DNA of 64,000 nt, from the IMG/VR virus record IMGVR_UViG_2778261505_000002, one strand, 5' to 3'. Shown here piece after piece: positions 1 through 64,000 of this stretch. Every line of letters starts with the position of its first letter. Positions within the stretch are counted from its first letter, which is position 1. The notes below the pieces were generated by a model that searched no databases, had not been told where the DNA came from, and was given only the letters and a program-made list of their open reading frames with translations. Both the position numbers and the translations under genes were made by a program. This DNA comes from a virus. Lineage: Duplodnaviria; Heunggongvirae; Uroviricota; Caudoviricetes.

Positions 1-8
1 TTCCGTGG

Positions 9-500
9 ATGATTCTGGCTATTCGCAAGAATGTTGAGGGAGATGCCCCTTTCCATTTTAGCGAGATGAATGTGATCACACCTGATGGTTTCGAAATGCC
101 ATACCTGGGTAGACCGTATGTATTTGGCGTATTCGATTGCTGGATGTTGTGTCGGGACTATTTGAAGCGTGAGTTTAACGTCGAACTAAACCCGAACGCA
201 CACCTGCATATTCCATCGTGGTACACCGGCGATAACGACATTCTCGATCAGAACTACCGTAACGAGGGATTGGTACGGCTTGCACCCGGAACAGAGCCTC
301 AACGTGGGGACGTATTCTTTATCCAATACGGGAAAATGCCTGACCACTGCGCGGTTTATATCGGCGATGGAATGATTCTTCATCACCAGATCGACCGCCT
401 AAGTTGTCGTGCTTATTACGGCGGAATGTATCAGAAACATACGACGCATCACTTGCGTCACAGAGACTTGCTCAAGGGAGATGAGACGTGTCTGAGTTAG
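9..500 (+). CDS. Tail tip assembly protein, lambda gpK-like (NlpC/P60-type); probably 5'-truncated by the window edge
   Basis: NlpC/P60-like Cys motif (FDCWMLCRDY) and a His-containing C-terminal half; reading frame is open to position 1; sits directly upstream of gpI-like and gpJ-like genes. Confidence 0.65.
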   Translation: MILAIRKNVEGDAPFHFSEMNVITPDGFEMPYLGRPYVFGVFDCWMLCRDYLKREFNVELNPNAHLHIPSWYTGDNDILDQNYRNEGLVRLAPGTEPQRGDVFFIQYGKMPDHCAVYIGDGMILHHQIDRLSCRAYYGGMYQKHTTHHLRHRDLLKGDETCLS

Positions 501-1078
501 TTCATGTGCAGCTTGGCGGCCCTATGGCCAAACATTTTGGCCGCCACTGGCATCTAAAGGTGCGTAATACAAAACAAGCTCTGGATTTAATTGAGGCCAA
601 CAAGCCTGGGTTTAAAGCATGGATGAAGCGCAATATCAAAACCTATGACAGATACCACATCCAGATCACCAATAAACAGGGCCACAAGTGGTCTGTGGAC
701 GAGAGTGAATATCAGATGATGGGGCAGTCTGACAATATTGCAAAAATCCGCATTACACCTGTTCCGCGAGGAAGCGGTGGATCTGCTTTTGGATGGTTTC
801 AGACGGTTGTTGGAGCAGTATTAATGGTTGCCTCGATATGGGTGCCCGCTCTTGCGCCTCTCGGTTTGTCACTGATGATGGGCGGTATAGCGCAAATCAT
901 ATCTCCGCAAGCCACTAACGAAAGTGTGAGGCAGGCGGATAACTCGAACTCTTATTACTTTGATGGACCTCAAAACACAACAAACCAGGGGAACCCTGTA
1001 CAGCTTATCTATGGCGAGGAAATTTTAGTTGGCTCACAGGTCGTGAGTTCTTCTATCACCATCGACCAGCTTATGTAA
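488..1078 (+). CDS. Tail assembly protein, lambda gpI-like
   Basis: Position between K-like and J-like genes, 13-bp overlap with the upstream gene, Gly-rich hydrophobic C-terminal half typical of gpI. Confidence 0.6.
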   Translation: MSELVHVQLGGPMAKHFGRHWHLKVRNTKQALDLIEANKPGFKAWMKRNIKTYDRYHIQITNKQGHKWSVDESEYQMMGQSDNIAKIRITPVPRGSGGSAFGWFQTVVGAVLMVASIWVPALAPLGLSLMMGGIAQIISPQATNESVRQADNSNSYYFDGPQNTTNQGNPVQLIYGEEILVGSQVVSSSITIDQLM

Positions 1079-1089
1079 TCAAGGATTTT

Positions 1090-4000
1090 TTGGACATGGA
1101 ACAGTTCAAGAAGAAAAAATTACCGCTTCTTATTGCCGGTGCTGGTGGCAAGAAAAGTAAAAGCTCCAGCCGTACCCCGGTTGAAGCTGATGATACTGTC
1201 AATTCTCGTGCTATGGCAGCCATCCTCGACCTTCTTGGCGAGGGGGTTATCGGTGGCCTGGTAAATGGCGCAAAGTCGATCTTCATCGACGATTTACCGA
1301 TCTTGAATGAAGATGGCTCTTCCAACTTCAGCGGTATTACATGGGATTTTCGTGACGGCTCACAAGACCAGACGCCAATGGCTGGTTTTGATTTTGTTGA
1401 AACGCCTAAGTCCGTAAATATTCAGCTTAAAAAAACACACGACGTTACGGTTTCAATCGATAACGATGAAGCTGATCGCGTTCGTGTCATCATGAAATTC
1501 CCCTCTTTACGTAGCGTTGATAAAAGCTCTGGCGATACAAATGGCACTACGGTGAAGTACAAATTCCAGATCGCCAACGCAGACGCAACATTTTCTGATG
1601 TAGTGGCAGAAGGTGAGAAAAGCGTTGATATCACGCTAACGGCAAAGAAAACCGGCGTGTATTACCGTAGCTATGAGCTGAAACTGCCTAAGCCTGGTCG
1701 TGCATACAAGGTTAGGGTGATTCGTCTTACAGATGATAATAGTAGCCAGTACCTCTACAACGACACATGGGTTGATTCCATCGGTGAGATTGTCGACACG
1801 CCAATGAACTACCCTAACTCTGCTCTTGTTGGCTTGAAGGTCAATTCAGAGCAGTTTGGTAGCACAATGCCTTCCCGTTCGTATTTGGTGCGCGGTATCA
1901 AAATCCGAGTACCGTCAAACTACAACGAATACACCAATACTTATGTCGGCGTATGGGACGGTACTTTTAAGCTGTTGTCTTCTTCAAACCCTGCGTGGAT
2001 TCTCTACGATTTGCTTACCAATACTCGGTATGGTCTTGGGCAATTTGTGTCGGAATCCATGATTGACCTCGGCCAGCTCTACCAGATTGGTCGATATTGT
2101 GACGAAGAGGTCGATGATGGCTTTGGGGGTAAAGAGAAACGCTTTGCAATCAATACGCAGATCACCAGTCGACAAGACGCATACCGATTAATTCAGGATA
2201 TTGCCGGTGCATTCCGCGGCATGGTGTTTTGGGCTGGTGGCATGGTTAACATCATGCAGGATAGCCCATCAGATCCGGTAATGATGTTTACCAACTCCAA
2301 CGTCAAAGATGGACTGTTTACCTATAAAGGTTCTGCGCGTAAAGATCGCCCATCCGTTGCGCTCGTAACCTACAACAACAAGGAGGACGGTTATAAGCAA
2401 AATATCGAGTACGTTGAAGATCAGGACGCAATGCGCCGTTATGGTGAGCGTAAAACAGAAGTCGTAGCATTTGGATGTACAAGCCGAGGCCAGGCTCACC
2501 GAGTTGGTTTGTGGCTGTTGTATACCGCCAGAATGGAGTCGGATGTAATTACATTTACTGCCGGCTTAGACGCCTCATTTCTGATGCCTGGTGAAACCGT
2601 TCTGATTCAGAACAAATATCGTGCAGGTAAACGTAACTCCGGTCGAATTGTGGAGTTTACCAAAAACAGCATCACTCTCGATGCGCCTGTGTCGTTAGCT
2701 AAAAGCGGCAGCTTTATTCGGATATTGAATCAGGAAGGCAAAATCGTTGAACGCGATGTTCTTGAAACTGGCGAAAACATAACAAAGGTTACGTTTTCAA
2801 AAGCCCTGTCGTCAGCGGAAACGCCTGTTTTGAACGGTGTCTGGACAATTACAGAACCAGATCTCGAACCTATGCGCGTTCGCATCGTTAACATCGCACA
2901 GGGGGAAACGTCGGGTAGCTTTGACATCACCGCTGTTGAGAACAATCCGTCTAAATATGAGGCAATCGACAATGGTGCAACGCTGATCCCGCAGAATACG
3001 ACGGTATTGGACCCAACTTACTCCAAGCCATCTAATCTGCAAATCACTGAAGGGACTTATCTCTCAAGCCCGGGCAACCTGTCAGTAAAACTGACTGCAA
3101 CATGGGAAGGGAAATCTCCAGAGTATTGGATCAGTTGGCGACGTTCTGATGAAAACAATGTATCGAACTGGCAATCGGCGCGTGTAACCGAAGAGCAATA
3201 CGAAATCGTTAATGTCGCGGAGAATGGACGCTACGACTTCCAGCTGTATGCGGTTTCATTCAACGGTAAAAAAACAGAGATTATCAGTACCGTTTATCAG
3301 GTGTTGGGCACAATGACACCGCCTGATGCCCCAACGTCATTAACGGCCGTTGGAGACTATCGTAATGTGATACTGAATTGGGTTAATCCAGATTCGGTAG
3401 ACCTTGATCACATTAATGTTTACGCATCCCAGACCAACAATCTGGATACGGCGAAACTGATCGCAGAGTCTGCAAGCACCACCTTTACACATGCTGGTCT
3501 TGGGGATAGCGAAACGTGGTATTACTGGGTTCGAGCATCGAACAAGCGAGGTATGTTAAGTCCTCCGAACTCAAACTTGGGTACAGAGGCGACAACTCGC
3601 GATGTACTGTCGTTCCTGACTGGCAAAATTACATCTTCCGAGCTTGGTCAGGCTCTGCTTGAGGACATCAACAGCAAAGTCTCTCAAGAAGCAGTTGACG
3701 AGTTAAATGAGCATATCAACCAGAGCGTCGAATCTTTAGAGGGGGCGGTAAACGACGTTAAGGAAGATATAGCTGAATTAGATAAGCAGTTCAGCGATAA
3801 CCTCGCGGGTTTTGAAATAAAATTCAACGAGCGTAGCGATGCTTTGGAGAACGCACAAACCGAGCTTAAAGGTGAGGTTTCGGCAACGATTAACAAGGTC
3901 AATGAAGCGTTTGAAAAAATTGATGCTACTGATGCTGCAATTGTTGAAATCGAAAACACCGTATCTGAACACGATAAAGCTCTCGCTAATACAGTCGAGG

Positions 4001-5820
4001 CAATAAAGGCTGCAAGAGATGAAGCGGCGGCTCTTATTGCTAAGGAAAGCGAGGCTCGTGTTGAAGGTGATGCTGCAAACGCTAAACAACTGGAAGTGTT
4101 GCAGTCAACGGTAGAGGAAAGCTCCGCTGCCGTTGAAGAAATGAAAAAGACGGTTGCAGAGGTCGATCGTGCCAGTGCAGAACTGACTACGAACATTGAG
4201 GCTTTGGCCAAAACAAATATTGACCTGGCTCTTCGTCAAGATGAAGACCAGCACAAGCAGATGGTCAATAACGCGAAGATCGCAACAACACAGAAAACCT
4301 TTGCTGATGATATGTCTGCAATGGCCACGAAGGTTGAGGAAATTCGCGTAGAAATTGGCGAAGATATTAAGGCCAGTATTCTGGAAGAGTCCACCGCTCG
4401 TGCCGATGGCGATGAAGCGTTGGCAAAGCGTGTCACTCAGCTGCAATCTAAGTTTGAAGGAGATATCAGCGCGGCGATTAGTACAGAGCAGGAGGCTCGT
4501 ACATCTGCCGATGAAGCTCTGACGACACAAATCACTCAGCTTGAGTCGAAAGTAAGCAACGATATCGTCGCAGCTATTAAGGAAGAGCAAGAAGCCCGAG
4601 CAACGGAAGATTCGGCTCTGGCAAGCCAGATCACCCAACTTCAGGCAAAGGTTGATGATGATATTTCTGCTGCAATACGCAGTGAGCAGGAGGCCCGAGC
4701 AAGCGGGGACTCTGCGTTAGCCAAACAAATAAACCAGCTTCAGTCAAAGGTTGACGGTGATATATCCGCTGCCATCACTCAGGAGCAGGAGGCCAGAGCA
4801 AGTGCTGACCAGGCGCTCTCACGAGAAATTAACAGCCTGCGAGCACAAACCGGAACTGATATTGCCGCAGCGGTTGCTGTAGAGACAAAAGCAAGGACTG
4901 ATGCCGATAGTGCATTGTCTACCCAGATTACGTCTCTTACAGCAAAAGCTAATGATCTCAAGGCGTCTCTTGCCAGAGAAACAACGGCTCGTGCAGATGG
5001 TGATACCGCTTTAACAAAAGAGGTTTCAAGTTTAAAAGCACAGACAGCGAAAGATATTAGTGCGGCCGTTGCAGTTGAAACGCAGGCTCGAACTGATGCT
5101 GACTCGGCGTTGTCGTCTCAGATCACCAAGCTGACCTCTCAATACAAAGAGGATATTAAAGCGGCTGTAGCAACCGAAACGAAAACGCGTACAGAGCAAG
5201 ATGCTGCATTGGCGACTCAAATCACAAACTTAGAGTCTCAAACGGCAGCCAACATTTCCGCGGCGGTCACAACTGAAACGAAAGCGAGAACGCAGGCAGA
5301 TAATGCTCTGAGTGGGCGAATCGATACTCTGAAAGCAGAGGTGAATGGAAATACCGCGACAATTCAACAGCAGGCAACAGCTATTGCTGATACCAACAAA
5401 AAAGTGTCAACCGCGTGGACGTTGAAAATGGAGACTTCAACGAGCGGAGGGCAGAAGTATGTTGCCGGTATTGCGCTTGGTATTGACACCACTGGGCTAT
5501 CTCAGTTTTTGGTTCAGGCGGACAGGTTTGGTTTGGTCAACTCTGTTAACGGGAAGATCACAACGCCATTTGTTATCGAAAACAGTATCGCCTATATGAA
5601 TGGAGCGTATATCAAGGATGGCACAATCACCAATGCAAAAGTAGGCGATCTGCAATCTACCAATTTTGTTAGCGGTAGATCTGGATGGCGGTTCGGCAAA
5701 AATGGAACGCTTGAGATCAACGGTAATAGCGGCGGCAATGGGCGATTGGTTATAAATGGTCAGCGGATTGACGTTTATGACGATAACAACGTCTTACGAG
5801 TAAGAATTGGCCGTCTGTGA
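1090..5820 (+). CDS. Tail tip / host specificity protein, lambda gpJ-like (central tail fibre), with a coiled-coil tandem-repeat domain
   Basis: 1576 aa; N-terminus resembles lambda J; FN3-like middle section; about ten tandem ~33-aa repeats (EQEARxxxDxALxxQIxxLxSKVxxDIxAAI) between ~4380 and 5340. Confidence 0.8.
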   Translation: MDMEQFKKKKLPLLIAGAGGKKSKSSSRTPVEADDTVNSRAMAAILDLLGEGVIGGLVNGAKSIFIDDLPILNEDGSSNFSGITWDFRDGSQDQTPMAGFDFVETPKSVNIQLKKTHDVTVSIDNDEADRVRVIMKFPSLRSVDKSSGDTNGTTVKYKFQIANADATFSDVVAEGEKSVDITLTAKKTGVYYRSYELKLPKPGRAYKVRVIRLTDDNSSQYLYNDTWVDSIGEIVDTPMNYPNSALVGLKVNSEQFGSTMPSRSYLVRGIKIRVPSNYNEYTNTYVGVWDGTFKLLSSSNPAWILYDLLTNTRYGLGQFVSESMIDLGQLYQIGRYCDEEVDDGFGGKEKRFAINTQITSRQDAYRLIQDIAGAFRGMVFWAGGMVNIMQDSPSDPVMMFTNSNVKDGLFTYKGSARKDRPSVALVTYNNKEDGYKQNIEYVEDQDAMRRYGERKTEVVAFGCTSRGQAHRVGLWLLYTARMESDVITFTAGLDASFLMPGETVLIQNKYRAGKRNSGRIVEFTKNSITLDAPVSLAKSGSFIRILNQEGKIVERDVLETGENITKVTFSKALSSAETPVLNGVWTITEPDLEPMRVRIVNIAQGETSGSFDITAVENNPSKYEAIDNGATLIPQNTTVLDPTYSKPSNLQITEGTYLSSPGNLSVKLTATWEGKSPEYWISWRRSDENNVSNWQSARVTEEQYEIVNVAENGRYDFQLYAVSFNGKKTEIISTVYQVLGTMTPPDAPTSLTAVGDYRNVILNWVNPDSVDLDHINVYASQTNNLDTAKLIAESASTTFTHAGLGDSETWYYWVRASNKRGMLSPPNSNLGTEATTRDVLSFLTGKITSSELGQALLEDINSKVSQEAVDELNEHINQSVESLEGAVNDVKEDIAELDKQFSDNLAGFEIKFNERSDALENAQTELKGEVSATINKVNEAFEKIDATDAAIVEIENTVSEHDKALANTVEAIKAARDEAAALIAKESEARVEGDAANAKQLEVLQSTVEESSAAVEEMKKTVAEVDRASAELTTNIEALAKTNIDLALRQDEDQHKQMVNNAKIATTQKTFADDMSAMATKVEEIRVEIGEDIKASILEESTARADGDEALAKRVTQLQSKFEGDISAAISTEQEARTSADEALTTQITQLESKVSNDIVAAIKEEQEARATEDSALASQITQLQAKVDDDISAAIRSEQEARASGDSALAKQINQLQSKVDGDISAAITQEQEARASADQALSREINSLRAQTGTDIAAAVAVETKARTDADSALSTQITSLTAKANDLKASLARETTARADGDTALTKEVSSLKAQTAKDISAAVAVETQARTDADSALSSQITKLTSQYKEDIKAAVATETKTRTEQDAALATQITNLESQTAANISAAVTTETKARTQADNALSGRIDTLKAEVNGNTATIQQQATAIADTNKKVSTAWTLKMETSTSGGQKYVAGIALGIDTTGLSQFLVQADRFGLVNSVNGKITTPFVIENSIAYMNGAYIKDGTITNAKVGDLQSTNFVSGRSGWRFGKNGTLEINGNSGGNGRLVINGQRIDVYDDNNVLRVRIGRL

Positions 5821-5913
5821 TGGTGGAAAAAAAATTTTATATCGGTAAAAATAGGTAAGTATCTACTTAATGGCGGGCAAGGATAGCCCGCCAAATCAAG
5901 GAGCATATTCAAC

Positions 5914-8900
5914 ATGTGGTACAGGGAAGGTACTATCACATTTACACAGGGCAGCAATACTCTGGTTGGGGCAGGGACAGCCTGGAACGTAACAGCTAAT
6001 GGTGTGTTGCCGGGGATGATCGTCATTGGCCCCGACAATAAGCTGTATGAGATCAAGCGCGTAACCAGTGATACGAACATTGTTCTCTCAGAACCTTATA
6101 CCGGCGAAACTCAGTCTGAAGTTCCGTGCCGAATCATTACGACCTATGAAGGCGACTTAACACAGTTTAGCGCGCGCTTTACTGCGCTAATGTCGCGTAT
6201 ATCGGCTGATTCCAAGTCCATACGCAGTTGGTTGACTGCGCTGGATGAGGTGACAATCGAGCGTGAAGACGGTACAGAAGTGACCGTTAAGCCGCTAATG
6301 CAGATCGTCAACGAGCACAACGAAAACGTTGAGTGGTATAAAAATAACACTGACGCGATTGATGCTGCTGGCGACAAAGCTCGTGAGGCGGCGGCCAGTG
6401 CTGCCGCAGCAGCAAAAAGCGCCAATGCCGCTGGAGAAAAAGCCTCTCAAGCGTCTCAAAGTGCATCCGCTGCGGCATCCTCACAAAGTGCCGCAAGTGC
6501 GAGTGCAACTGCTGCGAAAAAATCTGAAACGAATGCTGCAGCGTCACAAAAATCTGCAGCCACTTCTGCATCCACCGCGACCACGAAGGCGTCAGAAGCT
6601 GCCACCTCAGCCCGGGATGCGGCGGCCTCAAAAGAGGCAGCGAAATCATCAGAAACGAGCGCAGCCTCGAGCGCCAGTAATGCCGCTTCCTCGGCAACGG
6701 CGGCAGGAAATTCCGCGAAGGCGGCAAAAACGTCCGAGACGAACGCCAGGTCTTCTGAAACGGCAGCGGGACAGAGCGCCTCGGCTGCGGCAGGCTCAAA
6801 AACAGCGGCTGCGTCGTCTGCCAGTGCCGCGTCAACAAGTGCCGGGCAGGCCTCAGCCAGTGCCACCGCCGCCGGAAAATCGGCAGAAAGTGCCGCATCG
6901 TCTGCTTCAACTGCCACAACGAAGGCTGGCCAAGCCACTGAACAGGCCAGCGCAGCAGCGAGGTCTGCTTCCGCAGCGAAGACATCCGAAACGAACGCGA
7001 AAGCGTCGGAAACCCGTGCAGAATCCTCAAAAACGGCAGCCGCATCGTCCGCCAGTTCGGCGGCGTCATCGGCATCATCGGCGTCTGCTTCAAAAGATGA
7101 GGCGACCAGACAGGCGTCAGCAGCGAAGGGCAGCGCCACGACGGCATCCACGAAAGCAACAGAGGCGGCAGGCAGTGCGACGGCAGCATCTCAGAGCAAA
7201 ACTGCTGCTGAATCCGCTGCGACCCGTGCGGAAGCTGCTGCTGATCGTGCTGAAGAGATTGCCGGTGCAGTTGCGATGGAAGACGCAAGCCTTACAACTA
7301 AAGGTGTTGTGAAACTTAGCAGTGCTGTCGACAGCACCAGTGAATCGCTGGCCGCAACGCCAAAAGCAGTTAAAGCAGCCAATGACAATGCGAATAGCAG
7401 GGTGCCATCTAACCGAAAAGTTAACGGTAAAGCACTGACTGCGGATATCAAATTAACGCCGAAAGATATTGGTACTTTAAATTCAGTAACGATGTCTTTC
7501 TCTGGCGGGGCAGGGTGGTTCAAACTGGCTACGGTTACCATGCCACAAGCGAGTTCCATCGTTTACATCGCATTGATTGGTGGCGCTGGTTACAACGTCG
7601 GCTCCCCACATCAGGCAGGCATTTCAGAACTGGTTCTACGAGCAGGCAATGGAAACCCCAAAGGGATTACAGGTGCTTTGTGGAAGCGTACAGCTGTCGG
7701 ATTAACGAATTTCGCCTGGATCAACACATCCGGCGATACATATGATATTTACGTTGAGATTGGCAATTATGCGACTCGTGTAAATATCCATTGGGATTGT
7801 ACTGCAAATGCGACAGTTTCTATTTATACCTCGCCAACATATTCAGCGAGTAAGCCTTCCAGCGTTACCGATGGTGTTGTTTATACGATGTATAGCACAC
7901 ATCAGAAACCGACGCCGTTAGATATTGGAGCACTGCCAACAACCGGAGGAACAGTTTCAGGTCCGTTGTCTGTTACAGGTGGATTAACTGGTTCATTGAA
8001 TGGTAATGCAAGTACAGCCACGAAATTGCAGACGGCAAGATCTATCGGTGGAGTTGTTTTCGACGGTTCTGCAAATATTAACCTTCCAGGTGTAAACACT
8101 ACGGGTAATCAGAACACCACTGGTAATGCTGCAACTGCTACAAAACTTCAGACGGCAAGAACTATCGGCGGCGTGAGCTTTGATGGTACTGCGAATATTA
8201 ATTTGCCAGGTGTTAATACGACTGGTAATCAGAACACAACGGGCAACGCGGCTACTGCTACGAAGTTGCAGACTGCGCGTACTATCAATGGGGTGTCGTT
8301 TGACGGCTCGGCAAATATTGCCTTGTCGCCAGCAAATATAGGTTGCCCGGCATCTCCTACTGGTTGGTTAACTACAGGAAGTAATGGAGGAGCAATAACG
8401 ACAGCCCAGTTAGTTACTTTGTTGCAAAATAACGGGGCATTCAGTACGAAAGCATGGATCGCTCGTTGTGCATGGGCGTATGCGAATAGTGCATCCATAC
8501 CAGACAGTGAAACTGGTTGTGGCATTATTCCACTGGCGGGTGCTGTGATAGAAGTATTCAGCAATAATACCAACAATTACACCATTCGAATAACAACGGC
8601 CACTACGACAAATGTCTCTGGTGCACTCACTAATGCGGAGTTTATCTATGTGTCTAATGGCTCAAGTTATTCACCTGGATGGCGCAGAGCGTATAACACT
8701 AGAAACAAACCAACAGCTTCTGATGTAGGAGCATTACCGCTTTCAGGTGGCACATTATCTGGAGGGTTAACGTCTTCTGGTGAGATCGTTTCAAAATATG
8801 CAAATGGTTTCCGCATTGCTTACGGTAACTTTGGGTTCTTTATCCGTAATGATGGGGCGAACACATATTTCCTGCTAACAGCATCAGGAGACACATTAGG

Positions 8901-10065
8901 TTCATGGAACGGTTTGCGACCTATTACAATTAATAATACCAGCGGTGCTGTATCAATTGGTAATGGACTAAATGTGACTGGTGGCGTAAATGGTAGTTTG
9001 AACGGTAATGCTTCAACAGCTACGAAGTTGCAAACAGCGAGAAACATCAATGGTGTTAAGTTTGATGGTTCAGGCGATATCAATATTAATACATTGGTAT
9101 CTCGTGGCCGAGTTACGGCGTTAAGCGGCTCTACTCAAGGCACTGCTGGCATTCAAATGTATGAGGTGTACAACAATAGCTACCCGACCACGTATGGCAA
9201 CGTATTGCACATGAAAGGTGCGAGTGCTGCTGGTGAGGGCGAGTTGCTTATTGGCTGGAGTGGTACGAGCGGTGCACATGCGCCGGTTTTCATTCGCTCC
9301 CGAAGAGATTACACAGGTGCGGCATGGTCAGCGTGGGCGCAGGTATATACATCAAGGGACTCCATTCCTGGTGTGAATGCCACTGGTAATCAGAACACTA
9401 CTGGTAATGCCGCAACCGCCACAAAATTGCAGACAGCAAGGAAAATTGCTGGTGTGGCGTTTGATGGCTCTGCCGATATAACTTTGACTGCGGCTAACCT
9501 TAATGCTTACACGAAAACAGAGGTAGCAAACCTTCTAAGTTCCTATGCAAGCAGATCATCACTGACAGGCTATAGTGGCAACCTGGATATTGTTGCTGAA
9601 ACACTGGTTGTCAAATCAGGCGGTAGTGGAGGGTTTGCTATATGGGATATTGGCACAACTACTAGCGGTGCCAATATGTACATTGATCCAAACCCAGGTA
9701 TCAATACAGTTTGGCGTTCAACGTCTTCAAGGCGCTATAAAAAGGATATTGAAACATTACAAGATCGATATGCTGATGAACTTTTGTCATTAAGACCTGT
9801 TTGGTATCGTTCAATTTGTCGAGGTGACCGAAAGGATTGGGGGTATTACGGCCTTATTGCTGAAGAGGTTGGTGAGATTGCCCCGCAATATGTCCATTGG
9901 CGTGAACCAACAAATAATGATTCTCCAGAAGATATTTCCTCAAATGGTATGGTCGCTGAAGGAGTGATGTATGAGCGTTTGGTTGTACCACTCATTCATC
10001 ATATTCAGCAATTGACCAAAAGGGTTGAGGAGCTTGAAACGAAGTTAAATTCACCTAAAGAATAA
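5914..10065 (+). CDS. Tail fibre protein with C-terminal intramolecular chaperone (peptidase S74-like) domain
   Basis: 1383 aa; Ala/Ser-rich repeats (SETNA...); repeated NTTGNAATATKLQTARxIGGVxFDGxANI modules; C-terminal segment (YKKDIETL...GLIAEEV...ELETKLN) typical of the auto-cleaving chaperone domain of endosialidase/T5 pb1-type fibres. Confidence 0.8.
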   Translation: MWYREGTITFTQGSNTLVGAGTAWNVTANGVLPGMIVIGPDNKLYEIKRVTSDTNIVLSEPYTGETQSEVPCRIITTYEGDLTQFSARFTALMSRISADSKSIRSWLTALDEVTIEREDGTEVTVKPLMQIVNEHNENVEWYKNNTDAIDAAGDKAREAAASAAAAAKSANAAGEKASQASQSASAAASSQSAASASATAAKKSETNAAASQKSAATSASTATTKASEAATSARDAAASKEAAKSSETSAASSASNAASSATAAGNSAKAAKTSETNARSSETAAGQSASAAAGSKTAAASSASAASTSAGQASASATAAGKSAESAASSASTATTKAGQATEQASAAARSASAAKTSETNAKASETRAESSKTAAASSASSAASSASSASASKDEATRQASAAKGSATTASTKATEAAGSATAASQSKTAAESAATRAEAAADRAEEIAGAVAMEDASLTTKGVVKLSSAVDSTSESLAATPKAVKAANDNANSRVPSNRKVNGKALTADIKLTPKDIGTLNSVTMSFSGGAGWFKLATVTMPQASSIVYIALIGGAGYNVGSPHQAGISELVLRAGNGNPKGITGALWKRTAVGLTNFAWINTSGDTYDIYVEIGNYATRVNIHWDCTANATVSIYTSPTYSASKPSSVTDGVVYTMYSTHQKPTPLDIGALPTTGGTVSGPLSVTGGLTGSLNGNASTATKLQTARSIGGVVFDGSANINLPGVNTTGNQNTTGNAATATKLQTARTIGGVSFDGTANINLPGVNTTGNQNTTGNAATATKLQTARTINGVSFDGSANIALSPANIGCPASPTGWLTTGSNGGAITTAQLVTLLQNNGAFSTKAWIARCAWAYANSASIPDSETGCGIIPLAGAVIEVFSNNTNNYTIRITTATTTNVSGALTNAEFIYVSNGSSYSPGWRRAYNTRNKPTASDVGALPLSGGTLSGGLTSSGEIVSKYANGFRIAYGNFGFFIRNDGANTYFLLTASGDTLGSWNGLRPITINNTSGAVSIGNGLNVTGGVNGSLNGNASTATKLQTARNINGVKFDGSGDININTLVSRGRVTALSGSTQGTAGIQMYEVYNNSYPTTYGNVLHMKGASAAGEGELLIGWSGTSGAHAPVFIRSRRDYTGAAWSAWAQVYTSRDSIPGVNATGNQNTTGNAATATKLQTARKIAGVAFDGSADITLTAANLNAYTKTEVANLLSSYASRSSLTGYSGNLDIVAETLVVKSGGSGGFAIWDIGTTTSGANMYIDPNPGINTVWRSTSSRRYKKDIETLQDRYADELLSLRPVWYRSICRGDRKDWGYYGLIAEEVGEIAPQYVHWREPTNNDSPEDISSNGMVAEGVMYERLVVPLIHHIQQLTKRVEELETKLNSPKE

Positions 10066-10077
10066 ACAACTTCAATC

Positions 10078-10105
10078 GGGGCTGGAGCTAAACCAGCCCC
10101 TGCTT
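10078..10105 (+). terminator. Candidate terminator hairpin after the tail fibre gene
   Basis: GGGGCTGG-(7 nt)-CCAGCCCC stem-loop directly after the stop codon; T-tract is weak. Confidence 0.4.
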
Positions 10106-10125
10106 AAAAGTATAAGGATATATTT

Positions 10126-10380
10126 ATGAGCTATGGTGCACAGGTTTGGTCGCCATCAAGACAGGAGATGGTCAATGCGTTGGCCCCTGTTTATTACCTC
10201 GATTATTTTACTCCCTCTGGTTCAGGAAGTAGAACATATGAGGTTGAGGCGGGATTGGGAATCGACTATTACATAATGGACGTAACCAATGGAAAGTACA
10301 CAAGTCTTACGGTTTCTGGAAATACCATTTCGTGGTCTGGAGCTAGTGGTAATTTAAACATATTGGTTTTTCAAAAATAA
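10126..10380 (+). CDS. Hypothetical protein (tail-fibre-adjacent)
   Basis: ORF with upstream AAGGA RBS; no recognisable motif. Confidence 0.4.
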   Translation: MSYGAQVWSPSRQEMVNALAPVYYLDYFTPSGSGSRTYEVEAGLGIDYYIMDVTNGKYTSLTVSGNTISWSGASGNLNILVFQK

Positions 10381-10988
10381 TGTACGGAAGCAAGATATAT
10401 CGATCTGACGGGAAGGTCTGGATGTCTCCTTCTTTGTCTCCTATCGTTTTTCAGAGAAAGCAGGTTGTTTCTTTGTCCGGCGGAACAGAGTTTAACACCA
10501 AAATATCTCCAGATCGTTCACCGATTATTTTTGTTGCCTATTCGAAAGCTGTTTCATTAATAGCCAACAGAATAGTGCGTAACAACCAGGTGATTTACAG
10601 TTTCGGAGGTCAGGGTAGCGACTCTAGTGCCACGATATACGTATTTTCGAAAGGTATAGCCAAAAAAGAAACTTGGGGCATGAGTTTTTTCAATGCACAA
10701 GGGGAGGAAATCTATAATACGGCAAATATCCCACTTTCATTTACCTTTCTTAATAATACAGAGTGGAACAGCTCTGGAGGGCATGTTTTTGATTACCCTC
10801 CAGCGATAATCCCAACATATGCGAATGTGTTCGCTGTTCCAGTACCGGGCGGAGCCATGACAATGGTTTATGGATATGCGGCATATGGAAATACTGTTAG
10901 CTCGATATTCGTAAACCAACTTAATGGCGGCCATAGTTTTAGCGTAAATGGCAGAGTACCGGTAATAAATAGAAATCTGTATAACTGA
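10380..10988 (+). CDS. Hypothetical protein (tail-fibre-adjacent, possible fibre accessory or assembly protein)
   Basis: 202-aa ORF whose start abuts the upstream stop; Gly/Ser/Asn/Tyr-rich composition. Confidence 0.4.
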   Translation: MYGSKIYRSDGKVWMSPSLSPIVFQRKQVVSLSGGTEFNTKISPDRSPIIFVAYSKAVSLIANRIVRNNQVIYSFGGQGSDSSATIYVFSKGIAKKETWGMSFFNAQGEEIYNTANIPLSFTFLNNTEWNSSGGHVFDYPPAIIPTYANVFAVPVPGGAMTMVYGYAAYGNTVSSIFVNQLNGGHSFSVNGRVPVINRNLYN

Positions 10989-10995
10989 TGAGTAA

Positions 10996-11229
10996 ATGAT
11001 GAAAAGATTATTTCTAACAATAGCTGTTGTTCTCTCTCTTACTGGCTGCCAGAAATTGCCGACACCTATATGTTATGGTGAAGCTATCATTGGTGGACAG
11101 GAGACAGTCATACCCATATATGCTGTTAAAAAAGTGAACGACTATACCTTATACAAAGCGGGTAGCATCTATAACTGGCGATGGGTTGGAGTAGGTGCTT
11201 TCTCATCAATCGGTTGCAATGCTGAATGA
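10996..11229 (+). CDS. Small lipoprotein; candidate Cor/Llp-like superinfection-exclusion protein
   Basis: Signal peptide with lipobox (LSLTG|C); 77 aa; located immediately downstream of the tail fibre genes. Confidence 0.5.
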   Translation: MMKRLFLTIAVVLSLTGCQKLPTPICYGEAIIGGQETVIPIYAVKKVNDYTLYKAGSIYNWRWVGVGAFSSIGCNAE

Positions 11230-11298
11230 TAGGTAAGTACACACCTACAACAAAAGGGTGAAATGTGATATAAATCCGCCATCCCGATTTGACTTTTC

Positions 11299-11634
11299 AT
11301 GGAGGAAAACATGTCGAACGAGATGGCGGGCGTTACAACAGAGCAAGTTGAGCGTATTGCCGCGATCGTTGCTCGGGAGGTTGTTGGCAAATTAGGTAAA
11401 GAGCTACGTGAAGAAATTGGCCAGGAGGTCAATGATCAGCTGAAAACCTACTTTGGTGATATGACCCCGGCGCAACATAGTATTCAACACTCCAATCTGG
11501 ACAAACTCCTTAACCGGTTAGATTCCATCTCAAGTGGGTTCTTTGGCGGCATTGTTTCTAAAATAACGTCGTTCATTATTACCGCACTGCTTTTGGGGTT
11601 AGCCGCGTATGGCGTAAAAAGTGGACTGCAATAA
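11299..11634 (+). CDS. Hypothetical membrane protein; candidate holin
   Basis: 111 aa, soluble N-terminal part and one C-terminal TM helix; first gene of the putative lysis cassette. Confidence 0.35.
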   Translation: MEENMSNEMAGVTTEQVERIAAIVAREVVGKLGKELREEIGQEVNDQLKTYFGDMTPAQHSIQHSNLDKLLNRLDSISSGFFGGIVSKITSFIITALLLGLAAYGVKSGLQ

Positions 11635-11647
11635 CAGGAGATCAAGG

Positions 11648-12340
11648 ATGAAGACTCCGAGAGGCATTCGTAATAATAACCCCGGTAATCTTGATAAAGG
11701 ATCACCGTGGCAAGGTCTGGTTGCGAATCCAGACGAACCGCGCTTTTGCACGTTTAAAGACCCTGTTTGGGGGATTCGTGCGCTGGCGGTGACTCTAATT
11801 ACCTACCACGACAAACGTCGCGCAAAAGACGGCTCAAGTATCGATACCATTCGTGAAGTTATTGAACGTTGGGCACCGCCGAATGAAAACAATACTGACG
11901 CCTACATTAATGAGGTGTCTAAAGCCGTTGGTGTAACCGCAGACATGATCATCGATCTGCATGATTACGACATCCTTCGACCTTTGGTTGAGGCAATCAT
12001 TCGCCACGAGAATGGCCGAGGCCCGCTAAAAACGCTGAACACCTGGTATGCGGCAGAAGTTATTGAGGAAGGTCTGCGTCGAGCTGGCGTTGTTAAGCCG
12101 GTGAAAACCGTGAAGGCTGTTCCTGTAACTAAAGAAACCGCAGGCGCAACTGTTACAGCAGGTATTGGTCTGGCGCAGCTGGCCGATGTTATGCCGCAGG
12201 TTTCCGCTGCTATGGATAAAGCACAAGGTCATATCTCTAGCGGGGATACAGTACGCATCATCTTCGGTATTGCCACTATTGTTGTGGCAGGATTCATTGC
12301 CTGGTCGCAGGTAAGAAAACACCAGAAAGGGATGGTCTAA
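11648..12340 (+). CDS. Hypothetical protein with C-terminal TM anchor; candidate endolysin by position only
   Basis: Start chosen at the ATG preceded by AGGAG (the track ORF begins 27 nt earlier at 11621); conserved-looking N-terminal RNNNPGN motif; lies between the holin candidate and Rz/Rz1. Confidence 0.4.
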   Translation: MKTPRGIRNNNPGNLDKGSPWQGLVANPDEPRFCTFKDPVWGIRALAVTLITYHDKRRAKDGSSIDTIREVIERWAPPNENNTDAYINEVSKAVGVTADMIIDLHDYDILRPLVEAIIRHENGRGPLKTLNTWYAAEVIEEGLRRAGVVKPVKTVKAVPVTKETAGATVTAGIGLAQLADVMPQVSAAMDKAQGHISSGDTVRIIFGIATIVVAGFIAWSQVRKHQKGMV

Positions 12341-12341
12341 T

Positions 12342-12593
12342 ATGCTAGGCAGCCTGATGACAAAGCTAAAAGTTGCTTTGATTACGCTGGCTGCCGTTCT
12401 TTTCGTTCTTGTCGGCGCTTACACGATGGGCGGGAATGCGGCGCGACGAGCAATGGAAGAGAAGGCAAAACAGGAAGACAGAAAACGACTTCAAAGCACA
12501 GTGGAAGTGGTGAATGAGACGAGCAATAAAATACGTCAGAAAGATGCTTCTGCCGTTCATCGTGAGTTGTATGATAAGTGGGTGCGTCATTAA
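12342..12593 (+). CDS. i-spanin (Rz-like)
   Basis: N-terminal TM helix followed by a charged coiled-coil region; a +1-frame lipoprotein ORF overlaps its 3' end. Confidence 0.7.
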   Translation: MLGSLMTKLKVALITLAAVLFVLVGAYTMGGNAARRAMEEKAKQEDRKRLQSTVEVVNETSNKIRQKDASAVHRELYDKWVRH

Positions 12594-12729
12594 ACCACAA
12601 ACCGCCAGCGTATTGTTCTGCGATGGAGCTGGGCCTATCTATATCAGCAATAATGATGTGATGACCGAAGAAACCGAACGCCAAATCCTTTTTCACAATA
12701 CGATGGGAGAGAGAGTTTGCGGTTGGTGA
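12544..12729 (+). CDS. o-spanin (Rz1-like outer-membrane lipoprotein)
   Basis: Lipobox (MISG|C) in an ORF overlapping the 3' end of the Rz-like gene in another frame; start set at the internal Met before the signal peptide (track ORF begins at 12514). Confidence 0.65.
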   Translation: MLLPFIVSCMISGCVIKPQTASVLFCDGAGPIYISNNDVMTEETERQILFHNTMGERVCGW

Positions 12730-12738
12730 TGCGAAGTT

Positions 12739-12754
12739 CCCCTCACTTGAGGGG
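12739..12754. terminator. Hairpin between convergent genes (candidate bidirectional terminator)
   Basis: CCCCTC-ACTT-GAGGGG stem-loop between the Rz1 stop and the stop of the minus-strand GNAT gene. Confidence 0.4.
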
Positions 12755-12760
12755 AGTACA

Positions 12761-13282
12761 TTATTCTTCGAACAATTTTTCGATAGATTTTGTAGGATAG
12801 AACAAAGAACGCTCGTTGTTACCAACCAGCTGGATAAAGTCTAAACTTTTATAAAACGCCTTGGCTTTGTCATTTAACGCCTCAACGAAAAGTCCATGAA
12901 TGCCTACAGCAAGAGATGCATTGTACACAACGCGCATTGCATGTGTTACAAGCATTGAGCCAAATCCTTGACCTTGAAGGGACTTGTCCAAAGCCAGCCT
13001 ACCCAAAGTAACACTTGGAACATTCCGATAAGGTACCTTCTTTTGCTGGCTTCTTGAAGGTAAGGACTCCTTTTCAAAGCAGCTACCTGACAAAGTGTAA
13101 TACCCTAACACTTTTGGTCTGCCTTCTTTCGTGCAAAGCACATAAGCGCGAAGAATTTTTCCCTCATGCTGCCTTTTTAAGTGGTTGGTTAAAAAGGCAT
13201 TTAGTGATTCTTCACCGCAATCAAAACCATTCAAATCATAATCTTTCTCTCCAGAGAAAATTTCTATCTTTATATTATCCAC
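12761..13282 (-). CDS. GNAT-family acetyltransferase toxin (TacT/AtaT/KacT-like)
   Basis: GNAT fold motifs (QGQGFGSML, acetyl-CoA binding region); 173 aa; immediately downstream of a DUF1778-type RHH antitoxin gene. Confidence 0.8.
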   Translation of the reverse strand: MDNIKIEIFSGEKDYDLNGFDCGEESLNAFLTNHLKRQHEGKILRAYVLCTKEGRPKVLGYYTLSGSCFEKESLPSRSQQKKVPYRNVPSVTLGRLALDKSLQGQGFGSMLVTHAMRVVYNASLAVGIHGLFVEALNDKAKAFYKSLDFIQLVGNNERSLFYPTKSIEKLFEE

Positions 13283-13289
13283 GAGTAAA

Positions 13290-13559
13290 CTACTCCATGC
13301 TTTTCAGACGATCAGCAGCTCGTTTCAGCTTGTCGTTCGGTGCCGGAGGATTGCTTATAGCGTCCATAACCAGATTCCAGGATTCTTCATTCAGAACTAG
13401 TCTACGGTGTTGCTCTATAACTTTCACGGCACGTTCAGATGCACTGCTAACCATAAACTGAGTAATGCTCTGGTTAGACATTGCGGCAGCTTCCTCGATG
13501 ATGCTTTTATCGTCATCGGTTAATCTCAAATCGATGCGCTGCTTTTTTAGTGCTGACAT
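13290..13559 (-). CDS. RHH antitoxin (TacA/DUF1778-like) of the GNAT toxin
   Basis: About 90 aa; start set at the ATG preceded by AGGAGG (track ORF extends to 13598); operonic with and upstream of the GNAT gene. Confidence 0.75.
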   Translation of the reverse strand: MSALKKQRIDLRLTDDDKSIIEEAAAMSNQSITQFMVSSASERAVKVIEQHRRLVLNEESWNLVMDAISNPPAPNDKLKRAADRLKSME

Positions 13560-13877
13560 GTATTCCTCCTGATGGCCGTGATGTAGGAAGGCCATCAATC
13601 TCCTCTGTTCAAACTGAGTTTTCGACTCAAAAATTACTTTAAAAGGCTATAGCCCATTACGTGTGCATTATCAAATTGTGTACGGCATATCACCGTACTT
13701 GTAATATAGAGGTCATTGTTACTTTTTTCAACAGACAAATACAAGCTATGTTTGCCAATTGTTAATCACAACCTACCATTTAACCTTTACACCGCAGCCG
13801 TAGGCATTTAGGCTATATCACATATAAGAAAACAAGTTGTTTCAGACGATAATTATATACGCAAAGGGAACTCTCCA

Positions 13878-14546
13878 ATGACCAAGATCTTTGTGGTTGG
13901 CGGCACAAAGGGCGGGCCTGGCAAATCCACCGTTGCCCAGCAAATTGCCGTTTGCCTGAAAGTCAAAAAGAAGAAGAAGGTTTATATTACCGATATAGAT
14001 ATTCAGCGCACGACAACGAGCTGGTGTGAAGACCGTCGACAGAACGAAGACCTTGAGCTGATTCCTTTTGCATACGTTCAGGATGACATCATTAAGCACC
14101 TAAAATCGCTTCAGGGTAGAGCTGAGTTTGTAGTGGTAGATGCTGGTGGCTTCGACTCCGAAATTCAGCGACAAGCGATGCTGATGGCTGACGTTATCAT
14201 TATCCCGCTGCGTCCTAAGCGTCGTGATTTGAAATCTTTACGTGACATCGATCCTATTATCGACAATGTTCGCAATGTAAACGATAAAGTGAAGGTCCGC
14301 GCGGTCATGAACCAGTGCCCGGCTTTGCCATCACAAGTGTCTCGCATTCTGGCGGCTAAAGAGATTGTTGAGACGTTTGGAATCGAGTCTGCGCCAGTCA
14401 ATCTATATAACCGCAACGTCTATGATGATGCGGAAGAGTCTGGTCGTTCTATCTTTGAAATGACCGGTAGCGAGCGCGACAAAAAGGCGGAAGCCGAGTT
14501 TGAAGAATTTGTAGATTATCTGTTGAGTCTGGAGGAAGAAGAATAA
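13878..14546 (+). CDS. parA: ParA-family partition ATPase
   Basis: Deviant Walker A (GGTKGGPGKST); 222 aa; followed by a small basic ParB/ParG-like gene whose start overlaps the parA stop. Confidence 0.85.
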   Translation: MTKIFVVGGTKGGPGKSTVAQQIAVCLKVKKKKKVYITDIDIQRTTTSWCEDRRQNEDLELIPFAYVQDDIIKHLKSLQGRAEFVVVDAGGFDSEIQRQAMLMADVIIIPLRPKRRDLKSLRDIDPIIDNVRNVNDKVKVRAVMNQCPALPSQVSRILAAKEIVETFGIESAPVNLYNRNVYDDAEESGRSIFEMTGSERDKKAEAEFEEFVDYLLSLEEEE

Positions 14547-14905
14547 TGTCCATGAAAATGGGTGACCTAGCAAAGCGCAAAGAGCCTGATGCACCGGCTA
14601 AGAACACAACTCCTTTGCGCCAACCAGTCAGACCACAGGGACGCCCGACTCGTGGCAAAGAGAAAATTAAAAGCCGCACAATGTCACTGGAGGACGAATA
14701 CTTCGAACTGCTGGAGATGATGAAGTTCATCCCTCGCTTCGAGAAGTTCACTCGTTCTGACGTGATTCGAGCAGCCATTTTCCATCTGGCAGAGAAGTCA
14801 CCGCAGGAAATCGAGGACATCGTGAAATTGAATGAGGCGATCACCGCTGCCGATGTCACGATGCGTACCGATGAAATCAAACGAGAGTTGATGAAGAAAG
14901 GTTAA
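14546..14905 (+). CDS. Small centromere-binding partition protein (ParG/ParB-like, type Ib)
   Basis: 119 aa, basic N-terminal tail, operonic with parA (overlapping start/stop). Confidence 0.6.
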   Translation: MSMKMGDLAKRKEPDAPAKNTTPLRQPVRPQGRPTRGKEKIKSRTMSLEDEYFELLEMMKFIPRFEKFTRSDVIRAAIFHLAEKSPQEIEDIVKLNEAITAADVTMRTDEIKRELMKKG

Positions 14906-14910
14906 AAATC

Positions 14911-14941
14911 ATGCATTGGCGCGTACATTGCGCCAATGCAT
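14911..14941. terminator. 12-bp perfect hairpin between convergent genes (terminator or protein-binding site)
   Basis: ATGCATTGGCGC-GTACATT-GCGCCAATGCAT; a T-run follows on the minus strand. Confidence 0.5.
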
Positions 14942-14957
14942 AACTACAGTGTCAGCT

Positions 14958-15725
14958 TTATGCCGCGCTAACACTATGTTCAGTCCTAACCACCCCAACC
15001 TTCACAAAAGGGCTACCGTAGCTTGGTGGCTTCTTGATTAATTTGCCTACATACAGTTTTCTAATATGCTCATCGGCTATTCTGCCAACAAATTCATAAC
15101 GTTTTGTGTCGGGGCCAAGAGCTATATCCCTTGTAAAGTACTGCTGAGAACCGGCTTTGACCCAGCATTCAATCTGATAAACTTCCATTATCAGCCCACC
15201 ATATGTAGCGTAGGCATATTTGAGATTCTCGTCTCTTGGAACCTTTGCCCATACGCCACGCGTAGCTTCATATAATGCCAGAGCGGACATTCCTGACTTG
15301 TAGGTGCTGTTTAGCAGGAAGGCAAGACCGGCGTGCTCAGGAGCAATTTCAGTTTCCTCTTGCAGCACTAAGTGATGGTAGGCGTCTAGTGATATTCTGC
15401 CCATCATGGAACCACTTCCTCGTACCTTATTCGTAAGCTCTCCGACCCCCATAAGGTCGATGCATGTCGCCTCAACAAGTTTGGCTGTGGTTTCATCCAT
15501 ACCATGACGAAGTATATCTATGCCTAATTTTTTATTAGCCAAAAGTTCTTTGATCCGCATGGATTTGGGAGAGTCATCGGGATACTTGATGTGATCGAGA
15601 CAACGAGTCGATTTGCCTTTTCCTATGTAAAACGGTCTTTTCATCTTGTCTTCTGTATCATAGAGACAGTAAACATAGTATTTAGCCTTATCCAATGATC
15701 TCGCGTATACCGATAAATCGTCCAT
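14958..15725 (-). CDS. GIY-YIG nuclease-domain protein
   Basis: N-terminal YVYCLYD...PFYIGKGK motif (GIY-YIG); 255 aa; isolated on the minus strand. Confidence 0.6.
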   Translation of the reverse strand: MDDLSVYARSLDKAKYYVYCLYDTEDKMKRPFYIGKGKSTRCLDHIKYPDDSPKSMRIKELLANKKLGIDILRHGMDETTAKLVEATCIDLMGVGELTNKVRGSGSMMGRISLDAYHHLVLQEETEIAPEHAGLAFLLNSTYKSGMSALALYEATRGVWAKVPRDENLKYAYATYGGLIMEVYQIECWVKAGSQQYFTRDIALGPDTKRYEFVGRIADEHIRKLYVGKLIKKPPSYGSPFVKVGVVRTEHSVSAA

Positions 15726-15837
15726 TATTGCATCTCTTTGCTACTGACTAATGCGTTCTATTTTACACATAAGTTTTTAATCAATTTAACAGGCTCAAAG
15801 TGTAGAGCTTCTGGGCGTCTAAGACGACAAGTTATGC

Positions 15838-15892
15838 CTGCTTCCGTATATATAAATAATAAGTAACTTATTAAATATATACGGAAGCAGGT
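15838..15892. repeat. Large palindrome (17-bp inverted arms around an AT-rich palindromic core)
   Basis: CCTGCTTCCGTATATAT ... ATATATACGGAAGCAGG; a near-identical element recurs at 61770-61825. Confidence 0.7.
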
Positions 15893-15998
15893 CTTTTAAA
15901 AGACACCACCAGAACAACTCCCTTCCGTTTCCACTTCCAAAAACTGCCACCAGTCGCTATCATCCGCTCATTGTGATAAGTAAGTAACTACCTACCAG

Positions 15999-16748
15999 GT
16001 GAGCCACATGAGCCAAATCTTTTTCGATACCATCGACAACGACCAGTACGACTTCATGACAGAGTGGAATACCGCTGTTATGGACAAGTGGGTCGCTGAA
16101 AACATTGGTTTGTCGCGCTGTAAAGACGAGGCTGAACTCTTCGAGACGAAGTGGTTTGATTACCGCGACATGCATCCTCTCATGGCCACCTGTCTTTTTA
16201 CGGAGGCATACAAACGTCAGTACTCAAATATCATGCTGACGCACGGTCGCGAACACTTTGAAACAGCTCCGTTCACCACCGGGTTAAAACGTCTGCCTTA
16301 TCAGGAGTTGTCGACTGCCAATAAAACGTCGCTATGGAAAGCACGCCAGTTTGCGGATCGCTATTGCTGCTCATACGACTACTTTATCTCCACCGTTCTT
16401 TCCGCAGCTGCACGACGGCTGTGGGACAAGCTGCCGCGCCCACAGCATTTATGGCAGCCAGAACTGATTGAGATATTTGAAGAGAAATTAGCCAGACGCG
16501 CAACAACCCGTCTGGATGACTCTCTGGTTAGCTTTAAGCATATGGGAGACATGCAGTTCAACCCGATTCAGGAAAGCTATTTTGAGTGGATTCTGGAGCG
16601 TTTGCGCACCATCCCTCGCAGCAAGCGCATACGCGCAATTTTCTCCGCTATCTGGCTAATGGAAATCGTTCCAGAGCGCCTTATTTCCGCCCACTTTCCA
16701 GAAGAACTGGAAGAAGCACGGCGGTTTATTGATCCCCTATCTAATTAA
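15999..16748 (+). CDS. Hypothetical protein (first gene of the replication block; possible helicase loader)
   Basis: 249-aa ORF directly upstream of the DnaB-like helicase; no motif recognised. Confidence 0.4.
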   Translation: MSHMSQIFFDTIDNDQYDFMTEWNTAVMDKWVAENIGLSRCKDEAELFETKWFDYRDMHPLMATCLFTEAYKRQYSNIMLTHGREHFETAPFTTGLKRLPYQELSTANKTSLWKARQFADRYCCSYDYFISTVLSAAARRLWDKLPRPQHLWQPELIEIFEEKLARRATTRLDDSLVSFKHMGDMQFNPIQESYFEWILERLRTIPRSKRIRAIFSAIWLMEIVPERLISAHFPEELEEARRFIDPLSN

Positions 16749-16791
16749 CTAATACTAGAAAACAATTTGTTTAAAAAACAAAGGAAAGCAC

Positions 16792-18132
16792 ATGACCGAA
16801 CTTTGCCATACAGGACGCGGGCTGTCCGAAGAATTTGATGAAGATTTCCAGAACAGACTGACGGCATATTTTTGTCGTGATCACGAGTTTCTTACTCGTG
16901 CGGGAGATCTGGTTGTGCCTAGCCAGTTTGCCAATGCGGCCAATGCCATATTGGTTAATATGGTTTCGGGCTATTACCGTATGTACAAGAGCGCGCCCTC
17001 TTCATCTGCAATTCTGGATATGCTTAAGCGTGCGAAACGCGATAAGACTATCCGTGAGGAACTATTCGCCGATGTTGTTGCTGCGTTTAAGCGCATCCTT
17101 GCAGAAAAATTGTCCGATACCTCGTACATGGTTGACCAGGTATCAACCTTCGCAAAAAGTGTAGCGTTTGATGATGCTCTGATTAAGGCTGCTGAACTGA
17201 AAGAGAAAGGCGACTTTCAGGGGGCGATGGCAATCATGGCCAAGGTTCAGCAGATTGGATCGAACGAAGCGACCGGAATCTATGACTACTACACCTCCGC
17301 AAGTGAGCGATTGAAAGCGCGTGAATATGAGGCTTCAGAGGAGTATGTACCAAACAGTATTACAACTGGACTCCCTCTTCTCGATAGGTTGCTGTACCAA
17401 AAAGGCTGGGCAAAGCGCGAAATGGTGCTCTTCATGGGGTTCGCTAAATCCGGTAAATCGACCGCAATGGGGGAGTTTTCCATAAACGCAACACTTGCTG
17501 GCTACAATGTTCTGTATCTCTCGCTGGAGGTTCACACCACCATTTTATCCGACCGTTTTGATGCAAGATTGTCGGAGACGGAAATGTCCAAGTTGGTGGA
17601 ACGGCGCGATGAAGTTCATCGTAAGTTGGCAGAGTTGGGAGCCTCTAAGGGGATTGGTAGTTTGTGGGTTGTTGAGCGTCCGTCAGGAAGTATGTCACCG
17701 GCAGATCTGGACCGTATGCTTAACAGTATGAAAGCCAATGGCATGGTGCCTGACATGGTTGTTGTCGACTACGCAGATTTGATGCGTGCCAGTTATGACC
17801 TTCGTGATGATCGCGCCAACATTCGTAGTATCTACACCGATTTACGTGCTCTTTATGACAAGCATAACGTTGCTGGGATCACGGCATCGCAGACAAACCG
17901 TGAAGGTGGCGCGTCAGAAGTTGCCACAATGATGCACGCTGCCGACAACATCGAAAAAGTACGTATTGCTGACCTGGTAATAACGATCAACAAAACCGAA
18001 GAAGAAGAAGCGAAAGGAGAGGCTCGTCTCTACTTTGCTGGTTCACGTAACCAGCAGGGAGGGATCAGCATTCGCGTTAAACAAAACCTCGAACAAATGC
18101 GCTTCATTGAGCGAATCTTAGACGTTACCTAA
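16792..18132 (+). CDS. Replicative DNA helicase (DnaB-like, RecA-fold C-terminal domain)
   Basis: Walker A GFAKSGKST, Walker B VVVDYADLM, and arginine-finger region (ASQTNREG). Confidence 0.8.
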   Translation: MTELCHTGRGLSEEFDEDFQNRLTAYFCRDHEFLTRAGDLVVPSQFANAANAILVNMVSGYYRMYKSAPSSSAILDMLKRAKRDKTIREELFADVVAAFKRILAEKLSDTSYMVDQVSTFAKSVAFDDALIKAAELKEKGDFQGAMAIMAKVQQIGSNEATGIYDYYTSASERLKAREYEASEEYVPNSITTGLPLLDRLLYQKGWAKREMVLFMGFAKSGKSTAMGEFSINATLAGYNVLYLSLEVHTTILSDRFDARLSETEMSKLVERRDEVHRKLAELGASKGIGSLWVVERPSGSMSPADLDRMLNSMKANGMVPDMVVVDYADLMRASYDLRDDRANIRSIYTDLRALYDKHNVAGITASQTNREGGASEVATMMHAADNIEKVRIADLVITINKTEEEEAKGEARLYFAGSRNQQGGISIRVKQNLEQMRFIERILDVT

Positions 18133-18213
18133 AAAATAAGCGTGGAGAACACCTCCACGCTTGATTCATTGGTGAAACAACTTTTCTTTTGCCAAACCAC
18201 AAAAGAAAAACAC

Positions 18214-19395
18214 ATGAGCCTTTATGTTATATCAACATTTAGGTTGGTCACAATATTGCCTGTTAAAAGTGGAATTATCGTGAGCGAGCTGAAAGAGCTA
18301 ATTACCGAATTAGATTTTGAACAATGGTTGGATACTGAAGGTATCGTTTATCGACGTGGAGGCGTGAGTGCTCGCGGTCGTGAAGTGAATATCAAGGAGT
18401 GTCCGGTATGCGGCAGCTCCAACTGGAAGGTATATTTCAATCTGACCAGTGGCGTCGGTAAATGCTTCGCTGGTGATCATCCCGAAGAGATTCAGTTCAA
18501 TAAGCTGGTCTTCCTCAAGCACTACAGCGGCAAATCACGACGACAGTTCGAGGAATATGTGCAGAACGCCCTTCTTTCCCAGGGGTGGGCACCAAAGAAA
18601 GAAGAGCTAGTGCTTGCAAGCACAGTCGAGTTAGAGGGGCCAGTTGCACTCCCTCGTCATTACGAGCTTCCTATAGATGGTCGTCTTCCAGACTATCTGG
18701 TTGAACGAAACATATCGCCTGAAATGGCAAAGTATTTTGACCTACGATACTGCGTCGAAGGCAAGCACGCCTATGTAGATCCGTATACAGATCAGGTTAA
18801 AGGACAGATATTCGATATGCGAATACTGATACCGGTTTACGATCTGGATGGGGTAATGAAGACATTTCAGGGACGAGACATTACCGGTACAGCAGAACGC
18901 CGCTACCTCTTTCCTATGCAGCTTCCAGCTTCAGGTAAATTTCTCTACAACGGCCATAATGCAGTCGGCAAACAGACTGTAGTTGTCTGTGAGGGTGCGT
19001 TCGATGTTATGGGGGTCAAACGAGCTATTTTCGACGAAGAAACATTACGTGATTACGTGGAGCCAATAGGAACGTTCGGGATGCATCTATCTGGCAACAC
19101 CACTCAGGATGCAGAAGATCAGTTGGGCGCGTTCCTGACGCTCAAGGCGCGTGGATTACGTAATGTGATCATGATGTGGGATAGTGAAAAGCAAGCTATA
19201 CGCAACACGATGGCCGCAGCCAGGCGACTGACCAGTATTGGTCTTAATGTCAAAGTGGCGTGTTTGGGCGAGGAAGGACTCGACCCGGGCGATGCAACGC
19301 CAGAGCAAATCATCAAAGCCTATTATCGGGCAAAACCGTATACCAAGCAGTTGGAGTTGCAAAGCAAGGTTTTGGGCATTAAGGCTCTATCATAA
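18214..19395 (+). CDS. DNA primase (zinc-binding + TOPRIM)
   Basis: CPVCGSS...CFAGDH zinc-ribbon-like motif and TOPRIM-like VVVCEGAFDVMG; start ambiguous (track ORF starts at 18142; 18214 carries the conserved AAAGAAAAACACATG context). Confidence 0.7.
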   Translation: MSLYVISTFRLVTILPVKSGIIVSELKELITELDFEQWLDTEGIVYRRGGVSARGREVNIKECPVCGSSNWKVYFNLTSGVGKCFAGDHPEEIQFNKLVFLKHYSGKSRRQFEEYVQNALLSQGWAPKKEELVLASTVELEGPVALPRHYELPIDGRLPDYLVERNISPEMAKYFDLRYCVEGKHAYVDPYTDQVKGQIFDMRILIPVYDLDGVMKTFQGRDITGTAERRYLFPMQLPASGKFLYNGHNAVGKQTVVVCEGAFDVMGVKRAIFDEETLRDYVEPIGTFGMHLSGNTTQDAEDQLGAFLTLKARGLRNVIMMWDSEKQAIRNTMAAARRLTSIGLNVKVACLGEEGLDPGDATPEQIIKAYYRAKPYTKQLELQSKVLGIKALS

Positions 19396-19470
19396 CAATC
19401 ACCTTCAAAATAAGTAGATGATTACTTATCTTTCTGTGAGAATACTTTCATCTGTTAGCTAGGAGTTGGT

Positions 19471-20253
19471 ATGAAAGACGAAATTCAGAAATTAGCCTGC
19501 GACATCATTGATAAAACTGGTTTAGAAATCAGCGAGAGCAATCGGCTAGACATCATTGAAAAAGCCGTAAAAACAGCAATGGATCATATCGCCACTCGTT
19601 TGGTCGAGATCCCGCTACCGGGGCTACCTTATCTGAAGGTTAAGTTACACGTATGGGGTGAACCTTCTTGTGCACGGCGTTCTGCATTAGTTGTTTTTAT
19701 TAGCAAAGAAAACCCGATCAGTCTTAAAGTGCAGGTTGGGGCATGGATGGATGGCAAAGTGATCTACACAAATACCGTTTTTTGTGCGTCAAATGACAGT
19801 ATTATTGAAGAGGCTATTCAAGAATCACTTCTAACTATGCATAGCTTATTTTTGCTGGAAGACAAGCAAAACTACGAAGAGTACTTACGGTCGATAAAAG
19901 GTGAGAGAACATTGTCACTTAAAGCCGATTTCGTTACCCCGACAAACCTGTTGGAAGTCTTGCTTAATAAAGGGGCTAATGATGCCGTAAATGTAATCAG
20001 AGAGAGTGAGTATGCGTCTCTTTGCGACATGTGCAAAAGCCAGTTGGATCTGGTGCATATCGTTATTGATGCTGGGAAGGCATGTGATGGCGTAATGGCG
20101 GAGTTTGCTGGGAAGATGGTCAGGATTGCTAACGAATTACCGATGATAGAGCAAGAGGCTAAATCATACGCCACCAATCATGTCACAGAGCTTCTTGTCC
20201 CCTATCGCTTAGAAAGCGATCAGCGCAAGATGATTAGCTGGGGAAGTTGGTAA
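19471..20253 (+). CDS. Hypothetical protein
   Basis: 260-aa ORF with upstream palindromic motif and GGAG RBS. Confidence 0.45.
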   Translation: MKDEIQKLACDIIDKTGLEISESNRLDIIEKAVKTAMDHIATRLVEIPLPGLPYLKVKLHVWGEPSCARRSALVVFISKENPISLKVQVGAWMDGKVIYTNTVFCASNDSIIEEAIQESLLTMHSLFLLEDKQNYEEYLRSIKGERTLSLKADFVTPTNLLEVLLNKGANDAVNVIRESEYASLCDMCKSQLDLVHIVIDAGKACDGVMAEFAGKMVRIANELPMIEQEAKSYATNHVTELLVPYRLESDQRKMISWGSW

Positions 20254-20308
20254 GCTCTCAGTGTGTCGTTTTTTACGCAAATAATGATAGGTAAGCACAA
20301 GATTATTT

Positions 20309-20791
20309 TTGGCGGTAATTGTGAAAGCTGATTTGTCAAAAATCCCCTCTATTTCAGGAAATAATGGTTATTCACTTCGTTGTGAGGAAGTAAAGATAAA
20401 CGGTGAGTCGGCATATTGCAGCTACTCCGTTTGCCAGCACACCATTCTTGCCTTCAAAGAAAACCGTCTTCCTCGAACTTCATTCCAGTCGTGCGCAACC
20501 GCTATCAAAGCAGGCAAATGCAAGGCGTTAAAAATGATGGTTGAAGAGATTCGTAAAGGAGAATCTCTGTATTTCGAAGATATGACCGCGCTCATTAAGG
20601 AGGTTGAAGAACGGAATAAACAAGCCAGAACTTTAAAACGAAAACGTGACAGTGTAACGATTAATAGCATGGTTAAGAAGAGCGCCACATCACAAACAGC
20701 GATCACTGACGTGTATGCGGCGTTGCTTGAAGAAACAACAAAAGAAACACATGAGCAAATCGATCAACATATGGAGGTAAAACAACAATGA
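20309..20791 (+). CDS. Hypothetical Cys-rich protein
   Basis: 160-aa ORF; several Cys in the N-terminal half; 3' end overlaps the ligase start. Confidence 0.4.
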   Translation: MAVIVKADLSKIPSISGNNGYSLRCEEVKINGESAYCSYSVCQHTILAFKENRLPRTSFQSCATAIKAGKCKALKMMVEEIRKGESLYFEDMTALIKEVEERNKQARTLKRKRDSVTINSMVKKSATSQTAITDVYAALLEETTKETHEQIDQHMEVKQQ

Positions 20792-22110
20792 AAAAGTTGA
20801 TCGCACTTAAGCATAAGCTGGACGAAATGAAAGTTATGGGCACCAATGCAAAAAAAGAGGCATTGGCCAACATGGATGACTTTGAACAAAGCATGGTTTC
20901 ATTGATGCTCAACCCTTTCATCCGTTTTGGGGTAAAGAAATACAAAGTGGCAGAGCCGCTTAGTGAGTCCATCCCAAGTGACGAAAAAGCCATTGATGTA
21001 CTGAATAAGCTGGCCTCTCGCGAGCTAACGGGGAACGCAGCAATAGCAGCTGTTGAGTCTATCGTGGCGTCAATGTGCGCCGATGGGCAGGACGTGTTCC
21101 GTCGTTTCCTCTTAAAAGACCCGAAAGCTGGCGTTGGGATTAGCCTATGCAACAAGGTTTTTGAAAATCCCATTCCGAAATTCGAGGTGCAGCTGGCGTC
21201 ACCGTATAAAGAAAAAGGCGACAAATACCCCTTCAAGCCAAATCCTAAAGCAAAATGGCCGATGATTGGCAGTCTTAAGCTCGATGGTTTGCGAGTAATT
21301 TGCGAGGTTATTGTTGACGAGGAAGAGGTTAACTTCCTTTCTCGTACTGGTAATCCAATCACGTCTCTCGATCACCTAAAGCCAGCCATGCTCGAATTAG
21401 GCAAACTTTCAGGCCACAAACACATCTTCTTCGATGGTGAAGGAACTGCCGGTTCATTTAACCAGTCCGTATCTGCATTGCGCAAAAAGAACGTGCAGGC
21501 AATTGGCGCTATTTATCATGTTTTCGACTTCTTCCTACCGGAATGGCGAGCACAGGCTAAATCCAAAGAGTATGCAAAGACAGGTATGAAGCTGAAAGAG
21601 CGCCTGGCTATGCTGGTGGCGTTGTTCAAAAACGATCGCAGTGAAGGCTACACACAAGACATTCACCTGCATCCGTTCTATATCATCCATAGCCACGAAG
21701 ACTTCATCGAACGCTTCATGAAACGCCTGGACGATAACGAAGAAGGGGAGATGGGCAAAGATCCGAACTCTGTTTACGAGTTTAAACGTACCCGCAGCTG
21801 GTGGAAGTTAAAAGACGAAGATTCAGAAGATGGTGAAATTATCGACTTTGAGCCGGGCGACCCGGACTCTGGTTTTGCCAACACACTTGGAAAAATTGTT
21901 ATTCGTCTTGAAAACGGCGTCATCGTTCGTGCGAGCGGCATTAAGCATAAATATCTGGATGAGATCTGGAACAACAAAGAGAAGTACCGTGGTCGTATTG
22001 TCGAGGTTCATTGTCACGAGAAAACACCGGACGGCAGCTTACGCCACCCACGACTGAAATGGCCGCGTTGCTTACGCGATACAGAAGATCGAATCGGAGA
22101 TAAAGAATGA
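20788..22110 (+). CDS. ATP-dependent DNA ligase
   Basis: Adenylation motif I (KLDGLR) and downstream nucleotidyltransferase motifs; 440 aa. Confidence 0.8.
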   Translation: MKKLIALKHKLDEMKVMGTNAKKEALANMDDFEQSMVSLMLNPFIRFGVKKYKVAEPLSESIPSDEKAIDVLNKLASRELTGNAAIAAVESIVASMCADGQDVFRRFLLKDPKAGVGISLCNKVFENPIPKFEVQLASPYKEKGDKYPFKPNPKAKWPMIGSLKLDGLRVICEVIVDEEEVNFLSRTGNPITSLDHLKPAMLELGKLSGHKHIFFDGEGTAGSFNQSVSALRKKNVQAIGAIYHVFDFFLPEWRAQAKSKEYAKTGMKLKERLAMLVALFKNDRSEGYTQDIHLHPFYIIHSHEDFIERFMKRLDDNEEGEMGKDPNSVYEFKRTRSWWKLKDEDSEDGEIIDFEPGDPDSGFANTLGKIVIRLENGVIVRASGIKHKYLDEIWNNKEKYRGRIVEVHCHEKTPDGSLRHPRLKWPRCLRDTEDRIGDKE

Positions 22111-22269
22111 TGCTCGGCTGGATGATTGCATTTTTAGCAGTTGGTTTTTTCATAGGTATTGTGGTGATGTCCAGTTGCATCAATGACTACATTAAAAGCG
22201 GTGTTATAGAAAGACGCGGTCGTATTTATCGCATTGTAGAAATAACCAACACCCTGAAGGAGATTAAGG

Positions 22270-22485
22270 ATGATCGTATTAAGTAAACGGGAGAAGGAAA
22301 CGCTTCATGAAATCAGTAAGTGGCCGGAGTTCCCTGAGTACTGGAAGCCTAAAACGCGAGCTAAGTTAGAGCGTTTAGGGTTGGTTGCAAACGTTTCTGA
22401 AACGTGGTGTTCGGCCAACTACCAGTTAACTGATAAAGGGAAAGTATTGCTACAGCAATTAGTAGAATCAGGAGCGTTAAAATGA
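22270..22485 (+). CDS. Hypothetical small protein
   Basis: 71-aa ORF with AAGGAG RBS. Confidence 0.4.
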   Translation: MIVLSKREKETLHEISKWPEFPEYWKPKTRAKLERLGLVANVSETWCSANYQLTDKGKVLLQQLVESGALK

Positions 22486-22630
22486 TTCCATACATCTCAT
22501 TAGCTTTTATGGGTGGCTTCCTTATCGGCTTCGGCATCTGTCGTGATTTAATTAAGCAGGAACTTAAAACCAAAACACTGTGCATCGGAAAGCGTGTGTA
22601 TCGGGTAGTTCATGAAACAAAGGTGAAAAT

Positions 22631-22921
22631 ATGAGCAATTTAACTTCTTGGGAATGGTGGTTGGCCACCTATTTCTTAGCGGCCGGAGTCGCATTCGCCT
22701 TTTACGTAGGTCAGTTAGTCGTAAAACTGTTGCTGATTAAATTTGCTAGTCATAAACGTATCGATGATGGTCTGTGGCGTCTTGGCACCCTGGTGGAAAC
22801 TCGCTACGGGCAACTTAAGGAGAACGAAACCATTACTATCCAAGCGAAACGATTCACTGCCACCATTACAAGAACACCTAGTCGTAGAGTGGCCTTGATC
22901 AAAAAAGTCACAACCGAATAA
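22631..22921 (+). CDS. Hypothetical membrane protein
   Basis: 96-aa ORF with an N-terminal TM helix. Confidence 0.4.
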   Translation: MSNLTSWEWWLATYFLAAGVAFAFYVGQLVVKLLLIKFASHKRIDDGLWRLGTLVETRYGQLKENETITIQAKRFTATITRTPSRRVALIKKVTTE

Positions 22922-23699
22922 AAACATATTGATAAGTATTTACTTACTTATCTTTTATGTATAAGATGACTTTGTTTTCGTTGAGACGCGACTGTTTGAA
23001 CTTAAATACAAGTGCAAACGAAGAAGTCTATCTGGCAGTAGCCTAATAAGCCAAACACCAGCGAGGTCAGTTTCCAGCCTCGTTACCGAAATGGGACACA
23101 CTGAGCGAGTGTGATTGCAGAACGCAGGAGGGAACATTCATGTTCCCTCCGATGAAGTAACAGAATGGGCGGTTGGTATATTTTCAACTCCATATGACTC
23201 CCGGATTCTTAGCCACTGACCGCCCATCCTGTTACGTCATTTTGTTCAATTATGTCGTTTATACTGGGTTAAAAAGCGGCGACGTAGCCCGGCTGGTATG
23301 GTTAGCCAGCACACAACGTTGAGGCCATTACATTTTTATCAATTCTAAGGTTCTATTCACAGAGATACCGGCGAGCGTTGATATGTAACATGTTGGGCAA
23401 ACATTCAATCGGAGTAGTGGCCTCAACGTTGTGAAGACAGGATTGTTGTGTAGGTTTAACCACTGTTGCCATTGGTGCCTGTTTTCACAACAAATGATTC
23501 CATACATCACATTGTATAAATTACAAAGTAGGTGCTGTCCTCAGAAACATCATCTACTTAAAGATTTTGCCTTCTACTATTGAGCGAAGTCGAAAGCGTC
23601 TGGCACTAACGAAAAGTGCAAGTAGCGGTGCGTTTCCTGGCAGAAACTAAACCGTCGCGATTGGCACTGTTGAGTAATAAATACTGGCAGTGCTGAATT

Positions 23700-23774
23700 G
23701 ATGGTGTAGCTCAGCGGTAGAGCAGTTGGCTGTTAACCAACTGGTCGGTGGTTCGAATCCACCCACCATCGCCA
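23700..23774 (+). tRNA. tRNA-Asn (anticodon GTT)
   Basis: Cloverleaf folded by hand: 7-bp acceptor stem GATGGTG/CACCATC, anticodon loop CTGTTAA, GGTTCGAATCC T-arm, encoded CCA. Confidence 0.85.
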
Positions 23775-23779
23775 ATTTA

Positions 23780-23866
23780 GGGGAGTTAGTCCGTAGAGGT
23801 AGCGGTGTAGACTGTAAATCTACTGTCATTGCGACTCGGGTGGTTCGACTCCATCACTCCCCACCA
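23780..23866 (+). tRNA. tRNA-Tyr (anticodon GTA), long variable arm
   Basis: Acceptor GGGGAGT/ACTCCCC, anticodon stem-loop GTAGA-CTGTAAA-TCTAC, long variable arm, T-loop TTCGACT, CCA; D-arm pairing is atypical. Confidence 0.75.
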
Positions 23867-23870
23867 AATT

Positions 23871-23946
23871 GCCGGTTTAGCTCAGTTGGTAGAGCGCCTG
23901 CCTTGTAAGCAGGATGTCAGCGGTTCGAGTCCGTTAACCGGCACCA
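23871..23946 (+). tRNA. tRNA-Thr (anticodon TGT)
   Basis: Acceptor GCCGGTT/AACCGGC, D-arm GCTCAGTTGGTAGAGC, anticodon loop CTTGTAA, T-loop TTCGAGT, CCA. Confidence 0.85.
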
Positions 23947-24163
23947 ACACAACAGGAAAGAGCATTGAAAACCGCCGAGACTGCCCTGTTTTAAGCGTAA
24001 GTCCGTGCAAACGTCATACAGTGCTCTTTTCGTTGTGGTTGATGCGCAGACTGATGCGCGGAAAGAAATGCCCCAGCGACACACGAGGCGAGTTCACACA
24101 CTGCAATGCAGTCAGTAGCCGGGGTCGCTAAGCCGGAGATCAGTACCGGTAACCACAACAATT

Positions 24164-24250
24164 GGAGAGTAGGGAGCATGGTGCTCAAGCGGTCTTGAAA
24201 ACCGTCCCATTGTGCAAGCGATGATGGTTCGATTCCATTACTCTCCGCCA
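24164..24250 (+). tRNA. tRNA-Ser (anticodon TGA), type II with long variable arm
   Basis: Acceptor GGAGAGT/ACTCTCC, anticodon loop CTTGAAA, 17-nt variable arm, T-loop TTCGATT, CCA. Confidence 0.75.
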
Positions 24251-24405
24251 GACACAGCGTTGAGCGGTTTGGCCTTTTAATCACCCAGATTAAGACTCCG
24301 CTAACATAAACCAGACCGCTCAACGCTGTGATAGACAATTACGGCAGACGTTCTTAACCATAGCTTGCTAACATCCTAGCAACACTTTTTTTCAGCGCAA
24401 AATTC

Positions 24406-24428
24406 AAAGGGGCTTCGGCCCCTTTTTT
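24406..24428 (+). terminator. Rho-independent terminator
   Basis: AAAGGGGC-TTCG-GCCCCTTTTTT: GC stem, tetraloop, T-tract; closes the tRNA cluster. Confidence 0.85.
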
Positions 24429-24471
24429 GCAACTGAAAGAGTCAAGTCTACGAACTTTGTAGGAAGAAATA

Positions 24472-24822
24472 ATGACCAGCAAAGAGAACACACCACTAAA
24501 AGTCACCCCTGAACACATTGAACAACTCATTCAAAGTGAACATTATTTCACTGCATATGATGCCAGCCACGGGGATAACTTCATCTCTGTTTACAATTCA
24601 AAAACAGATATCGACAAAGGTCATGAGTCGTTAAAACTCTTAACGTTCTGCGTTATGGTTCTCAAAAATGGATATACCGTAACGGGAAAATCTGCGTGCG
24701 TAAGACCAGAAATCTTCAACTTTGATGTTGGTCGCGAGTACGCTCGAAAAGATGCTATCGATCAAATCTGGCCCCTGGAAGGCTATCTCCTGAAGCAAAA
24801 GTGGCATGAGGCAAAGCAATGA
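24472..24822 (+). CDS. Hypothetical protein
   Basis: 116-aa ORF; stop overlaps the glutaredoxin start. Confidence 0.45.
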   Translation: MTSKENTPLKVTPEHIEQLIQSEHYFTAYDASHGDNFISVYNSKTDIDKGHESLKLLTFCVMVLKNGYTVTGKSACVRPEIFNFDVGREYARKDAIDQIWPLEGYLLKQKWHEAKQ

Positions 24823-25064
24823 CGATCACTATCTACGGACGAGATAACTGCTCATACTGCAAACGTGCGGTCGAGCTGGCGAAGCAACTAAAGGGACATG
24901 GCTACGGTGATTATGAGTACATCGACATCACCACTGCCGGTATCGACAAGGAAAAACTAAGTGAAATTGTTGGTAAACCGGTAGAGACTATCCCCCAAGT
25001 GCTGATCGATGGCCAACCGATTGGCGGATACACTGAACTGGCTGCATACGTCAGCACCCTCTGA
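24819..25064 (+). CDS. Glutaredoxin (NrdH/NrdC-like redoxin)
   Basis: 81 aa with CSYC redox motif near the N-terminus and TIPQV...G motif; thioredoxin-fold size. Confidence 0.8.
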   Translation: MTITIYGRDNCSYCKRAVELAKQLKGHGYGDYEYIDITTAGIDKEKLSEIVGKPVETIPQVLIDGQPIGGYTELAAYVSTL

Positions 25065-25066
25065 TT

Positions 25067-25095
25067 TTAACGGCTCACAGGAGCCGTTTTTATTC
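25067..25095 (+). terminator. Rho-independent terminator
   Basis: AACGGCTC-ACAG-GAGCCGTT followed by TTTTATT. Confidence 0.75.
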
Positions 25096-25274
25096 CCACC
25101 AAACTCACTCCCGTTTCCCTTAAAATTCAAAAAACAACGTCAAAATGATTCCATACCTACTATGTATGGAATCATTACTGAAAATGAGTTACTTTTACTC
25201 TTGATCCTATAAGAATCTATGCCTAATATACTGTTTACTTATACAGTGAATCGGCGTAACTCGGTGATTGTCAT

Positions 25275-26378
25275 ATGAAAAATAGCTTTGACAGAGCACG
25301 CGCTGCGGAGAACACCTCAAAAGAGGCGATTGAGTATCTCGAAAGAGCATCTCAAATGCAGGCCGTTATGATCTCGCAGGTTAGCAATGATATGAGATTC
25401 TCGGACGCATTCATGTTATTTACTCGCTTATCTCTGCTGATAACCAGACGTCGGCCAGAGATCGCTGTTCATTGTATTTTGATACATGTTTTGCCGCACA
25501 TTGCCGATGTAAAAGTAAGTGACATTAATAGGTTCATGGTGAACCAACTGGTCAACCCACTAATACTGGATGGCAAAATTGTTATGGGCCGCCGCGTTTT
25601 CTCTCTGATGAAGCAGTTCCTTAGCTGGTGCGCCTTCCAGGGGATGATAGACGTGTCACCGTTAAACGATATGTCACTTAACAAAGTTGCCGGTGGCGCA
25701 AAGCCCACACCTCGCGAGCGGAAGCTGACCGACGCAGAGGTATGGGTGTTCTGGAATATATGGGACTACTTCAATGTGTGCGCTGGTACAAAATGGGCGG
25801 CCAGGCTGTGTCTTGTATCCGCAAGACGACCTGACGAAGTACTGCGGGCTAAAAAAAGTGAGTTCAATCTTAAGCGTGGGGTTTGGAATCAAGGCAAGAG
25901 GAACAAATCTGCCCGTGAGCATTCGCTGCCTTTAAGCACATTAATGCGCACATGTATTGAAGAGTTGTTCGAATACGGTAAAGGCAGCCAGTGGCTCGTG
26001 CCTTCGAATAAAAAAATCGGGAAAGACCTTCCTATGTCTAAAGTGGCAATAGCCCAGGCATTACGTCGTATTCTGGAACGACCAGAACTGATGGAGCTTG
26101 AGCCATTTACACCCCGAGACTTGCGCCGTACTGCGCGTAGTTACTTCCCAGCATTAGGCATAAGCCAGGAGGTATCACGTAAAATCATGAACCACAGTCT
26201 TGAGGGGATAGATCGAGTCTACGACCGGCACGATTATATGGACGAGATGCGAGACGCCTTAGAAAGTTTCTCGACGTACATCGCATCAATCGTAGAGCAA
26301 CCGGATTTAGACGAAATTGACCACAAATTCAAGGGAGATCGTCTATCAACAGAGCTTATTCGTGTAAATTTTTCATAG
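25275..26378 (+). CDS. Tyrosine site-specific recombinase (integrase or resolvase)
   Basis: C-terminal catalytic-domain pattern (…RRPDEV…, FTPRDLRRTARSY, MNHSLEGIDRVYDRHDY) consistent with the R-H-R-Y signature. Confidence 0.7.
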   Translation: MKNSFDRARAAENTSKEAIEYLERASQMQAVMISQVSNDMRFSDAFMLFTRLSLLITRRRPEIAVHCILIHVLPHIADVKVSDINRFMVNQLVNPLILDGKIVMGRRVFSLMKQFLSWCAFQGMIDVSPLNDMSLNKVAGGAKPTPRERKLTDAEVWVFWNIWDYFNVCAGTKWAARLCLVSARRPDEVLRAKKSEFNLKRGVWNQGKRNKSAREHSLPLSTLMRTCIEELFEYGKGSQWLVPSNKKIGKDLPMSKVAIAQALRRILERPELMELEPFTPRDLRRTARSYFPALGISQEVSRKIMNHSLEGIDRVYDRHDYMDEMRDALESFSTYIASIVEQPDLDEIDHKFKGDRLSTELIRVNFS

Positions 26379-26759
26379 AGACTTTATGGCCTCAACAACC
26401 TTTTGTGATGCGCCTTTCTCTTTACCGAATCGCTCGTTATATGCAGCAAGAACCTGTTTTTCGTCCTCGTTAAGAGGAGCGGTGCCTTCTTTGTATAAAA
26501 ATGCTGCGAGTTCAGGTTGGCGTTCTTCCAGCACCATCATCATAAGACGACTTGGCTCAATACCCAGCGCCAGCGCCAACGGACGAACCTTATCGATAGG
26601 CAAAGGAATTTTGCCACTTTTAATTAAAGAAAGGTTGTTGGCATTTTTATAACCAATAAGTCTGGCTATTTGGGCCTGACTCATAGGTGAGGATTCAATC
26701 AGCCCTGCGATAAAAGCAGCATAGCGACTTTCTATAAATTCAATCTTGTTGTCAGACAT
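26373..26759 (-). CDS. XRE-family helix-turn-helix transcriptional regulator
   Basis: HTH segment (MSQAQIARLIGYKNANNLSLIKSGK); start set at internal ATG (track ORF extends to 26789); divergent from the downstream AT-rich region. Confidence 0.65.
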   Translation of the reverse strand: MSDNKIEFIESRYAAFIAGLIESSPMSQAQIARLIGYKNANNLSLIKSGKIPLPIDKVRPLALALGIEPSRLMMMVLEERQPELAAFLYKEGTAPLNEDEKQVLAAYNERFGKEKGASQKVVEAIKSL

Positions 26760-27010
26760 TGTTACAACCTTTGCGCGTTCAATTCTCACTGGTAAGTGCT
26801 TACCGATATTACATCAAAGGTTAGGGTTGTAAAGCTATTATCATTTTTTTCGATAGGCACTTAAAAGACCGGTTAAAGGCCATTGCACGGAGAAAAATTA
26901 GCCCAAAACAGGTAAGAAAATTAACTTGTATATGATATGAATGTATTCAGTATTGATATAAATTTTAGTAGTATTCCTTACCATAGTATAAGTTAGAATG
27001 GATTGATTGA

Positions 27011-27223
27011 ATGAACACCACTATTTCCAGCCTAATCGCTCTTGAGATCGGACACGTACAGAAATTAGCTGATGAGTGTGTAGCTGACATCCTCACCGAT
27101 CTACCGAATGAGCAGATTCAGGTTGGTGTGAATGACACAACTGGCTTTATATTCGAATTTAACAACAAACGCTTCACGCTTCTCAATACCGGCTCCGGGT
27201 CTTTAGCCGTCAGAATCTGTTAA
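27011..27223 (+). CDS. Hypothetical small protein
   Basis: 70-aa ORF followed by an inverted repeat (CTGCGCGAA...TTCGCGCAG). Confidence 0.35.
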   Translation: MNTTISSLIALEIGHVQKLADECVADILTDLPNEQIQVGVNDTTGFIFEFNNKRFTLLNTGSGSLAVRIC

Positions 27224-27321
27224 CCCCTCTTCTCCCTGCGCGAATGGCTTAGTTCCCTGTTCGCGCAGTGCTACATTAAACACACTAGTAAATAATTTGT
27301 TTTCATAACAAAGGATTAGCC

Positions 27322-29430
27322 ATGTCTAAAAAACGTTCCATCAAAGAGGTTCAGGACTTCCGTGACAGTGTAAAACGAGTAGTCGCTCTCCTTTCAGGTA
27401 AAAACATCCCTGTTGCAGAACGAGGGGACGACGCTTATGTTCGCTATAACGATGATGGAGAGCCAATTCTCGTAAACATCCCATCAATCCCGGATAACGC
27501 AACACCGGCATTGATGAATGCTGTGCGCGGATTTCTCGATCATGAGGTTGCTCACATTTTGTTTACCGATATTCGTGTGTCCAACAAAATGAGAGAAAAA
27601 GGACGCGTTCCTTCCTGGTCGCTATGGAATGCCTTAGAAGACGTGTTCATCGAGCGAAAAATGGGTCAGGTCTTTAACGGAACAAGACGTAATCTGATGG
27701 CAACTCAGCGCCTTATAATCGAAAAAGTCTTTAAACCAAAGGCTTCAGAGGCTATTGCTTATTGTGGCAAAGATCAGCGCGCGCTTTTTCTAAACTTCTT
27801 TCTCTGTCCGGTTGTAAGAGCCTGGGATGGCCAAGCACCGTTCGTAGATTTCATGGATGAATATTGGCCTGTCATTGAGAAACCAATTTCATTATTAAAA
27901 GAACATGGTATCGATGTGGCCGTGCGTAACATGTCTTGCACCGAGGATTGTGTAAAGGTGGCTGCGACCATAGCTAAGATCCTCAAAGACACTGAAAGTG
28001 AAAGCAAAGGTAAGGAGTCAGCTCCGGGAAAAACTTCCGATCCTTCAGACGCTGACCAGACGGATGCCTCTGGAGAAAACAGTGAAGACAACGAAGATCA
28101 TGAGACACCCTCAGTGTTAGATAATCACAAATCTATCAAATCAGAATCACACAGTAAGCACAAACATGATAATAACGACAGTGATGATTCAGATAATTCT
28201 GAATCATCAGAAACAATATTCGATGATACAGAAAATGATAAAGAGGTATCAGATTCTGATGCTTCTGATAACGCGGCGTCAGAATCATTAACCGCTGACC
28301 ACGAAAAAAGAAAAACGACAGAAGACGGCTCTTCAGATATCCCAACTCCGTCAAAAATGAGTCTGGAAGAGGCTTTAGAGGAGTTGGATAGCATGGAAGA
28401 TGAAGTCGGAGGCATGACAGAAGATGCGCTATCCGAAACGATTAAAAGCGAGTTAACAGAAAGCTCGAAAAGCGAATACAGGCCATACAATCGCTCATAC
28501 GACTTCATCGGCTCGATTGATCAGGCAGAAGCCCATATCAAACGGCTTATTAAAACATTCTCCGATATTGATTTGGGAGGATATCCAATCAGCCGCTATC
28601 GCATCGTTCCTGAAGGCAACCAGCTCTTCGACAAATATATTGAAAAGCATCTTTCGTCAGGTGTTTCGTCGACGCTGGCAAAAGACCTGGAGCGAGCAAT
28701 AGCAAGCAGAAACAGAGTTCAGTTTATACCGGGCCAGCGTCGGGGGCGCATTCATGGTTCTAGTATCTACAGATTAGCAATGAATGATGCTCGCGTGTTT
28801 CGTAAAAAAGAAGAATCTAAAGCCGTTAACGCCTGTGTTCAACAAGTGATTGATTTATCAGGTTCAATGAGTGGTATAACGATACAATTGGCTCTTGCAA
28901 GTGCATATACCATCGCCGATGCCCTTGATCGAATAAATGTTCCCAACATTATCACCGGCTTCACTACATTTGGTAGTCATATGGCGGCAGGAGAACTTAA
29001 GGCTGTCAAGTATGAGTTCTCTCGCTTTGAATCTTTAATGCTACCTATCATCAAAAATTGGAATGAAAAGGTAAATTCTCGCGAAGTTCGCTCACGTATG
29101 GGGTGCGTAGGCTACACATTCCCACTTCTTAATAACGTGGATGGTGAAAGCATAGCCAGCCTTGCATCGTTATTTTCCGGTCGCTTGGAGGACAGGAAGA
29201 TCATGCTTGTTCTGAGTGATGGCGCGCCGTGGGCTGTTGGGAGAGGTTTTGACGCTCATTTGCGTTCAGTTGCGAAGCAAATTGAAACGCAGACTGATAT
29301 TGATTTGATGGCAATTGGCATCATGACTGACGCACCGGAGAGATTTTACTCAAATCATGCCCTGGTAACGAGCGTTGATAGTCTTGGTTCATCTGTAGTT
29401 ACTGAACTATCTCGTATCATTTTAAAGTGA
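27322..29430 (+). CDS. vWA-domain protein with acidic Ser/Asp-rich linker (CobT-like partner of an AAA+ ATPase)
   Basis: C-terminal MIDAS-type motif (VIDLSGSMSG ... LVLSDGAP); ~130-aa low-complexity acidic stretch (SDDSDNSESSE...); directly upstream of a MoxR/CobS-like AAA+ gene. Confidence 0.65.
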   Translation: MSKKRSIKEVQDFRDSVKRVVALLSGKNIPVAERGDDAYVRYNDDGEPILVNIPSIPDNATPALMNAVRGFLDHEVAHILFTDIRVSNKMREKGRVPSWSLWNALEDVFIERKMGQVFNGTRRNLMATQRLIIEKVFKPKASEAIAYCGKDQRALFLNFFLCPVVRAWDGQAPFVDFMDEYWPVIEKPISLLKEHGIDVAVRNMSCTEDCVKVAATIAKILKDTESESKGKESAPGKTSDPSDADQTDASGENSEDNEDHETPSVLDNHKSIKSESHSKHKHDNNDSDDSDNSESSETIFDDTENDKEVSDSDASDNAASESLTADHEKRKTTEDGSSDIPTPSKMSLEEALEELDSMEDEVGGMTEDALSETIKSELTESSKSEYRPYNRSYDFIGSIDQAEAHIKRLIKTFSDIDLGGYPISRYRIVPEGNQLFDKYIEKHLSSGVSSTLAKDLERAIASRNRVQFIPGQRRGRIHGSSIYRLAMNDARVFRKKEESKAVNACVQQVIDLSGSMSGITIQLALASAYTIADALDRINVPNIITGFTTFGSHMAAGELKAVKYEFSRFESLMLPIIKNWNEKVNSREVRSRMGCVGYTFPLLNNVDGESIASLASLFSGRLEDRKIMLVLSDGAPWAVGRGFDAHLRSVAKQIETQTDIDLMAIGIMTDAPERFYSNHALVTSVDSLGSSVVTELSRIILK

Positions 29431-29525
29431 ACAAAACAGCCTTAATGATAAGTAACCACTTACGATAGATGATGATATATTTATATAAGAAGTTGAACGC
29501 TCATTAGAGAACAAAGGAAAAACGC

Positions 29526-30761
29526 ATGACGACTACTGCACTGCAAAATGAAAAAAATCCTTCTGATTACCTTGTTTGCAAGTGGTGCGGCAAATCATTT
29601 CACTATTTTAAGTCCCATGTAGCCAATGGTAATTGCGAGGGCATTCCTGAGTCAGTAAAAGATGCCGATCCTGACACCGTACTGAAAATGTACACAACGC
29701 AGTTTCCAGATGAACCAACGCTATCGAAAAAGGCACTTGATGCAATTCAAGCTAAACGTGCCGAGCAAAAAAGCGAAATGGCCAAATCTTCTGGCTTGAC
29801 CAGTAGCCCTGGCTACACAGGCACAGTTGAGTACAAGACAGATCTGGTCGCAGCTCACGAACTGCTAAACGTAACGGTGGAAGAACTCGGAACAAAACGT
29901 GGGACGCCGCTCATGGTTAGCGTCAACGTCAATACGCCGTATCCAGAGTTCGTTCCCGAAGTGAAGAAAGGCTACGTATATGGCGACTTCGAACTGATCA
30001 AAGATATTTTCATGATGCTTGAACTTGGCATACCTGGCTATTTGTGGGGTCATGCAGGAACAGGCAAATCGTCATTGCCTACACAGCTATGTGCTTTGCT
30101 CAATCGTCCGTTGATCCGTGCCCAACATACAGCATCAATGGAAGAGGCACATGTTACGGGGCAAATTCTGGCGCGTGATGGCTCTACGTATTTCGAACCT
30201 GGCTTGCTTGCGCTCGCAATGAAGCATGGCTGGGTTTACCTCGCGGATGAATACGACTTTGCGTTTCCACAAATTCTTGGCGTGTATCAGCCAGTGCTGG
30301 AAGGTGAAGCGTTGGTCATCAAAGAGGCAACTCCAGAATGGCGTCGCATTACTCCGCATGAACGGTTTGCTTTCATTGGCACTGGCAACACGAACGGATC
30401 TGGTGATGAAACCGGCTTGTACCAGGGTACAAACATCCAGAACGCCGCGAACTTTTCGCGTTTTGGCATCGTTTCGAATGTGAAATACATGAGCAAAGAC
30501 GCAGAGATCAACATGCTGACAAATGCAGGCATCGTGGATGAATACGCTGAAAAGATGGTTAAGTTTGCCGGTATCGTTCGCGATGGATACGAAGAACACC
30601 TCATTAGTCAGCCAATTGGCCCTCGTGAACTTTTGTTGTCGGCCAAGATTGGAATGATGCGAGGCGACTTTGTGACAGGTATTGAGCGTTCTTTCATTAA
30701 CAAACTCCCTTCAGCTTCTGCACAAGCGGCTCGTGAAGTTGTTCAAAAAATATTTGGTTAA
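29526..30761 (+). CDS. AAA+ ATPase, MoxR/CobS-like
   Basis: Walker A GHAGTGKSS, Walker B (WVYLADEYD), sensor region; N-terminal Cys/His cluster (CKWCGKSFHYFKSH). Confidence 0.7.
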   Translation: MTTTALQNEKNPSDYLVCKWCGKSFHYFKSHVANGNCEGIPESVKDADPDTVLKMYTTQFPDEPTLSKKALDAIQAKRAEQKSEMAKSSGLTSSPGYTGTVEYKTDLVAAHELLNVTVEELGTKRGTPLMVSVNVNTPYPEFVPEVKKGYVYGDFELIKDIFMMLELGIPGYLWGHAGTGKSSLPTQLCALLNRPLIRAQHTASMEEAHVTGQILARDGSTYFEPGLLALAMKHGWVYLADEYDFAFPQILGVYQPVLEGEALVIKEATPEWRRITPHERFAFIGTGNTNGSGDETGLYQGTNIQNAANFSRFGIVSNVKYMSKDAEINMLTNAGIVDEYAEKMVKFAGIVRDGYEEHLISQPIGPRELLLSAKIGMMRGDFVTGIERSFINKLPSASAQAAREVVQKIFG

Positions 30762-30941
30762 TCGTGCGTAAAGGATGTTTCGGCTCTCTTATCGCTGCTT
30801 CTGAAACTGGTAAGGCTTGTCTGGTGTGTCCAGACAAGCCCGATTGTCACCAATCAGCAAAAGAAGTTGCGATTTCGATGCATGGGAAGTTCGTAGGCTT
30901 CCCCAATGACAAAATCAAAAAAACCAGAAAGGTAAAAACAC

Positions 30942-33900
30942 ATGAAGGCACTGATGGTTCGAACTGACTTCTCACTTGGGGAGTCGGCTCTAAAAGCAGA
31001 AAACGCGGTGAAGATTGCCAGAGAAGCTGGCTACACCGCTGTAATTTCAGCAGATAGCATGAATATTGCGAGCGTTATTCCACTACAACGTGCCGCTGGT
31101 GACGACATGGCGGTTATTTGTGGTGTGAAACTAAACATTGTTGATGATCCCACATACGAGCACCGGGCTAAACTTGCTAAAGAATCTATGAGATGTATGG
31201 AATCATTAGAGCGAGGACGTAACTACTCGTTTACCGCTCTAATTAAAAATGAGAAAGGATATCGCGACATCTGCGAACTAATGACGGCGGCCAACACACG
31301 AGAACAGTTCTACTTTGTACCGCGTCTCTCGCTCGAACAGTTGGTTTCTACATATGCCAAAGGCAACATCATCCTGCTTACTTCCGACATCGGTAGCGTG
31401 TTCCAACGCAACGATTTTGCAAAAATCATAAGCACACTGATTACAGCGGGTGGAAAAGACAACTTCTATAGTGTGGTTTATCCGCACCCTACCCCATTCT
31501 ACGACCAGATTAACGTCCGGGCGATGAAAGTCGCCAGCGCATTGAAAATAGAGCCAGTGGCGTTCTATCCCGCTTATTACGAATCGATCGACGATGCAGA
31601 CATTAAAGACATTGCGCACATGGTTACGAACAACATCAAAATCGACCAGCCGCATCGTCTGCGTATCCCCCACCAGCGAGATAACGCCGTCAATGGTCGC
31701 CGCCATCTCCTTGAGGCGCTTAAAGCCTTCTCCGTTCGCATGGATGTGCCGGTAACAGCTGCAATGGCCTCAACAACGCAGGATACCATTATCGATGCCT
31801 GCACATGGCGCTGGCATGAATTGCCGCCAGCACTGCCAAAGATGGCAGACGACGAGCCTGCAACGCTGATGAAACTGGCTGTTGCAGGGCTGCGTAAACG
31901 TCTTACCACAAAAGAGTTTGGATACACACCACCTGCTTCTGAGAACAGGGTTTATGTTGAGCGGCTAAAGTACGAAATGGACACGCTGACTCGCCTGGGA
32001 TTCTGTGGTTACTTCCTGATGGTACGCGATCTGATGAATCACAGCCGTGAAACTGGCATTCCTGTCGGGCCTGGTCGTGGTTCCTCCGCTGGATCTCTGG
32101 TGGCATGGTGCATAGGCATAACCAACGTCGACCCAATCCGTCACGGTCTTCTGTTTGAGCGTTTCATCAACCCTGAGCGTCTCGACTTGCCAGATGCGGA
32201 TTTGGACTTCAGCCAGGCACGTCGCCATGAGGTGATCGAGTATCTGAATGAACGATACGGCGAAGATTACGTTGCAGGTATTCCTAACTTCACATATCTG
32301 GGCGCAGCCTCTGCACTACGTGACACCGCTCGTATTTATGGTGTGGAGTCCGCAGATATGGCGGTATCAAAAGAGCTGAGGAACGTCGAGGATGATAGCC
32401 TTCCATTGGAAGAGCTGCGCGAACAACTGGCAAGTCTCGACAAATACGCGACAAAATACCCTGATGCATTCAATGCAGCCTGCAAGTTACAAAGCCTTAT
32501 GCGTGGCTTTGGTAGACATGCGGCAGGGATGATTGTAGCAGGTGTTCCTCTGACAGAACGTACACCGGTTGAACGACGTGGTGACGCGCGTTGTATCGCA
32601 TTTGACAAGCGTTACTGCGAGGCTATGGGCCTAATTAAGCTGGACGTGCTTGGCCTGGCAACTCTCGATTTGCTCGATAGTGCAAAACGCTACATAAAAG
32701 AGAACACAGGTGAAGATATCAATCTTGATGCCATTTCTCTTGAAGATCGCAAGGTGCTGGATGGTTTTGCTGCTGGGTACACTCAAGGTGTTTTCCAGCT
32801 TGAATCAGGCCCAATGCGCAAGCTGCTTAAAGATTTAGGTGGTGGAATTGAGCCAATGAGCTTTAAAACGGTCGTTGCTACGACTGCGCTCTTCCGGCCG
32901 GGGCCAATTCAGTCAGGCATGTTGGATGATTATGTTTCTGTCGCCAAAGGCTTTATGACGCCGGAATCATTACACCCCGTTCTTGATGAACTTACCGCAG
33001 AAACAAATGGCGTGATTCTTTATCAGGAACAGACGATGAACGCGACTCGATTGCTTGCTGGCTTCACAATGGCTGAAGCTGACGGCGTTCGTAAAGCGAT
33101 CGGCAAAAAAGACATGGAGAAAATGAAGAGCATGGGTGAGAAGTTCATCGTTCAGGCTCAAGCTGGCTGGATAGACGTTGAGCTGGAAGATGGCACTACA
33201 CAGCGCATTCACCGTGCGGAACATTTTAAATGCGAAGACGGAACACTGAAAACTGTCGAAGAGGCACTTGAGTACGGCGCAAAACTACCTATAAACGCAG
33301 TACGCGTTACAGCGTCACATCCAGGGCTATCAGAGATGAAAGCGAAGGAGATCTGGACCGCATTCGAAAAGAATGGTGCCTACCAGTTCAACAAATCACA
33401 CTCTGTTGCTTACTCCTTAATCAGTTATCAATCTATGTGGTTGAAAACTCATTATCCCGCAGAGTTTTTCGCTGCTGCTCTCACTATTCTTGGCGAAGAT
33501 AAACACCAGGGGCTGGTTAAAGATGCGCTGACCTATGGTATTCGCGTATTGCCACCAGACGTTAACGTGTCATCTAACCGAATCGAGATCCGCACGCTTG
33601 AAGATGGCAGCCAGGTGCTGTATGCGCCCTTCTCTGCTGTGAAAGGGTGTTCTGAGAATGGCTGCCAAGCCATCATGAGAGCGCGAGAAAAAGTTGGCGG
33701 CAAATTCGAGTCACTGGCGCAATTCGAAGAAGCTGTCGAGAAACGTGCCTGTAATAGTCGAGTGCGCGAATCACTGCAAAAAGTAGGTGCGTTTGCATCC
33801 ATCGAGCCAGGTAGTCTGCCAGCAACTGATCCAGAGCGTCTCCGCGACCAGGCTGAATTGATGGGAAACCTTGTCATAGACGCAGTTAAAGCCTCACGTC

Positions 33901-34460
33901 CGTTTGAGATGAACCCCAAACGTTCGGCTGAAATTAACGCACTCATGACACGGATGGCGGCTGAAATGGGCTTAGGTGATGAACTAATCCGCCCCAGCAT
34001 TGGTATTAAGCCGAAAATCATGATCATTCTGGACAATGCGAACGGCAATGATGCTCGAACCGGTTACTTCATGGAGAACGGATACGACGACTTTAAGGCC
34101 AAGCTATTGACGGCTGGAGATTTACGCATGGGCGATCTCTATGTCACAGGCGTTTGCAAGAAGGTTAAAGACAAAGAAAAAGACTACACCAAAGACGAGA
34201 TCGGCCAGTTCACCGACTTTATACGTGAAGAGATCAATCTGGTGCGTCCGACCTATGTGCTGACGTGTGGCAGCCGGGCAACGGCATTGTTTAACAACAA
34301 AAACAAGCCATCCGATTTGGTCGGCAGGAAGGAGTATCTTCCAGACCTTGACGTTACTGTCTTTTACGGGTTTAACCCCAACATTCTTTACTTCAGACCT
34401 GAAGAGGGAGAACGACTAGAAGCGATATTAGCCGACGTAGCAGAAACTATTAAGACGTGA
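30942..34460 (+). CDS. dnaE: DNA polymerase III alpha subunit (DnaE-type, with PHP domain)
   Basis: 1172 aa; N-terminal PHP-like start, polymerase core motifs GPGRGSSAGSLVAWCIGITNVDP and FERFINPER...DADLDF, downstream HhH-like segment. Confidence 0.9.
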   Translation: MKALMVRTDFSLGESALKAENAVKIAREAGYTAVISADSMNIASVIPLQRAAGDDMAVICGVKLNIVDDPTYEHRAKLAKESMRCMESLERGRNYSFTALIKNEKGYRDICELMTAANTREQFYFVPRLSLEQLVSTYAKGNIILLTSDIGSVFQRNDFAKIISTLITAGGKDNFYSVVYPHPTPFYDQINVRAMKVASALKIEPVAFYPAYYESIDDADIKDIAHMVTNNIKIDQPHRLRIPHQRDNAVNGRRHLLEALKAFSVRMDVPVTAAMASTTQDTIIDACTWRWHELPPALPKMADDEPATLMKLAVAGLRKRLTTKEFGYTPPASENRVYVERLKYEMDTLTRLGFCGYFLMVRDLMNHSRETGIPVGPGRGSSAGSLVAWCIGITNVDPIRHGLLFERFINPERLDLPDADLDFSQARRHEVIEYLNERYGEDYVAGIPNFTYLGAASALRDTARIYGVESADMAVSKELRNVEDDSLPLEELREQLASLDKYATKYPDAFNAACKLQSLMRGFGRHAAGMIVAGVPLTERTPVERRGDARCIAFDKRYCEAMGLIKLDVLGLATLDLLDSAKRYIKENTGEDINLDAISLEDRKVLDGFAAGYTQGVFQLESGPMRKLLKDLGGGIEPMSFKTVVATTALFRPGPIQSGMLDDYVSVAKGFMTPESLHPVLDELTAETNGVILYQEQTMNATRLLAGFTMAEADGVRKAIGKKDMEKMKSMGEKFIVQAQAGWIDVELEDGTTQRIHRAEHFKCEDGTLKTVEEALEYGAKLPINAVRVTASHPGLSEMKAKEIWTAFEKNGAYQFNKSHSVAYSLISYQSMWLKTHYPAEFFAAALTILGEDKHQGLVKDALTYGIRVLPPDVNVSSNRIEIRTLEDGSQVLYAPFSAVKGCSENGCQAIMRAREKVGGKFESLAQFEEAVEKRACNSRVRESLQKVGAFASIEPGSLPATDPERLRDQAELMGNLVIDAVKASRPFEMNPKRSAEINALMTRMAAEMGLGDELIRPSIGIKPKIMIILDNANGNDARTGYFMENGYDDFKAKLLTAGDLRMGDLYVTGVCKKVKDKEKDYTKDEIGQFTDFIREEINLVRPTYVLTCGSRATALFNNKNKPSDLVGRKEYLPDLDVTVFYGFNPNILYFRPEEGERLEAILADVAETIKT

Positions 34461-34468
34461 TCCCATAA

Positions 34469-34495
34469 ACATGGCCTCTATGGCCATGTTTTCCC
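34469..34495 (+). terminator. Rho-independent terminator
   Basis: AACATGGCC-TCTAT-GGCCATGTT followed by TT run. Confidence 0.6.
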
Positions 34496-34585
34496 TTATC
34501 CCCTCATATCCCCTATCCTCGAACTCCTTGCCTTATCATCACAATGATATAATCAATATAAGATGATAAGTAAAAAGGAAAGCAC

Positions 34586-35017
34586 ATGATCACCGATATT
34601 TACGAGAAAATAATGTCTGATCTCGAGTTTGACCGAGACAATCTGGAGGAAGTCTGGCGTAGACAACCCCGCCTTTTAATGGAGTATGGCTCAAAACTCG
34701 CTCATGCAGAAAGAAGTGTCGCAGAGGCAAAACTTAACCTTGAAGCTGTTGAAGCAAAGCTATACGACACAGAGCGTAAGAACTTGAGTATGAACGGCAT
34801 TAAGTTCAACGAATCTGTACTGGACGCTAAGGTTAAAACAAACCCACAGTATCTGTCTAAACGGCAGAAGTTGGATGAAGCACGGCACATCGCAGACATA
34901 TACAAACATGCTGTCGCCGCCTTTTCGCATCGCCGAGACATGATCGTTCAGGCGTCAAAGATGGCCATCGTTGAATTAGAGCGATTAGGCTCTGAACGCT
35001 TTATTACTCCCCGTTGA
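34586..35017 (+). CDS. Hypothetical protein; possible recombination mediator (UvsY-like)
   Basis: 143-aa mostly helical ORF directly upstream of the gp32-like SSB; UvsY-like size and charge pattern only. Confidence 0.3.
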   Translation: MITDIYEKIMSDLEFDRDNLEEVWRRQPRLLMEYGSKLAHAERSVAEAKLNLEAVEAKLYDTERKNLSMNGIKFNESVLDAKVKTNPQYLSKRQKLDEARHIADIYKHAVAAFSHRRDMIVQASKMAIVELERLGSERFITPR

Positions 35018-35134
35018 TTTTTGATAGATAATAAGTAAGTACTGATCTATCATTTAACAGCTCGAAAGAGCCACGAATGAACGAAAGCCCAACGCGCATA
35101 GCGCCATCGGCCAAATCACAACAAGGAGAAACAC

Positions 35135-36163
35135 ATGTCTAAGACATTACTTGATTTGCTTAACAAAACTCGTGAAGACATTGCCGCCAAACGTGGTAAC
35201 AACGTTGATCTGACTCGCTTAAAAGACGGCGTCAACTATATTCGCATCTTCCCGAATAAAGACGACCCAAACGGTAAGTTCTTCCAGACTTTCGGTATGC
35301 ACTACGTTAAGTATCAGAACGAGGAAGGTAAAGAAGCAACCAACGCTTATATTTGTGAGCAACATACTCACGGTCGCGCTTGTCAGCTATGCGAAATGGT
35401 GATGGAAGGTCGCGCTCGTCACAAGGGTAACAAAGCAATGGAAGAACGCATCGGTCAAATGCGTGCCACTCCTCGCTACCTGGTCAACGGCATTCTTTCT
35501 GCTCGTGAGGATTTCGCAGATGCTGAGAAATGCCAGTTAATCGAGCTGCCGTCTACTGTATTCGATGATATCTGCAAAGCAATCACCGAAGACATCGCTG
35601 ATGATATCGGCAATCCACTGAGCAAAGAGGAAGGCTACGCATTCCTGATTAAACGTACTGGCTCTGGTCGCGATACCAAATATGACGTCTCGCCTAAGCG
35701 TAAAGTCTACAAAGGCGATATCGAAGATAAATTCTGGAATACCCAGCATGATCTGATCGCATACGCAAATCAGGCTGATGAAACTCGTCTTCTGTCGACA
35801 GTTCGCACTATGGGTCGTCTGATTGGCATCGCTGCACCAACTGCCGCAGCATCTGCACCAGCAATTTCCTCAACCGCGAAAACATCGGCTGCGGCACTAC
35901 CTGGATTTGGCTCTGTCACTGGTCATACGGAGGGTGCGACTGCTGTAGCTACCGCTCATACCCCAGCTTCTGAACCAACCAGTCTGGTTGATGAAGAAAT
36001 CCTCCGTGCCGTTGAAACTGAATTTAAACCAGAAGCAAGTCCCGCTGCCGTTGCAGTATCAGTCAAAGAGTCTGAAGCAGTCGCAGCGACATCTGTAGCA
36101 GCCGCATCTGCGACGGAAGATGAAGGTCTGGATGACCTACTGAGAGAGCTGGACTCTCTGTAA
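35135..36163 (+). CDS. Single-stranded DNA-binding protein, T4 gp32-like
   Basis: IRIFPNKDD motif and His/Cys cluster (CEQHTHGRACQLC) matching the gp32 zinc-binding subdomain; acidic C-terminal tail (EDEGLDDLLRELDSL). Confidence 0.75.
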   Translation: MSKTLLDLLNKTREDIAAKRGNNVDLTRLKDGVNYIRIFPNKDDPNGKFFQTFGMHYVKYQNEEGKEATNAYICEQHTHGRACQLCEMVMEGRARHKGNKAMEERIGQMRATPRYLVNGILSAREDFADAEKCQLIELPSTVFDDICKAITEDIADDIGNPLSKEEGYAFLIKRTGSGRDTKYDVSPKRKVYKGDIEDKFWNTQHDLIAYANQADETRLLSTVRTMGRLIGIAAPTAAASAPAISSTAKTSAAALPGFGSVTGHTEGATAVATAHTPASEPTSLVDEEILRAVETEFKPEASPAAVAVSVKESEAVAATSVAAASATEDEGLDDLLRELDSL

Positions 36164-36177
36164 TCCCATTACGTGAC

Positions 36178-36208
36178 CAGTAAGGCGTCTACGGACGCCT
36201 TACTTTTT
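36178..36208 (+). terminator. Rho-independent terminator (GGCGTC hairpin family)
   Basis: TAAGGCGTC-TACG-GACGCCTTA followed by CTTTTT. Confidence 0.85.
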
Positions 36209-36223
36209 GGAAGGAATGTACCG

Positions 36224-37168
36224 GTGAATTATCTCTTCGTAGATGGCAATAGCCTGGGTTATTACCACCAACAATCTGACAAATTGCACAACGGCGAAAT
36301 GGAAGTACAGGCTGCTTTCGGCTTTGTTAAGAACGTCCGTCGTTATGCCTCCATCCTTCATGCCCGACCTATGATTCTTTGGGATGGATTTAGTGACAAG
36401 CGTCGCGACTTTTACCCGGACTACAAAGCAAATCGCGACGACGATCCTGATATGAAAAAGATGAAGGAAGGCTTTGCTATCCAGAAGCCATACATCCTCA
36501 AAATGATGACCGCGCTTGGAGTTACCCAACTCATTGCAAAAGATGCAGAAGCGGATGATCTGGCCGGGCTGCTGGTAGCCAGCATTGCACCGCAGCCAAT
36601 CGTTGAACACATCTATCTGTTAACAGGCGATAGCGACTGGCTTCAGTTAGTTCGCGAAAACGTAAGCTGGGTAAGCCTGCGCGAAGACGCCAAAAACAAG
36701 CAGGTTAATTTTGAGCAATTTGCGGAACTGACAGGATTCGCTACTCCTCGCGCATTTTTGGAAGCAAAAGCATTACAAGGCGATAACTCGGACAACATTA
36801 GCGGTGTTGGTGGCATTGGTGCTGGCGGTGCGAAAGAGCTGCTGCATGAATGGGGAAGTGTCGCAACGATGGTACGCGGCATCAACGACGGCTCAATCGT
36901 GGTTAATAAAGGGCGTCATAAGACCGCCTTCAACAAACTAGCGAAGAATGCCTTCAACGAGAAAACAGGCTGTCGAATGCTCGAAGCGTTCAAGAGAAAC
37001 ATCACGCTAATGAACCTGATTGAGACGAAGTTTCCGCCTACCGAAATCGAAACAATCAAAGGCAATCGTGACGTGAAAGCATTCGAGCAACTGTGCTACG
37101 AGCTGAATTTCCGTTCGTTCCTTGAAGACCTTGAAGTGTTTGTTCTTCCATTCGAAAGGTATTGCTAA
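36224..37168 (+). CDS. 5'-3' exonuclease / flap endonuclease (FEN, RNase H-like)
   Basis: LFVDGNSL, AKDAEADD and LLTGDSDWLQL acidic motifs; start set at GTG after GGAAGGAA RBS because the track ATG at 36173 lies inside the upstream terminator. Confidence 0.75.
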   Translation: MNYLFVDGNSLGYYHQQSDKLHNGEMEVQAAFGFVKNVRRYASILHARPMILWDGFSDKRRDFYPDYKANRDDDPDMKKMKEGFAIQKPYILKMMTALGVTQLIAKDAEADDLAGLLVASIAPQPIVEHIYLLTGDSDWLQLVRENVSWVSLREDAKNKQVNFEQFAELTGFATPRAFLEAKALQGDNSDNISGVGGIGAGGAKELLHEWGSVATMVRGINDGSIVVNKGRHKTAFNKLAKNAFNEKTGCRMLEAFKRNITLMNLIETKFPPTEIETIKGNRDVKAFEQLCYELNFRSFLEDLEVFVLPFERYC

Positions 37169-37434
37169 TGCTTAAATCGATTATCAATGGCGCTACAACC
37201 ACCCCTGCCCAACTGGCAAAAGAGATTGTCTTTTATCACGGTGAGTACGCTGTCATCGCACTGCCGTCAATTCTAGGCGCTGCCGGAATGAAAGCGACAG
37301 ATCGCGAGTTTGGATTAGTCAGCGAGCAGGTCGTAAAAATCCTCGCTCGTGTATCCAGACTCCTTAACCACGATGCGATTGTATTCGATGAATCCGCCGC
37401 TTTAAAACGAATCAACGAAACAAAAGGAGCCTGA
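37162..37434 (+). CDS. Hypothetical protein
   Basis: 90-aa ORF overlapping the FEN stop; AAAGGAG RBS precedes the following gene. Confidence 0.4.
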   Translation: MLMLKSIINGATTTPAQLAKEIVFYHGEYAVIALPSILGAAGMKATDREFGLVSEQVVKILARVSRLLNHDAIVFDESAALKRINETKGA

Positions 37435-37436
37435 TC

Positions 37437-38510
37437 ATGGCAAAAGGAAAATCCGCACTGGCACTTGCTCTGAAAAAGAAAATCGGTAGCAACGACGAAA
37501 TTCAGAAAGTAACTCATTGGATTGATACAGGCTTTCCACCGTTAAACAAAGCTATTTCTGGTCGTTACGATGGCGGCTTCCCATGTGGTCGTATCGTCGA
37601 AGTATTCGGTCCTCCAAGTGCAGGGAAAACGTTCCTTGCAACAGCAGCGATGATCTCCGCTCAAAAACAAGATGGTCTGGCGGTATTCCTCGATCATGAA
37701 AACAGTTTTGACGTTGGCCTGGCTGTCGCCAATGGCCTGAACGCAGATGAGGATGACGGTCAGTGGGTATACAAGCAGCCTGACACCTTCGAAGACTCTG
37801 TAGAGTTGATCGGCACAATACTTAAATTGGTACGTGATGAAGAGCTTATCCCTGAATCAGCACCTATCTGTATCGTGGCTGACTCACTTGCGTCTATGGT
37901 TCCGAACTCCAAAGCCGAGAAGTTCGAAAAGATGGCTGAAGGCACTGCCAAAGACAAAGATCAGCTAAACATGAACGACAATACGGCACTGGCTCGTGCG
38001 ACAAGTGCGAACTTCCCTACTCTGGCTTTGTGGGCACGCAAATACAACGCCTGCATCATCTTCTTGAATCAGGTTCGCACAAAAATCGGTGTAATGTTTG
38101 GCGACCCTACTACGTCGCCAGGTGGAGATTCACCGAAGTTCTACGCTTCTGTACGTATCCGTCTTGGTGCATCGGTGATGAAGGATGGTAAAGAGAAGAT
38201 CGGCCAGGACGTAGGCGCAGAATGCATCAAAAACAAAGTTGCACCACCGTATGGCAAATGCACCTGGAAATTCTACTTCGATCCTACTCGTGGCCTCGAC
38301 GTTATCGAATCGCTCGTCGAGTACATGCTGGAAGAAGGATACCTGCCAAAGAACGCCAGCGGGCGAGTTGAAATTGGTGACAAGAAATACACCAAATCAC
38401 AGATCGTCGAGATGTATCGGGAGAAGCCACTGGCTGAAATCATTGCGGCTTTGCAGGCAATCGACGACCGAAGAGCAAAAGACAACCCCACCGAGTCAGT
38501 AGAAGAGTAA
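37437..38510 (+). CDS. RecA/UvsX-like recombinase
   Basis: Walker A (FGPPSAGKT), Walker B-like IIFLNQVR, and RecA-signature GGDSPKFYASVRIRL. Confidence 0.8.
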   Translation: MAKGKSALALALKKKIGSNDEIQKVTHWIDTGFPPLNKAISGRYDGGFPCGRIVEVFGPPSAGKTFLATAAMISAQKQDGLAVFLDHENSFDVGLAVANGLNADEDDGQWVYKQPDTFEDSVELIGTILKLVRDEELIPESAPICIVADSLASMVPNSKAEKFEKMAEGTAKDKDQLNMNDNTALARATSANFPTLALWARKYNACIIFLNQVRTKIGVMFGDPTTSPGGDSPKFYASVRIRLGASVMKDGKEKIGQDVGAECIKNKVAPPYGKCTWKFYFDPTRGLDVIESLVEYMLEEGYLPKNASGRVEIGDKKYTKSQIVEMYREKPLAEIIAALQAIDDRRAKDNPTESVEE

Positions 38511-38514
38511 ACAC

Positions 38515-38541
38515 AAGGCGTCCACAGGACGCCTTTTTTAT
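38515..38541 (+). terminator. Rho-independent terminator (GGCGTC hairpin family)
   Basis: AAGGCGTCC-ACAG-GACGCCTT followed by TTTTATC. Confidence 0.85.
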
Positions 38542-38602
38542 CTCTTGAAAATATATAAGTACTTACTTATTATTTTCGCATAACAACCACATAGGAAAAC
38601 AC

Positions 38603-38803
38603 ATGATCAAAATCTATCTATTGGCAGTAGCCACAGGCGTTTCAGTGGCTCTCATCTACGGTTTACTGGTTCCGTCGCTGATTTCTACCAAGAGTGATTT
38701 AGCCGTCATGTTTGGAGTTATCGTTGGTTTTGGTGCTCCTGTAATCGGTCTTATTGCTGGTCGTAAGTTTATCAACTCATTAATCAAAGCAAAGGGGAAA
38801 TAA
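38603..38803 (+). CDS. Small membrane protein
   Basis: 66 aa, two predicted TM helices; AGGAAAACACATG start context. Confidence 0.5.
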   Translation: MIKIYLLAVATGVSVALIYGLLVPSLISTKSDLAVMFGVIVGFGAPVIGLIAGRKFINSLIKAKGK

Positions 38804-38806
38804 GTA

Positions 38807-39637
38807 ATGAAGAAAGGTTTACTTGCAGTTGCTCTGGCGGCTATTTGCACAATGGGTCTTACTGGCTGTGATCGCGTGGAGCCTGGATACGTTGGCATCA
38901 AAGTAAACAAATTAGGTGAAGACAAAGGGATCGGTGAAGTGGTTGGCGTTGGGCGCCAATGGACAGGTCTTAACACCGAACTTTACGTATTCCCGACCTT
39001 CAAACAAATGAAGACCTACGACGAACCGTTCACATTCCAGATGAGTGACGGTACTGCTATTGGTCACAAAATTGGCGTTGCGTATCTGGTTAATCGTGAC
39101 AAGGTAACGACGGTGTTCCAGACCTATCGCAAAGGCGTAGACGATATCACCGAATCAGATCTGCGTCAGAAAATTGCCGACTCTCTAAACCGTTTGGCCA
39201 GCCGTATGACCACTGACTCATTTATCGACGGTGGTAAGGCGCAATTGCTGGACAACGCACTGAAAGATATTCAGAAAGAGATGTCTCCGGTTGGTATTGA
39301 GGTACTGAGCCTGTCATGGGTTGGAAAGCCTGATTACCCAAAAACCGTCATTGAATCTATCAACGCCAAAGTAACGGCTAACCAGCGTACTCTGCAACGT
39401 CAGCAGGAAGTTGAACAACGTAAAGCTGAGGCGAATATGCTACGTGAACAGGCTAATGGTGAAGCTGATGCTATCCGTGCTCGCGCGCAAGCAGAAGCCG
39501 ACGCCATTCGTCTGCGCGGTGAAGCTCTGCGTCAAAACCCGAACGTTATGGAGCTGGAAGCCATCAATAAATGGAATGGCCAGTTACCGCAGTACATGAC
39601 TCAAGGGGCTAACACTCCTTTCATTACAGTGAAATAA
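38807..39637 (+). CDS. SPFH/band-7 domain lipoprotein
   Basis: Lipobox (GLTG|C) then a prohibitin/HflK-like core and a C-terminal coiled coil (EADAIRARAQAEADAIRLRGEA). Confidence 0.6.
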   Translation: MKKGLLAVALAAICTMGLTGCDRVEPGYVGIKVNKLGEDKGIGEVVGVGRQWTGLNTELYVFPTFKQMKTYDEPFTFQMSDGTAIGHKIGVAYLVNRDKVTTVFQTYRKGVDDITESDLRQKIADSLNRLASRMTTDSFIDGGKAQLLDNALKDIQKEMSPVGIEVLSLSWVGKPDYPKTVIESINAKVTANQRTLQRQQEVEQRKAEANMLREQANGEADAIRARAQAEADAIRLRGEALRQNPNVMELEAINKWNGQLPQYMTQGANTPFITVK

Positions 39638-39653
39638 CTCTCATTAAGAAGAT

Positions 39654-39682
39654 CAGGCGTCCAGTTGGACGCCGTTTTATTC
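39654..39682 (+). terminator. Rho-independent terminator (GGCGTC hairpin family)
   Basis: CAGGCGTCC-AGTT-GGACGCC followed by GTTTTATT. Confidence 0.85.
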
Positions 39683-39732
39683 TCGTTATTATCACACACA
39701 AGAAAACAATTTGTTAAAAGGTTAAGTTAATT

Positions 39733-40557
39733 ATGCCCAACCACATTACAAACGAAATCCGAGTCATAGGTGGTACAAATAAACAACGCTTAGATTTCAT
39801 ACGTGCCATAACTAACAAAAAAGGTCTAATTGACTTTAATACCATTTGCAGACGTCCGAAAAGTATAGAAATGGAAGAAAACAATCATATCAGGCGCATG
39901 GCCTCTGCAATGGCGGGCGAAACAGTTTACGACCACATGTTCGGTGAATTAAAAACTCCAGAACAGGTCGAATTAGCTATGCGTGAATCAGGAATGACAC
40001 GCAAGGAAATTCGCAAAATCAAAGAGCAGGCTCTTATGCGGCTTGAGAATTATCGTCGCTATGGCTATTACTCATGGTTTGACTGGTCGCGAGCTAATTG
40101 GGGAACAAAATGGAATGCCTACAACATCGAAATGCCCGTAAAACGTATCCCTACACGTATTAAGTACGGCCATAATTTCCGCCATACACACGTTCGAGCA
40201 TATGCAAAACGAATCTATAAAAAACGTCTTGCAAGACATGCCGCAACTGGTGGTGAGTTGGTGATTCGCTTTGAAACAGCATGGTCTATGCCAAAACCAA
40301 TTTATCAGGCGATGGCTAGAAAGTTCCCGCACCTTGAGTTTGTAATACGTTATGCAGACGAAGACTTCGGCAATAACTGCGGATTCATTTTACTTCGCAA
40401 CGGCAAATGGGAATATGACTACATTGCACCGGCGAATAACGAACAATCGTCAGAAGAAAAAATCAAATGGTGCAAGTTCGCCTTTGAGTTATGTTGTCCT
40501 GGTATCACTCCACAAGAATACGGTCTAAATGAAAAATACGAATACGCCGGATATTAA
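39733..40557 (+). CDS. Hypothetical protein (Trp-rich SWFDWSRANWGTKWNA motif)
   Basis: 274-aa ORF preceded by the AAAACAATTTGTT palindrome; family not recognised. Confidence 0.45.
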   Translation: MPNHITNEIRVIGGTNKQRLDFIRAITNKKGLIDFNTICRRPKSIEMEENNHIRRMASAMAGETVYDHMFGELKTPEQVELAMRESGMTRKEIRKIKEQALMRLENYRRYGYYSWFDWSRANWGTKWNAYNIEMPVKRIPTRIKYGHNFRHTHVRAYAKRIYKKRLARHAATGGELVIRFETAWSMPKPIYQAMARKFPHLEFVIRYADEDFGNNCGFILLRNGKWEYDYIAPANNEQSSEEKIKWCKFAFELCCPGITPQEYGLNEKYEYAGY

Positions 40558-40589
40558 TGCTTTACGCACGAAGCATAGAGGTTAAGAAG

Positions 40590-41330
40590 ATGAAAAGAAA
40601 AATTGAAGAACCAAAAACGACCCTTAATAAACATGGGGAAAAAATTCAAACACACCCAGCGTTCGGTCTTGTGAAAACAAGCCGTGTTAGCACGACTGGC
40701 ATTCGTCTATTTGATTCAGAACTGGAACATAGAGACTATATTGAAATAGGCGTTTACGAGGCTGAACTATCCTTGGATAATGAACGAACCCGGCCACAAA
40801 GGAGTAGCAATAGACGGCCTTTAGTTGAAATTAGACTTAGCCAGGCACAATGGGCTGCTATGGTTAGCAGTTTTGGTGTGGGCGAAGGTGTGCCATGCAC
40901 TATTTCATATAAAACCATTGGCGACTCAATTAGAGTTCATGATATTGCCGAGCAAAAAAGTATTCGACAAAAATTCAACGATCAAATAAAGGCAGCTACG
41001 AATAGTGAGATTGATCGACTTAATCAGCAAGTATCAGAGCTAGGTGAGCTTGTGAAAAAAGGAAGAGCTGGAAAACGTGACCTTGAAGAACTATATAGAA
41101 AACTTGCATCTGCTGTAGCTAACCTTCCTGAAAATCTGTGCTTTGCTACCGAATTAATGCAGGAGCAAATGGATGAAATTGTCTCATCTGGAAAGGCGGA
41201 GATTGAGGCGTATGTTGCAGGCACTGTTATGCGTAAAGGGTTAGCAGCATTAGGCACAGAATCATGCATTAACGATGCTCCTACTGTCTCTATCACCAAA
41301 ATGGAAAGCGGTAAAGAATTACTGCCATAA
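40590..41330 (+). CDS. Hypothetical protein with central coiled coil
   Basis: Start set at ATG after GAGG RBS (track ORF begins at 40557); no motif recognised. Confidence 0.4.
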   Translation: MKRKIEEPKTTLNKHGEKIQTHPAFGLVKTSRVSTTGIRLFDSELEHRDYIEIGVYEAELSLDNERTRPQRSSNRRPLVEIRLSQAQWAAMVSSFGVGEGVPCTISYKTIGDSIRVHDIAEQKSIRQKFNDQIKAATNSEIDRLNQQVSELGELVKKGRAGKRDLEELYRKLASAVANLPENLCFATELMQEQMDEIVSSGKAEIEAYVAGTVMRKGLAALGTESCINDAPTVSITKMESGKELLP

Positions 41331-41398
41331 ATGTATCTGAGGTACTGACAATGCTTTTAATTCAACCTGGGTTCGGTTTAAAGATAAAAAAAGGACAT

Positions 41399-41740
41399 AT
41401 GTTCGGTTTCAAAGAATCGAAACGAAAAATTCTGTCCATTAGATTGCCGTTTATCACCATTCATTGGTTAAACAGAGAGTCAACCGATTATTGGTATAAA
41501 TGTGCTCTGGCCGCATTTAACGACCCTGACTGGTTTATAGAAAACCACCATGCTGTTCGTCAGGCAAAGAGAAAAGCTAATACGACATACATGAAGGCGT
41601 ATCGGAAGGCATGGAAAGAACACCGCGATCGATACCAAAAAGACATGGAGAAACTTGAATTGGAAAATATGGATCTAAGAAGGAAGCTCGGTGAAGCACG
41701 GCGAGATATTGAAGCATATAAACGTCTTGTATCGGAGTGA
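41399..41740 (+). CDS. Hypothetical basic protein with C-terminal coiled coil
   Basis: Start at ATG after AAGGA (track ORF begins at 41351). Confidence 0.35.
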   Translation: MFGFKESKRKILSIRLPFITIHWLNRESTDYWYKCALAAFNDPDWFIENHHAVRQAKRKANTTYMKAYRKAWKEHRDRYQKDMEKLELENMDLRRKLGEARRDIEAYKRLVSE

Positions 41741-41873
41741 ATATGACTTTACATTGTTTTTTCAAAGGGCATTGCTTTTCACTATACAGAAACAGAAATA
41801 ATAATGGGGCATTCTACATATGTAGTAAATGTGGGAGGACAAAATATCTTCCAGATGTCAAATTTGAAGGTCC

Positions 41874-42320
41874 TTGAATGTTTGCATTAAATGGGCAATA
41901 CAGATGATCACAACAGACTTTTCTAAATTAAGTGATTTTGAAATTAACAGACGAGTATGTGAGGCTTTAGATATGGAGGAGTATTTCTTCATACCTGATG
42001 ACGAAGCAGATTTCGATTCGGAGATCCCCACTGACGAAAGAGGTCCTGTTTGGCAGACGTCAAAAAGGGATATTAATGGCTTCCGTGCTTCAAACGGAAA
42101 TTGCTTCAATCCTTGCAACAACCCGGCGGACGCAAAGCCCATTATCGTAGAGAACAGAATTGGCATTATTCCTGCGCCAGAAAATGGATTATGGAAGGCA
42201 GCGCATAGAAAGATTGGTAACGATAATACTCCATACCATATGACTCAAAATGTAAATCCACTCCGCGCCGCCATGATTGTCTTTCTGATGATGAAAGAAA
42301 GTGAGAGTTGTACCGATTAA
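41874..42320 (+). CDS. Hypothetical protein
   Basis: 148-aa ORF; no motif recognised. Confidence 0.35.
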   Translation: MNVCIKWAIQMITTDFSKLSDFEINRRVCEALDMEEYFFIPDDEADFDSEIPTDERGPVWQTSKRDINGFRASNGNCFNPCNNPADAKPIIVENRIGIIPAPENGLWKAAHRKIGNDNTPYHMTQNVNPLRAAMIVFLMMKESESCTD

Positions 42321-42619
42321 TGAATATATACGATTTTTTTAAAAAACCTAACACATGTGTCAGAAAAGGGTATAAACCGTCAGTCATCGATTGCTGGTCG
42401 CTATCAGCAAATAATCTCAACAATGTATTCAAAATGCATTGGGAGTTTCTTTGTGAAGCGCGCGGCGTTCTCGACATGACAGTCAGAGAAGCAATTATCT
42501 GGATTCTTTGGTTTCCGGTAAGAACATTTATGACTCTGACGTACCCATTTACCTTCTGGATTTGGGGAACCGTCCTTTATTTCATATTAAAAGGAGAAGT
42601 AAAACATGGCAGCAATTAA
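42308..42619 (+). CDS. Hypothetical membrane protein
   Basis: 103 aa; Trp/Phe-rich predicted TM segments. Confidence 0.35.
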   Translation: MYRLMNIYDFFKKPNTCVRKGYKPSVIDCWSLSANNLNNVFKMHWEFLCEARGVLDMTVREAIIWILWFPVRTFMTLTYPFTFWIWGTVLYFILKGEVKHGSN

Positions 42620-43031
42620 GAAACTCTACGATGCCGCAAACGCGGCTCTGGATGTTATTGATGATGAAGTATCAAAAGGCTTTCCTGAACCTGATTGGGC
42701 GCATCAGCTACGAAACGCTATCGCCGAAATGAATCCACCAGATCCGACCACCGACGAGACAGACTGGCAGCGATTTATCCGTATGTACGCTCAGGAAATA
42801 GGTCCAACGCCAACGGCAGAGCAAGCAATGCTGCTGAAATACTTCAAAGAGGCGGGAGAGGATTTACCAATTGATGACTCAGCATATTGGTTCCACTGCG
42901 CATGGCGTAAGTATGACGTGATATTCACACAAGGCATGGGAAGCAAAGATATGGTTGTGTGGCATCTACTCCATATAGACACAGCCGTTGACAGAGTTAT
43001 TGAACAGTTTTTCCCTAACCAAGAAGATTGA
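42606..43031 (+). CDS. Hypothetical protein
   Basis: 141-aa ORF with GGAG RBS. Confidence 0.4.
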   Translation: MAAIKKLYDAANAALDVIDDEVSKGFPEPDWAHQLRNAIAEMNPPDPTTDETDWQRFIRMYAQEIGPTPTAEQAMLLKYFKEAGEDLPIDDSAYWFHCAWRKYDVIFTQGMGSKDMVVWHLLHIDTAVDRVIEQFFPNQED

Positions 43032-43086
43032 TCGCCTATTCATAACTAACAAAATAAGTAAACACTAACCACAAAAGGAAAAACAC

Positions 43087-43362
43087 ATGAGAGTTTTAGT
43101 TCGAATCGTTACCAGCACTGTCTATGACGTGTTTCCGCTTTTTATGGTCAAAGTCGATGGCCTTAACGATGAAGAAACTGACGCGCTGATCCAGCGTACT
43201 CTTGTTGAATATACAGGTCATGACGCTGATTCAGTGATGGTTGATGATGATGGTGTTTGTTGGCATAACGGCAACTGTTGGTACGTAGAAGAGACTCAAC
43301 AAATCAGTAATGAAGATGCTGAACATCTTGAGCGTATTTTAAGCATCAGCACTTTTGAGTGA
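43087..43362 (+). CDS. Hypothetical protein
   Basis: 91-aa ORF with the conserved AAAGGAAAAACACATG start context. Confidence 0.45.
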   Translation: MRVLVRIVTSTVYDVFPLFMVKVDGLNDEETDALIQRTLVEYTGHDADSVMVDDDGVCWHNGNCWYVEETQQISNEDAEHLERILSISTFE

Positions 43363-43577
43363 GTTTACAGTAAAGTTTATATAAGTTAGTATCTACCTAT
43401 CATGAAGATTTTTATTGAATACTTGTTACTCATCGTTTCAATAGCTTTTGTCATCGACTGCATTTTCACTGGTGTCATTCGTAAAGTCTTTTCCCCGGTG
43501 CACGACGTAGTCATAAACGCTTTGGCTATCGTGCTCGTATTTAATTCAGCATTTGATGTAATCAAAGAGGTGGCAGC

Positions 43578-43913
43578 ATGAAGACCATCCCATTCGCGCT
43601 GTTGTTTCTTTCTTCGATCGTTGTGGCCGACACCACTGTTTATCAGTGTGAAATGTCTGTAGCCGACGTTAAGAATGGCACTCTTACCGACGTCATAAAA
43701 GCACCATATGGAGCGATGGTCGTAGACAGCGGCGACCAGTTCTATGTTGTGCGTGACGATCGAGTGTTGTCATCCCCATATCTCACAAATCGTAATGGCA
43801 AATTAACCGGCGTCGGAGAAGACCACTTCGTATACAACAAATACAAGGGCTTCTATGGCGTTCACGCTTCTCAGCAAAGCTACCTTTTCGATGACTGCAA
43901 GGAGGTTGGGTAA
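43578..43913 (+). CDS. Hypothetical secreted protein
   Basis: N-terminal signal peptide (MKTIPFALLFLSSIVVA); 111 aa. Confidence 0.45.
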   Translation: MKTIPFALLFLSSIVVADTTVYQCEMSVADVKNGTLTDVIKAPYGAMVVDSGDQFYVVRDDRVLSSPYLTNRNGKLTGVGEDHFVYNKYKGFYGVHASQQSYLFDDCKEVG

Positions 43914-44125
43914 TGGCATTAACACTGGCAGGTCTGGAAATCGAGAAAACAAGCGGCTACTGGCGTGCTAAGGGTTTCAAGCAGCCTGGCATTCTTGAGC
44001 GTCTGGAACGTGAAGATGGGTATATCGTCCACCAGCGGCGTGAATGGCGTATGTACGATCCAGAAACAGGAAAACTGACTACAAAAGCCGGAACACTTTG
44101 GGGTCTGTTAAAGAAAATACACTAA
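43913..44125 (+). CDS. Hypothetical small protein
   Basis: 70-aa ORF whose start overlaps the upstream stop. Confidence 0.35.
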   Translation: MALTLAGLEIEKTSGYWRAKGFKQPGILERLEREDGYIVHQRREWRMYDPETGKLTTKAGTLWGLLKKIH

Positions 44126-44172
44126 ATGCAAACTGACTGCGGAACGTGCCGCAGTCATATTTCATAGTCGTC

Positions 44173-44705
44173 ACCGCTGACAGCATACACAATCAACTAC
44201 CGCTGATAGCATATCGAGAGTCTATCTCACCGCTCACAGCATACATTACTCGATTTTTTACCGCTGACAGCATACTTAAGAAATTGCATGAATAATGTGT
44301 CCCGGTATGGGTATAACCAGAACAAAATTACCGCTGGCAGCATACGAATGTCTGACATATACCATTAATTACCGCTGATAGCATATCCAAACAAAAATTC
44401 CTCAATAAAACACCGCTGACAGCATACATTCTATCAGAGAGTAGCAGGCAATAAATGCCTTTCACTACAAGCAATCAGCGCAATAGCAATAGAATGTTAG
44501 TGAGCGCAAACCTATATGGAATGCACTCTTCGAGGTTAGTAACCACTGGGGAGGTATGACAGAGCATTGAGTGGTGATAGATGATTTACCGCTCACAGCA
44601 TACGTTCATCTCACTATACCGCTGGTAGCATATCTTTAACCGTTCACAGCATACTTTTCAGAAAAATAGCCGCTGATAGCATACATTTCACCGCTGACAG
44701 CATAT
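44173..44705. repeat. Iteron array downstream of repA (incA-like), about 12 copies of a 16-bp repeat
   Basis: ACCGCTGACAGCATAC and close variants at about 44173, 44199, 44228, 44259, 44329, 44370, 44411, 44587, 44618, 44639, 44668, 44690; variable spacing; ends at the rep stop codon. Confidence 0.85.
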
Positions 44706-45799
44706 CAAAGCAGTTTGAGACTATTGGAAAGGATCTCAATCATCTTGATATTTTCAGGCGTCAAATTCTGCGAAAGTTCGGTTATCTTGTTGATAATGTT
44801 CTGTTTGGCATCAATTTCCCCAGCTTTCTCATCTGGTTTTTTGGGTTCGATGTCTTCAGGTTTTGGCGGTGCGACTTTGAGTTTTGGATTGCGGCTGTGA
44901 ATCTGGATATAGATCGACCGCCCACGCTTAATCTCGCTGTATTCGAGATAGCCCAAATCTTGGAGAGCTTTTAAGCCGTTACGTATAGTCTGATTCTGCG
45001 AGCTGACATTCCTGCTACTCAAATTGAGTCGCGCACGCAATCGAGCAAGCGATACCGGCGCAGGCTTGGTTGGAAGACTTTCGATGAAGGTGTACAGAGC
45101 CTGTGCTGTTTCTTTGCGTGGTAGCTTATTGATAACCTTTAACTGCAAAAGAACCTTATGGTCAAAGCGATATAGTTCGGCCAGCTTCGGTTCTGCATAG
45201 AACACCACCGTATCTTTCTGCTCGTTGTAGTCCACGCTATTGATGAGGTGCACCATCAGAAGCGAGATCTTGTTAGAGCCGTCGACGTTCTTTTCTTCAT
45301 ACGTTCTCTGGAAAGACAGAGTTGTACGCATGATCTTCAAAAGACTGTTTGTAAGCCGGTCGCGGAGTGTTTTGCGGATCTGTGACGATGGATAGCCACA
45401 AAACTTAGCAAATTTCGTGATACTTAACTCGACACGACCGTTAGGTTCGCCGTATTCTGCCAGCGAACGCACAACGCCCACCCACGTTTTGAAATCATGA
45501 TCCATGTCGAGACGAGGACCGGTTATCTTGATATCGGAATAGCCTTCAGAACGGGCTACTTCGAGCTGGACAAGCTCCTTTGAAGCATCGATCTCATTTG
45601 GCTTGTTACGTTTACTGTATTTTGTTCCCTTAAGCGTGGGGACGAACAACCCCAGTCGCATCAACGCAATTGGTTGGACTGTATTGTTGCTATTAGGGAC
45701 AAGTTCCCCTGTGTACAATTCAAGGGAACCTTCTTCAAAGTTGTCGATGTTATCTTCTACTTCTTTGTTATTTTTACCTTTTTTATTTTTTGTGGACAT
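44705..45799 (-). CDS. repA: Plasmid-type replication initiator (RepA-like, iteron-binding)
   Basis: Flanked on both sides by arrays of the same 16-bp iteron; start set at ATG after AAAGG RBS (track ORF extends to 45919 across the upstream iterons); basic protein of RepA-like size. Confidence 0.7.
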   Translation of the reverse strand: MSTKNKKGKNNKEVEDNIDNFEEGSLELYTGELVPNSNNTVQPIALMRLGLFVPTLKGTKYSKRNKPNEIDASKELVQLEVARSEGYSDIKITGPRLDMDHDFKTWVGVVRSLAEYGEPNGRVELSITKFAKFCGYPSSQIRKTLRDRLTNSLLKIMRTTLSFQRTYEEKNVDGSNKISLLMVHLINSVDYNEQKDTVVFYAEPKLAELYRFDHKVLLQLKVINKLPRKETAQALYTFIESLPTKPAPVSLARLRARLNLSSRNVSSQNQTIRNGLKALQDLGYLEYSEIKRGRSIYIQIHSRNPKLKVAPPKPEDIEPKKPDEKAGEIDAKQNIINKITELSQNLTPENIKMIEILSNSLKLL

Positions 45800-45819
45800 G
45801 TGGACACCTTTGTCATTCA

Positions 45820-45921
45820 ACCGCTGACAGCATACTTGATTTGCCGCTGACAGAATACCAAAAACAGTTGGCAGCATACGGTGAACCGCTGACAGACTAT
45901 CAATTACCGCTGACAGCATAC
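45820..45921. repeat. Iteron array upstream of repA (incC/origin-like), 5 copies at ~21-23 bp spacing
   Basis: ACCGCTGACAGCATAC-type repeats at 45820, 45843, ~45864, 45885, 45906, overlapping the presumed rep promoter. Confidence 0.85.
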
Positions 45922-45959
45922 ATGAACATGACTTCAGACCAGTCGTGGCGCGGCTTACA

Positions 45960-46040
45960 GCGATCGGGGATCTTATTTGATCTATATAAGGATCTATCTA
46001 TGGATCTCTTTATTAGGATCTATCCTGTGGATATGTGAAT
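45960..46040. promoter_or_regulatory. Candidate replication origin core: GATC cluster in AT-rich DNA plus DnaA-box-like site
   Basis: Six GATC sites within ~60 bp (45962-46020) and TGTGGATAT (46026-46034, 8/9 match to the DnaA box complement) immediately beyond the upstream iterons. Confidence 0.65.
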
Positions 46041-46120
46041 AATTAAAACAGGCATTTACTACCTTCGGCGCACCTGGTGGGTTATCGTTGCCTCGGCTAA
46101 CAATCACAGAAAAATGACAT

Positions 46121-46765
46121 ATGGATCTAAAACGCACGCGCTGGGTTCGTCGTCTTGAAGACGGCTCCTACACTATCGAATCAAATTCCAACCTGAATAA
46201 GCAGAAGTTGCTTTGTGACATCTGCGGTATAGCGGCGAAGTGCCCGATCTACGAAACCAGAATTAAACTTGATAAGGCTGGTGTGAATTTTCATTTAAAC
46301 AGTTGCATCAGGTACGTTCCATTACTCGCATTTCGTAAACCGATCATCGGATTGGATGCCCCCTACTTCAACACACTCCGTTCAGGTGTGACGTGGCGAG
46401 ATCGTTTATCACCAGACAAGCTGATTTGCCTCGTATCCGCAGACACAGGGAAAATCATCCGTTTTGGGAAAGTAGACAAGGTTTACTCAGGCCCAGTAGA
46501 CGAAATGTTGCGGAAACACAGCCGGTTTAATCATCTCTGTATGGGTGGTGAGAAAATCGAGAAGGTAGAAGAAGTGATCCGCAAATCCTACGGACACTTT
46601 CTGACCAAAGATAGCCTGCTCACCGCAATCTACATCAGACATGTAAAACGTGAGTTCGACCTCGAATACCACAGCGAAGAAGAGCTTAACCTTGTTGACC
46701 CACGTCCAAAAGCTGGCGTCATAAGCATAAACGCAGCGCGTAAAAAGCCCACTGACGCGCTGTAA
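46121..46765 (+). CDS. Hypothetical protein
   Basis: 214-aa ORF adjacent to the origin region. Confidence 0.45.
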   Translation: MDLKRTRWVRRLEDGSYTIESNSNLNKQKLLCDICGIAAKCPIYETRIKLDKAGVNFHLNSCIRYVPLLAFRKPIIGLDAPYFNTLRSGVTWRDRLSPDKLICLVSADTGKIIRFGKVDKVYSGPVDEMLRKHSRFNHLCMGGEKIEKVEEVIRKSYGHFLTKDSLLTAIYIRHVKREFDLEYHSEEELNLVDPRPKAGVISINAARKKPTDAL

Positions 46766-47019
46766 CCCTCCAGATCGTATATTGGCGTAGATAGAATCTA
46801 CGCCTCCTCAAAATAGCTCTCATAGCGTTCTACAGTGATCCTGTCTTATTTTTAGTCATACAGACAAGCAAAGTTGCGCCACAATAAATAGGTATATACT
46901 TACTTATAAATTTTGTATATTAAGACGCTCGTTTCATTCCTAACATACCGTTATGCATAGTTGTTTACCTTCTCATTGCTCTTAAAATTTGTATCAAAAT
47001 AACCACAAAGGAAAAACAC

Positions 47020-48105
47020 ATGACTTTGCCATACGGCGTCATTTCTGACTGCCACTACCACAAATGGGATGCGTTCTCCACGACGAACGCAGAGGGGCTT
47101 AACTCCAGACTTGAAATACAGTTGGAAGCAACGAAAGAAGCAGCCATCGCCATGAAGAAGGCCGGTTGTAAGTACATGTTGGTTGCCGGTGATACATTTC
47201 ACGTCCGAGGAACTGTGTCCCCTTCTGTTTTGCATTACGTAACTGAAACGTACAAGTGGATTATCAACGAGCTTGATCTGACAGTAGTAATGCTGGCCGG
47301 TAATCACGATCTTGAAACCAACGATTCAGTATATAGCGCCAACGCAGCAGCATCGCTGAGTTCTATCGGCGTGGTAATCGTATGTGGCAAACGCCCACAC
47401 TCAATAAAAATTGGTGATGTGACTGTCCACCTGATTAGCTGGCGTAACAATCATGCGGAGCTTATCAGCGATCTGAAAGCATTACGTAAGAGCGTAGAAG
47501 GTGATAATCATGACGTTGTTATCCATACATCCATTAACAAAGCCATTCCAACAATGCCTGACGTCGGTATCGATGCGCAGGAGTTAAAGGATATCGGCTT
47601 TCGTCTCGTGCTTAGTGGGCATTACCACAACCACAAAGAGGTCATTCCTGGAGTTATCAGTGTCGGTGCGCTGACCCATCAAAATTGGGGAGATGTTGGA
47701 TCTCTGGCTGGTTACATGATCGTAAACCCGGACGGCAGTTTCAGTCACTACGAAACCAGTGCGCCTAAATTCATTAACCTGGAAGATTATGTTGCCGATG
47801 ACCAAATTCGCGGCAACTACGTGCGTTTCCGCGCCGTAATTGAGAACGATGAAGAAGGCATTAAGTACCAGAACATCCTCAAAACAATGGGTGCAAAAGG
47901 TGTCGTGTGCAACTTCATCCGTAAGTCATCAATGATGGAAGGGACAGCAAGCACAACGGAAACCAGCAAAATCGATAGCCTGGGAGAGTCGGTATCTGCT
48001 TATTGCAAGATTGTCCACGATACTGACGGCGGATTTGATCTGAGCAAGTTGGATATTTTGTGTCAGGAAATCCTCACCGAAGCGGAGAGTTCGGAGGCTG
48101 TGTGA
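47020..48105 (+). CDS. SbcD/Mre11-like nuclease (calcineurin-like phosphoesterase)
   Basis: Metallophosphoesterase motifs (VAGDTFH, LAGNHD, GHYH); followed by an SbcC-like gene. Confidence 0.8.
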   Translation: MTLPYGVISDCHYHKWDAFSTTNAEGLNSRLEIQLEATKEAAIAMKKAGCKYMLVAGDTFHVRGTVSPSVLHYVTETYKWIINELDLTVVMLAGNHDLETNDSVYSANAAASLSSIGVVIVCGKRPHSIKIGDVTVHLISWRNNHAELISDLKALRKSVEGDNHDVVIHTSINKAIPTMPDVGIDAQELKDIGFRLVLSGHYHNHKEVIPGVISVGALTHQNWGDVGSLAGYMIVNPDGSFSHYETSAPKFINLEDYVADDQIRGNYVRFRAVIENDEEGIKYQNILKTMGAKGVVCNFIRKSSMMEGTASTTETSKIDSLGESVSAYCKIVHDTDGGFDLSKLDILCQEILTEAESSEAV

Positions 48106-48334
48106 GGCAAAGTCGTTATGGGAGCTTTCGAGACTTTGCCATCACGATGAAAAGACTTGAACGAGGCCAGACGGTGATGTTTCACAAGCCCTACCCGCCA
48201 CAAGGAAATCCCGTAGCGTTTTATCTTGGAAGGTTAACCAGAAAAGGCGTATTGAGGCGCAGATCCTTCCCGGCGCATACGGAGTTCAGATTGAAAGAAG
48301 GTCAAAAGCTAACACACGGTATCAAAGGTGTTAT

Positions 48335-50251
48335 ATGAAGTTTTTAAAGCTCCAGGTTGAGAATTTTATGGCTATCGCCAGCGCGGAGGTCGAGTTAGAT
48401 CAGCGTGGTTTAGTGCTCATTCAGGGTGTTAATAGTGATGATAGTTCCGCATCAAGTAATGGCTCTGGAAAGTCAACGCTAATGAATAGCCTGATGTGGT
48501 GTCTTTATGGCGAAACAGCTCATGGTGTGAAGGGTGACGATGTGTTGTCTACCGACCATGAAAAGAACTGTCGTGTTGCAGTAACCATCGAGGATGAAGG
48601 CAAGAGATATGCGATCATTCGTCACCGTAAACACAAAGAGTTCAAAAATCGGCTTATCGTTCGTGGTGAAGACGGCGATATGACGAAAGGCAAAGATGCG
48701 CTGACGCAAGAGTTCGTCGAGCGTCTGATCGGTGCATCTAAAGAGGTTTTCATGGCTTCCATCTATGCGAGCCAAGAAGCTATGCCAGATTTACCTGGAA
48801 TGTCCGACAAAAACCTCAAAACCATCGTAGAAGAAGCCGCTGGCGTTGACAGACTGACACGCGCCTACGCTATTGCTCGTGAGCGAGCTAATGCAGCTGC
48901 CGCACGTATGGATGTGGTTAAAACCAAATTGGAGTCGACAATCTCGACCATTGAGGCAACACAGTCAGAAATTGAGTCAGCGAAAGCCTCCTCTGAATCA
49001 TGGGAGCAAGAGCGTTCTAAACGTTATGACGATGCCCTGGCTGGGCTGGCCAGTGCCGAAGTTGAGTTAACGGAAGTTGAACTTGAGATCCGCACTCTTC
49101 CCGAACAGATCCGTGATACCGAGAAGGCAATCGAAAGTGAGCGCAAAAAGTTAGCCTCAAAAGAAGAACATGACGCCAAGTTGCTCAAAGTTCGTGGTGC
49201 GATAACTGATATTCGGGCAAGCATCAAAGCTACAGAAAATAGTCAGGCTGATGCAATGAGCCGCGCGCGTAATTTTAAGACCAAAGCAGAAGAGGTTGGT
49301 ACTAAAGTGGGATCACCATGCCCTACTTGTGGCAAAGCCTACTGCGAAGAAGATCTATCAACGGTGAAGGAGAATTTCATTGAACAAGCACGTCAGGAAA
49401 TTGGTCAGGCGAAGACACTTGCAGAGGCAATGGCTAAACACAAAACGAATCTTGAGAAAGCGTTAAGCATTGAGTCTGCCCTTGTTAAAACGACACCTGA
49501 TGTAACGGCTATCATTGCCCGGATTGAAGAGCTTACGAAACAACTCTCATCTTTGCGTCATCGTGAGAAGGAGGTTGTTGCTATTGAGTCTCTTGTGACT
49601 CGTGCTCGTACTGAGGTCGATCGTATATCAAAAGAGATTAATCCGTTTATTGCTCTTATCGCCAGACACGAAGATAACCTGGTATCCAGTAAGTCTACCT
49701 TCAAGTCCTTAAAAGATGAGTTGAAGGCTATTCAGGAACAAACGTTGCTATTGGAAAAAGCTCGTCAGGTCTACTCTCCTGCCGGGGTGCGTTCTCATAT
49801 TTTGACGTCTGTTACGCCTTTCCTGAATACACGCACTGCCGAGTACCTCAATACGTTGTCTGACGGGAATATTACTGCTGAGTGGTCGACGATGGATGTC
49901 ACCAAAAAAGGTGAGTATCGCGACAAATTCAACATTAGTGTGCAGAAGAAAGGTTCAAGTAAGTCGTTCCAGACCCTCTCTGGTGGTGAGAAGCGGAAGG
50001 TTCGCATTGCGTGTTCTTTGGCATTGCAGGATCTGGTTAGTAACCGGGCGAGTAAAAACATCGATTTGTTTATCGGCGACGAAATTGACGATGCACTCGA
50101 TACAGCCGGTCTTGAACGCCTCATGGGTATTCTGGAGTCCAAAGCTCGCGAGCGAGGTACTGTGCTGATTATCTCCCATAAAGAGATGAAGTCATGGTTC
50201 CGGGAAACTATTACGCTGGAAGTTAAAGAGGGGCGCAGCTATGTCGTTTAA
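48335..50251 (+). CDS. SbcC/Rad50-like ATPase
   Basis: N-terminal Walker A (GSGKSTLMNSL), long coiled coil with CPTCGK zinc hook, C-terminal ABC signature (LSGGEKRKV) and Walker B (LFIGDEID). Confidence 0.85.
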   Translation: MKFLKLQVENFMAIASAEVELDQRGLVLIQGVNSDDSSASSNGSGKSTLMNSLMWCLYGETAHGVKGDDVLSTDHEKNCRVAVTIEDEGKRYAIIRHRKHKEFKNRLIVRGEDGDMTKGKDALTQEFVERLIGASKEVFMASIYASQEAMPDLPGMSDKNLKTIVEEAAGVDRLTRAYAIARERANAAAARMDVVKTKLESTISTIEATQSEIESAKASSESWEQERSKRYDDALAGLASAEVELTEVELEIRTLPEQIRDTEKAIESERKKLASKEEHDAKLLKVRGAITDIRASIKATENSQADAMSRARNFKTKAEEVGTKVGSPCPTCGKAYCEEDLSTVKENFIEQARQEIGQAKTLAEAMAKHKTNLEKALSIESALVKTTPDVTAIIARIEELTKQLSSLRHREKEVVAIESLVTRARTEVDRISKEINPFIALIARHEDNLVSSKSTFKSLKDELKAIQEQTLLLEKARQVYSPAGVRSHILTSVTPFLNTRTAEYLNTLSDGNITAEWSTMDVTKKGEYRDKFNISVQKKGSSKSFQTLSGGEKRKVRIACSLALQDLVSNRASKNIDLFIGDEIDDALDTAGLERLMGILESKARERGTVLIISHKEMKSWFRETITLEVKEGRSYVV

Positions 50252-50984
50252 ATTAAGCCGCTCGCAGTTTTTGCAGGTATTTGCAGTGATGCAGTCGATA
50301 AAACTGATCAATGGGCATACTTCCAATGGTGCGGCTCCACGTATTCTGTGGGGCAGCAACAATATTGACGGAGTACAATTTGCCGCGTTGCTTGGTCTAA
50401 TATCCGAGACGCCATTGATGCAAAGTTTGAAATCACTACCACCTGGATGTATTGCGCCGATCCTGATTAATCCTTTTGTTGAGGGGGGATATCTTCCCAA
50501 CGTCGGGCCTGGGTTTATTGCATCCCATGAAAATGAAGATCTTAACATTAATAGCGAAGGGTTCTTTGGGGGAATGGGTGCGCATCACTGTATGGCTTTC
50601 ACGAACCTTATTCGACTTGCCAATAAGCGGGTGGATAGTTTGGCATCGCCAGGTGATGCTTTTACTGGTTTCCTTATCCAAAGGAGGGATAAAAAGTACA
50701 GTGCGGACAAACTACAGTTTGTTGGTAAGTATGGAGAAATGGTAGAAATCGAACTTCAGCTCCCGCATGTTTTAGCAAACGATAGTGCAGACAGTCGGAG
50801 GCTGTTGGGCATCATGCGTCATTTCATAGCAAGTGGCGTTAAACATGCCGTAGATAAACGTGTCACGCAGGAAAATGAGTATTCAGACTTTGCAAACTCT
50901 CCCCAACCAACGTTGCAAACGGCAATAGTAACCAATTCGTTGGAGGCGAGATTATTGGAAAACCCTATATGGGGAACATGGTAA
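50241..50984 (+). CDS. Hypothetical protein
   Basis: 247-aa ORF overlapping the sbcC stop. Confidence 0.45.
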   Translation: MSFKLSRSQFLQVFAVMQSIKLINGHTSNGAAPRILWGSNNIDGVQFAALLGLISETPLMQSLKSLPPGCIAPILINPFVEGGYLPNVGPGFIASHENEDLNINSEGFFGGMGAHHCMAFTNLIRLANKRVDSLASPGDAFTGFLIQRRDKKYSADKLQFVGKYGEMVEIELQLPHVLANDSADSRRLLGIMRHFIASGVKHAVDKRVTQENEYSDFANSPQPTLQTAIVTNSLEARLLENPIWGTW

Positions 50985-50993
50985 GGAGACTAT

Positions 50994-51563
50994 ATGAGTA
51001 AAAAAATCAGCGTAGTTGGTGTTGATCCCTCAATGAGCAACTTTGGGCTTGCTGTGGGCACTTTAGACCTTGAGACGGACGAACTTGAGATTCACGGCCT
51101 TACTCTTGTTGAGACTAAAGCGGGGAGTAACAAAAAGACCGTTCGTGTGAACAGTGACGATCTGCGCCGAGCCAGTGAAATATGGCGTGTTGCGAAGCCA
51201 ATCATTGATAAGGCAAATATGGTTTTTTGTGAGCTACCGGTTGGGAGCCAAAGCTCTCGTTCGCAGACGTCTTACGGTATTTGTATCGGTGTACTTGCGT
51301 GTGTGGATAAGCCATTGATCCAGGTTACTCCAAACGAAATTAAGCATTTTGTCGGCAATAAACTTACTACATCGAAAGAAGAGATTATCCAGTGGGCTAC
51401 GAAAAAACACCCTAAAGCACCGTGGCTGCGTCGTAAGCAATCTGGACAGGATGTTCTCGTGAACAAAAACGAACATTTGGCTGATGCGGTGGCTGCCATC
51501 CATACCGGTATGCAAACAGATCAGTTCCGCCAGGTGCGCGATGTTCTTAAGTCTCTCATTTGA
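50994..51563 (+). CDS. RuvC-like Holliday junction resolvase
   Basis: N-terminal VVGVDPSMSNFGLAV (RuvC-fold first strand with catalytic Asp) and size ~190 aa. Confidence 0.55.
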   Translation: MSKKISVVGVDPSMSNFGLAVGTLDLETDELEIHGLTLVETKAGSNKKTVRVNSDDLRRASEIWRVAKPIIDKANMVFCELPVGSQSSRSQTSYGICIGVLACVDKPLIQVTPNEIKHFVGNKLTTSKEEIIQWATKKHPKAPWLRRKQSGQDVLVNKNEHLADAVAAIHTGMQTDQFRQVRDVLKSLI

Positions 51564-51636
51564 TTTCATTGATAGGTAAGTACTTATCTATTAACATGGG
51601 CCACTATATTTAGTGGCCCTCTTTATTTGGTGATAC

Positions 51637-53952
51637 ATGATAAGCATCGTAAAACGTAACGGCCAAACAGAGCCGTTATCCGAAGAAAAATACAACCGCG
51701 TCGTAATGTATGGCGTAGAAGGCATTCGTGGTGTAAGCGCATCCGCTGTAGCAATGGGAGCTGCGGCCAGCATTTTTGATGGGATGACCACCAGCCAGTT
51801 GCATGAGGCTTTGGTTAAATCTGCCGCTGATTTGATCTCACCAGAAGCACCAAATTACTCACAGGTGGCTGCCCGCCTGAACATTTTTAAAATCCGCAAA
51901 GATGCCTTCGGTCGTTACGACTATCCGAACTTCTACCAACACATTGTCAAGAACGTTAACAAGGGCGTTTATGACAAGGATTTGCTGACACATTATTCGT
52001 TTGAAGAGATCGAAGAACTCGGCAATTACATTAAGCCTAAACGTGACGATCTTTTTGGCTATGCAGCTACGGTGCAGTTGCAAAGCAAATACCTCGTTCA
52101 AAACCGTGTTACTGGTGAGATTCATGAGGGGCCGCAACATATCTATATGCTGGTAGGCATGTGTCTGTTCCAGAATTGGGAAGACGACTGCGCTGGCAAA
52201 ACACGTATGGAGATGGTCAAAGGTTTCTATGACGTTACAAGTACGTTCAAACTGTCTCTGCCCACACCAATCATGGCCGGCGTCCGTACTCCAACCCGTC
52301 AGTTCTCCAGTTGTGTGCTGATTGAGTCTGGCGATAGTCTGAAAGGGATTAGTGCAGCTTCAGCCGCAATTATCGACTACGTTTCACGTCGTGCTGGAAT
52401 TGGTATTGGTTTTGGCCGTATCCGTGCGCTGGGCAGCGAGATCCGCAATGGTGAAGCCACCCATACCGGAGTTATTCCATTCCTGAAGCATTTCCAGACA
52501 GCTGTTAAATCTTGTTCGCAAGGTGGTGTTCGTGGTGGCGCAGCAACAGCGTTTTACCCGATCTGGCATCTTGAAGTTGAAAGTCTGCTGGTGGTGAAAA
52601 ATAACCGTGGTATTGATGAAAACCGCGTTCGCCATCTTGATTACGGCGTCATGAGTAACCGTCTAATGTACCGTCGACTCGTCAGAAGCGAGAACATCAC
52701 TCTGTTCAGCCCGCATGATGTGCCTGATATGTACGAAGCCTTCTTCACAGACCAGGAGCTGTTTGAAAAGCTGTACCATAAATACGAAGCCGATGATTCA
52801 ATTCGCAAGAAGTCAGTACCTGCCATTGAGCTGTTCTCATCTCTGATGCAGGAACGAGCGTCCACGGGCCGAATTTATATTGCGAACGTCGATCATATTA
52901 ATGAGCATGGCGCTTTCATTCCTGCTCTTGCACCTGTCCGCCAGTCAAACCTGTGTATGGAGATCACCCTACCCACCCGTCCACTGGCATTTACCGACGA
53001 CCCGAACGGTGAGATCGCGCTATGCACTTTATCCGCTTTTAACCTCGGAGCCATCCGTTCACTGGAGTCTCTTAAAGAGGTGGCGTTCTATGCCGTTGCT
53101 GCACTGGATTCGTTACTGGATTATCAAGACTATCCGATGGAGGCAGCCGAAGTGCCTGCCAAAGCTCGTCGTAGCTTGGGAATTGGTGTAACCAACTTTG
53201 CTTATTACCTGGCAAAGAATGGCGTTCGTTATTCTGATACCGCTGGTAATAAACTGGTGCATGAAACATTCGAAGCTATCCAGTATTACCTTCTTGATGC
53301 CAGCTGCCGACTTGCTGAAGCAAAAGGTGAGTGTGACTGGTTTGAGCAGACCAAGTACGCAATTGGTCAGTTGCCGATCGACCATTACCGTTCTTCATTA
53401 GACGAAAGTGGCGAAACCAACTTTGAGTTAAAGATGCCGTGGGAAGAACTGCGTGAACGTATTGCAAAATACGGCCTTCGCAACTCCACACTGACGGCAC
53501 AAATGCCATGCGAGACTTCCAGCCAGATCACTAATTCCACCAACGGCATCGAACCGCCTCGTGGCCCGGTGTCGGTGAAATCTTCTAAGGACGGCATCGT
53601 TAAGATGGTCGTGCCTGAGTTTGAAAAACTGAAGGAACAGTATGAATACCTGTGGGATATGCCGGACAACCGCGGCTATCTGACAAAGGTGGCGATCATC
53701 CAGAAGTTCTTTGACCAGGCTATTTCAGCCAATACCAACTATGACCCTTCTCGCTTTGAAGGCGATAAAGTCCCAATGATGACGCTACTGTCAGATTTGC
53801 TTCTCGCCTACAAGATGGGAGTTAAAACGCTTTACTACCACAACACCAGAGATGGTGCAGGAAAGCGTGATGACGACGAACCGCAGAATCCACTGGCGCA
53901 AGCTGTAGCCGTCGAGCCAGAAGATGAGTGCGACGGAGCCTGCAAAATCTGA
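51637..53952 (+). CDS. nrdA: Ribonucleotide reductase class Ia large subunit
   Basis: N-terminal ATP-cone, active-site regions (SSCVLIE, NLCMEI, ETSSQ), C-terminal redox CxxC-type tail (ECDGACKI); strongly resembles enterobacterial NrdA as I recall it. Confidence 0.9.
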   Translation: MISIVKRNGQTEPLSEEKYNRVVMYGVEGIRGVSASAVAMGAAASIFDGMTTSQLHEALVKSAADLISPEAPNYSQVAARLNIFKIRKDAFGRYDYPNFYQHIVKNVNKGVYDKDLLTHYSFEEIEELGNYIKPKRDDLFGYAATVQLQSKYLVQNRVTGEIHEGPQHIYMLVGMCLFQNWEDDCAGKTRMEMVKGFYDVTSTFKLSLPTPIMAGVRTPTRQFSSCVLIESGDSLKGISAASAAIIDYVSRRAGIGIGFGRIRALGSEIRNGEATHTGVIPFLKHFQTAVKSCSQGGVRGGAATAFYPIWHLEVESLLVVKNNRGIDENRVRHLDYGVMSNRLMYRRLVRSENITLFSPHDVPDMYEAFFTDQELFEKLYHKYEADDSIRKKSVPAIELFSSLMQERASTGRIYIANVDHINEHGAFIPALAPVRQSNLCMEITLPTRPLAFTDDPNGEIALCTLSAFNLGAIRSLESLKEVAFYAVAALDSLLDYQDYPMEAAEVPAKARRSLGIGVTNFAYYLAKNGVRYSDTAGNKLVHETFEAIQYYLLDASCRLAEAKGECDWFEQTKYAIGQLPIDHYRSSLDESGETNFELKMPWEELRERIAKYGLRNSTLTAQMPCETSSQITNSTNGIEPPRGPVSVKSSKDGIVKMVVPEFEKLKEQYEYLWDMPDNRGYLTKVAIIQKFFDQAISANTNYDPSRFEGDKVPMMTLLSDLLLAYKMGVKTLYYHNTRDGAGKRDDDEPQNPLAQAVAVEPEDECDGACKI

Positions 53953-53957
53953 CATAT

Positions 53958-53984
53958 GGTGGGGGATATCCCCACCTTCTCTTT
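53958..53984 (+). terminator. Rho-independent terminator
   Basis: GGTGGGG-GATAT-CCCCACC followed by TTCTCTTT. Confidence 0.7.
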
Positions 53985-54058
53985 GATTTGTAAGCCTTGT
54001 TTAAACACATAAGATAACAACTTGTTTAAACGCACCAAAAAAGAAAAAGGAAAAACAC

Positions 54059-55201
54059 ATGTCATATTCAACGTTCCGTTTGGGTGCTAATGATGCAACC
54101 AAAGAGCCTATGTTCCTCGGACAATCTGTCAACGTGGCACGTTACGATCAGCAAAAATACCGTGATTTTGAAAAGTTGATTGAACGTCAATTGTCTTTCT
54201 TCTGGCGGCCGGAAGAAGTTGATATTTCGAGCGATCGTATCGACTTCAACACGAAGCTGCGGGACCACGAACGTCACATTTTTCTGAGCAATCTCCGTTA
54301 TCAAACGTTACTCGATTCAGTTCAGGGACGTAGTCCAAATGCAACGCTGCTGCCGCTTATCTCTATTCCTGAACTGGAAACGTGGGTTGAAACGTGGTCT
54401 TTCTCTGAGACTATCCATAGCCGCAGCTACACCCACATTATTCGTGGCATGGTGGACGATCCGAGCATTGTTTTTGACGGTATTGTTACGGATGAAGAAA
54501 TCATCAACCGAGCGATCAGTATCTCTGCTGAATATGACAGGCTTTATGGGATGACCTGCGAGCGCCAGTCGTTAGGTGAGAAGGAATTTGAGCGTCTGTA
54601 CGTAAATGAATATGGCTGGGAGCCATACCCTTTGCATCGTCAGCTTTTCCGCACGTTGGTGTCCATTAATGCGCTTGAGGCGATCCGTTTCTACGTAAGT
54701 TTTGCATGTACGTTTGCCTTTGGTGAACGGAAGTTGCTTGAGGGTAACACCAAAATTATGCGCTTTATTGCCCGTGATGAAGCTCTGCATTGCGAAGGAA
54801 CTGAACGCATGATCCGCTTCATGCGTACCGGTCGCGAAGGTTTATTGTGGAAAGAGATTGCTGCTGATGAAGAAAACGTCATTTACGACACCATGAAATC
54901 AGTCGCCGAACAAGAAATGAACTGGGCAGACTATCTCTTCAAAGACGGTTCGATGATTGGTTTAAACGCGGATATTCTCAAAACCTATGTAAAATACCGC
55001 ACCAATCTGGCTATGAATCGTCTTGGCCTGAAGGCTTTATTTCCAGAAGTTACCACTGATCCGCTGGTCTGGATGAACAAGTGGTTGTTAACCGACACAC
55101 TGCAAATTGCGCCACAAGAGGCAGAGCAAAGCACATATCTGGTAGGTCAGATCGATTCTACCGTGGATAAGGCTTCTCTAAGCCAGTTTGCAGACCTGTA
55201 A
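54059..55201 (+). CDS. nrdB: Ribonucleotide reductase class Ia small subunit
   Basis: Di-iron/tyrosyl-radical motifs ([23 protein letters not shown]); N-terminus closely resembles enterobacterial NrdB as I recall it. Confidence 0.9.
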
Positions 55202-55278
55202 ACCGATACAAAGCATTATATGGCCTGGCAACGCTGGGCCACAATGGATCACAAGAATTAAGAAGGAGCAAAACTAGC

Positions 55279-56148
55279 ATGAACTTTACCAAACTGACTG
55301 ACCACCTGAAACTTGCCACCGATCGACTCATTGGATTTAAGCCAGAACCATATGAGTTGCATGAAGGCCATGGTGTAGCCACTGAAAGTATTTACAAGAT
55401 GGTCGATCAGTTTCATGAACTCTTCCAGCATCCGAGACGCGTTATGCCGACACCAGAGCTGCTTCGTCTCCGTGCAAGCCTGATTCATGAAGAAGCTGTA
55501 GTGGAAGGTATTCCAGCCGCAATGAATGGGGATATTGAGCAACTGCTGGATGCAATGGCCGACTTTTTATACGTTGGTGTTGGTACGATGGTCGCCATCA
55601 AAGGTGGTATTTCTACCGGCATGACTTATTACACGCAGGAACAGAGCATTGATCGCTTTATGCAGACAATTTTTGTGCCTGGTAACACTGTTTTCGATGA
55701 TATGGCAATGCCATTTCAGGAAGCTCGTGAGGCGTCATGTATGCTCGAAGAGCTGGCAGATAAACTTGAGAAGAAGACTGTTAAGGATTCTGAGCTGATT
55801 CAGGAACTGCGCCGTGTAATGAACAAAATCTATGTGGCGTGCATGATGACTTATCGACTGGCTGATTTTCTCGGTATCAATGTCGTCGAGCTGGTTGGCG
55901 AAATTCATCGGTCCAACATGACAAAATTATGGCCTGCAGATGCCGAAGAGCGTCGCCATGCTGTGGCCAACTGCAAATACGACTCTTCTGACCTGGGATT
56001 TCGCCATGCTGATGGCACCGATAAGATGATCGGTTTTCGAATTTCCGATGGAAAGATTCTGAAGTCTCCAACCTATAGTGATGTCGATTTATCCTCCTTT
56101 GTTGAGCAAGCTAAAGCCTCAGCAATGTACGGAATGATCAAAAAATAA
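55279..56148 (+). CDS. Hypothetical protein; possibly MazG-like all-alpha NTP pyrophosphohydrolase
   Basis: Helical protein with EExxE...D acidic pattern (LIHEEAVVE...DAMADFLYV); weak assignment. Confidence 0.3.
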   Translation: MNFTKLTDHLKLATDRLIGFKPEPYELHEGHGVATESIYKMVDQFHELFQHPRRVMPTPELLRLRASLIHEEAVVEGIPAAMNGDIEQLLDAMADFLYVGVGTMVAIKGGISTGMTYYTQEQSIDRFMQTIFVPGNTVFDDMAMPFQEAREASCMLEELADKLEKKTVKDSELIQELRRVMNKIYVACMMTYRLADFLGINVVELVGEIHRSNMTKLWPADAEERRHAVANCKYDSSDLGFRHADGTDKMIGFRISDGKILKSPTYSDVDLSSFVEQAKASAMYGMIKK

Positions 56149-56292
56149 TTGTAGGTAGTTATCTATCTGTGTATATTGCGCTGGCGCGTTAAATTTCTGA
56201 AACAACTATTCGTTTTTGGTGGCCTATGGCCACCATTTTTTTATCTGTCTGGTCTTGTTCTCTCAATAAATGTAAACTCACGCAATGAATAA

Positions 56293-57423
56293 GTGGTTAC
56301 TTATCTTTGTGAGGTTTTTGTGTCACTCCTTTTGAATCGTGAGCATACGAACGGTCAGGTAACAAACGCATCGTATGCAAAAGTTATTGAGACGGTGCTT
56401 AAAAGCGGCGTGCAGGCTGATGATCGCACAGGCACTGGTACTTTAAGCACCTGCTACGTTCCCTCTTACTACATGCTTACTGGTGGGACTGTGCCGCTTA
56501 TTTCTGGAAAGGCGGTAAATCTTAAGCCACTGCTTGTCGAACTTGAGTGGTATCTGAAAGGCACGGGCAACATCCAATTTCTCAAGGATAACGGCGTTAA
56601 GATTTGGGATGCATGGGCCGATGAGAATGGCGATTTGGGGCCGGTTTACGGTAAGCAGTGGCGTCGATGGGAAGATACCCGCATCGTGAGCCATAGTGAA
56701 TATCTGAGCAAGATCGCTACTTTCCGTGAACGCGGGTACAAAGTCGAGGGATACCTGGGTATCAGTGAAGATCGCGTAGTGCTGTCCCGTGAAATCGATC
56801 AGCTACAGCGTATTGTCGATACACTGCGCACGAACCCTACCGATCGTCGCATCATGCTTAACGCATGGAACGTAGGCGAGCTTGAGGATATGAAACTGCC
56901 ACCTTGCCACTTTGTCTTCTCTTTGTGGAGTCGTGAACTGGATTTTGAAACCCGTTTAACGATGGCAACTGACATTGGTCTTCAACACAGTCGCCTCGGT
57001 TACGAGTCTATCTACACCAAGATGCTATACGATCTGGAGATGGACGGCAGTGTTACTGAAACTGAACTGGATGAACTTGGAATCCCCAAACGCATCCTCA
57101 ACTCCTGCCTCGTACAGCGTAGCGTAGACACTTTTGTTGGTATGCCATTCAATATTGCTGGCTATGGCATTCTCACTCATTTTCTCGCGAAGATTACGGG
57201 TCACATGGCCGGTGCATTTGTGCATTTTGGCTTTGACGTGCATTTGTACAACAACCACATGGAAGGTGTGTGTGAGCTAATGCAACGACAGGCTCCAGAG
57301 CATTCAGATCCGGTCGTTATATTCCCTAATGAATGGTCTGAGCTGGATGATTTCAAATGGGACGAGATTCTTATTCTTGGCTATGCCCCTCTACCGTGGA
57401 TCAAGGTTCCAGTGGCGGTGTGA
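56293..57423 (+). CDS. thyA: Thymidylate synthase (ThyA family) with internal insertions
   Basis: DRTGTGTLS, IWDAWADENGDLGPVYGKQWRRW, RRIMLNAWNVGEL, LPPCH, PFNIAGY motifs; ~45-aa insertion after the PCH active-site segment; start may be the GTG at 56320. Confidence 0.8.
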   Translation: MVTYLCEVFVSLLLNREHTNGQVTNASYAKVIETVLKSGVQADDRTGTGTLSTCYVPSYYMLTGGTVPLISGKAVNLKPLLVELEWYLKGTGNIQFLKDNGVKIWDAWADENGDLGPVYGKQWRRWEDTRIVSHSEYLSKIATFRERGYKVEGYLGISEDRVVLSREIDQLQRIVDTLRTNPTDRRIMLNAWNVGELEDMKLPPCHFVFSLWSRELDFETRLTMATDIGLQHSRLGYESIYTKMLYDLEMDGSVTETELDELGIPKRILNSCLVQRSVDTFVGMPFNIAGYGILTHFLAKITGHMAGAFVHFGFDVHLYNNHMEGVCELMQRQAPEHSDPVVIFPNEWSELDDFKWDEILILGYAPLPWIKVPVAV

Positions 57424-57424
57424 T

Positions 57425-57838
57425 ATGGCAAGAGGTATGTATGTCTTATGCGAAATTGAAGGTGTGCTGGCAAATACCAGCCATCGTAAATCTGTATCTG
57501 ACTCGGATGCAGGCCAATTCATTGCCGGTGATGAACTCATTTTCCCCACCAGCCGTATGTTGCGTGGTTTTGCTCGCTCAGGGGCTGAAGTGGTGCTTAT
57601 CAGTAGCCGCTCTGAAACTCTTGAAGCGCCCACTAAACGATGGCTGAAAGATTTTGGTGTTGATTACGACTGGCTTCACCTCGTACCGAATAGCACTAGT
57701 TATGAGAAGCATATTAAGCGCACATTAGCGGAGCATAAAGGCGATCTGCTTATCGCTGCGCTGGTGCACGATCCTCGACTCCGTGCCGCTTTAGCTGACT
57801 CTCATCATAGACCGGTCATCTATGAGGTGAGCAAATGA
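57425..57838 (+). CDS. Hypothetical protein
   Basis: Start set at ATG overlapping the thyA stop (track ORF begins at 57329 inside thyA); 3' end overlaps the DHFR start. Confidence 0.4.
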   Translation: MARGMYVLCEIEGVLANTSHRKSVSDSDAGQFIAGDELIFPTSRMLRGFARSGAEVVLISSRSETLEAPTKRWLKDFGVDYDWLHLVPNSTSYEKHIKRTLAEHKGDLLIAALVHDPRLRAALADSHHRPVIYEVSK

Positions 57839-58311
57839 AGATGATAGCTGCTGTTGGCCGTAACTATGAGATCGGCATAGCGAACGAACTGCCCTGGCGT
57901 TGTTCTACCGATCTGAAGCTATTTAAGAGACTCACCAAAAACGCCACTGTCGTTATGGGGCGTAAAACGATGGAAAGTCTCAAACGCCCTCTTCCAGAGC
58001 GTCATAACCTCGTTTTGACGCGCTCTCATGGCTTTGTACCAAATGGATTCTACCCTGCTGGTGTGGATGATGTGTTGCGATTACCAGAGCCTGTGTGGGT
58101 GATTGGCGGGGAACAAATTTACTCGCTATTCATGCCGCATGTTGAAGAGATTTGGCTCTCCCACATCGGCGTTGATGTGCCAAACGCCGATGCATTCTTC
58201 CCGGCAAGCATGATGCGTAATTTAGGCTTTGTGCCTGTTGAAACAGCTTATACCCAACGAGCCAGCGAGGAAGAGCCTGGCTTTTCGCAGATCGTATACA
58301 GAAGGTCGTAA
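57835..58311 (+). CDS. Dihydrofolate reductase
   Basis: DHFR motifs (IAAVGRN...LPW, VVMGRKTMESL, VWVIGGEQIY); 158 aa. Confidence 0.85.
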   Translation: MKMIAAVGRNYEIGIANELPWRCSTDLKLFKRLTKNATVVMGRKTMESLKRPLPERHNLVLTRSHGFVPNGFYPAGVDDVLRLPEPVWVIGGEQIYSLFMPHVEEIWLSHIGVDVPNADAFFPASMMRNLGFVPVETAYTQRASEEEPGFSQIVYRRS

Positions 58312-58955
58312 TGGATTACCGGATTGGGATCACTGGTGCTCAGGGCAGTGGGAAAACAACCCTGGCTAAATATATCGACAAACATTACGGAATCCCTTAC
58401 GTGGATGCTGGTGTCGGAAGTTTGATGAGCCGCCTCGGTGTTCGAGTAAGTGATTCTATGCCTCTATATGAGCGGCTTCAGATTCAAATGGAAATAGCAA
58501 AGCATATAGAGCTACTTACGCGTGGTGCTGAAGGCTTTGTTATCGATCGCACACCTGCTGATGTTATGGCCTACACGTTGGATTTGGTCGGCCATACAAA
58601 TGAAGATCGGTGTATTGAGTTAGCCCTCGATATCGAAAAGTTTTGCCACAAAACTGCTATTTCAAACTTTAACGCCATTGCTGGCCTACGCCCGGGGGTC
58701 GCTCTCTCAGAGCGAGATTACTTGCGGTCACAACGAGCATCATTAGACCGTCTGTATGTCGCTCGTATTGATGCGTTGATGTGCGGGGAACTGACAAAAA
58801 TTCACCTGCATCCGCAAAGGGGAGATCTGCAAACCTTCGTCGTTTCCAACCGGTATCGCACAGTTGAAGCAAGAGCCAGATCAGTGATGAGAATGCTAGA
58901 TAACGCTGTAGAAAAGATAGAAAACCGGTTCTGTGGCCGAGTGACCGTTCATTAG
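58311..58955 (+). CDS. P-loop kinase (putative nucleoside/nucleotide kinase)
   Basis: N-terminal Walker A (GITGAQGSGKTTLA); size and context within the nucleotide-metabolism cluster. Confidence 0.5.
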   Translation: MDYRIGITGAQGSGKTTLAKYIDKHYGIPYVDAGVGSLMSRLGVRVSDSMPLYERLQIQMEIAKHIELLTRGAEGFVIDRTPADVMAYTLDLVGHTNEDRCIELALDIEKFCHKTAISNFNAIAGLRPGVALSERDYLRSQRASLDRLYVARIDALMCGELTKIHLHPQRGDLQTFVVSNRYRTVEARARSVMRMLDNAVEKIENRFCGRVTVH

Positions 58956-59016
58956 AAATTGTTCGCCTCTTCGACATTGCGACAATAAAACTCTCAAAAT
59001 GGGTTAAGGATAAAAA

Positions 59017-59436
59017 ATGTTTAGTGAAATGTTGCTTGAAGATGAACTGGATCGGAAAACAACAGAGGCTTTGATTCGTGTAGCGGACGAACATTCCCGG
59101 TCGCTTATGAGCGATCGAGAGGCTCGTCTGGCTATTCGTGCCATATTCGAAACTGCGCAGGGGCTTGTTGGTACACAAGTGGGTGAAGCCATTAACATCG
59201 CCATGTCTCAGTTCAGTGAAGGCAGTAAAAAGCCTCTGTTTCCTATGCATTTGATGCTGGCTGGTGGCACGGTGCTTTATATCTCTGTTTGTCTGGATAG
59301 CAACCAAATCAATATTCTCAACACTGTGTCAGGTAAGTGGAAAGATCCGATTGTCTGTGAAACCAGTGAAGAAACTTTGAAAAAAGCGGCTCAATTTGTA
59401 CGTAGCGCACTACTTAAGGGCGCTAAGAAGTTGTAA
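59017..59436 (+). CDS. Hypothetical protein
   Basis: 139-aa ORF. Confidence 0.4.
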   Translation: MFSEMLLEDELDRKTTEALIRVADEHSRSLMSDREARLAIRAIFETAQGLVGTQVGEAINIAMSQFSEGSKKPLFPMHLMLAGGTVLYISVCLDSNQINILNTVSGKWKDPIVCETSEETLKKAAQFVRSALLKGAKKL

Positions 59437-59445
59437 GGAGTTCTG

Positions 59446-60003
59446 ATGACAACGATTGTTGCAGGCATCGATATCGAGTCTACGGGACTGGATTTCCTTG
59501 CTGGTCATAAAATTATTGAAATCGCAATTACCCGCTATGAACTGGAGACACAGAGACATATTGATAGTCTGGAGATGCGTTTTAACCCTCGCAGAAACAT
59601 AGATCCGAAAGCTCAAGCCGTTCATGGCATTTCATTGGAACAGCTCGCAGCTGAACCTTTGTTGTCAAATCATGCCAGCGAAATTGGCGCTTATATGGGG
59701 GCATGTAGTGTGTGGGTTGCTCATAACGGCGAAGCATTTGATATACCATTTATTCGACACGAGTTTTCAGGGTATGGAGTAAGACTGCCAGAAGTTCCTG
59801 TTATAGATACTATGTTATCGGGATTTTGGGCCACAGAAGACGGTAAACGTCCCCGCCTTGAAGAGTTGGCCTTCTCTCTTGGCTTTATATACGATCATGC
59901 CAAAGCACATAGTGCCTTATATGACACAAACTTAATGATGCAATGCTTCTTTAAGGCACGTAATAAGTACGGATTTTTTAAATTACCCTCTGAAATTGTG
60001 TAA
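59446..60003 (+). CDS. DnaQ-like 3'-5' exonuclease (DEDDh family)
   Basis: Exo I (GIDIESTGL), Exo II (VAHNGEAFDIPFI), Exo III (HSALYDT) motifs. Confidence 0.8.
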   Translation: MTTIVAGIDIESTGLDFLAGHKIIEIAITRYELETQRHIDSLEMRFNPRRNIDPKAQAVHGISLEQLAAEPLLSNHASEIGAYMGACSVWVAHNGEAFDIPFIRHEFSGYGVRLPEVPVIDTMLSGFWATEDGKRPRLEELAFSLGFIYDHAKAHSALYDTNLMMQCFFKARNKYGFFKLPSEIV

Positions 60004-60007
60004 AACA

Positions 60008-60046
60008 AAAGCCTACTTTAAAAAGTTTAAAGTAGGCTTTCTTTTA
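60008..60046 (+). terminator. Rho-independent terminator
   Basis: AAAGCCTACTTTAAA-AAG-TTTAAAGTAGGCTTT followed by CTTTT. Confidence 0.8.
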
Positions 60047-60161
60047 AAGAACAGTCGCCTTTCAATCATTTCCTGCCTGTATTTAATACTTTTCCGCCTG
60101 ATAGGTTTAGTCAAAATGCAGCCATCGAAACGCAAATGTAACCAAACAGAAGGAGACTTAC

Positions 60162-60971
60162 ATGAGTTCGGTTGAAAATGTAATGACAAATGATGATCTG
60201 GACGAGCTGACAGCCATGTTGCAATCACTTGATGAACCAGTAAAAAAAGCTGCACAGGTTGAAAATACTGATGATATTGACGATCTGCTGCTCGGCCTAG
60301 ATGCTGGCGTAGCCATGAGTTCTGATGATGTTGCCGAAGAACTGTTCAATGAAGAAAAAGCAGGTGATTTCAGCTCTGCTTTAAATGAGTTGGAGTTAGC
60401 GCATGAGCCTATAAACGTAATTAACGCTGAAAGTGTTGAAGCTGCCGAAAACGAGCCAGAACAATTGGGATTTATTGAGGTTGAAGAGTGTGTTGAGGTT
60501 AATGATGAATTAAAAGTTCAACAGTCAAATGATAGCAATACAAATAAAAAAGCTCGTACTGCAAGAGGTCCTCGTTTTACTTTAAGTGATAAAGATGATT
60601 CGTTTTTCAATAAAGCGGGCTTAGAAAAAGATATTTTCTTAGACGCTTACGATAACGCGCCTGTCAAAGCAAAGGATAAGATATTAAACCTTCTTAATTG
60701 GTTTAGCGGAGGTCCAGATATTAGTGTTTACACGGTAATTTCCATGAGACACCTTCTCACAGAAAAGAAGGCTACAAGTAATAGTATTAAGATTGCTTTA
60801 ATGAGCAATCCAGAAAAACCGTATCCGCTTAATACTGCGTCAACTCAGGCTGGGCAAATGATGGCTGTATTTCCAGCGACAGGAATTGCCGTTAGAGACG
60901 GTGGAAATCTAACATTGAACGAAGAATCACCGATCGTTAAGAAGTTTGTCGCGGAGTACACTATTGGATGA
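60162..60971 (+). CDS. Hypothetical protein with strongly acidic N-terminal half
   Basis: 269 aa; D/E-rich N-terminal ~110 aa; immediately upstream of the Dam-family MTase gene. Confidence 0.45.
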   Translation: MSSVENVMTNDDLDELTAMLQSLDEPVKKAAQVENTDDIDDLLLGLDAGVAMSSDDVAEELFNEEKAGDFSSALNELELAHEPINVINAESVEAAENEPEQLGFIEVEECVEVNDELKVQQSNDSNTNKKARTARGPRFTLSDKDDSFFNKAGLEKDIFLDAYDNAPVKAKDKILNLLNWFSGGPDISVYTVISMRHLLTEKKATSNSIKIALMSNPEKPYPLNTASTQAGQMMAVFPATGIAVRDGGNLTLNEESPIVKKFVAEYTIG

Positions 60972-61154
60972 CGTTCCCCTACTTAAAATAAAGCCCATAG
61001 AGAGCTTTATAGTACTGGGTAAGCCAATCACATACCCAGCACCACAAAAACGCGCTAGAGAGCTTCTCGTTTGCATTTCTGGCGCGTTTTATTTGATTGC
61101 CAGACATAAAATCAAATGCAAAAATAGGTATATACTTACCTATCGAGAAAGAAG

Positions 61155-61748
61155 ATGATTGCAGCCGAAAAAATCAAACAGCGAAAGCGCGACAACTCTC
61201 TTCGTGACCTCTGGAGAACACCTGACTGGCTGTTTTCTGCCATTCAACGTTATCTTGGAGTGACATTTGATGTTGACGTTGCCTGCAACAAGGACAATGC
61301 AAAGCTGCCTAATTTCATAGGCGTTGAGCGTGATGCTTTGAAATCTGAATGGGGACAGCCAGGTACAATTGCCTTCCTCAATCCACCCTACTCCAAAATC
61401 TACCCCTGGATTGATGCGGCTATACGTGAGCAGGCTCGCGGAGTTACAACAGTGATGCTAATTCCTCAATCCCTAGATACAAAGTGGTATGAGCGTGCAA
61501 CAGAGTGTGCGAATGAGACGATTATTCTGTCTGGTGGCCGCGTAGCGTTTGTCGAGCCTGACGTAAATCTGGGGCAGGTAGAAGTAAACATCAACCCAGG
61601 TGGCAGTATGCTCGTTGTTTTTCGAGGATTCTGTCAGGACGCTGGGCACTCTATAAGCAAGATCCCTTTGGACGTCATGAAAAGTCTGGGAGGGTATGAT
61701 CCTGCGAATGTGATCAGGAAAAAAAGACCATCAAAGAAGGCTGCTTAG
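61155..61748 (+). CDS. DNA N6-adenine methyltransferase (phage Dam family)
   Basis: Catalytic NPPY motif (IAFLNPPYSKIYPW) and T1-Dam-like architecture; 197 aa. Confidence 0.8.
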   Translation: MIAAEKIKQRKRDNSLRDLWRTPDWLFSAIQRYLGVTFDVDVACNKDNAKLPNFIGVERDALKSEWGQPGTIAFLNPPYSKIYPWIDAAIREQARGVTTVMLIPQSLDTKWYERATECANETIILSGGRVAFVEPDVNLGQVEVNINPGGSMLVVFRGFCQDAGHSISKIPLDVMKSLGGYDPANVIRKKRPSKKAA

Positions 61749-61769
61749 TTTGTTCTGGCGTCTGTAATT

Positions 61770-61825
61770 AGCCTGCTTCTGTATATATAAATAACTACAT
61801 ATTAATTATTAATATACGGAAGAAG
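61770..61825. repeat. Second copy of the large palindrome (CTTCTGTATATAT ... ATATACGGAAG)
   Basis: Near-identical in arms and AT-rich core to the element at 15838-15892. Confidence 0.65.
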
Positions 61826-61933
61826 GCTGTTTTGTATCAGAGACTCCAGACCTGAACATCACTACAGAATCCACTAGAACCCCTTCCCAGACGCTTTAAA
61901 ATCGATTTTATGAACCACTTTAAGGAAACCAAC

Positions 61934-62164
61934 ATGTCATACCCGACTAATGTCGTTGCGCTCGTAGAGAGCGATTTTCTGGCCCAGGCTCGTGAAATGA
62001 TGAAAGATCGTGAGCAGGCTTTCAACTTGTACGAATGGGCAATTAAGTGCTTGCATCTTGGCGAGCATCGCGAACTTGTTGAACAGCTTTTAGGTGAGTT
62101 GATCAATGAGGTGTTTGCCTTGAATGTTCAACTACATGGTAGAGAAAATAATCAATCACAATGA
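61934..62164 (+). CDS. Hypothetical small protein
   Basis: Start at ATG after AAGGAAAC (track ORF begins at 61910). Confidence 0.4.
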   Translation: MSYPTNVVALVESDFLAQAREMMKDREQAFNLYEWAIKCLHLGEHRELVEQLLGELINEVFALNVQLHGRENNQSQ

Positions 62165-62747
62165 TAGATAAGTACAAACTATTCATAAAGTGAATTGTAA
62201 GTGCTAAGATCTGATAGTTTCCAGTCGTAGACTGGAGACTCGACCTGATGGGTGGGGGTAAGCGTCACTGGCGTCAGGTTTAAAAAAAGCTCACTACCAG
62301 CGTAGAACTGGTGCCGTTTAGGTGTCGGGGAAGGGGGAACCAAAGTGAGCAGAGACAAGGGTCACTTTATGATTGTCGAGTCTGGGGTGTTTCGAGAGGT
62401 TGAATCCAGTACTCCCCTTCATAAAGTGTGGGAAGATCTCGGTTCTGGGGTGCTGTCATCCATAACTTCCCAAGTCTAAGCTGGCAGTAGACTTAGACCA
62501 TAACTTTTCAGGTTATGAAACGACCAGGTTGGTGAGAGATTTTTATACTCACCTCCCTGGGAGAGTATTACCTGAAAAGACAACCTCTCACTTCGTTCGA
62601 GGTGAACTTCACTCACTTCGTTCGTTCAGTTCAGGTTTATAAAAACCTGTTCTGGGAAGTAATTTGTTTATTTTAATAATTATTAACACGCACGCGTGTG
62701 CGCACGCGCGAGGAAAAATCGGCGCGGCGCTTGATTCAGGAGTTTAT

Positions 62748-63338
62748 ATGACGACGAAGACACCAGCCCGATCGCAAGCAAAAACTCGCAAAAAAGCCAA
62801 AAACAAAAATTCCCCCCGCACCAATCCCACAACGCCTGTCGTAGAGTTCAATCCCCAGCTTAAAACCGTGAAAATCTTTAGTGATGGCTCTTGCCTTAAA
62901 AATCCGGGTGGCCCGGGCGGTTACGGTATCGTTCTCCAGTATCGTGGTGAGGAACGCGAGTTCTCAGATGGTTTTCATAGCACCACCAATAACCGCATGG
63001 AGATGATGGGGGCACTTATCGGGCTGGAGCGTTTGAAATATCCATGCAACGTTATTTTGCACTCTGATAGCCAGTATCTGAAAAACGGCATGACACAGTG
63101 GATGAAATGGTGGAAACGCAATGGATGGATGACTTCTGACAAAAAACCAGTAAAGAATGTTGATCTGTGGAAGCGTCTGGATGAGGCCGCAAGTCGACAT
63201 AATGTTCGCTGGAAGTGGGTTAAAGGTCACGCCGGGCATCGTGAAAATGAAATATGTGATCGACTCGCGAAGATCGCAGCTTTTTCAGCAGCAGATATGC
63301 CTCACAAGAAAGATATTGGTTTTGTTTATAATAAATAG
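62748..63338 (+). CDS. rnhA: Ribonuclease HI with a basic N-terminal extension
   Basis: [60 protein letters not shown] closely match the enterobacterial RnhA motifs as I recall them; start set at ATG after GGAG (track ORF begins at 62664). Confidence 0.85.
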
Positions 63339-63486
63339 TAAGTAAGTGTTTACCTATCATTTTAAATCATGTATCTTATCGGCGTCAGGATGACAATGTG
63401 TCGGTAAGACACAGTTCCAGGATGGAACGAGAAAGGCGGCTGGCAATCGCCAGCCGCAACTCTTTCTGACACTGGATGGAGTCCAC

Positions 63487-63981
63487 ATGGCACGTCAAAC
63501 CTATTTCACTTCTGTAACTAAACGTCCTCGTTCTTTACGTCAAATTTTGGCCGAATTATTTAGCGGTCGGGTTATGTCACGCCTTGATGAACTAGAGACT
63601 ACCGTTCGGTTGCTGAATGAACGTTTAGATAATCAAGCGTCAGTTGTTGCGAACGTGGGGGCGATTGTTGCCTCTGGTTCTTCACGCGAAGCGAAAAATG
63701 CACGGCCTTTAGTGAAGGAGAAAAACAACAAGGACAGTTCGAATGGAAAATTTTCAAAGAAAGAGGCTGAAACCAATGGCCTACGTTCTCATTATAGTTT
63801 CACTGGCGACGGTAGCCGTTCCAGCCGGTCAGAGCCTTTTGATGCCGGATTCATCCATCACCACACCTTCGTCGACGACAATTACCACCACTCCAGTGGA
63901 GCGTCCTGTCACTCTGGATGGGATGGCGGTGGATGCGATACCTCAAGTTCATCCAGTTACTCAGGATCATGCTGTGACTAA
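63487..63981 (+). CDS. Hypothetical protein with Ser/Cys-rich C-terminus
   Basis: 164-aa ORF near the window edge; an alternative-frame ORF (63743-63994) with a TM helix overlaps it, so the true frame is uncertain. Confidence 0.3.
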   Translation: MARQTYFTSVTKRPRSLRQILAELFSGRVMSRLDELETTVRLLNERLDNQASVVANVGAIVASGSSREAKNARPLVKEKNNKDSSNGKFSKKEAETNGLRSHYSFTGDGSRSSRSEPFDAGFIHHHTFVDDNYHHSSGASCHSGWDGGGCDTSSSSSYSGSCCD

Positions 63982-64000
63982 GGCGGTTGTATGAACTGGT

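Follow-up and report, generated by a model that had tools for sequence, protein, structure and literature searches.

Analysis of the window (the whole stretch of 64,000 nucleotides of viral DNA under study) revealed a short palindrome, AAACAA-n-TTGTTT, positioned just upstream of the start codons of five genes. This dyad is probably a DNA operator for an element-encoded repressor that acts on host sigma-70 promoters. It makes up the downstream half of a conserved cassette of promoter and operator, which is found in SSU5-type phage-plasmids before about twenty early, replication, partition and packaging genes and which most likely allows one element-encoded DNA-binding protein to switch them off jointly. 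This reading draws on the motif and its symmetry, on its fixed placement with respect to promoter elements and start codons, on its presence in divergent relatives, on the missing RNA structure and on early genes that are silent in a lysogen.

A sequence search with positions 16000 to 20000 of the window revealed 98% identity to Escherichia phage Cyrano and to CMS-2020a and approximately 81% identity to Salmonella phage SSU5. Cyrano and SSU5 belong to a class of ~105-kb SSU5-type phage-plasmids, and judged by sequence the window is an SSU5-like phage-plasmid. E. coli, Klebsiella, Enterobacter, and Salmonella commonly harbour such elements, and phage-plasmids have been reported to carry antibiotic-resistance genes. 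Four genomes were used for comparison, those of Cyrano and SSU5, the Klebsiella plasmid pFF979_1 and a syntenic Acinetobacter baumannii plasmid (NZ_CP096896.1). The window's helicase has homologues in 926 plasmid records, and it shares only 69% identity with the helicase of pFF979_1 and 38% with that of the A. baumannii plasmid. Expression data for the lysogenic state were taken from the RNA-seq analysis of a Cyrano lysogen (S1 Table of Misson et al. 2023, PMC9928086; median value of 9.8). A literature search for the AAACAA dyad motif and for SSU5/pHCM2 promoters yielded nothing relevant, and no published account of the promoters, operators or lysis-lysogeny circuit of SSU5-type phage-plasmids was found. 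The kind of feature is ordinary; in the SSU5-type group it is undescribed, and it is functionally constrained.

An earlier note, made from the sequence of the window, had reported a palindrome about 15 to 25 bp upstream of several start codons, with a degenerate copy at 27291. Motif scans, a 35-nt matrix and the SSU5 orthologue confirmed the palindrome at all five reported positions, including the degenerate one. The stretch from 16758 to 16779 reads gAAAACAATTTGTTTAAAAaac and is located 15 nt 5' of the ATG (16792) of a gene for a DnaB-like helicase. Scanning of the window with the 18-mer, allowing up to 3 mismatches, revealed 5 matches compared to 0.26 expected, and none of 100 shuffles reached 5. 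Four of these matches, all on the + strand, correspond to reported sites (13829, 16759, 39703, and 54014); the fifth (10352, - strand) looks like a chance match. When scored with an extended 35-nt matrix, the degenerate copy at 27291 falls among the other four (38 to 45 bits versus at most 16.5 for shuffles); this matrix is over-fitted in that it was built from the same five sites that it scores. The SSU5 orthologue of this site is a perfect palindrome. The 11-nt core alone, with 1 mismatch allowed, was found 6 times in the window versus 4.4 expected, which is not significant; the significance therefore comes from the longer conserved context and the position. All five sites are on the gene strand, with the centre of the palindrome 23 to 42 nt 5' of the start codon. 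The end of the 18-mer is 12 to 31 nt from the ATG, in rough agreement with the distance originally given. The description of the palindrome needs a correction, in that the conserved element is longer and asymmetric (TAATTAaCACcAacAAG-AAAACAAnTTGTTTa). The genes behind the five sites are parA and those for the DnaB-like helicase, a CobT-like vWA protein, a 274-aa DUF1281_C protein, and nrdB. The sites are organized as follows:

13786 to 13846, + strand: parA site, a putative promoter/operator with the -35-like hexamer TTTACA (13786 to 13791), a 17-nt spacer, the -10-like hexamer TAGGCT (13809 to 13814) and the perfect dyad AAACAAGTTGTTT (13830 to 13842); ATG at 13878.
16742 to 16776, + strand: helicase site, with the TAATTAAC box (16742 to 16749), AGA and the dyad AAACAATTTGTTT (16760 to 16772); ATG at 16792.
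27269 to 27302, + strand: CobT-like vWA site, with the extended -10 TGCTACATT (27269 to 27277) and the degenerate dyad AAATAATTTGTTT (27290 to 27302, 1 mismatch); ATG at 27322.
39656 to 39716, + strand: site of the 274-aa DUF1281_C gene, a full promoter-operator cassette with the dyad AAACAATTTGTTA (39704 to 39716); ATG at 39733.
54000 to 54027, + strand: nrdB site between nrdA and nrdB, with the TTTAAACAC box (54000 to 54008) and the dyad TAACAACTTGTTT (54015 to 54027); ATG at 54059.

The parA module is identical in Cyrano and SSU5. The helicase site is located in a 43-nt gap that follows the stop codon (16748) of the upstream ORF; no convincing -10 or -35 was seen there, and its dyad is kept in SSU5 and pFF979_1, with diverged flanks. 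An inverted repeat, CTGCGCGAA/TTCGCGCAG (27236 to 27268), lies directly upstream of the CobT-like site, whose orthologues in SSU5 and several IMG/VR records read TGATAAATT with a perfect dyad. At the DUF1281_C site, a terminator-like hairpin, GGCGTCCAGTTGGACGCC (39656 to 39673), contains the -35 hexamer TTGGAC (39665 to 39670), which is followed by a 16-nt spacer and a -10 hexamer, TATTAT (39687 to 39692), without TG. The same cassette (39656 to 39740) recurs at 58.5 kb in Cyrano (centre 58601, L002:8540-8640) before a different gene, CYRAN_58. The cassette is thus kept independently of its cargo, which suggests an exchange of gene cassettes behind a fixed regulatory module in genomes that are otherwise 98% identical. 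The nrdB site is positioned 3' of a hairpin (53961 to 53973), has no convincing -10, and is conserved in SSU5 (centre 70225).

The core of the element is a 6-1-6 dyad with near-invariant arms and a free central base. Alignment of the five window sites revealed that conservation reaches ~20 nt further upstream. The resulting module of ~60 bp consists of a -35-like hexamer, a 16-nt spacer, TGnGATAAT, ~13 nt, AGAAAACAAnTTGTTTA, a Shine-Dalgarno sequence, and the ATG, in this order. In 60 curated sites, each arm position is 88 to 100% conserved and the central base is random (A, 16; C, 17; G, 13; T, 14). Twenty-six one-sided arm changes were counted in these sites and no compensatory double change, which indicates that selection acts on base identity and not on pairing. 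The 60 sites thus show the two-fold symmetry and constant half-site spacing of a repressor operator, in which the bases themselves and not their pairing are kept.

Two types of sites were distinguished. On the gene strand, the sequence of promoter-type sites is AGA-AAACAAnTTGTTT-a; their dyad is often extended to AGAAAACAAnTTGTTTa and is centred 15 to 42 nt from the ATG. An extended -10 element (TGCGATAAT, TGAGATAAT, TGGTATTAT, TGGGAAAAT, or TGnGATAAT) ends 20 to 21 nt upstream of the dyad centre at 11 sites of the three genomes Cyrano, SSU5, and pFF979_1, and the same holds for 21 IMG/VR contexts. These elements have the composition of a sigma-70 extended -10 (TGn plus a hexamer with A2 and T6), which in the window was found only at 27269 to 27277. 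At several sites, a spacer of 16 nt with the conserved sequence GCCTTwT separates the -10 from a -35-like hexamer (TTGACG, TTGGAC, or TTTGTA). A generic sigma-70 consensus scan called none of these promoters because the -35 hexamers are weak; the promoter assignment is based on the recurrence of the TGn-extended -10 at a fixed offset. Assuming a start 7 nt after the predicted -10, the dyad centre would be at about +14, and the dyad would then be part of both the DNA next to the start point and the beginning of the leader.

In upstream-type sites, the element is inverted (AAACAAnTTGTTT-TCTgcc), and its TTTTCT flank occupies the -35 slot (approximately -38). The distance of the inverted copy from the promoter-type dyad downstream of it is exactly 51 bp, both in 10 of 10 IMG/VR contexts and in every pair of the three genomes. 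Since 51 bp corresponds to five helical turns, the paired sites face the same side of the DNA. Relative to the predicted promoters, the dyad therefore overlaps the core promoter or start, with an auxiliary site in helical phase. A second, distinct arrangement is a pairing at 25 bp, with two dyad copies before the terminase small-subunit gene in Cyrano (L001:50-100) and SSU5 (L124:50-100) and, in pFF979_1, before a gene that by synteny encodes polymerase III alpha; the locus given for pFF979_1 is L128:49740-49770. None of the five window sites has an upstream partner copy.

The proximity of the promoter-type sites to start codons (centre 15 to 42 nt before the ATG) would also be compatible with an RNA-level element in the 5' leader, 5 to 30 nt upstream of the Shine-Dalgarno sequence, which could be the target of a translational repressor or an AU-rich enhancer of the S1 type. 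We consider such an element unlikely. One site in pFF979_1 (centre 72610) suits it, as this site overlaps the last part of a coding region, has the next ATG 20 nt downstream, and shows no promoter features. The T7 gene 10 leader (TCTAGAAATAATTTTGTTTAAC...AAGGAG), which is used in pET vectors, is a translational enhancer. The leader ACTAGAAAACAATTTGTTTAA...AAGGA (16755 to 16790 and other promoter-type sites) resembles this T7 leader in ~17 of 21 positions. The resemblance could be a coincidence of AT-rich sequence or a convergence of AU-rich enhancers and is regarded as a lead only. A possible RNA-binding partner is present as well. All SSU5-like genomes examined encode a protein of the FljA family (PF03614), with homologues in SSU5 and pFF979_1, and the Cyrano protein CYRAN_114 (L003:780-1301, - strand, outside the window) matches Pfam Flag1_repress with an E value of 1e-80 and, weakly, an Hfq-like model. 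FljA-type proteins were reported to block the translation of fliC mRNA (PMC2652032), which made an operator in the leader worth considering.

Several observations speak against an RNA-level role. The upstream copies are inverted and are not part of leaders, as they precede the -10 and in some cases immediately follow a terminator hairpin. A dyad that is exactly symmetric, has a free centre and shows no covariation fits a symmetric DNA binder rather than the recognition of single-stranded RNA or of a hairpin. The five leaders fold no better than shuffles (z scores of -0.6 to +1.3), and in none of the minimum-energy folds are the two arms of the dyad paired with each other. An RNA hairpin was therefore ruled out, with folds at shuffle level and 0 compensatory changes. 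The FljA-like protein shares only 34% identity between Cyrano and pFF979_1 although the dyad is identical, no such dyad is present in the fliC leader of E. coli K-12, and the gene reaches only about 2 times background in the lysogen; these data weaken the FljA-like protein as the binder. The sites are not confined to 5' leaders, and they do not resemble the fliC leader in its E. coli K-12 version.

The FljA-family protein, annotated as a repressor of phase-1 flagellin, is encoded by every SSU5-like phage record found. Twelve of 14 phage tblastn matches belong to the SSU5-like group, and the other two are short, partial matches on small fragments. The protein evolves fast (34 to 87% identity), and inspection of its sequence by eye suggested two Sm/Hfq-like repeats. 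It may be a silencer of host flagellin or a phage RNA regulator.

The earlier note had proposed that the site overlaps the transcription start or 5' UTR and acts as an operator or in translational control. The placement is supported by the dyad centre at about +14 wherever a predicted extended -10 is clear. The operator is favoured by the 6-1-6 dyad, its free centre, the missing covariation and the inverted copy 51 bp upstream, whereas translational control is the weaker part of the proposal, given the lack of RNA structure and the upstream copies outside leaders.

The genome-wide motif scan that the same note had named as a check revealed ~18 to 20 sites in the whole replicon, 5 of them in the window. 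Exact 6-1-6 copies number 9 in Cyrano, 11 in SSU5, and 15 in pFF979_1, compared to at most 2 for every other 6-1-6 palindrome. With up to 2 mismatches, 27, 23, and 27 sites were found in Cyrano, SSU5, and pFF979_1, respectively, versus 7.7, 2.7, and 4.2 in shuffles. Inspection of the Cyrano annotation revealed that 17 to 18 of 18 sites are intergenic and that the promoter-type sites are all on the gene strand. At orthologous sites (helicase, parA, CobT-like, nrdB, and terminase), SSU5 and pFF979_1 have kept the dyad together with the AGA next to it, whereas the surrounding noncoding DNA diverges; the terminase small-subunit gene is preceded by a dyad in all three genomes. Shuffles, conservation in divergent relatives and fixed geometry together rule out a chance or AT-rich artefact. 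A comparison of the site list with the annotation revealed no dyad sites near repA, so that replication iterons were rejected as an explanation. The regulon of replication, partition and nucleotide-metabolism genes proposed at first has to be widened, as the majority of sites belong to the terminase operon and to a cluster of early genes that is not part of the window. The paired promoters and the strongest-looking single-operator promoters cluster at 93 to 98.5 kb in Cyrano, outside the window, where short ORFs of unknown function each have their own promoter.

This part of Cyrano (93 to 99 kb; L002:43000-49000) contains ~10 short ORFs, most of them behind dyad promoters, and CYRAN_107 behind a TAAGT-type site. 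Early host takeover is presumably the function of this region. For CYRAN_105 and CYRAN_110, the start codons given in the annotation are probably wrong, since they precede the promoter-operator cassette or fall within it. A large, poorly coding region at 94.3 to 95.2 kb (L002:44300-45250), which is conserved in SSU5 (L125:40380-41500), contains several degenerate dyads and half-sites, e.g., AAGAAAACAACTGAATAACA. Its ORF, CYRAN_103, is at the detection floor of the RNA-seq data, and the region may be a regulatory or noncoding RNA locus.

A count of palindromes in the whole A. baumannii plasmid revealed no AAACAAnTTGTTT. This plasmid carries 24 copies of another 16-bp palindrome, ATCAGTCAGTACTGAC, which on inspection are located in gaps between genes and often abut TATACT (-10). 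The absence of the dyad and the presence of an own palindrome in this relative make a universal host factor unlikely, and the pattern argues for element-encoded, coevolving regulators instead. We know of no consensus among the E. coli regulators considered (LexA, NrdR, PurR, Fur, PhoP, and IHF) that matches the dyad. The A. baumannii plasmid also encodes a 179-aa Hfq-domain protein directly upstream of the helicase gene.

Early genes whose promoters look strong (CYRAN_101, CYRAN_103 to CYRAN_108, and CYRAN_110) had values of 5 to 17 in the Cyrano lysogen, compared to the median of 9.8 (PMC9928086, S1 Table). These low values are consistent with active repression, for which the dyad promoters are candidates on the indirect evidence of early genes at lysogen background. 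The parA operon was expressed moderately (50 to 89 versus the median of 9.8), with a value of 89 for the gene of the ParA partner (PMC9928086). Since parA carries the dyad and is expressed nevertheless, repression at this promoter would be partial at best. The helicase gene reached 21.1 versus 6.2 for the gene upstream of it, and nrdB reached 12.9 versus 7.6 for nrdA (PMC9928086). The most highly expressed Cyrano gene in the lysogen by far, CYRAN_43 (about 7000 versus the median of 9.8; PMC9928086), encodes a 184-aa hypothetical protein and is missing from the window at ~25065 to 25275, where the coordinate offset between the window and Cyrano jumps by ~800 bp.

The small expression step-ups at the helicase and nrdB genes could alternatively reflect positive control, with the block cAtAAGAAAACAAnTTGTTT conferring promoter specificity on a phage-modified host RNA polymerase or serving a middle-gene activator and with the start inside or just after the dyad. 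The helicase, nrdB, and terminase sites have no good sigma-70 -10 at the standard offset, although the block (TTAAACAC)...AGAAAACAAnTTGTTT is retained there; if transcription began within the dyad, a Shine-Dalgarno sequence could be accommodated even at the closest genes, and the -38 position of the upstream copy is near that of class II activators. However, neither an RNA polymerase nor a sigma factor is annotated in Cyrano and SSU5, and the upstream copies, being inverted, would have to drive transcription in the reverse direction, towards the terminator that precedes them. Initiation at the best sites is already explained by canonical extended -10 and -35 elements with a constant offset, and for these promoters a centre at +14 is a repressor position. 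Positive control is accordingly rated as quite improbable.

Among the findings that count against the operator model are the following: the helicase and nrdB sites, two of the five in the window, have no convincing -10, and the dyad is also located at the 5' end of the mRNA, which is compatible with an RNA-level role. From the evidence as a whole, we infer the transcription start points, a repressive effect and an element-encoded binder and propose the following mechanism. The operator would be located just downstream of the start point (~+14) in a family of host sigma-70 promoters. An element-encoded multimeric protein bound to the dyad would block initiation or promoter escape. At the strongest early promoters, the protein would probably occupy both sites, 51 bp apart and the upper one over the -35, cooperatively and thereby clamp the core promoter. 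The outcome would be coordinate silencing or shut-off of the early host-takeover genes; the internal promoters for the helicase, nrdB, CobT-like, and parA genes and for the terminase operon would be silenced as well.

The best candidate for the binding protein, on a speculative basis and unproven, is the partner of ParA, which is encoded in the parA operon:

13878 to 14905, + strand: parA (13878 to 14546), encoding a small Walker-type ParA ATPase, and the gene of its 119-aa partner (14546 to 14905).

The ParA protein has 222 aa, matches Pfam MipZ, AAA_31, and CbiA, and has no N-terminal DNA-binding domain, as is typical of type Ib systems; its match to the NCBIfam model ParA_partition (E = 2e-33) is below the model's curated cutoff. 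The partner is favoured because it is expressed in the lysogen (89), because a dyad is located at the operator position of its operon, because parA lacks a repeat array of the kind that could act as a conventional centromere and because the partner has a conserved segment. This putative DNA-reading segment, RPQGRPTRGK..IKSRTMS[LIM]EDE, is conserved among relatives that are only 49 to 51% identical overall. Inspection of the 280 bp upstream of parA revealed no repeat array, only one dyad (13830 to 13842) and a degenerate half-site, so that the array of binding boxes next to parA, known from type Ib systems, was not observed. Sequence searches of solved structures with three candidate regulators and a fold comparison for the ParA partner were uninformative. 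Tentatively, and with considerable doubt, the ~20 palindromes could be sites of the ParA partner that form a dispersed centromere, with the same protein, produced in the plasmid-prophage state, clamping early lytic promoters through the -38/+14 pairs. If true, one centromere-binding protein would couple plasmid segregation to silencing of the phage program, a KorB-like logic in an unrelated protein family, and this family is known only from SSU5-type elements.

A purely centromeric function, with parS-type sites for ParA, no role in transcription and positions dictated by the available noncoding DNA, appears highly improbable. The perfect dyad in the parA promoter without a repeat array upstream, the conserved putative DNA-reading segment of the partner and the four separate inverted-repeat centromere sites of the prophage-plasmid N15 (PMC7205306) would agree with it. 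However, sites placed merely in free DNA would not be expected to keep a constant distance of 20 nt from the -10, to be paired at 51 bp on either side of core promoters or to have strand-specific flanks, and SSU5, which was isolated as a phage, keeps all sites.

Other candidate binders of the operator were considered. The CYRAN_45-type HTH repressor (26373 to 26759) is unlikely, since SSU5 lacks it and the pFF979_1 version shares only 48% identity; in the control region of the CYRAN_45 homologue, AAACAAnTTGTTT is missing and the inverted repeat is another one, of the TAAGT type. The wHTH-like proteins CYRAN_37 and CYRAN_123 and two ParB_N proteins are conserved; their genes are silent in the lysogen, and they therefore cannot maintain repression there. 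A role of these proteins in lytic shut-off is still conceivable. The RHH-like protein CYRAN_117 is expressed in the lysogen but was rejected because the strand that would read the DNA is not the same in the three genomes, and a near match of the motif in its start codons is not conserved. The HTH (XRE-like) repressor gene at 26373 to 26759 (- strand) adjoins the integrase gene and is expressed at ~10 times background in the Cyrano lysogen. Its control region (26793 to 26863) contains the inverted repeat TAAGTGCTTACCGA/TCGATAGGCACTTA of the TAAGT-type family, and the integrase-repressor module is missing entirely from SSU5.

A second palindrome, gATAgGTAAGTAnnTACTTACcTATc, is commoner than the AAACAA dyad, was found in about 15 intergenic gaps of the window, and is probably the first motif of the earlier note. 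Its 16-nt matches in the window start at the following positions:

5855, 11233, 15976 to 15995, 19410, 22932, 29448, 35031, and 38551.
43054, 43385, 46888, 51572, 56289, 61124, and 63338.

A scan with 3 mismatches revealed several dozen matches each in Cyrano, SSU5, and pFF979_1, with overlapping registers counted. This palindrome is sometimes located within very short gaps, e.g., between the genes for the terminase large subunit and the portal protein, and in some cases precedes -10 elements resembling TGTATAAGAT. A stable RNA hairpin would be expected of it, in contrast to the AAACAA dyad, and its function could be that of a hairpin in mRNA processing or stability or that of a repressor operator. 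Together, the two palindromes provide a concrete map of regulatory sites in SSU5-type phage-plasmids. The AAACAA dyad delimits a probable early-gene regulon and supplies short DNA probes with which the regulator could be fished out and induction studied.

Comparison with known systems indicates that the dyad system, as far as its sequence tells, is a member of none of the P1 C1, KorA/KorB, N15, and lac families. Phage P1 has a ~100-kb genome with dispersed C1 operators, and its operator is an asymmetric 17-mer, ATTGCTCTAATAAATTT, which is bound by a monomer. P1 resembles the present case as a phage-plasmid in which one repressor acts on many scattered operators before lytic functions, including a DnaB-type helicase gene. 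It differs in that a strict 6-1-6 dyad, often paired at -38/+14, is found here and no C1 homologue was seen.

The centromere sites of N15 lie near regulatory regions. As in N15 (SopB), a phage-plasmid centromere may consist of single inverted repeats at separate places without an array (PMC7205306). N15, however, has a type Ia ParB (SopB) and four sites, compared to ~20 here, and no fixed promoter geometry has been reported for it. Type Ib systems (TP228 ParF/ParG and pSM19035 omega) share a small Walker-type ParA and, encoded next to it on the 3' side, a small protein whose N-terminal tail is basic and flexible. Their binding site overlaps the par promoter, which results in autoregulation, and omega also controls several promoters. 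The parH site of TP228 is described as an array of degenerate 4-bp boxes (PMC3130281). The element studied here differs by a single 13-bp dyad at parA and ~20 dispersed copies, and an RHH fold of its partner would be hypothetical.

In the lac system, O1 is centred at +11, and the tet operator is a 15-bp dyad with a central base pair. The former resembles the present element as a dyad operator just past the start point and the latter in its central base pair, and auxiliary operators on the same face lead to cooperative repression; the sequences and proteins are unrelated, and here the auxiliary site overlaps the -35 region at a distance of only 51 bp. In RK2/RP4, the KorB operator OB is a 13-bp 6-1-6 palindrome (TTTAGC-S-GCTAAA), the operators number ~7 to 12 per plasmid, and KorB doubles as the partition protein ParB. 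The KorA/KorB system and the SSU5-type elements thus have in common short, repeated palindromic operators that coregulate replication, partition, and other backbone operons, whereas they differ in sequence and in the type of element, in the fixed +14/-38 positions found here and in the link to partition, which in the SSU5-type elements is only hypothetical.

Follow-up and report, generated by a model that had tools for sequence, protein, structure and literature searches.

The 64,000-nt stretch of viral DNA analysed here (the window) carries a locus that is best explained as a stable-RNA operon of an SSU5-like phage-plasmid. The initial annotation had placed four tRNA genes here and asked for a check with ARAGORN and Rfam/Infernal. 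ARAGORN finds exactly four, all on the + strand at the positions first given, and together with Infernal it identifies them as cloverleaf tRNA genes of the RF00005 type: tRNA-Asn(GUU) at 23700-23774 (Rfam tRNA, 75.5 bits), tRNA-Tyr(GUA) at 23780-23866 (41.6 bits), tRNA-Thr(UGU) at 23871-23946 (74.9 bits), and the class II tRNA-Ser(UGA) at 24164-24250. Rfam confirms the first three at its gathering score, while for tRNA-Ser the best model is tRNA-Sec, whose 44.3 bits fall below the gathering score of 47, and the support for this gene consists of ARAGORN and this related model. P7 carries the same tRNA-Ser gene, unannotated. No terminator follows the cluster directly, contrary to what had been proposed; two terminator-like + strand hairpins with T runs lie 115-180 nt 3' of tRNA-Ser, one of TTGCTA/TAGCAA followed by a T run (24365-24392) and one of GGGGC-TTCG-GCCCC followed by T6 (24409-24428), both read from the sequence and missed by a consensus scan.

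The spacers around these genes contain no recognizable tRNA. ARAGORN and Rfam are negative for the 217-bp gap at 23947-24163, in keeping with the original remark that it lacks a cloverleaf, and across 22930-23699 and 23947-24163 no tRNA, tmRNA, or other Rfam family was detected at E<=10 save for a single weak match to beta_tmRNA (22995-23097, 17.3 bits). GOLLD, ROOL, and the other Rfam non-coding RNA models likewise gave no match within 22800-24500 at E<=10, and the ORFs of the region are all of 60 aa or less, except for spurious ones that overlap the tRNAs. Both 22974-23245 and 23944-24163 fold more stably than shuffled sequences (z=-4.95 and -2.46, respectively). The earlier suggestion that the spacers hold small RNAs or processing signals pointed in the right direction, but its third option, degraded tRNAs, had to be dropped, as neither ARAGORN nor Rfam at E<=10 nor a T-arm regular-expression search turned up anything of the kind in the spacers. 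What had been overlooked is the main feature, a tmRNA-like gene with which the structured non-coding stretch begins. The conserved tmRNA-like RNA spans 22974-23113 and onward, the first part of the roughly 750 nt upstream of the tRNAs.

At the center of this RNA is a tag reading frame of the tmRNA type that lacks a start codon (23014-23049, + strand), recognized from its sequence, its coding-type conservation, and its alignment with Rfam. It reads GCA AAC GAA GAA GTC TAT CTG GCA GTA GCC, or ANEEVYLAVA, followed by TAA TAA, compared with ANDENYALAA for the tag of Escherichia coli tmRNA. The resume region aligns with the Rfam tmRNA consensus (AAAAAUAAuUGCaAACgA) and is preceded by an A-rich and, judging from the alignment, frame-setting sequence in which the A at -4 is kept in all groups; in E. 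coli tmRNA, the upstream residues that set the frame are U85/A86. Exactly ten sense codons and a stop are present in 45 of the 46 unique variants, and all three stop codons are in use at codon 11. Entropy summed by codon position over the same 46 variants is 3.74, 3.54, and 8.15, the third position being the most variable, and there are 497 synonymous codon differences in the tag frame versus 41 and 137 in the other two frames, both of which contain stops. The 17 resulting peptide variants follow the pattern AN[DE]x..[LMV][AV]A. It is clear from these data that the tag frame, read from the resume codon, evolves under coding-type constraint and purifying selection. Several of the tag variants end in ...AA and resemble normal degrons, an observation that counts against the interpretation we favor below.

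A frame that behaves as a coding sequence could also be a conventional small-protein gene of 10-11 aa with normal initiation, yet we consider this extremely improbable. The frame has neither an AUG, GUG, or UUG start (SSU5 and pJN2-26 have CUGCAA) nor a Shine-Dalgarno sequence, and the Felix-type copies carry an in-frame UAA three codons 5' of the tag. An overlapping frame that does begin with AUG or GUG (MQTKK...) was rejected, as its start is lost in SSU5 and pJN2-26, its amino acid changes are radical, and it is interrupted by internal stops.

The end of the tag frame and the sequence 3' of it retain, on the + strand, further elements of a tmRNA. A helix-5-like hairpin at 23032-23061 (CUGG 23032-23035 paired with CCAG 23058-23061) holds the stop codons in its apical part, its outer helix being invariant in 54 sequences and its inner helix 92.6% paired. 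It is followed by pseudoknot a (23062-23096), formed by CGAGG 23062-23066 with CCUCG 23078-23082 and by UUCC 23072-23075 with GGGA 23093-23096. Both of its helices are 100% paired in the family, with 3 and 2 compensatory pairs, respectively, as the stem alternates between CGAGG/CCUCG and CAGGG/CCCUG and the loop pairing between UUCC:GGGA, UUCC:GGAA, and CUCC:GGAG in SSU5-like sequences. Stem 1 of pseudoknot b (23097-23113; CACAC 23097-23101 with GUGUG 23109-23113), which is helix 5 of the family, is also 100% paired with 2 compensatory pairs (SSU5-like variant CAGAC/GUCUG), and a second stem of GCCC/GGGC, or longer versions of it, is seen in non-SSU5-like lineages only. The phage RNA thus has two pseudoknots versus three in E. 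coli tmRNA. In the covariation test, 98.4% of cells were paired versus 33-40% when the partners were slid, and 91 cells showed double-sided changes versus 25.8+-6.5 in shuffles (0 of 500 shuffles). R1, a covariance model trained without any SSU5-like sequence, finds the window at 23002-23133 with 73.5 bits (E=2.2e-14); in the controls, namely the ssrA locus and 51 unrelated contigs, it has no match.

These results also bear on whether the element might simply be a decaying fragment of a captured ssrA gene, a pseudogene spread by recombination with tRNA cassettes. Its modular and mosaic makeup, with modules common to unrelated phages, would fit such an origin, as would the variant L293, in which the stop codon is lost and the seed is changed. 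However, the frame is under purifying selection, compensatory changes are found in three helices, the element is retained in at least 8 phage lineages, and 350 of 5,426 complete E. coli genomes (~6%) carry a copy; we therefore regard decay as very improbable.

A tmRNA is defined by a tRNA half and an mRNA half, which share a molecule or are split into two pieces encoded by one gene, and it is the tRNA half that is missing here. The window, the remainder of the plasmid, and the complete HK620 and KpV2811 genomes were searched with ARAGORN and for T-arms, and no tRNA-like domain was found; a search for a CGAAAAC-N-CCA acceptor strand was also negative. As in one-piece tmRNA (RF00023), there is an A-rich region with an A at -4, a GCA resume codon, a 10-codon tag beginning AN[DE]... 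and ending in small or hydrophobic residues, a stop codon in a helix-5-like hairpin, and H-type pseudoknots downstream. Unlike one-piece tmRNA, the RNA is phage-borne, lacks the acceptor stem with its G3:U70 pair, the T-arm, and the 3' CCA, and has 5' of the resume codon only ~40-55 nt, which are antisense to tmRNA in place of P2/PK1; its Rfam tmRNA scores of 11-17 bits lie well short of the gathering score of 47. As there is no acceptor stem, T-arm, or CCA, the RNA would not be chargeable.

Two-piece, circularly permuted tmRNAs are known from alpha-proteobacteria, some beta-proteobacteria, and cyanobacteria, and the phage RNA resembles them (RF04321) in being a tag-coding RNA that would depend on a separate acceptor RNA. 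It could accordingly be the coding piece of such a tmRNA, with an acceptor piece that is encoded elsewhere or is too aberrant to recognize. Rfam tmRNA_permuted gives weak matches of 20-29 bits, and in phage Moogle ARAGORN calls a 749-nt permuted tmRNA with the tag ANDNVFLAVA, using a permuted tRNA-like gene that lies 620 nt upstream and that covaries; 'ssrA' also appears in the genome announcements of Felix O1 and Moogle (PMC4319497, PMC4392139). Only Felix-like phages, however, have this permuted tRNA-like gene; three tRNAs and a promoter lie between it and the tag, it has no G3:U70, and it pairs with itself, not with the element's 5' end. A two-piece tmRNA is the product of a single gene, with the 5' acceptor strand on its coding piece, whereas here no acceptor piece is found in the window, no T-arm or acceptor candidate exists in the complete HK620 and KpV2811 genomes or in the window plasmid, and the 5' end is predicted to pair with the tag region of the host tmRNA. 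A two-piece arrangement is thus distinctly improbable.

The 5' arm of the RNA (22974-22997, + strand) is antisense to host tmRNA. Its first block, GUUUUCGUUG (22974-22983), is complementary to nt 95-104 of E. coli tmRNA, covering tag codons 2-5, and its second, GCGACUGUUU (22988-22997), to nt 82-91, which include the upstream determinant U85/A86 as well as G90 and C91 of the resume codon. These two 10-bp blocks around the resume codon form a predicted duplex of 20 bp with a dG of -26.3 kcal/mol, and when the arm is reverse-complemented and aligned with tmRNA nt 82-104, 18 of 23 positions are identical. In related elements with long arms, the duplexes reach 36-43 bp (dG -41 to -49, z -4 to -6), with 34-40 matches over 41-43 aligned positions. 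GUUUUCG is near-invariant across ~100 variants, and for 60 of 65 unique arms the best site falls within tmRNA nt 50-112; the other five, such as that of Aeromonas phage pAh6-C, miss the canonical E. coli tmRNA site beyond the seed. The pairing was assessed by k-mer and arm-only analyses, as full-length duplexes gave meaningless global pairing. Taken at the level of sequence, the arm would be expected to base-pair with host tmRNA in vivo. Against this stand the short arm of the window, with a duplex energy of only z=-1.8 relative to shuffles, and its minimum-energy fold, in which the first 8 nt are paired with the RNA's own tag start. Docking is further called into question by the state of the host target, part of which lies in pseudoknot 1 and which SmpB occupies on the ribosome, and a 40-bp duplex of arm and tmRNA might instead be a substrate for RNase III.

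The predicted start of the RNA is at G22974, downstream of a promoter-like element at 22939-22967 on the + strand (-35 TTTACT 22939-22944, a 17-nt spacer, and -10 TAAGAT 22962-22967). It matches the consensus at 8 of 12 positions and for this reason is absent from the output of a strict scan; by consensus it is weak, which also counts against our preferred interpretation. The promoter block is kept in SSU5-like relatives, with TATGAT in the same position in pJN2-26, and strong promoters lie at an equal distance from the GUUUUCG motif in KpV2811 (TTGACA-17-TAGATT) and wV8 (TTGACA-17-TATAGT). Independent promoters in three lineages thus place the likely start at the GUUUUCG motif.

The arm taken by itself would also be consistent with a pure antisense inhibitor that silences host trans-translation, the tag-like part being untranslated and either only mimicking tmRNA, for instance as a decoy for SmpB, S1, or RNase R, or masking the arm in cis. 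The extensive complementarity to tmRNA nt 53-106 fits such a role, as does the ability of the seed in the window to pair with its own tag start. Phage interference with trans-translation also has an earlier example, as mycobacteriophage DS6A encodes a tag-less tmRNA that inhibits the endogenous tmRNA (PMC11915505). Pairing of the arm with the RNA's own sense strand, however, is much weaker than with tmRNA and shows no covariation, and the 5' motif was rejected as a partner of its own tag after its pairing proved weaker than that with the host in 36 of 38 variants. We favor translation of the tag because the third-position variability, the fixed length of 10 codons, the stop at codon 11, and the conservative amino acid changes are hard to explain otherwise, and we consider a purely antisense function unlikely, though it retains an appreciable chance of being correct.

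The remainder of the leader and the spacers is rich in helices. The 'perfect hairpin' described earlier at 23127-23150 is real (23127-23137/23140-23150, 11 nt, 100%), and so is the inverted repeat that follows tRNA-Ser (24253-24272/24311-24330, 20 nt, 95%); the repeat given as 23313-23327/23409-23423 also exists, at 23312-23331/23414-23433 (20 nt, 95%), although its second arm had been placed ~10 nt too far 5'. To these can be added repeats at 23152-23173/23219-23240 (22 nt), 23941-23967/24019-24045, and 24032-24040/24151-24159. The hairpin at 23127-23150 (GGAGGGAACAU/AUGUUCCCUCC, a short 'M helix' on the + strand) covaries among SSU5-like relatives with 5 compensatory pairs and occupies the place of CAGGUAAGAGCA...UGCUCUUUCCG in other lineages. 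It is followed on the same strand by three more conserved hairpins, at 23152-23240 (a helix of ~27 bp), 23250-23287, and 23291-23311, supported by an inverted repeat and by an RNAalifold consensus of 16 SSU5-like sequences, and by a long hairpin, CACAACGUUGAGGCCA...UGGCCUCAACGUUGUG (23312-23433), which has compensatory pairs (GC:8/AU:8 at one position and CG/UA at the next) and whose GUUGUG strand is also used by an alternative hairpin at 23428-23491. Alignment then reveals a conserved leader to tRNA-Asn (23492-23699, + strand) with the blocks AAUGAUUCCAUACAUC and CGUCUGGCAC..GUGCAAGU, and the distance from the tag to tRNA-Asn is 634-687 nt in 18 SSU5-like loci. The module of the 217-bp gap (23941-24163, + strand) consists of an M helix, CACAACAGGAAAGAGCA...UGCUCUUUUCGUUGUGG (23948-24040), and a domain closed by GUUGUGGUU (24032-24040) and AACCACAAC (24151-24159); its homologues are the segment after the tmRNA-like core of HK620 and a P7 spacer, and it is absent from Cyrano and many close relatives. 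The + strand hairpin after tRNA-Ser, CACAGCGUUGAGCGGUUUGG/CCAGACCGCUCAACGCUGUG (24253-24330), is of the CACARC...GYUGUG type. The hairpin at 23127-23150 and the long inverted repeats belong to a recurring helix module that covaries in relatives and is common to unrelated phages. Together with the 217-bp gap, the CACAAC...GUUGUG hairpins are structured modules of the same precursor and probably serve as processing stems.

The entire element could alternatively be no more than the structured leader and spacer RNA of a tRNA operon, providing processing stems for RNase III, RNase E, or RNase P or conferring stability, with its likeness to tmRNA having no function. The element does have a strong same-strand association with tRNA genes and is usually found inside tRNA clusters, the CACAAC...GUUGUG hairpins recur between RNA genes, and the 217-bp module is dispensable in relatives. 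This explanation nevertheless leaves the coding-type constraint and the antisense arm unaccounted for, and the core is kept in phages that lack tRNAs (HK620, KpV2811, and the late leaders of lambdoid prophages); we consider it improbable.

Homologues occur in SSU5-like and P1-like phage-plasmids, in Felix O1-like, Vi01-like, and N4-like phages, in Klebsiella and Aeromonas siphophages, and in lambdoid prophages. The element turns up in unrelated phage families and contexts, where no protein neighbor is conserved. The element is unannotated in all 25 E. coli copies among the matches listed and in every phage copy whose record was inspected. A scan of genome contigs with the loose pattern AAACACCAGNNNGGTN{2,4}TTCC returned 120 matches, all due to chance, and a metagenome scan for GCAAACGACGAAAACTATGC, in search of Aeromonas and Klebsiella tmRNAs, returned only other proteobacterial tmRNAs, with the tag ANDENYAQGALAA, and chance matches; the latter fell in a protein-coding gene.

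Several known RNAs share one aspect or another of this element. RybB and OmrA/B are trans-acting antisense sRNAs with a 5'-terminal seed, and the phage RNA resembles them in its conserved, predicted 5'-terminal stretch with perfect complementarity to a single-stranded target in a host RNA, but differs in that the target is tmRNA rather than an mRNA, the complementarity extends over 20-43 bp, and it has a reading frame of its own. The tRNA cluster of T4 encodes the stable RNAs C and D, and ROOL and GOLLD are large phage-associated non-coding RNAs found beside tRNAs; like these, the element is a structured RNA located with phage tRNA genes, but it has no Rfam match to them and they have neither a tag frame nor complementarity to tmRNA. 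Another parallel is the DS6A RNA, a partial tmRNA that is likewise encoded by a phage and presumed to interfere with the trans-translation of its host; the two are mirror images, one keeping the tRNA-like domain without a tag and the other the tag without a tRNA-like domain (PMC11915505). A full-text literature search, which did not cover the P1 genome paper, retrieved no description of a tmRNA-like RNA without a tRNA-like domain or of a natural anti-tmRNA RNA, and only the ARAGORN-based mentions of 'ssrA' in Felix O1 and Moogle.

Collectively, these data suggest a model in which the first product of the operon is a tmRNA-derived RNA that has kept the mRNA-like half of tmRNA, with its A-rich resume region, 10-codon start-less tag, stop-in-loop helix, and two pseudoknots. 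The arm would dock this RNA on host Ala-tmRNA-SmpB and thereby mask the host resume site and the first tag codons, while the phage RNA would offer a resume site and tag frame of its own. With the phage template in use, the rescue of stalled ribosomes would yield tags ending in ...LAVA in place of ...ALAA; the minimal outcome would be a block of host tagging. The four tRNAs would be freed from the same transcript by RNase P and 3' trimming. We know of no precedent for a tag template supplied in trans, and we judge the complete scheme, docking on host tmRNA with block or replacement of the tag template, to be evenly poised between right and wrong. The broader proposition, that many Enterobacterales phages encode an RNA that pairs with host tmRNA and substitutes their own tag template, is offered more tentatively, as a possibility somewhat short of an even chance; the phages that this reading would include are P1, Felix O1, Vi01, N4-like phages, HK620-type prophages, and SSU5-like phage-plasmids.

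If true, trans-translation would be reprogrammed by these phages, and the element would be the first natural anti-tmRNA RNA and the first trans-acting tag template. The model predicts proteins bearing phage-specified tags, which could be sought by standard proteomics. Phage tRNA clusters, those of the model phages P1 and Felix O1 among them, contain non-coding DNA that is unexplained and to which the element would add a function; it would also supply a natural tool to retarget or block trans-translation, a drug target. More generally, a widespread and selected mRNA-half RNA with an arm aimed at tmRNA would show that phages manipulate the ribosome rescue of their hosts.

The DNA that holds the four tRNA genes is flanked upstream by a DNA ligase gene and small + strand ORFs, the last ending at 22921, and the first downstream gene starts at 24472. 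From 22900 to 24450 the sequence matches E. coli plasmid CP056788 at 100% identity and phages Cyrano and CMS-2020a at 97-99%, all of them SSU5-like phage-plasmids. ARAGORN places the tRNAs exactly where the initial annotation had them, all on the + strand: tRNA-Asn (23700-23774), tRNA-Tyr (23780-23866), tRNA-Thr (23871-23946), and a class II tRNA-Ser (24164-24250; 44.3 bits on the Rfam tRNA-Sec model), with three of the four confirmed by Rfam at its gathering score. The 217-bp gap between tRNA-Thr and tRNA-Ser (23947-24163), described as free of a cloverleaf, indeed gave nothing tRNA-like and no Rfam family even at E<=10, and 22930-23699 likewise gave no tRNA-like match or Rfam family in a search to E<=10. 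The reported inverted repeats are real, and the region holds more long ones than were listed, but the second arm of the 15-bp repeat lies at 23414-23433 rather than 23409-23423, and the terminator thought to close the cluster corresponds to terminator-like hairpins (24365-24392 and 24409-24428) 115-180 nt past tRNA-Ser. The reading of this locus as tRNAs within structured non-coding DNA was right in part; the main content of the locus is an unannotated RNA family that varies on tmRNA. The matching ~750-bp stretch of Cyrano, SSU5, and pJN2-26 carries no annotation or only dubious small ORFs. As to the surroundings, a 367-aa tyrosine-integrase-like ORF, labelled 'Integrase' in Cyrano, lies on the + strand ~1 kb downstream of the cluster (25275-26378) and adjoins a glutaredoxin gene (24819-25064), and elsewhere CP056788 encodes full-length metG (methionyl-tRNA synthetase) and apbC (79486-82777 of the plasmid), a type I restriction-modification system, and rnhA.

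Distant BLAST matches to 22922-23699 covered window positions ~22962-23116 and came from unrelated phages, in DNA that carries no annotation: Felix O1-like myoviruses, HK620, Klebsiella siphophages, and Aeromonas phage pIS4-A. Each match shares its strand with nearby tRNA genes or falls in a late-operon leader. Reading these sequences revealed a common frame, in the window GCA AAC GAA GAA GTC TAT CTG GCA GTA GCC TAA TAA (23014-23049; ANEEVYLAVA), which resembles that of the E. coli tmRNA (ssrA), GCA AAC GAC GAA AAC TAC GCT TTA GCA GCT TAA TAA (ANDENYALAA). Rfam tmRNA models align the resume region (AAAGAUAAAU GCAAACGA...) at just 11-29 bits because the remainder of tmRNA is missing from the element. 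Among 46 unique variants of the -9 to +42 segment, collected by two IMG/VR pattern scans and from GenBank phage loci, the frame of 45 runs for exactly ten sense codons and then meets a stop; codon 11 is TAA, TGA, or TAG, and the next triplet is free to vary. Entropy totals 3.74/3.54/8.15 at the first, second, and third codon positions. The tag frame shows 497 synonymous codon differences vs 41 and 137 for the other two frames, in which stops are frequent. The 17 tag peptides are conservative variants of one another (for example ANEEMYLAVA, ANDNVFLAVA, ANDEQFLAVA, and ANEDTYLAVA; P1 has ANDDLMMVAA, P7 ANDDLMMAAA, Bp4/Pollock ANDDVVLMAA, and pAh6-C ANDDLMLAAA). The frame has neither a start codon nor a Shine-Dalgarno sequence, and in Felix-type copies a UAA in the same frame precedes it by three codons. 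An overlapping AUG/GUG frame was considered and rejected, as it is lost in SSU5 and pJN2-26. Together, these features are characteristic of a tmRNA tag template.

The RNA around the tag is also conserved in structure. Three elements were tested in 54 cores, none of them SSU5-like: a hairpin resembling helix 5, pseudoknot a (a hairpin with a loop that pairs further downstream), and pseudoknot b in its stem 1. Cells were paired in 98.4% of cases vs 33-40% when the partners were slid, and both sides had changed in 91 cells vs 25.8+-6.5 in shuffles (0/500). Pairing reached 100% in all three variable helices, each with 2-3 compensatory pairs, as where loop CCAG/CCGA/CCAA meets CUGG/UCGG/UUGG. A covariance model built on these cores, with no SSU5-like member, found the window copy at 23002-23133 (73.5 bits, E=2e-14) and, at 43-44 bits, the divergent copies of P1, P7, and Bp4, with no match in the E. 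coli ssrA locus or 51 unrelated bacterial contigs. These helices covary within the SSU5-like sequences as well (CGAGG/CCUCG vs CAGGG/CCCUG; CACAC/GUGUG vs CAGAC/GUCUG), as does the loop pairing (UUCC:GGGA vs UUCC:GGAA vs CUCC:GGAG).

The window contains no tmRNA by ARAGORN and no T-arm beyond those of the four tRNAs, and the other 47.6 kb of CP056788 holds neither tRNA nor tmRNA. The element is present in phage HK620 (38 kb) and Klebsiella phage KpV2811 (46 kb), and their complete genomes contain no tRNA, tmRNA, or T-arm; KpV2811 retains a ~25-nt 3' remnant of its relatives' tRNA-Met (TTCGAATCCTGTCGCGGGAACCA; locus L230, 20703-20728). In that phage, the tRNAs were deleted and the tmRNA-like element was kept along with its promoter. 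For phage Moogle, ARAGORN calls a 749-nt 'permuted tmRNA' with tag ANDNVFLAVA, which explains the mention of 'ssrA' in the genome announcements of Felix O1 and Moogle (PMC4319497, PMC4392139). We rejected this candidate: the acceptor piece used is a permuted tRNA-like gene 620 nt upstream of the tag, three tRNAs and a promoter lie between the two, and the gene is found in Felix-like phages only. That gene, seen in Felix O1-like tRNA clusters (wV8 locus L005, ~1995-2050; Moogle locus L056, - strand, ~2510-2440), runs from T-arm and 3' acceptor strand through a 2-8 nt linker to 5' acceptor strand and D-arm, shows three covarying acceptor variants (ACTCGGC/GTCGAGT, ACCCTTC/GAAGGGT, and ACACGTT/GGCGTGT), and in Moogle also has CCA after the 3' acceptor strand.

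The 5' arm points to the host tmRNA. The heptamer GUUUUCG, near-invariant in ~100 variants and located 40-55 nt 5' of the resume codon, coincides with the transcription start predicted from promoters of three lineages (KpV2811, TTGACA-17-TAGATT; wV8, TTGACA-17-TATAGT; window, TTTACT-17-TAAGAT, which is weak), and it is exactly complementary to E. coli tmRNA nt 98-104 (nt 97-104 counting the following U), in tag codons 3-5. The window lineage has a short arm, and its MFE fold lets the arm pair with the RNA's own tag start. Across variants, the mean perfect run is 8.8 nt to host tmRNA vs 4.9 nt to the own tag, the mean dG is -12.1 vs -6.3, and the host duplex beats the own-tag duplex in 36/38. 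The whole arm is an antisense copy of tmRNA: long arms (KpV2811, HK620, P1/P7, Bp4, Pollock, Vi01, and related types) would form 36-43 bp with tmRNA nt 53/54-106/107, spanning the 3' half of pseudoknot 1, the A-rich linker, U85/A86, the resume codon, and codons 1-6 (dG -41 to -49 kcal/mol, z -4 to -6). In the window, GUUUUCGUUG (22974-22983) and GCGACUGUUU (22988-22997) are predicted to pair with nt 95-104 and 82-91, respectively (duplex dG -26.3); on a rough estimate, chance alone would yield two such colinear 10-bp blocks far less than once. The best site lies within tmRNA nt 50-112 for 60/65 unique arms, and the arm's reverse complement matches tmRNA at 34-40 of 41-43 positions in long arms, 23/25 in wV8, and 18/23 in the window, with much lower similarity to the element's own sense strand.

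The element derives from tmRNA, codes for a tag, and is conserved and structured; it lacks a tRNA-like domain and carries an arm complementary to host tmRNA. Entered without initiation, its tag frame would need Ala-tmRNA-SmpB, and the host's tRNA-like domain would be the sole one available; the arm would physically link the phage RNA to host tmRNA and tie up the frame-setting nucleotides, the resume codon, and the first codons of the host RNA, and the phage's own resume site would emerge beside pseudoknot 1. The need for Ala-tmRNA-SmpB, the host-only tRNA-like domain, and the arm as a link lead us to favor a mechanism of 'dock and replace (or at least block)'. Set against this, long arm:tmRNA duplexes could be RNase III substrates, and several tag variants still end in ...AA. 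Docking with any effect has about an even chance, and a true tag swap somewhat less than that.

The remaining structure between the RNA genes appears to belong to the same precursor. The hairpin at 23127-23150 is the short form of a module that follows pseudoknot b in all lineages (CAGGUAAGAGCA[insert]UGCUCUUUCCG) and has five covarying pairs among SSU5-like sequences; RNAalifold on 16 SSU5-like leaders supports further hairpins at 23152-23240, 23250-23287, 23291-23311, and 23312-23433, and in the 23312-23433 hairpin GC and AU pairs replace each other as compensation. The spacing from tag to tRNA-Asn is conserved (634-687 nt). The 217-bp gap comprises the helix module seen after pseudoknot b and a domain closed by GUUGUGGUU/AACCACAAC, and is homologous to the post-core segment of HK620 and to one P7 spacer; since it is missing in Cyrano and many close relatives, it is accessory. 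Any GUUGUG strand can pair with CACAAC upstream or downstream, and these helices may be processing or alternative-folding stems of one precursor. The CACAAC...GUUGUG module (core AAGAGCA/UGCUCUU, variable inserts) recurs between RNA genes in many unrelated phages, with sites in the window (23127-23150, 23312-23433, 23941-24045, and 24253-24330), P7 (locus L296, 1607-1672), and Moogle, the last two having one insert in common; some inserts contain a T-arm-like GGGUUCGAGUCCC (Carvaje locus L006, ~2640-2700). P7 also encodes an unannotated tRNA-Ser(UGA) nearly identical to that of the window (L296, 2051-2137), preceded by the same GAUGCG...CCGGAGAU.CAG...CCACCACAAC domain as in the 217-bp gap.

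By BLAST, two queries located the core in 317 and 254 phage records, and 773 plasmids also have it; carriers include SSU5-like and P1-like phage-plasmids, Felixounavirus, Vi01-like Ackermannviridae, Gamaleyavirus, Pollockvirus, Klebsiella, Enterobacter, and Aeromonas siphophages, and HK620- and HK633-type lambdoid phages. Copies are found in 350 of 5,426 complete E. coli genomes (141 chromosomal places, among them an O26 prophage's Q-to-holin leader, plus 219 on plasmids), and 0/25 among the matches listed had an RNA annotation for the element. In the P1 record AF234173, the only annotation at this site is a 'dicF-like region' (locus L297, 809-910) with a terminator at its end, immediately 5' of the copy; both lie in the C1-controlled leader of the ban operon, ahead of tRNA-Asn and tRNA-Thr. 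In lambdoid prophages, the element sits between the Q antiterminator/pR' and the holin gene (O26 RM8426 locus L317, 2501-2678; HK620 locus L004, 2440-2830) and would therefore belong to the short constitutive late-leader transcript, the same position as lambda 6S RNA. Searches of openly available full texts turned up neither a tmRNA-like RNA without a tRNA-like domain nor a naturally occurring anti-tmRNA RNA; a 2025 tmRNA database paper gives just the converse, a tag-less tmRNA in phage DS6A (PMC11915505), which lacks the tag where our element lacks the tRNA-like domain. The family is widespread in phages, has gone unannotated, and forms a new tmRNA variant; the mechanism proposed for it is specific and testable.

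What the first reader, a model, noticed from the sequence alone, without database searches (positions are those of the whole stretch)
25275..27010. Tyrosine recombinase divergent from an XRE regulator with an AT-rich control region
The recombinase (plus strand) ends where a minus-strand XRE-family HTH gene ends; upstream of the regulator is a ~220-bp AT-rich region with a GGTAAGTGCTTACC palindrome. In an extrachromosomal prophage the recombinase is more likely a multimer-resolution enzyme than an integrase, and the XRE protein is a candidate lysogeny repressor that may bind the genome-wide palindromic motif.
Basis: inference. Interest (0 to 1): 0.5.

Follow-up and report, generated by a model that had tools for sequence, protein, structure and literature searches.

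The report
SOS-controlled lox-like recombinase beside prophage repressor
In this plasmid-borne prophage (SSU5/pHCM2/pMT1 family), the "integrase" most likely keeps plasmid copies as single circles by recombining a 31-bp site just upstream of its own gene, is held in check by the host DNA-damage repressor LexA, and sits tail-to-tail with the probable prophage repressor.

Summary
The window is an E. coli SSU5-like phage-plasmid, 97.7% identical to phage Cyrano/pLF82. The genes, the palindrome and the AT-rich region are real. However, the recombinase and the HTH gene are convergent (6-bp 3' overlap), not divergent.

It holds a 12-7-12 inverted repeat (ATGATTCCATAC-N7-GTATGGAATCAT). The arms are invariant across genera and the spacer varies by lineage. 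In 43-48%-identical homologues, including ones on non-phage megaplasmids, both arms carry the same two mirrored changes (TGACTCCAGAC). Downstream lie a conserved promoter and a LexA box.

The protein has no arm-binding domain. All 254 E. coli copies are on plasmids. No dif/cer-like site and no second site-specific recombinase was found. This supports a Cre/lox-like multimer-resolution module under SOS control.

Three lone half-sites point inward toward the core, are conserved, and are unexplained.

The HTH protein is a plausible repressor. It is transcribed in Cyrano lysogens. GGTAAGTGCTTACC lies at +1 of its predicted promoter and belongs to a 20-bp palindrome family of 12 mostly intergenic copies in the window. 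Which protein binds that motif is untested.

No biochemical activity has been shown for any of this.

The parts
25069..25088 (+). Intrinsic terminator of the upstream glutaredoxin gene. It marks the right end of the conserved left block. In relatives, cargo genes are inserted between here and the site.
   Evidence: 8-bp stem, T-run; cargo in relatives.
25120..25144 (.). Semi-conserved A-rich flank (..TTCAAAAAA..) immediately left of the site. Homology between lineages ends about 25-30 nt left of the left arm.
25145..25175 (.). Candidate core recombination site: ATGATTCCATAC - CTACTAT - GTATGGAATCAT (12-bp inverted arms, 7-bp spacer).
   Evidence: The arms are invariant in 8 aligned lineages and in about 110 independently oriented loci (the tally of 138 counts about 10 loci in both orientations), with at least 11 spacer variants. 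Both arms change symmetrically to TGACTCCAGAC in Int homologues of 43-48% identity. There is one full site per 110-kb genome.
25201..25229 (+). Predicted int promoter: -35 TTGATC (25201-25206), 17-bp spacer, -10 TAATAT (25224-25229).
   Evidence: Read from the sequence. The hexamers are conserved in alignment A1. They match 8 of 12 consensus positions, so the scan did not list them.
25229..25248 (.). LexA (SOS) box TACTGTTTACTTATACAGTG, covering the predicted transcription start of int.
   Evidence: It is the only CTGT-N8-ACAG in the 64-kb window and one of only two in each complete relative. CTGT/ACAG is invariant across the Enterobacteriaceae lineages.
25275..26378 (+). Tyrosine recombinase ('Int'), 367 aa, with core-binding and catalytic domains only. 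Catalytic residues are R185, K211, R284, H307 and Y316; R281 replaces the usual His of HxxR.
25881..25891 (-). Degenerate half-site (TGATTCCAAAC, 1 mismatch) inside int. It is an exact TGATTCCATAC at about +735 in many other lineages, but it overlaps the invariant W-N-Q codons, so it may be a coding coincidence.
26373..26759 (-). HTH (XRE-like) regulator, 128 aa, probable prophage repressor. It has no S24 peptidase domain. Its 3' end overlaps int by 6 bp.
   Evidence: CYRAN_45 is expressed in lysogens. The tail-to-tail overlap of 4-32 bp is kept in all phage-plasmid lineages examined.
26791..26804 (.). Palindrome GGTAAGTGCTTACC, a candidate operator lying 1 nt downstream of the -10 of the HTH gene's promoter.
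   Evidence: It is conserved in pHCM2, pMT1, Enterobacter and Klebsiella (where it is GGTAAGTACTTACC).
26806..26833 (-). Predicted promoter of the HTH gene: -35 TTTACA (26833-26828), 16-bp spacer, -10 TAATAT (26811-26806).
   Evidence: the only sigma-70-like hit in 24900-27400. The block is invariant.
26850..26863 (.). Second, inverted, partial copy of the operator half (TCGATAGGCACTTA). It is only weakly conserved.
   Evidence: repeat I3.
26933..26974 (.). Conserved block with two tandem 21-nt repeats upstream of orf70. Its function is unknown; it may be the early promoter or a binding region.
   Evidence: repeat D1.
27011..27223 (+). orf70, the first gene of the rightward cobT-cobS-dnaE operon. 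It is divergent from the HTH gene. It belongs to PHROG_2627 (function unknown).
   Evidence: Its Cyrano homologue rises from log2 4.3 to 10.8 in macrophages.
22482..22493 (+). Lone half-site ATGATTCCATAC(ATC), pointing toward the core.
23494..23505 (+). Lone half-site ATGATTCCATAC(ATC), pointing toward the core.
31195..31206 (-). Lone half-site inside dnaE (codons C-M-E-S), pointing toward the core.
   Evidence: 25 of 26 loci with enough right flank carry it.

Best explanation
The locus is the conserved 'Int / repressor' module of SSU5-pHCM2-pMT1-type phage-plasmids.

(1) Int is a simple (Cre- or Xer-like, two-domain) tyrosine recombinase. Its substrate is the 31-bp site at 25145-25175, 100 bp upstream of its own gene: two Int-binding 12-bp inverted arms around a 7-bp crossover spacer. 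Recombination between two directly repeated copies, as in a plasmid dimer made by RecA, returns the prophage to monomers so that it can be partitioned.

(2) The int promoter is repressed by host LexA. Int is therefore made at a low level in lysogens and at a higher level after DNA damage, when recombination and lytic replication increase.

(3) The convergent 128-aa HTH protein is the prophage repressor. It autoregulates through GGTAAGTGCTTACC at +1 of its own promoter. It probably also binds the roughly 20 related 20-bp palindromes scattered through the intergenic regions of the genome.

Shown here: the sequence anatomy, its conservation, the arm/protein co-variation, the plasmid-only location, and the absence of an arm-binding domain. 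Taken from a paper: expression in lysogens, and induction of the phage by ciprofloxacin or mitomycin C. Inferred: all biochemical activities (Int binding and recombination, LexA binding, HTH binding).
For: Identity of the element.

Int chemistry and fold: Pfam and PHROG hits. R185, K211, R284 and Y316 are invariant and H307 is at least 90% conserved in 44 homologues. The alignment to lambda Int gives the residue equivalences. The AlphaFold2 model has pLDDT 84 and an all-helical N-terminus. The best fold match is the lambda Int core plus catalytic domains. PF13356 arm-binding domains occur only in hits of 34% identity or less.

The site: the arms are invariant and the spacer variable. The same 12-7-12 layout lies 73-173 nt upstream of int in every homologue examined. 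The two arm changes are mirrored in Rahnella, Pantoea, Erwinia, Xenorhabdus and Providencia. There is one full site per genome.

Plasmid lifestyle: 254 places in 251 of 5426 complete E. coli genomes, all on plasmids. Of 837 PLSDB records, 802 are non-mobilizable. In 185,579 species genomes the site was found in only 7, on contigs of 12-169 kb. Homologues lie on 437-723-kb replicons or contigs with no phage genes nearby.

No other site-specific recombinase is annotated, and no dif/cer-like site scores better than chance.

LexA: a single box in the window, at the promoter; only two boxes per complete genome. Cyrano is induced 39-fold by ciprofloxacin, and SSU5-like phage-plasmids are induced by mitomycin C. 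Int mRNA is about 5 times the Cyrano background in LB and rises about 25-fold in macrophages.

HTH.
Against: No recombination, binding or regulation was measured.

A LexA-repressed resolvase is unusual. In the macrophage data the neighbouring genes rise too, by 4-88-fold, so SOS-specific induction of int is not shown.

The canonical His of HxxR is an invariant Arg in this clade, and its effect on catalysis is unknown.

The conserved lone half-sites are not needed by a plain Cre/lox model.

The LexA box is absent from the Chimaeribacter, Nissabacter and class-B loci.

For the HTH protein, the local palindrome's flanks (ACT...GAT) differ from the family consensus (ATA...TAT). The family members lie at inconsistent distances from promoters and start codons. 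Other regulators are encoded in the genome.

Pfeifer et al. list 'resolvases' among the persistent families of the SSU5 supergroup, so another resolution enzyme is not strictly excluded.
Confidence: 0.6

Rival explanations
1. Int serves mainly the lytic or infection cycle rather than plasmid maintenance. After SOS induction or infection it would recombine the site either to circularise incoming DNA or to fuse monomer circles into multimers that the terminase can package. This is the kind of auxiliary role that Cre/lox and lambda Int can play.
For: LexA control places peak expression at induction. The phage is SOS-inducible. Int and the early gene orf70 rise together in the public RNA-seq data.
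Against: Homologues with the same site lie on non-phage megaplasmids. Phage-plasmid lineages without a LexA box keep the module. Int is already transcribed in lysogens at about 5 times background. The two roles are not mutually exclusive.
Confidence: 0.2
2. Int is a true integrase that inserts the phage into a chromosomal site such as a tRNA gene. On this view the plasmid state is only one of two lifestyles.
For: The nearest characterised relatives by sequence and fold are phage integrases of the P4 and lambda types. Databases annotate the gene as 'site-specific integrase'. My own recollection, not checked here, is that chromosomal integration of pMT1/pFra in Y. pestis has been reported.
Against: There are 0 chromosomal places among 254 in complete E. 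coli genomes. The full site is absent from chromosome-sized contigs in 185,579 species genomes. There is no arm-binding domain. No excisionase was recognised nearby. The spacer differs between lineages that share hosts. The 2026 typing paper regards chromosomal phage-plasmid remnants as rare and not integrase-mediated.
Confidence: 0.05
3. The HTH protein is only a local regulator of itself and the orf70 operon. The genome-wide 20-bp palindrome would then be bound by a different factor, or act at the RNA level as an 8-bp stem with a GUAC loop.
For: The local copy matches the 20-mer consensus with 4 mismatches, all in the flanks. Family members lie 2-220 nt from the next start codon with no constant promoter geometry, and some are followed by hairpins. 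They also occur between late structural genes (with the annotation).
Against: The central 14 bp at the HTH promoter is the best match in the window. It is conserved together with a near-invariant recognition helix across lineages. GTAAGTA-type motifs persist next to the diverged HTH genes of pCAV, Xenorhabdus and Providencia. Dispersed operator sets are known for the P1 C1 and L5 gp71 repressors (and established knowledge).
Confidence: 0.3

Closest known systems
Cre / loxP of phage-plasmid P1
   Same: A single two-domain tyrosine recombinase encoded by a plasmid prophage. Its target lies near the gene and consists of two inverted arms (13 bp in loxP, 12 bp here) around an asymmetric spacer (8 bp against 7 bp). 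The proposed job, multimer resolution, is the same.
   Different: There is no detectable sequence relationship; Foldseek to Cre gives only E 0.04-0.1 and phmmer finds nothing. This protein is nearest to the P4 and lambda integrase lineage. Here the promoter carries a LexA box and there are conserved lone half-sites kilobases away.
Single-recombinase resolution modules with a gene-adjacent site: XerS/difSL, XerH/difH, ResD/rfsF of F, Rsd/crs of Salmonella virulence plasmids
   Same: The recombinase gene and its inverted-repeat site are inherited as one cassette. The site is single-copy per replicon. The module occurs on large low-copy replicons.
   Different: Those systems are not close in sequence; the profile hit to XerH is E 2e-4 and to XerD 3e-6. 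FtsK dependence is unknown here. Spacer length and arms differ. The comparison with ResD and Rsd rests on my own knowledge and was not tested.
TnpI / IRS of Tn4430
   Same: A tyrosine recombinase whose core inverted repeats are supplemented by extra copies of the same binding motif, which are not cleaved.
   Different: In the IRS the accessory motifs lie within about 100 bp on one side (PMC2847244 abstract). Here the lone half-sites lie 1.6-6 kb away on both sides and point inward.
Lambda Int and P4-type integrases
   Same: They give the best sequence-profile and fold matches for the core-binding and catalytic domains. They also use a 7-bp overlap region.
   Different: This protein lacks the N-terminal arm-binding domain. 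No arm-type sites, no Xis and no integrated copies were found.
Integron integrase IntI (LexA-regulated tyrosine recombinase next to attI and variable cargo)
   Same: There is a LexA box at the recombinase promoter, and the layout is cargo - site - promoter - recombinase.
   Different: The boundary between conserved and variable DNA lies about 25-30 bp outside the left arm, not in the spacer. There are no attC-like repeats in the cargo. The fold match to IntI4 is weaker than to lambda Int. It is not a member of this family.
Dispersed-operator prophage repressors: P1 C1, and mycobacteriophage L5 gp71 'stoperators'
   Same: One repressor-type motif occurs about 20 times in short intergenic gaps all over the genome, including one copy at the repressor gene itself.
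   Different: Those sites are asymmetric (PMC9283540), whereas here the motif is a 20-bp palindrome. Binding by the HTH protein is unproven.

Membership tests
Tyrosine recombinase superfamily (PF00589) | Pfam model score above the gathering threshold | tested here: met
   39.4 bits against a 27.1-bit cut-off, E 6.8e-10. PHROG_1 'integrase' scores 1.1e-46.
Tyrosine recombinase superfamily (PF00589) | Catalytic R-K-H-R-H/W-Y set, including the tyrosine nucleophile | tested here: inconclusive
   R185, K211, R284 and Y316 are invariant and H307 is at least 90% conserved. Equivalences come from the alignment to lambda Int. The His of HxxR (lambda H308) is an invariant Arg (R281) in all 44 clade members.
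Tyrosine recombinase superfamily (PF00589) | Two-domain fold: helical core-binding domain plus catalytic domain | tested here: met
   AlphaFold2 pLDDT 84.4. Foldseek to lambda Int 75-356 gives E 3e-6 and target-normalised TM 0.71-0.73.
Heterobivalent phage integrases (lambda and P4 types) | N-terminal arm-binding domain | tested here: not met
   There is no PF13356 or other arm-domain hit. That domain appears only in homologues of 34% identity or less. The modelled N-terminus is all-helical.
Heterobivalent phage integrases (lambda and P4 types) | The element is found integrated in host chromosomes | tested here: not met
   0 of 254 places in 5426 complete E. coli genomes are chromosomal. Contigs carrying the site are 169 kb or less.
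Heterobivalent phage integrases (lambda and P4 types) | Adjacent excisionase or directionality factor | tested here: inconclusive
   The neighbours are the HTH gene and orf70. There is no excisionase hit in Pfam or PHROGs, but orf70 has unknown function.
Cre/lox-type simple resolution systems (functional class) | Target made of two inverted recombinase-binding arms flanking a 6-8-bp asymmetric spacer | tested here: met
   A 12-7-12 site at 25145-25175. Arm conservation, mirrored co-variation and spacer variability are shown.
Cre/lox-type simple resolution systems (functional class) | One full site per replicon | tested here: met
   One full site each in p4_0.2 (110 kb) and pHCM2 (107 kb).
Cre/lox-type simple resolution systems (functional class) | Recombinase resolves dimers or deletes DNA between direct repeats of the site | not testable with these tools
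   This needs an in vivo or in vitro recombination assay.
Cre family (sequence membership) | Detectable homology to Cre | tested here: not met
   No phmmer hit in the PDB. Cre is absent from the profile hits. Foldseek E is 0.04 or higher.
LexA (SOS) regulon | CTGT-N8-ACAG box overlapping the promoter or transcription start | tested here: met
   Box at 25229-25248, directly after the -10. It is the only such box in the window and is conserved across genera.
LexA (SOS) regulon | LexA binding and DNA-damage-inducible transcription | tested here: inconclusive
   In public RNA-seq, Int rises from log2 5.6 in LB to 10.3 in macrophages at 6 h, but neighbouring genes rise as well. No lexA mutant data exist.
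XRE / Cro-CI-type HTH repressors | HTH_3-like DNA-binding domain | tested here: inconclusive
   HTH_19 scores 18.9 bits, below the 30.2-bit cut-off. PHROG_8 'transcriptional regulator' scores 6.6e-12.
XRE / Cro-CI-type HTH repressors | Palindromic operator at its own or the divergent promoter | tested here: met
   GGTAAGTGCTTACC lies 1 nt downstream of the predicted -10 and is conserved. Binding itself was not tested.
LexA/CI-type self-cleaving repressors | C-terminal S24 peptidase domain | tested here: not met
   The protein is 128 aa with no S24 hit. Induction must therefore use another route, such as an antirepressor.
Integrons | Cargo joined at the recombination crossover point, with attC-type sites between cassettes | tested here: not met
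   Homology continues about 25-30 nt beyond the left arm. No second full site occurs in the cargo.

The most novel reading that the evidence does not exclude
The module may be more than a resolvase placed next to a repressor. In one version, SOS-released transcription from Pint runs, with no terminator in the way, antisense into the overlapping repressor gene and helps tip the lysis-lysogeny switch; this would be a LexA-gated convergent-transcription trigger. In another version, Int bound at the inward-pointing lone half-sites forms a polar, Ter- or KOPS-like or looped architecture around the crossover site. That architecture would couple dimer resolution to replication or packaging in a way not described for any tyrosine recombinase.
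Probability: 0.12. Interest if true: 0.75.

Novelty: new variant of a known kind. Interest (0 to 1): 0.5.

Why it matters
This module is present in hundreds of sequenced plasmids (837 PLSDB records). They include pMT1 of Yersinia pestis, pHCM2 of Salmonella Typhi, and resistance-carrying Klebsiella, Enterobacter and E. coli phage-plasmids. Recent overviews state that phage-plasmids typically lack integrases.

If the model holds, it has four consequences:
- It defines the maintenance recombinase and its 31-bp site for this whole supergroup.
- It yields a natural set of orthogonal lox-like sites: two arm classes and at least 11 spacers.
- It links plasmid-prophage stability to the SOS response.
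- It explains why the flank of the site is a cargo hotspot. The F1 capsule operon of pMT1, toxin-antitoxin genes and resistance genes all lie there.

The dispersed palindrome gives a concrete, testable operator set for the still uncharacterised immunity system of these elements.

Tried and rejected
- Integron-like cargo capture at the site. Rejected because the junction between conserved and variable DNA lies about 25-30 nt left of the left arm, not in the spacer, and the cargo has no second site.
- The int-upstream palindrome as an intrinsic terminator. Rejected because no T-run follows it on either strand and no gene reads into it.
- Chromosomal integration. No chromosomal copy was found.
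- Host Xer-mediated resolution. No dif/cer-like site scored better than chance.
- A single-sequence PDB search found nothing. A profile was needed.
- Rfam found only the four tRNAs and a sub-threshold tmRNA-like hit; there was nothing in either control region.
- The 20-bp palindrome as a fixed operator in the -35/-10 spacer. This fits some sites (38551, 51572), but others lie 2-12 nt from start codons. A constant pairing with terminators was not found either.
- Literature searches for the motif, for LexA control, or for a resolution site in SSU5/pHCM2/pMT1 elements returned nothing specific. Subscription-journal papers on plasmid prophages could not be searched.
- The large contigs (0.2-0.9 Mb) listed for the 86%-identical homologue P0006 could not be inspected. 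The places returned were all on plasmid-sized contigs of about 106 kb or shorter fragments.
Full report
WHAT THE WINDOW IS. The region 24400-27400 is 97.7% identical to Escherichia phage Cyrano (pLF82) and 99.6% identical to E. coli plasmid p4_0.2. Both are SSU5-like phage-plasmids of about 108 kb. Cyrano's annotation already calls the two genes 'Integrase' (CYRAN_44) and 'putative repressor' (CYRAN_45). The gene order is [variable cargo] - int(+) - HTH(-) - orf70(+) - cobT - cobS - dnaE. This order is kept in pHCM2 of S. Typhi, pMT1 of Y. pestis, and Klebsiella, Enterobacter, pCAV1099, Xenorhabdus, Providencia and Nissabacter elements.

OBSERVATION CHECK. The ORFs, the palindrome and the AT-rich stretch are all present. 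The stretch 26790-27010 has 31.2% GC against 45.9% for the window, which places it in the lowest 0.03% of 221-bp windows. However, int (25275-26378, +) and the HTH gene (26373-26759, -) are convergent, with a 6-bp overlap of their 3' ends. The HTH gene is divergent from orf70 (27011-27223). Pfam support for 'XRE' is sub-threshold (HTH_19, 18.9 bits), while PHROG_8 'transcriptional regulator' scores 6.6e-12.

THE RECOMBINASE. Pfam Phage_integrase scores 39.4 bits and PHROG_1 scores 1e-46. A profile built from homologues aligns to lambda Int residues 70-342. In 44 clade members of 42-100% identity, R185, K211, R284 and Y316 are invariant and H307 is at least 90% conserved. The usual His of HxxR is an invariant Arg, R281. 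An AlphaFold2 model (pLDDT 84.4) has an all-helical N-terminus, and its best fold match is the lambda Int core-binding plus catalytic domains. The PF13356 arm-binding domain appears only in hits of 34% identity or less. Int is therefore a 'simple' tyrosine recombinase that descends from the P4/lambda integrase lineage.

I aligned the int-upstream DNA of eight lineages. To the left the sequences are unrelated cargo: the caf1 capsule operon in pMT1, YafO toxin genes, a colicin-immunity gene, and CYRAN_43. Homology begins about 25-30 nt before a perfect inverted repeat, ATGATTCCATAC-N7-GTATGGAATCAT (window 25145-25175). The 12-bp arms are invariant. pCAV1099 has a compensated change at the outermost pair, A..T to G..C. 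The 7-bp spacer differs by lineage, with at least 11 variants in roughly 110 oriented loci from IMG/VR, GTDB genomes and PLSDB.

Every homologue I could place on DNA has the same 12-7-12 layout 73-173 nt upstream of int. In the 43-48%-identical proteins of Rahnella, Pantoea, Erwinia, Xenorhabdus and Providencia, the arms read TGACTCCAGAC. That is two substitutions, both mirrored in the two arms. Symmetric co-variation with the protein, together with a freely drifting spacer, is what a recombinase-binding core site looks like when its partner is always a copy of itself. It is not what an attP that must match a host attB would look like. No T-run follows the repeat, so it is not a terminator.

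PLASMID, NOT CHROMOSOME. The region 25065-27320 matches 254 places in 251 of 5426 complete E. coli genomes, and all of them are on plasmids. Of 837 PLSDB records, 802 are non-mobilizable. The exact site occurs in only 7 of 185,579 species genomes, on contigs of 12-169 kb and next to int each time. Three class-B homologues lie on 437-723-kb replicons or contigs among ordinary metabolic genes, with no phage genes nearby. The complete relatives p4_0.2 and pHCM2 have no other annotated site-specific recombinase. They also have no dif/cer-like Xer site that scores better than chance. All of this fits a housekeeping multimer-resolution function.

SOS CONTROL. Between the site and the int start codon lie a conserved -35 TTGATC, a 17-bp spacer, a -10 TAATAT, and directly after that TACTGTTTACTTATACAGTG (25229-25248). 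This is the only CTGT-N8-ACAG in the window. Chance alone would give 0.77 such boxes somewhere in the window, so its weight comes from its position and conservation. CTGT and ACAG are invariant in all Enterobacteriaceae lineages, and the Klebsiella version matches the LexA consensus at 19 of 20 positions. Each complete relative has only one further box, located elsewhere.

Cyrano is induced 39-fold by ciprofloxacin, and SSU5-like phage-plasmids are induced by mitomycin C. In the published LF82 RNA-seq table, Int is at about 5 times the Cyrano background in LB. It rises from log2 5.6 to 10.3 in macrophages at 6 h. Over the same comparison the repressor goes from 6.6 to 9.9, orf70 from 4.3 to 10.8, and cobT from 2.9 to 5.9. 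This is compatible with LexA control but is not specific evidence for it. The box is absent in the Chimaeribacter, Nissabacter and class-B loci, so LexA control is a lineage-specific overlay on the module.

UNEXPLAINED: LONE HALF-SITES. The arm 12-mer occurs only five times in the 110-kb relative: the two core arms and three lone copies. The lone copies are at window 22482(+), 23494(+) and 31195(-, inside dnaE), and each points toward the core. pHCM2 keeps all three at orthologous places although the flanks have diverged. The dnaE copy preserves the synonymous positions of its C-M-E-S codons.

Across all loci, 33 of 44 with at least 4 kb of left flank have (+) copies on the left and none has a (-) copy there. 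Of 26 loci with at least 7.5 kb of right flank, 25 have a (-) copy at about +6.0-6.3 kb and none has a (+) copy. These counts are not phylogenetically independent; the argument rests on conservation, not on statistics. A further copy at about +735 lies over the invariant W-N-Q codons of int and may be a coding coincidence; it has one mismatch in this window. A plain Cre/lox model does not need these sites. They may be accessory Int-binding sites, loosely like DR1 and DR2 of the TnpI IRS, but I could not test this.

THE HTH GENE AND ITS CONTROL REGION. The only sigma-70-like promoter the scan finds in 24900-27400 is on the minus strand: TTTACA, 16 bp, TAATAT at 26833-26806. GGTAAGTGCTTACC begins 1 nt downstream of that -10. 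The whole block is invariant in pHCM2, pMT1, Enterobacter and Klebsiella. The HTH proteins of those elements are 56-66% identical to this one, with a nearly invariant putative recognition helix, NANNLSLIKSGK. The protein has no S24 peptidase domain, so SOS induction must reach it indirectly. The second LexA box of the relatives, which lies outside this window, precedes small genes that could encode an antirepressor.

The local palindrome is the best match in the window to a 20-bp family with consensus about ATAGGTAAGTACTTACCTAT. The family has 12 sites against 0.13 expected, and 11 of 12 are in the 7.7% of the window that is non-coding (P about 6e-12). There are about 20-25 copies per genome in p4_0.2 and pHCM2, including between late genes. 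Their distance to promoters, hairpins and start codons is not constant. I therefore cannot say whether they act as operators, as roadblocks ('stoperator'-like), or as RNA hairpins. The HTH protein is the best candidate binder by position only.

MODEL, AND WHAT IS SHOWN VERSUS INFERRED. Shown by sequence analysis: the anatomy, its conservation, the arm/protein co-variation, the plasmid-only distribution, the lack of an arm-binding domain, and the motif statistics. Taken from papers: repressor and Int transcription in lysogens, and SOS inducibility of the phage. Inferred: Int binds the arms and exchanges strands across the 7-bp spacer to resolve dimers; LexA limits Int in lysogens and releases it on DNA damage; the HTH protein autoregulates and silences the dispersed sites.

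The rivals are a mainly lytic or circularisation role for Int (0.2), true chromosomal integration (0.05), and a purely local role for the HTH protein with another factor binding the palindromes (0.3). A more novel reading is that Pint transcription, which faces the repressor gene with no terminator between them, is part of the SOS trigger. The tail-to-tail overlap of 4-32 bp is conserved in all phage-plasmid lineages examined. Only a weak hairpin at 26599-26615 lies in that path. This reading stays open. It is not favoured, because repressor RNA also rises in macrophages and a separate LexA-controlled locus exists.

COMPARISON AND NOVELTY. The module works like Cre/loxP, or like gene-adjacent single-recombinase systems such as XerS/difSL, but it is not a sequence member of those families. 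It is not a lambda- or P4-type integrase in the functional sense, because arm domain, integration and Xis are all absent. It is not an integron. Gene-level annotation already exists, and 'recombinases to resolve dimers' is the general expectation for phage-plasmids. I found no description of the 31-bp site, its two specificity classes, the LexA box, the polar half-sites or the palindrome regulon, although subscription literature could not be searched. I rate this a new variant of a known kind, of moderate interest.

Noticed in passing
window 5851, 11229, 15976, 22932, 26788, 35031, 38551, 43381, 46888, 51572, 61124, 63338 (20-mers): A genome-wide 20-bp palindrome with consensus about ATAGGTAAGTACTTACCTAT. 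There are 12 copies against 0.13 expected, and 11 of 12 are non-coding. There are about 20-25 copies per genome in p4_0.2 and pHCM2, including between structural genes. The binding factor and the level of action (DNA or RNA) are unknown.
   Followed up: partly
window 22482-22493 (+), 23494-23505 (+), 31195-31206 (-); also 25881-25891 (-): Lone copies of the recombination-site arm, consensus TGATTCCATACAT(C), all pointing toward the core site. They are conserved at orthologous places in pHCM2, Klebsiella, Enterobacter and Nissabacter elements. None was seen within 5 kb on either side in the class-B loci.
   Followed up: partly
window 25089-25144; L001 6850-7404; L003 1-1878; L004 839-2300; L006 17-2333: The gap between the glutaredoxin terminator and the site is a cargo hotspot, and it is empty in this window. 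Relatives carry there CYRAN_43 (723 times background expression), the caf1 F1-capsule operon of Y. pestis pMT1, YafO toxin genes, a colicin-immunity gene, or IS1. The phage-plasmid resistance-gene paper places antibiotic-resistance insertions next to gene families of this neighbourhood (phoH, cobT).
   Followed up: partly
outside the window: p4_0.2 (L009) record 81251-81678; pHCM2 (L018) 29605-29906: The only other exact LexA box in each complete relative lies directly upstream of a small gene: a 129-aa S24-family peptidase in p4_0.2 and an 88-aa hypothetical protein in pHCM2. These are candidates for the SOS-responsive antirepressor that a repressor without a cleavage domain would need.
   Followed up: no
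window 22925-23700 and 23700-24250: A stretch of about 770 bp with no convincing gene contains one palindrome copy, one lone half-site and a sub-threshold tmRNA-like Rfam hit (E 0.023). It precedes a cluster of four tRNA genes (Asn, Tyr, Thr, Ser).
   Followed up: no
window 26933-26974: Two tandem 21-nt repeats (TGATATGAATGTATTCAGTAT / TGATATAAATTTTAGTAGTAT) sit in a block conserved across lineages upstream of orf70. No sigma-70-like promoter was recognised there.
   Followed up: no
window 27011-27223: orf70 (PHROG_2627, function unknown) is conserved in every phage-plasmid lineage examined, directly divergent from the HTH gene. Its Cyrano homologue shows the largest rise among the six neighbouring genes tabulated in macrophages (log2 4.3 to 10.8). 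It could be a Cro-like or early regulator.
   Followed up: no
Int residue 281 (window 26115-26117): The His of the HxxR catalytic motif is an Arg in all 44 clade members (motif RDLRR). This is a clade signature, and its mechanistic consequence is unknown.
   Followed up: partly
L025 5900-5930; L139 4918-4948; L140 4827-4857: Non-phage megaplasmids or large contigs of Rahnella, Pantoea and Erwinia carry the same recombinase-plus-site cassette with class-B arms (GTGACTCCAGAC-N7-GTCTGGAGTCAY). The spacer is TTAATAG or its reverse complement CTATTAA, which is the spacer of pHCM2 and pMT1.
   Followed up: partly
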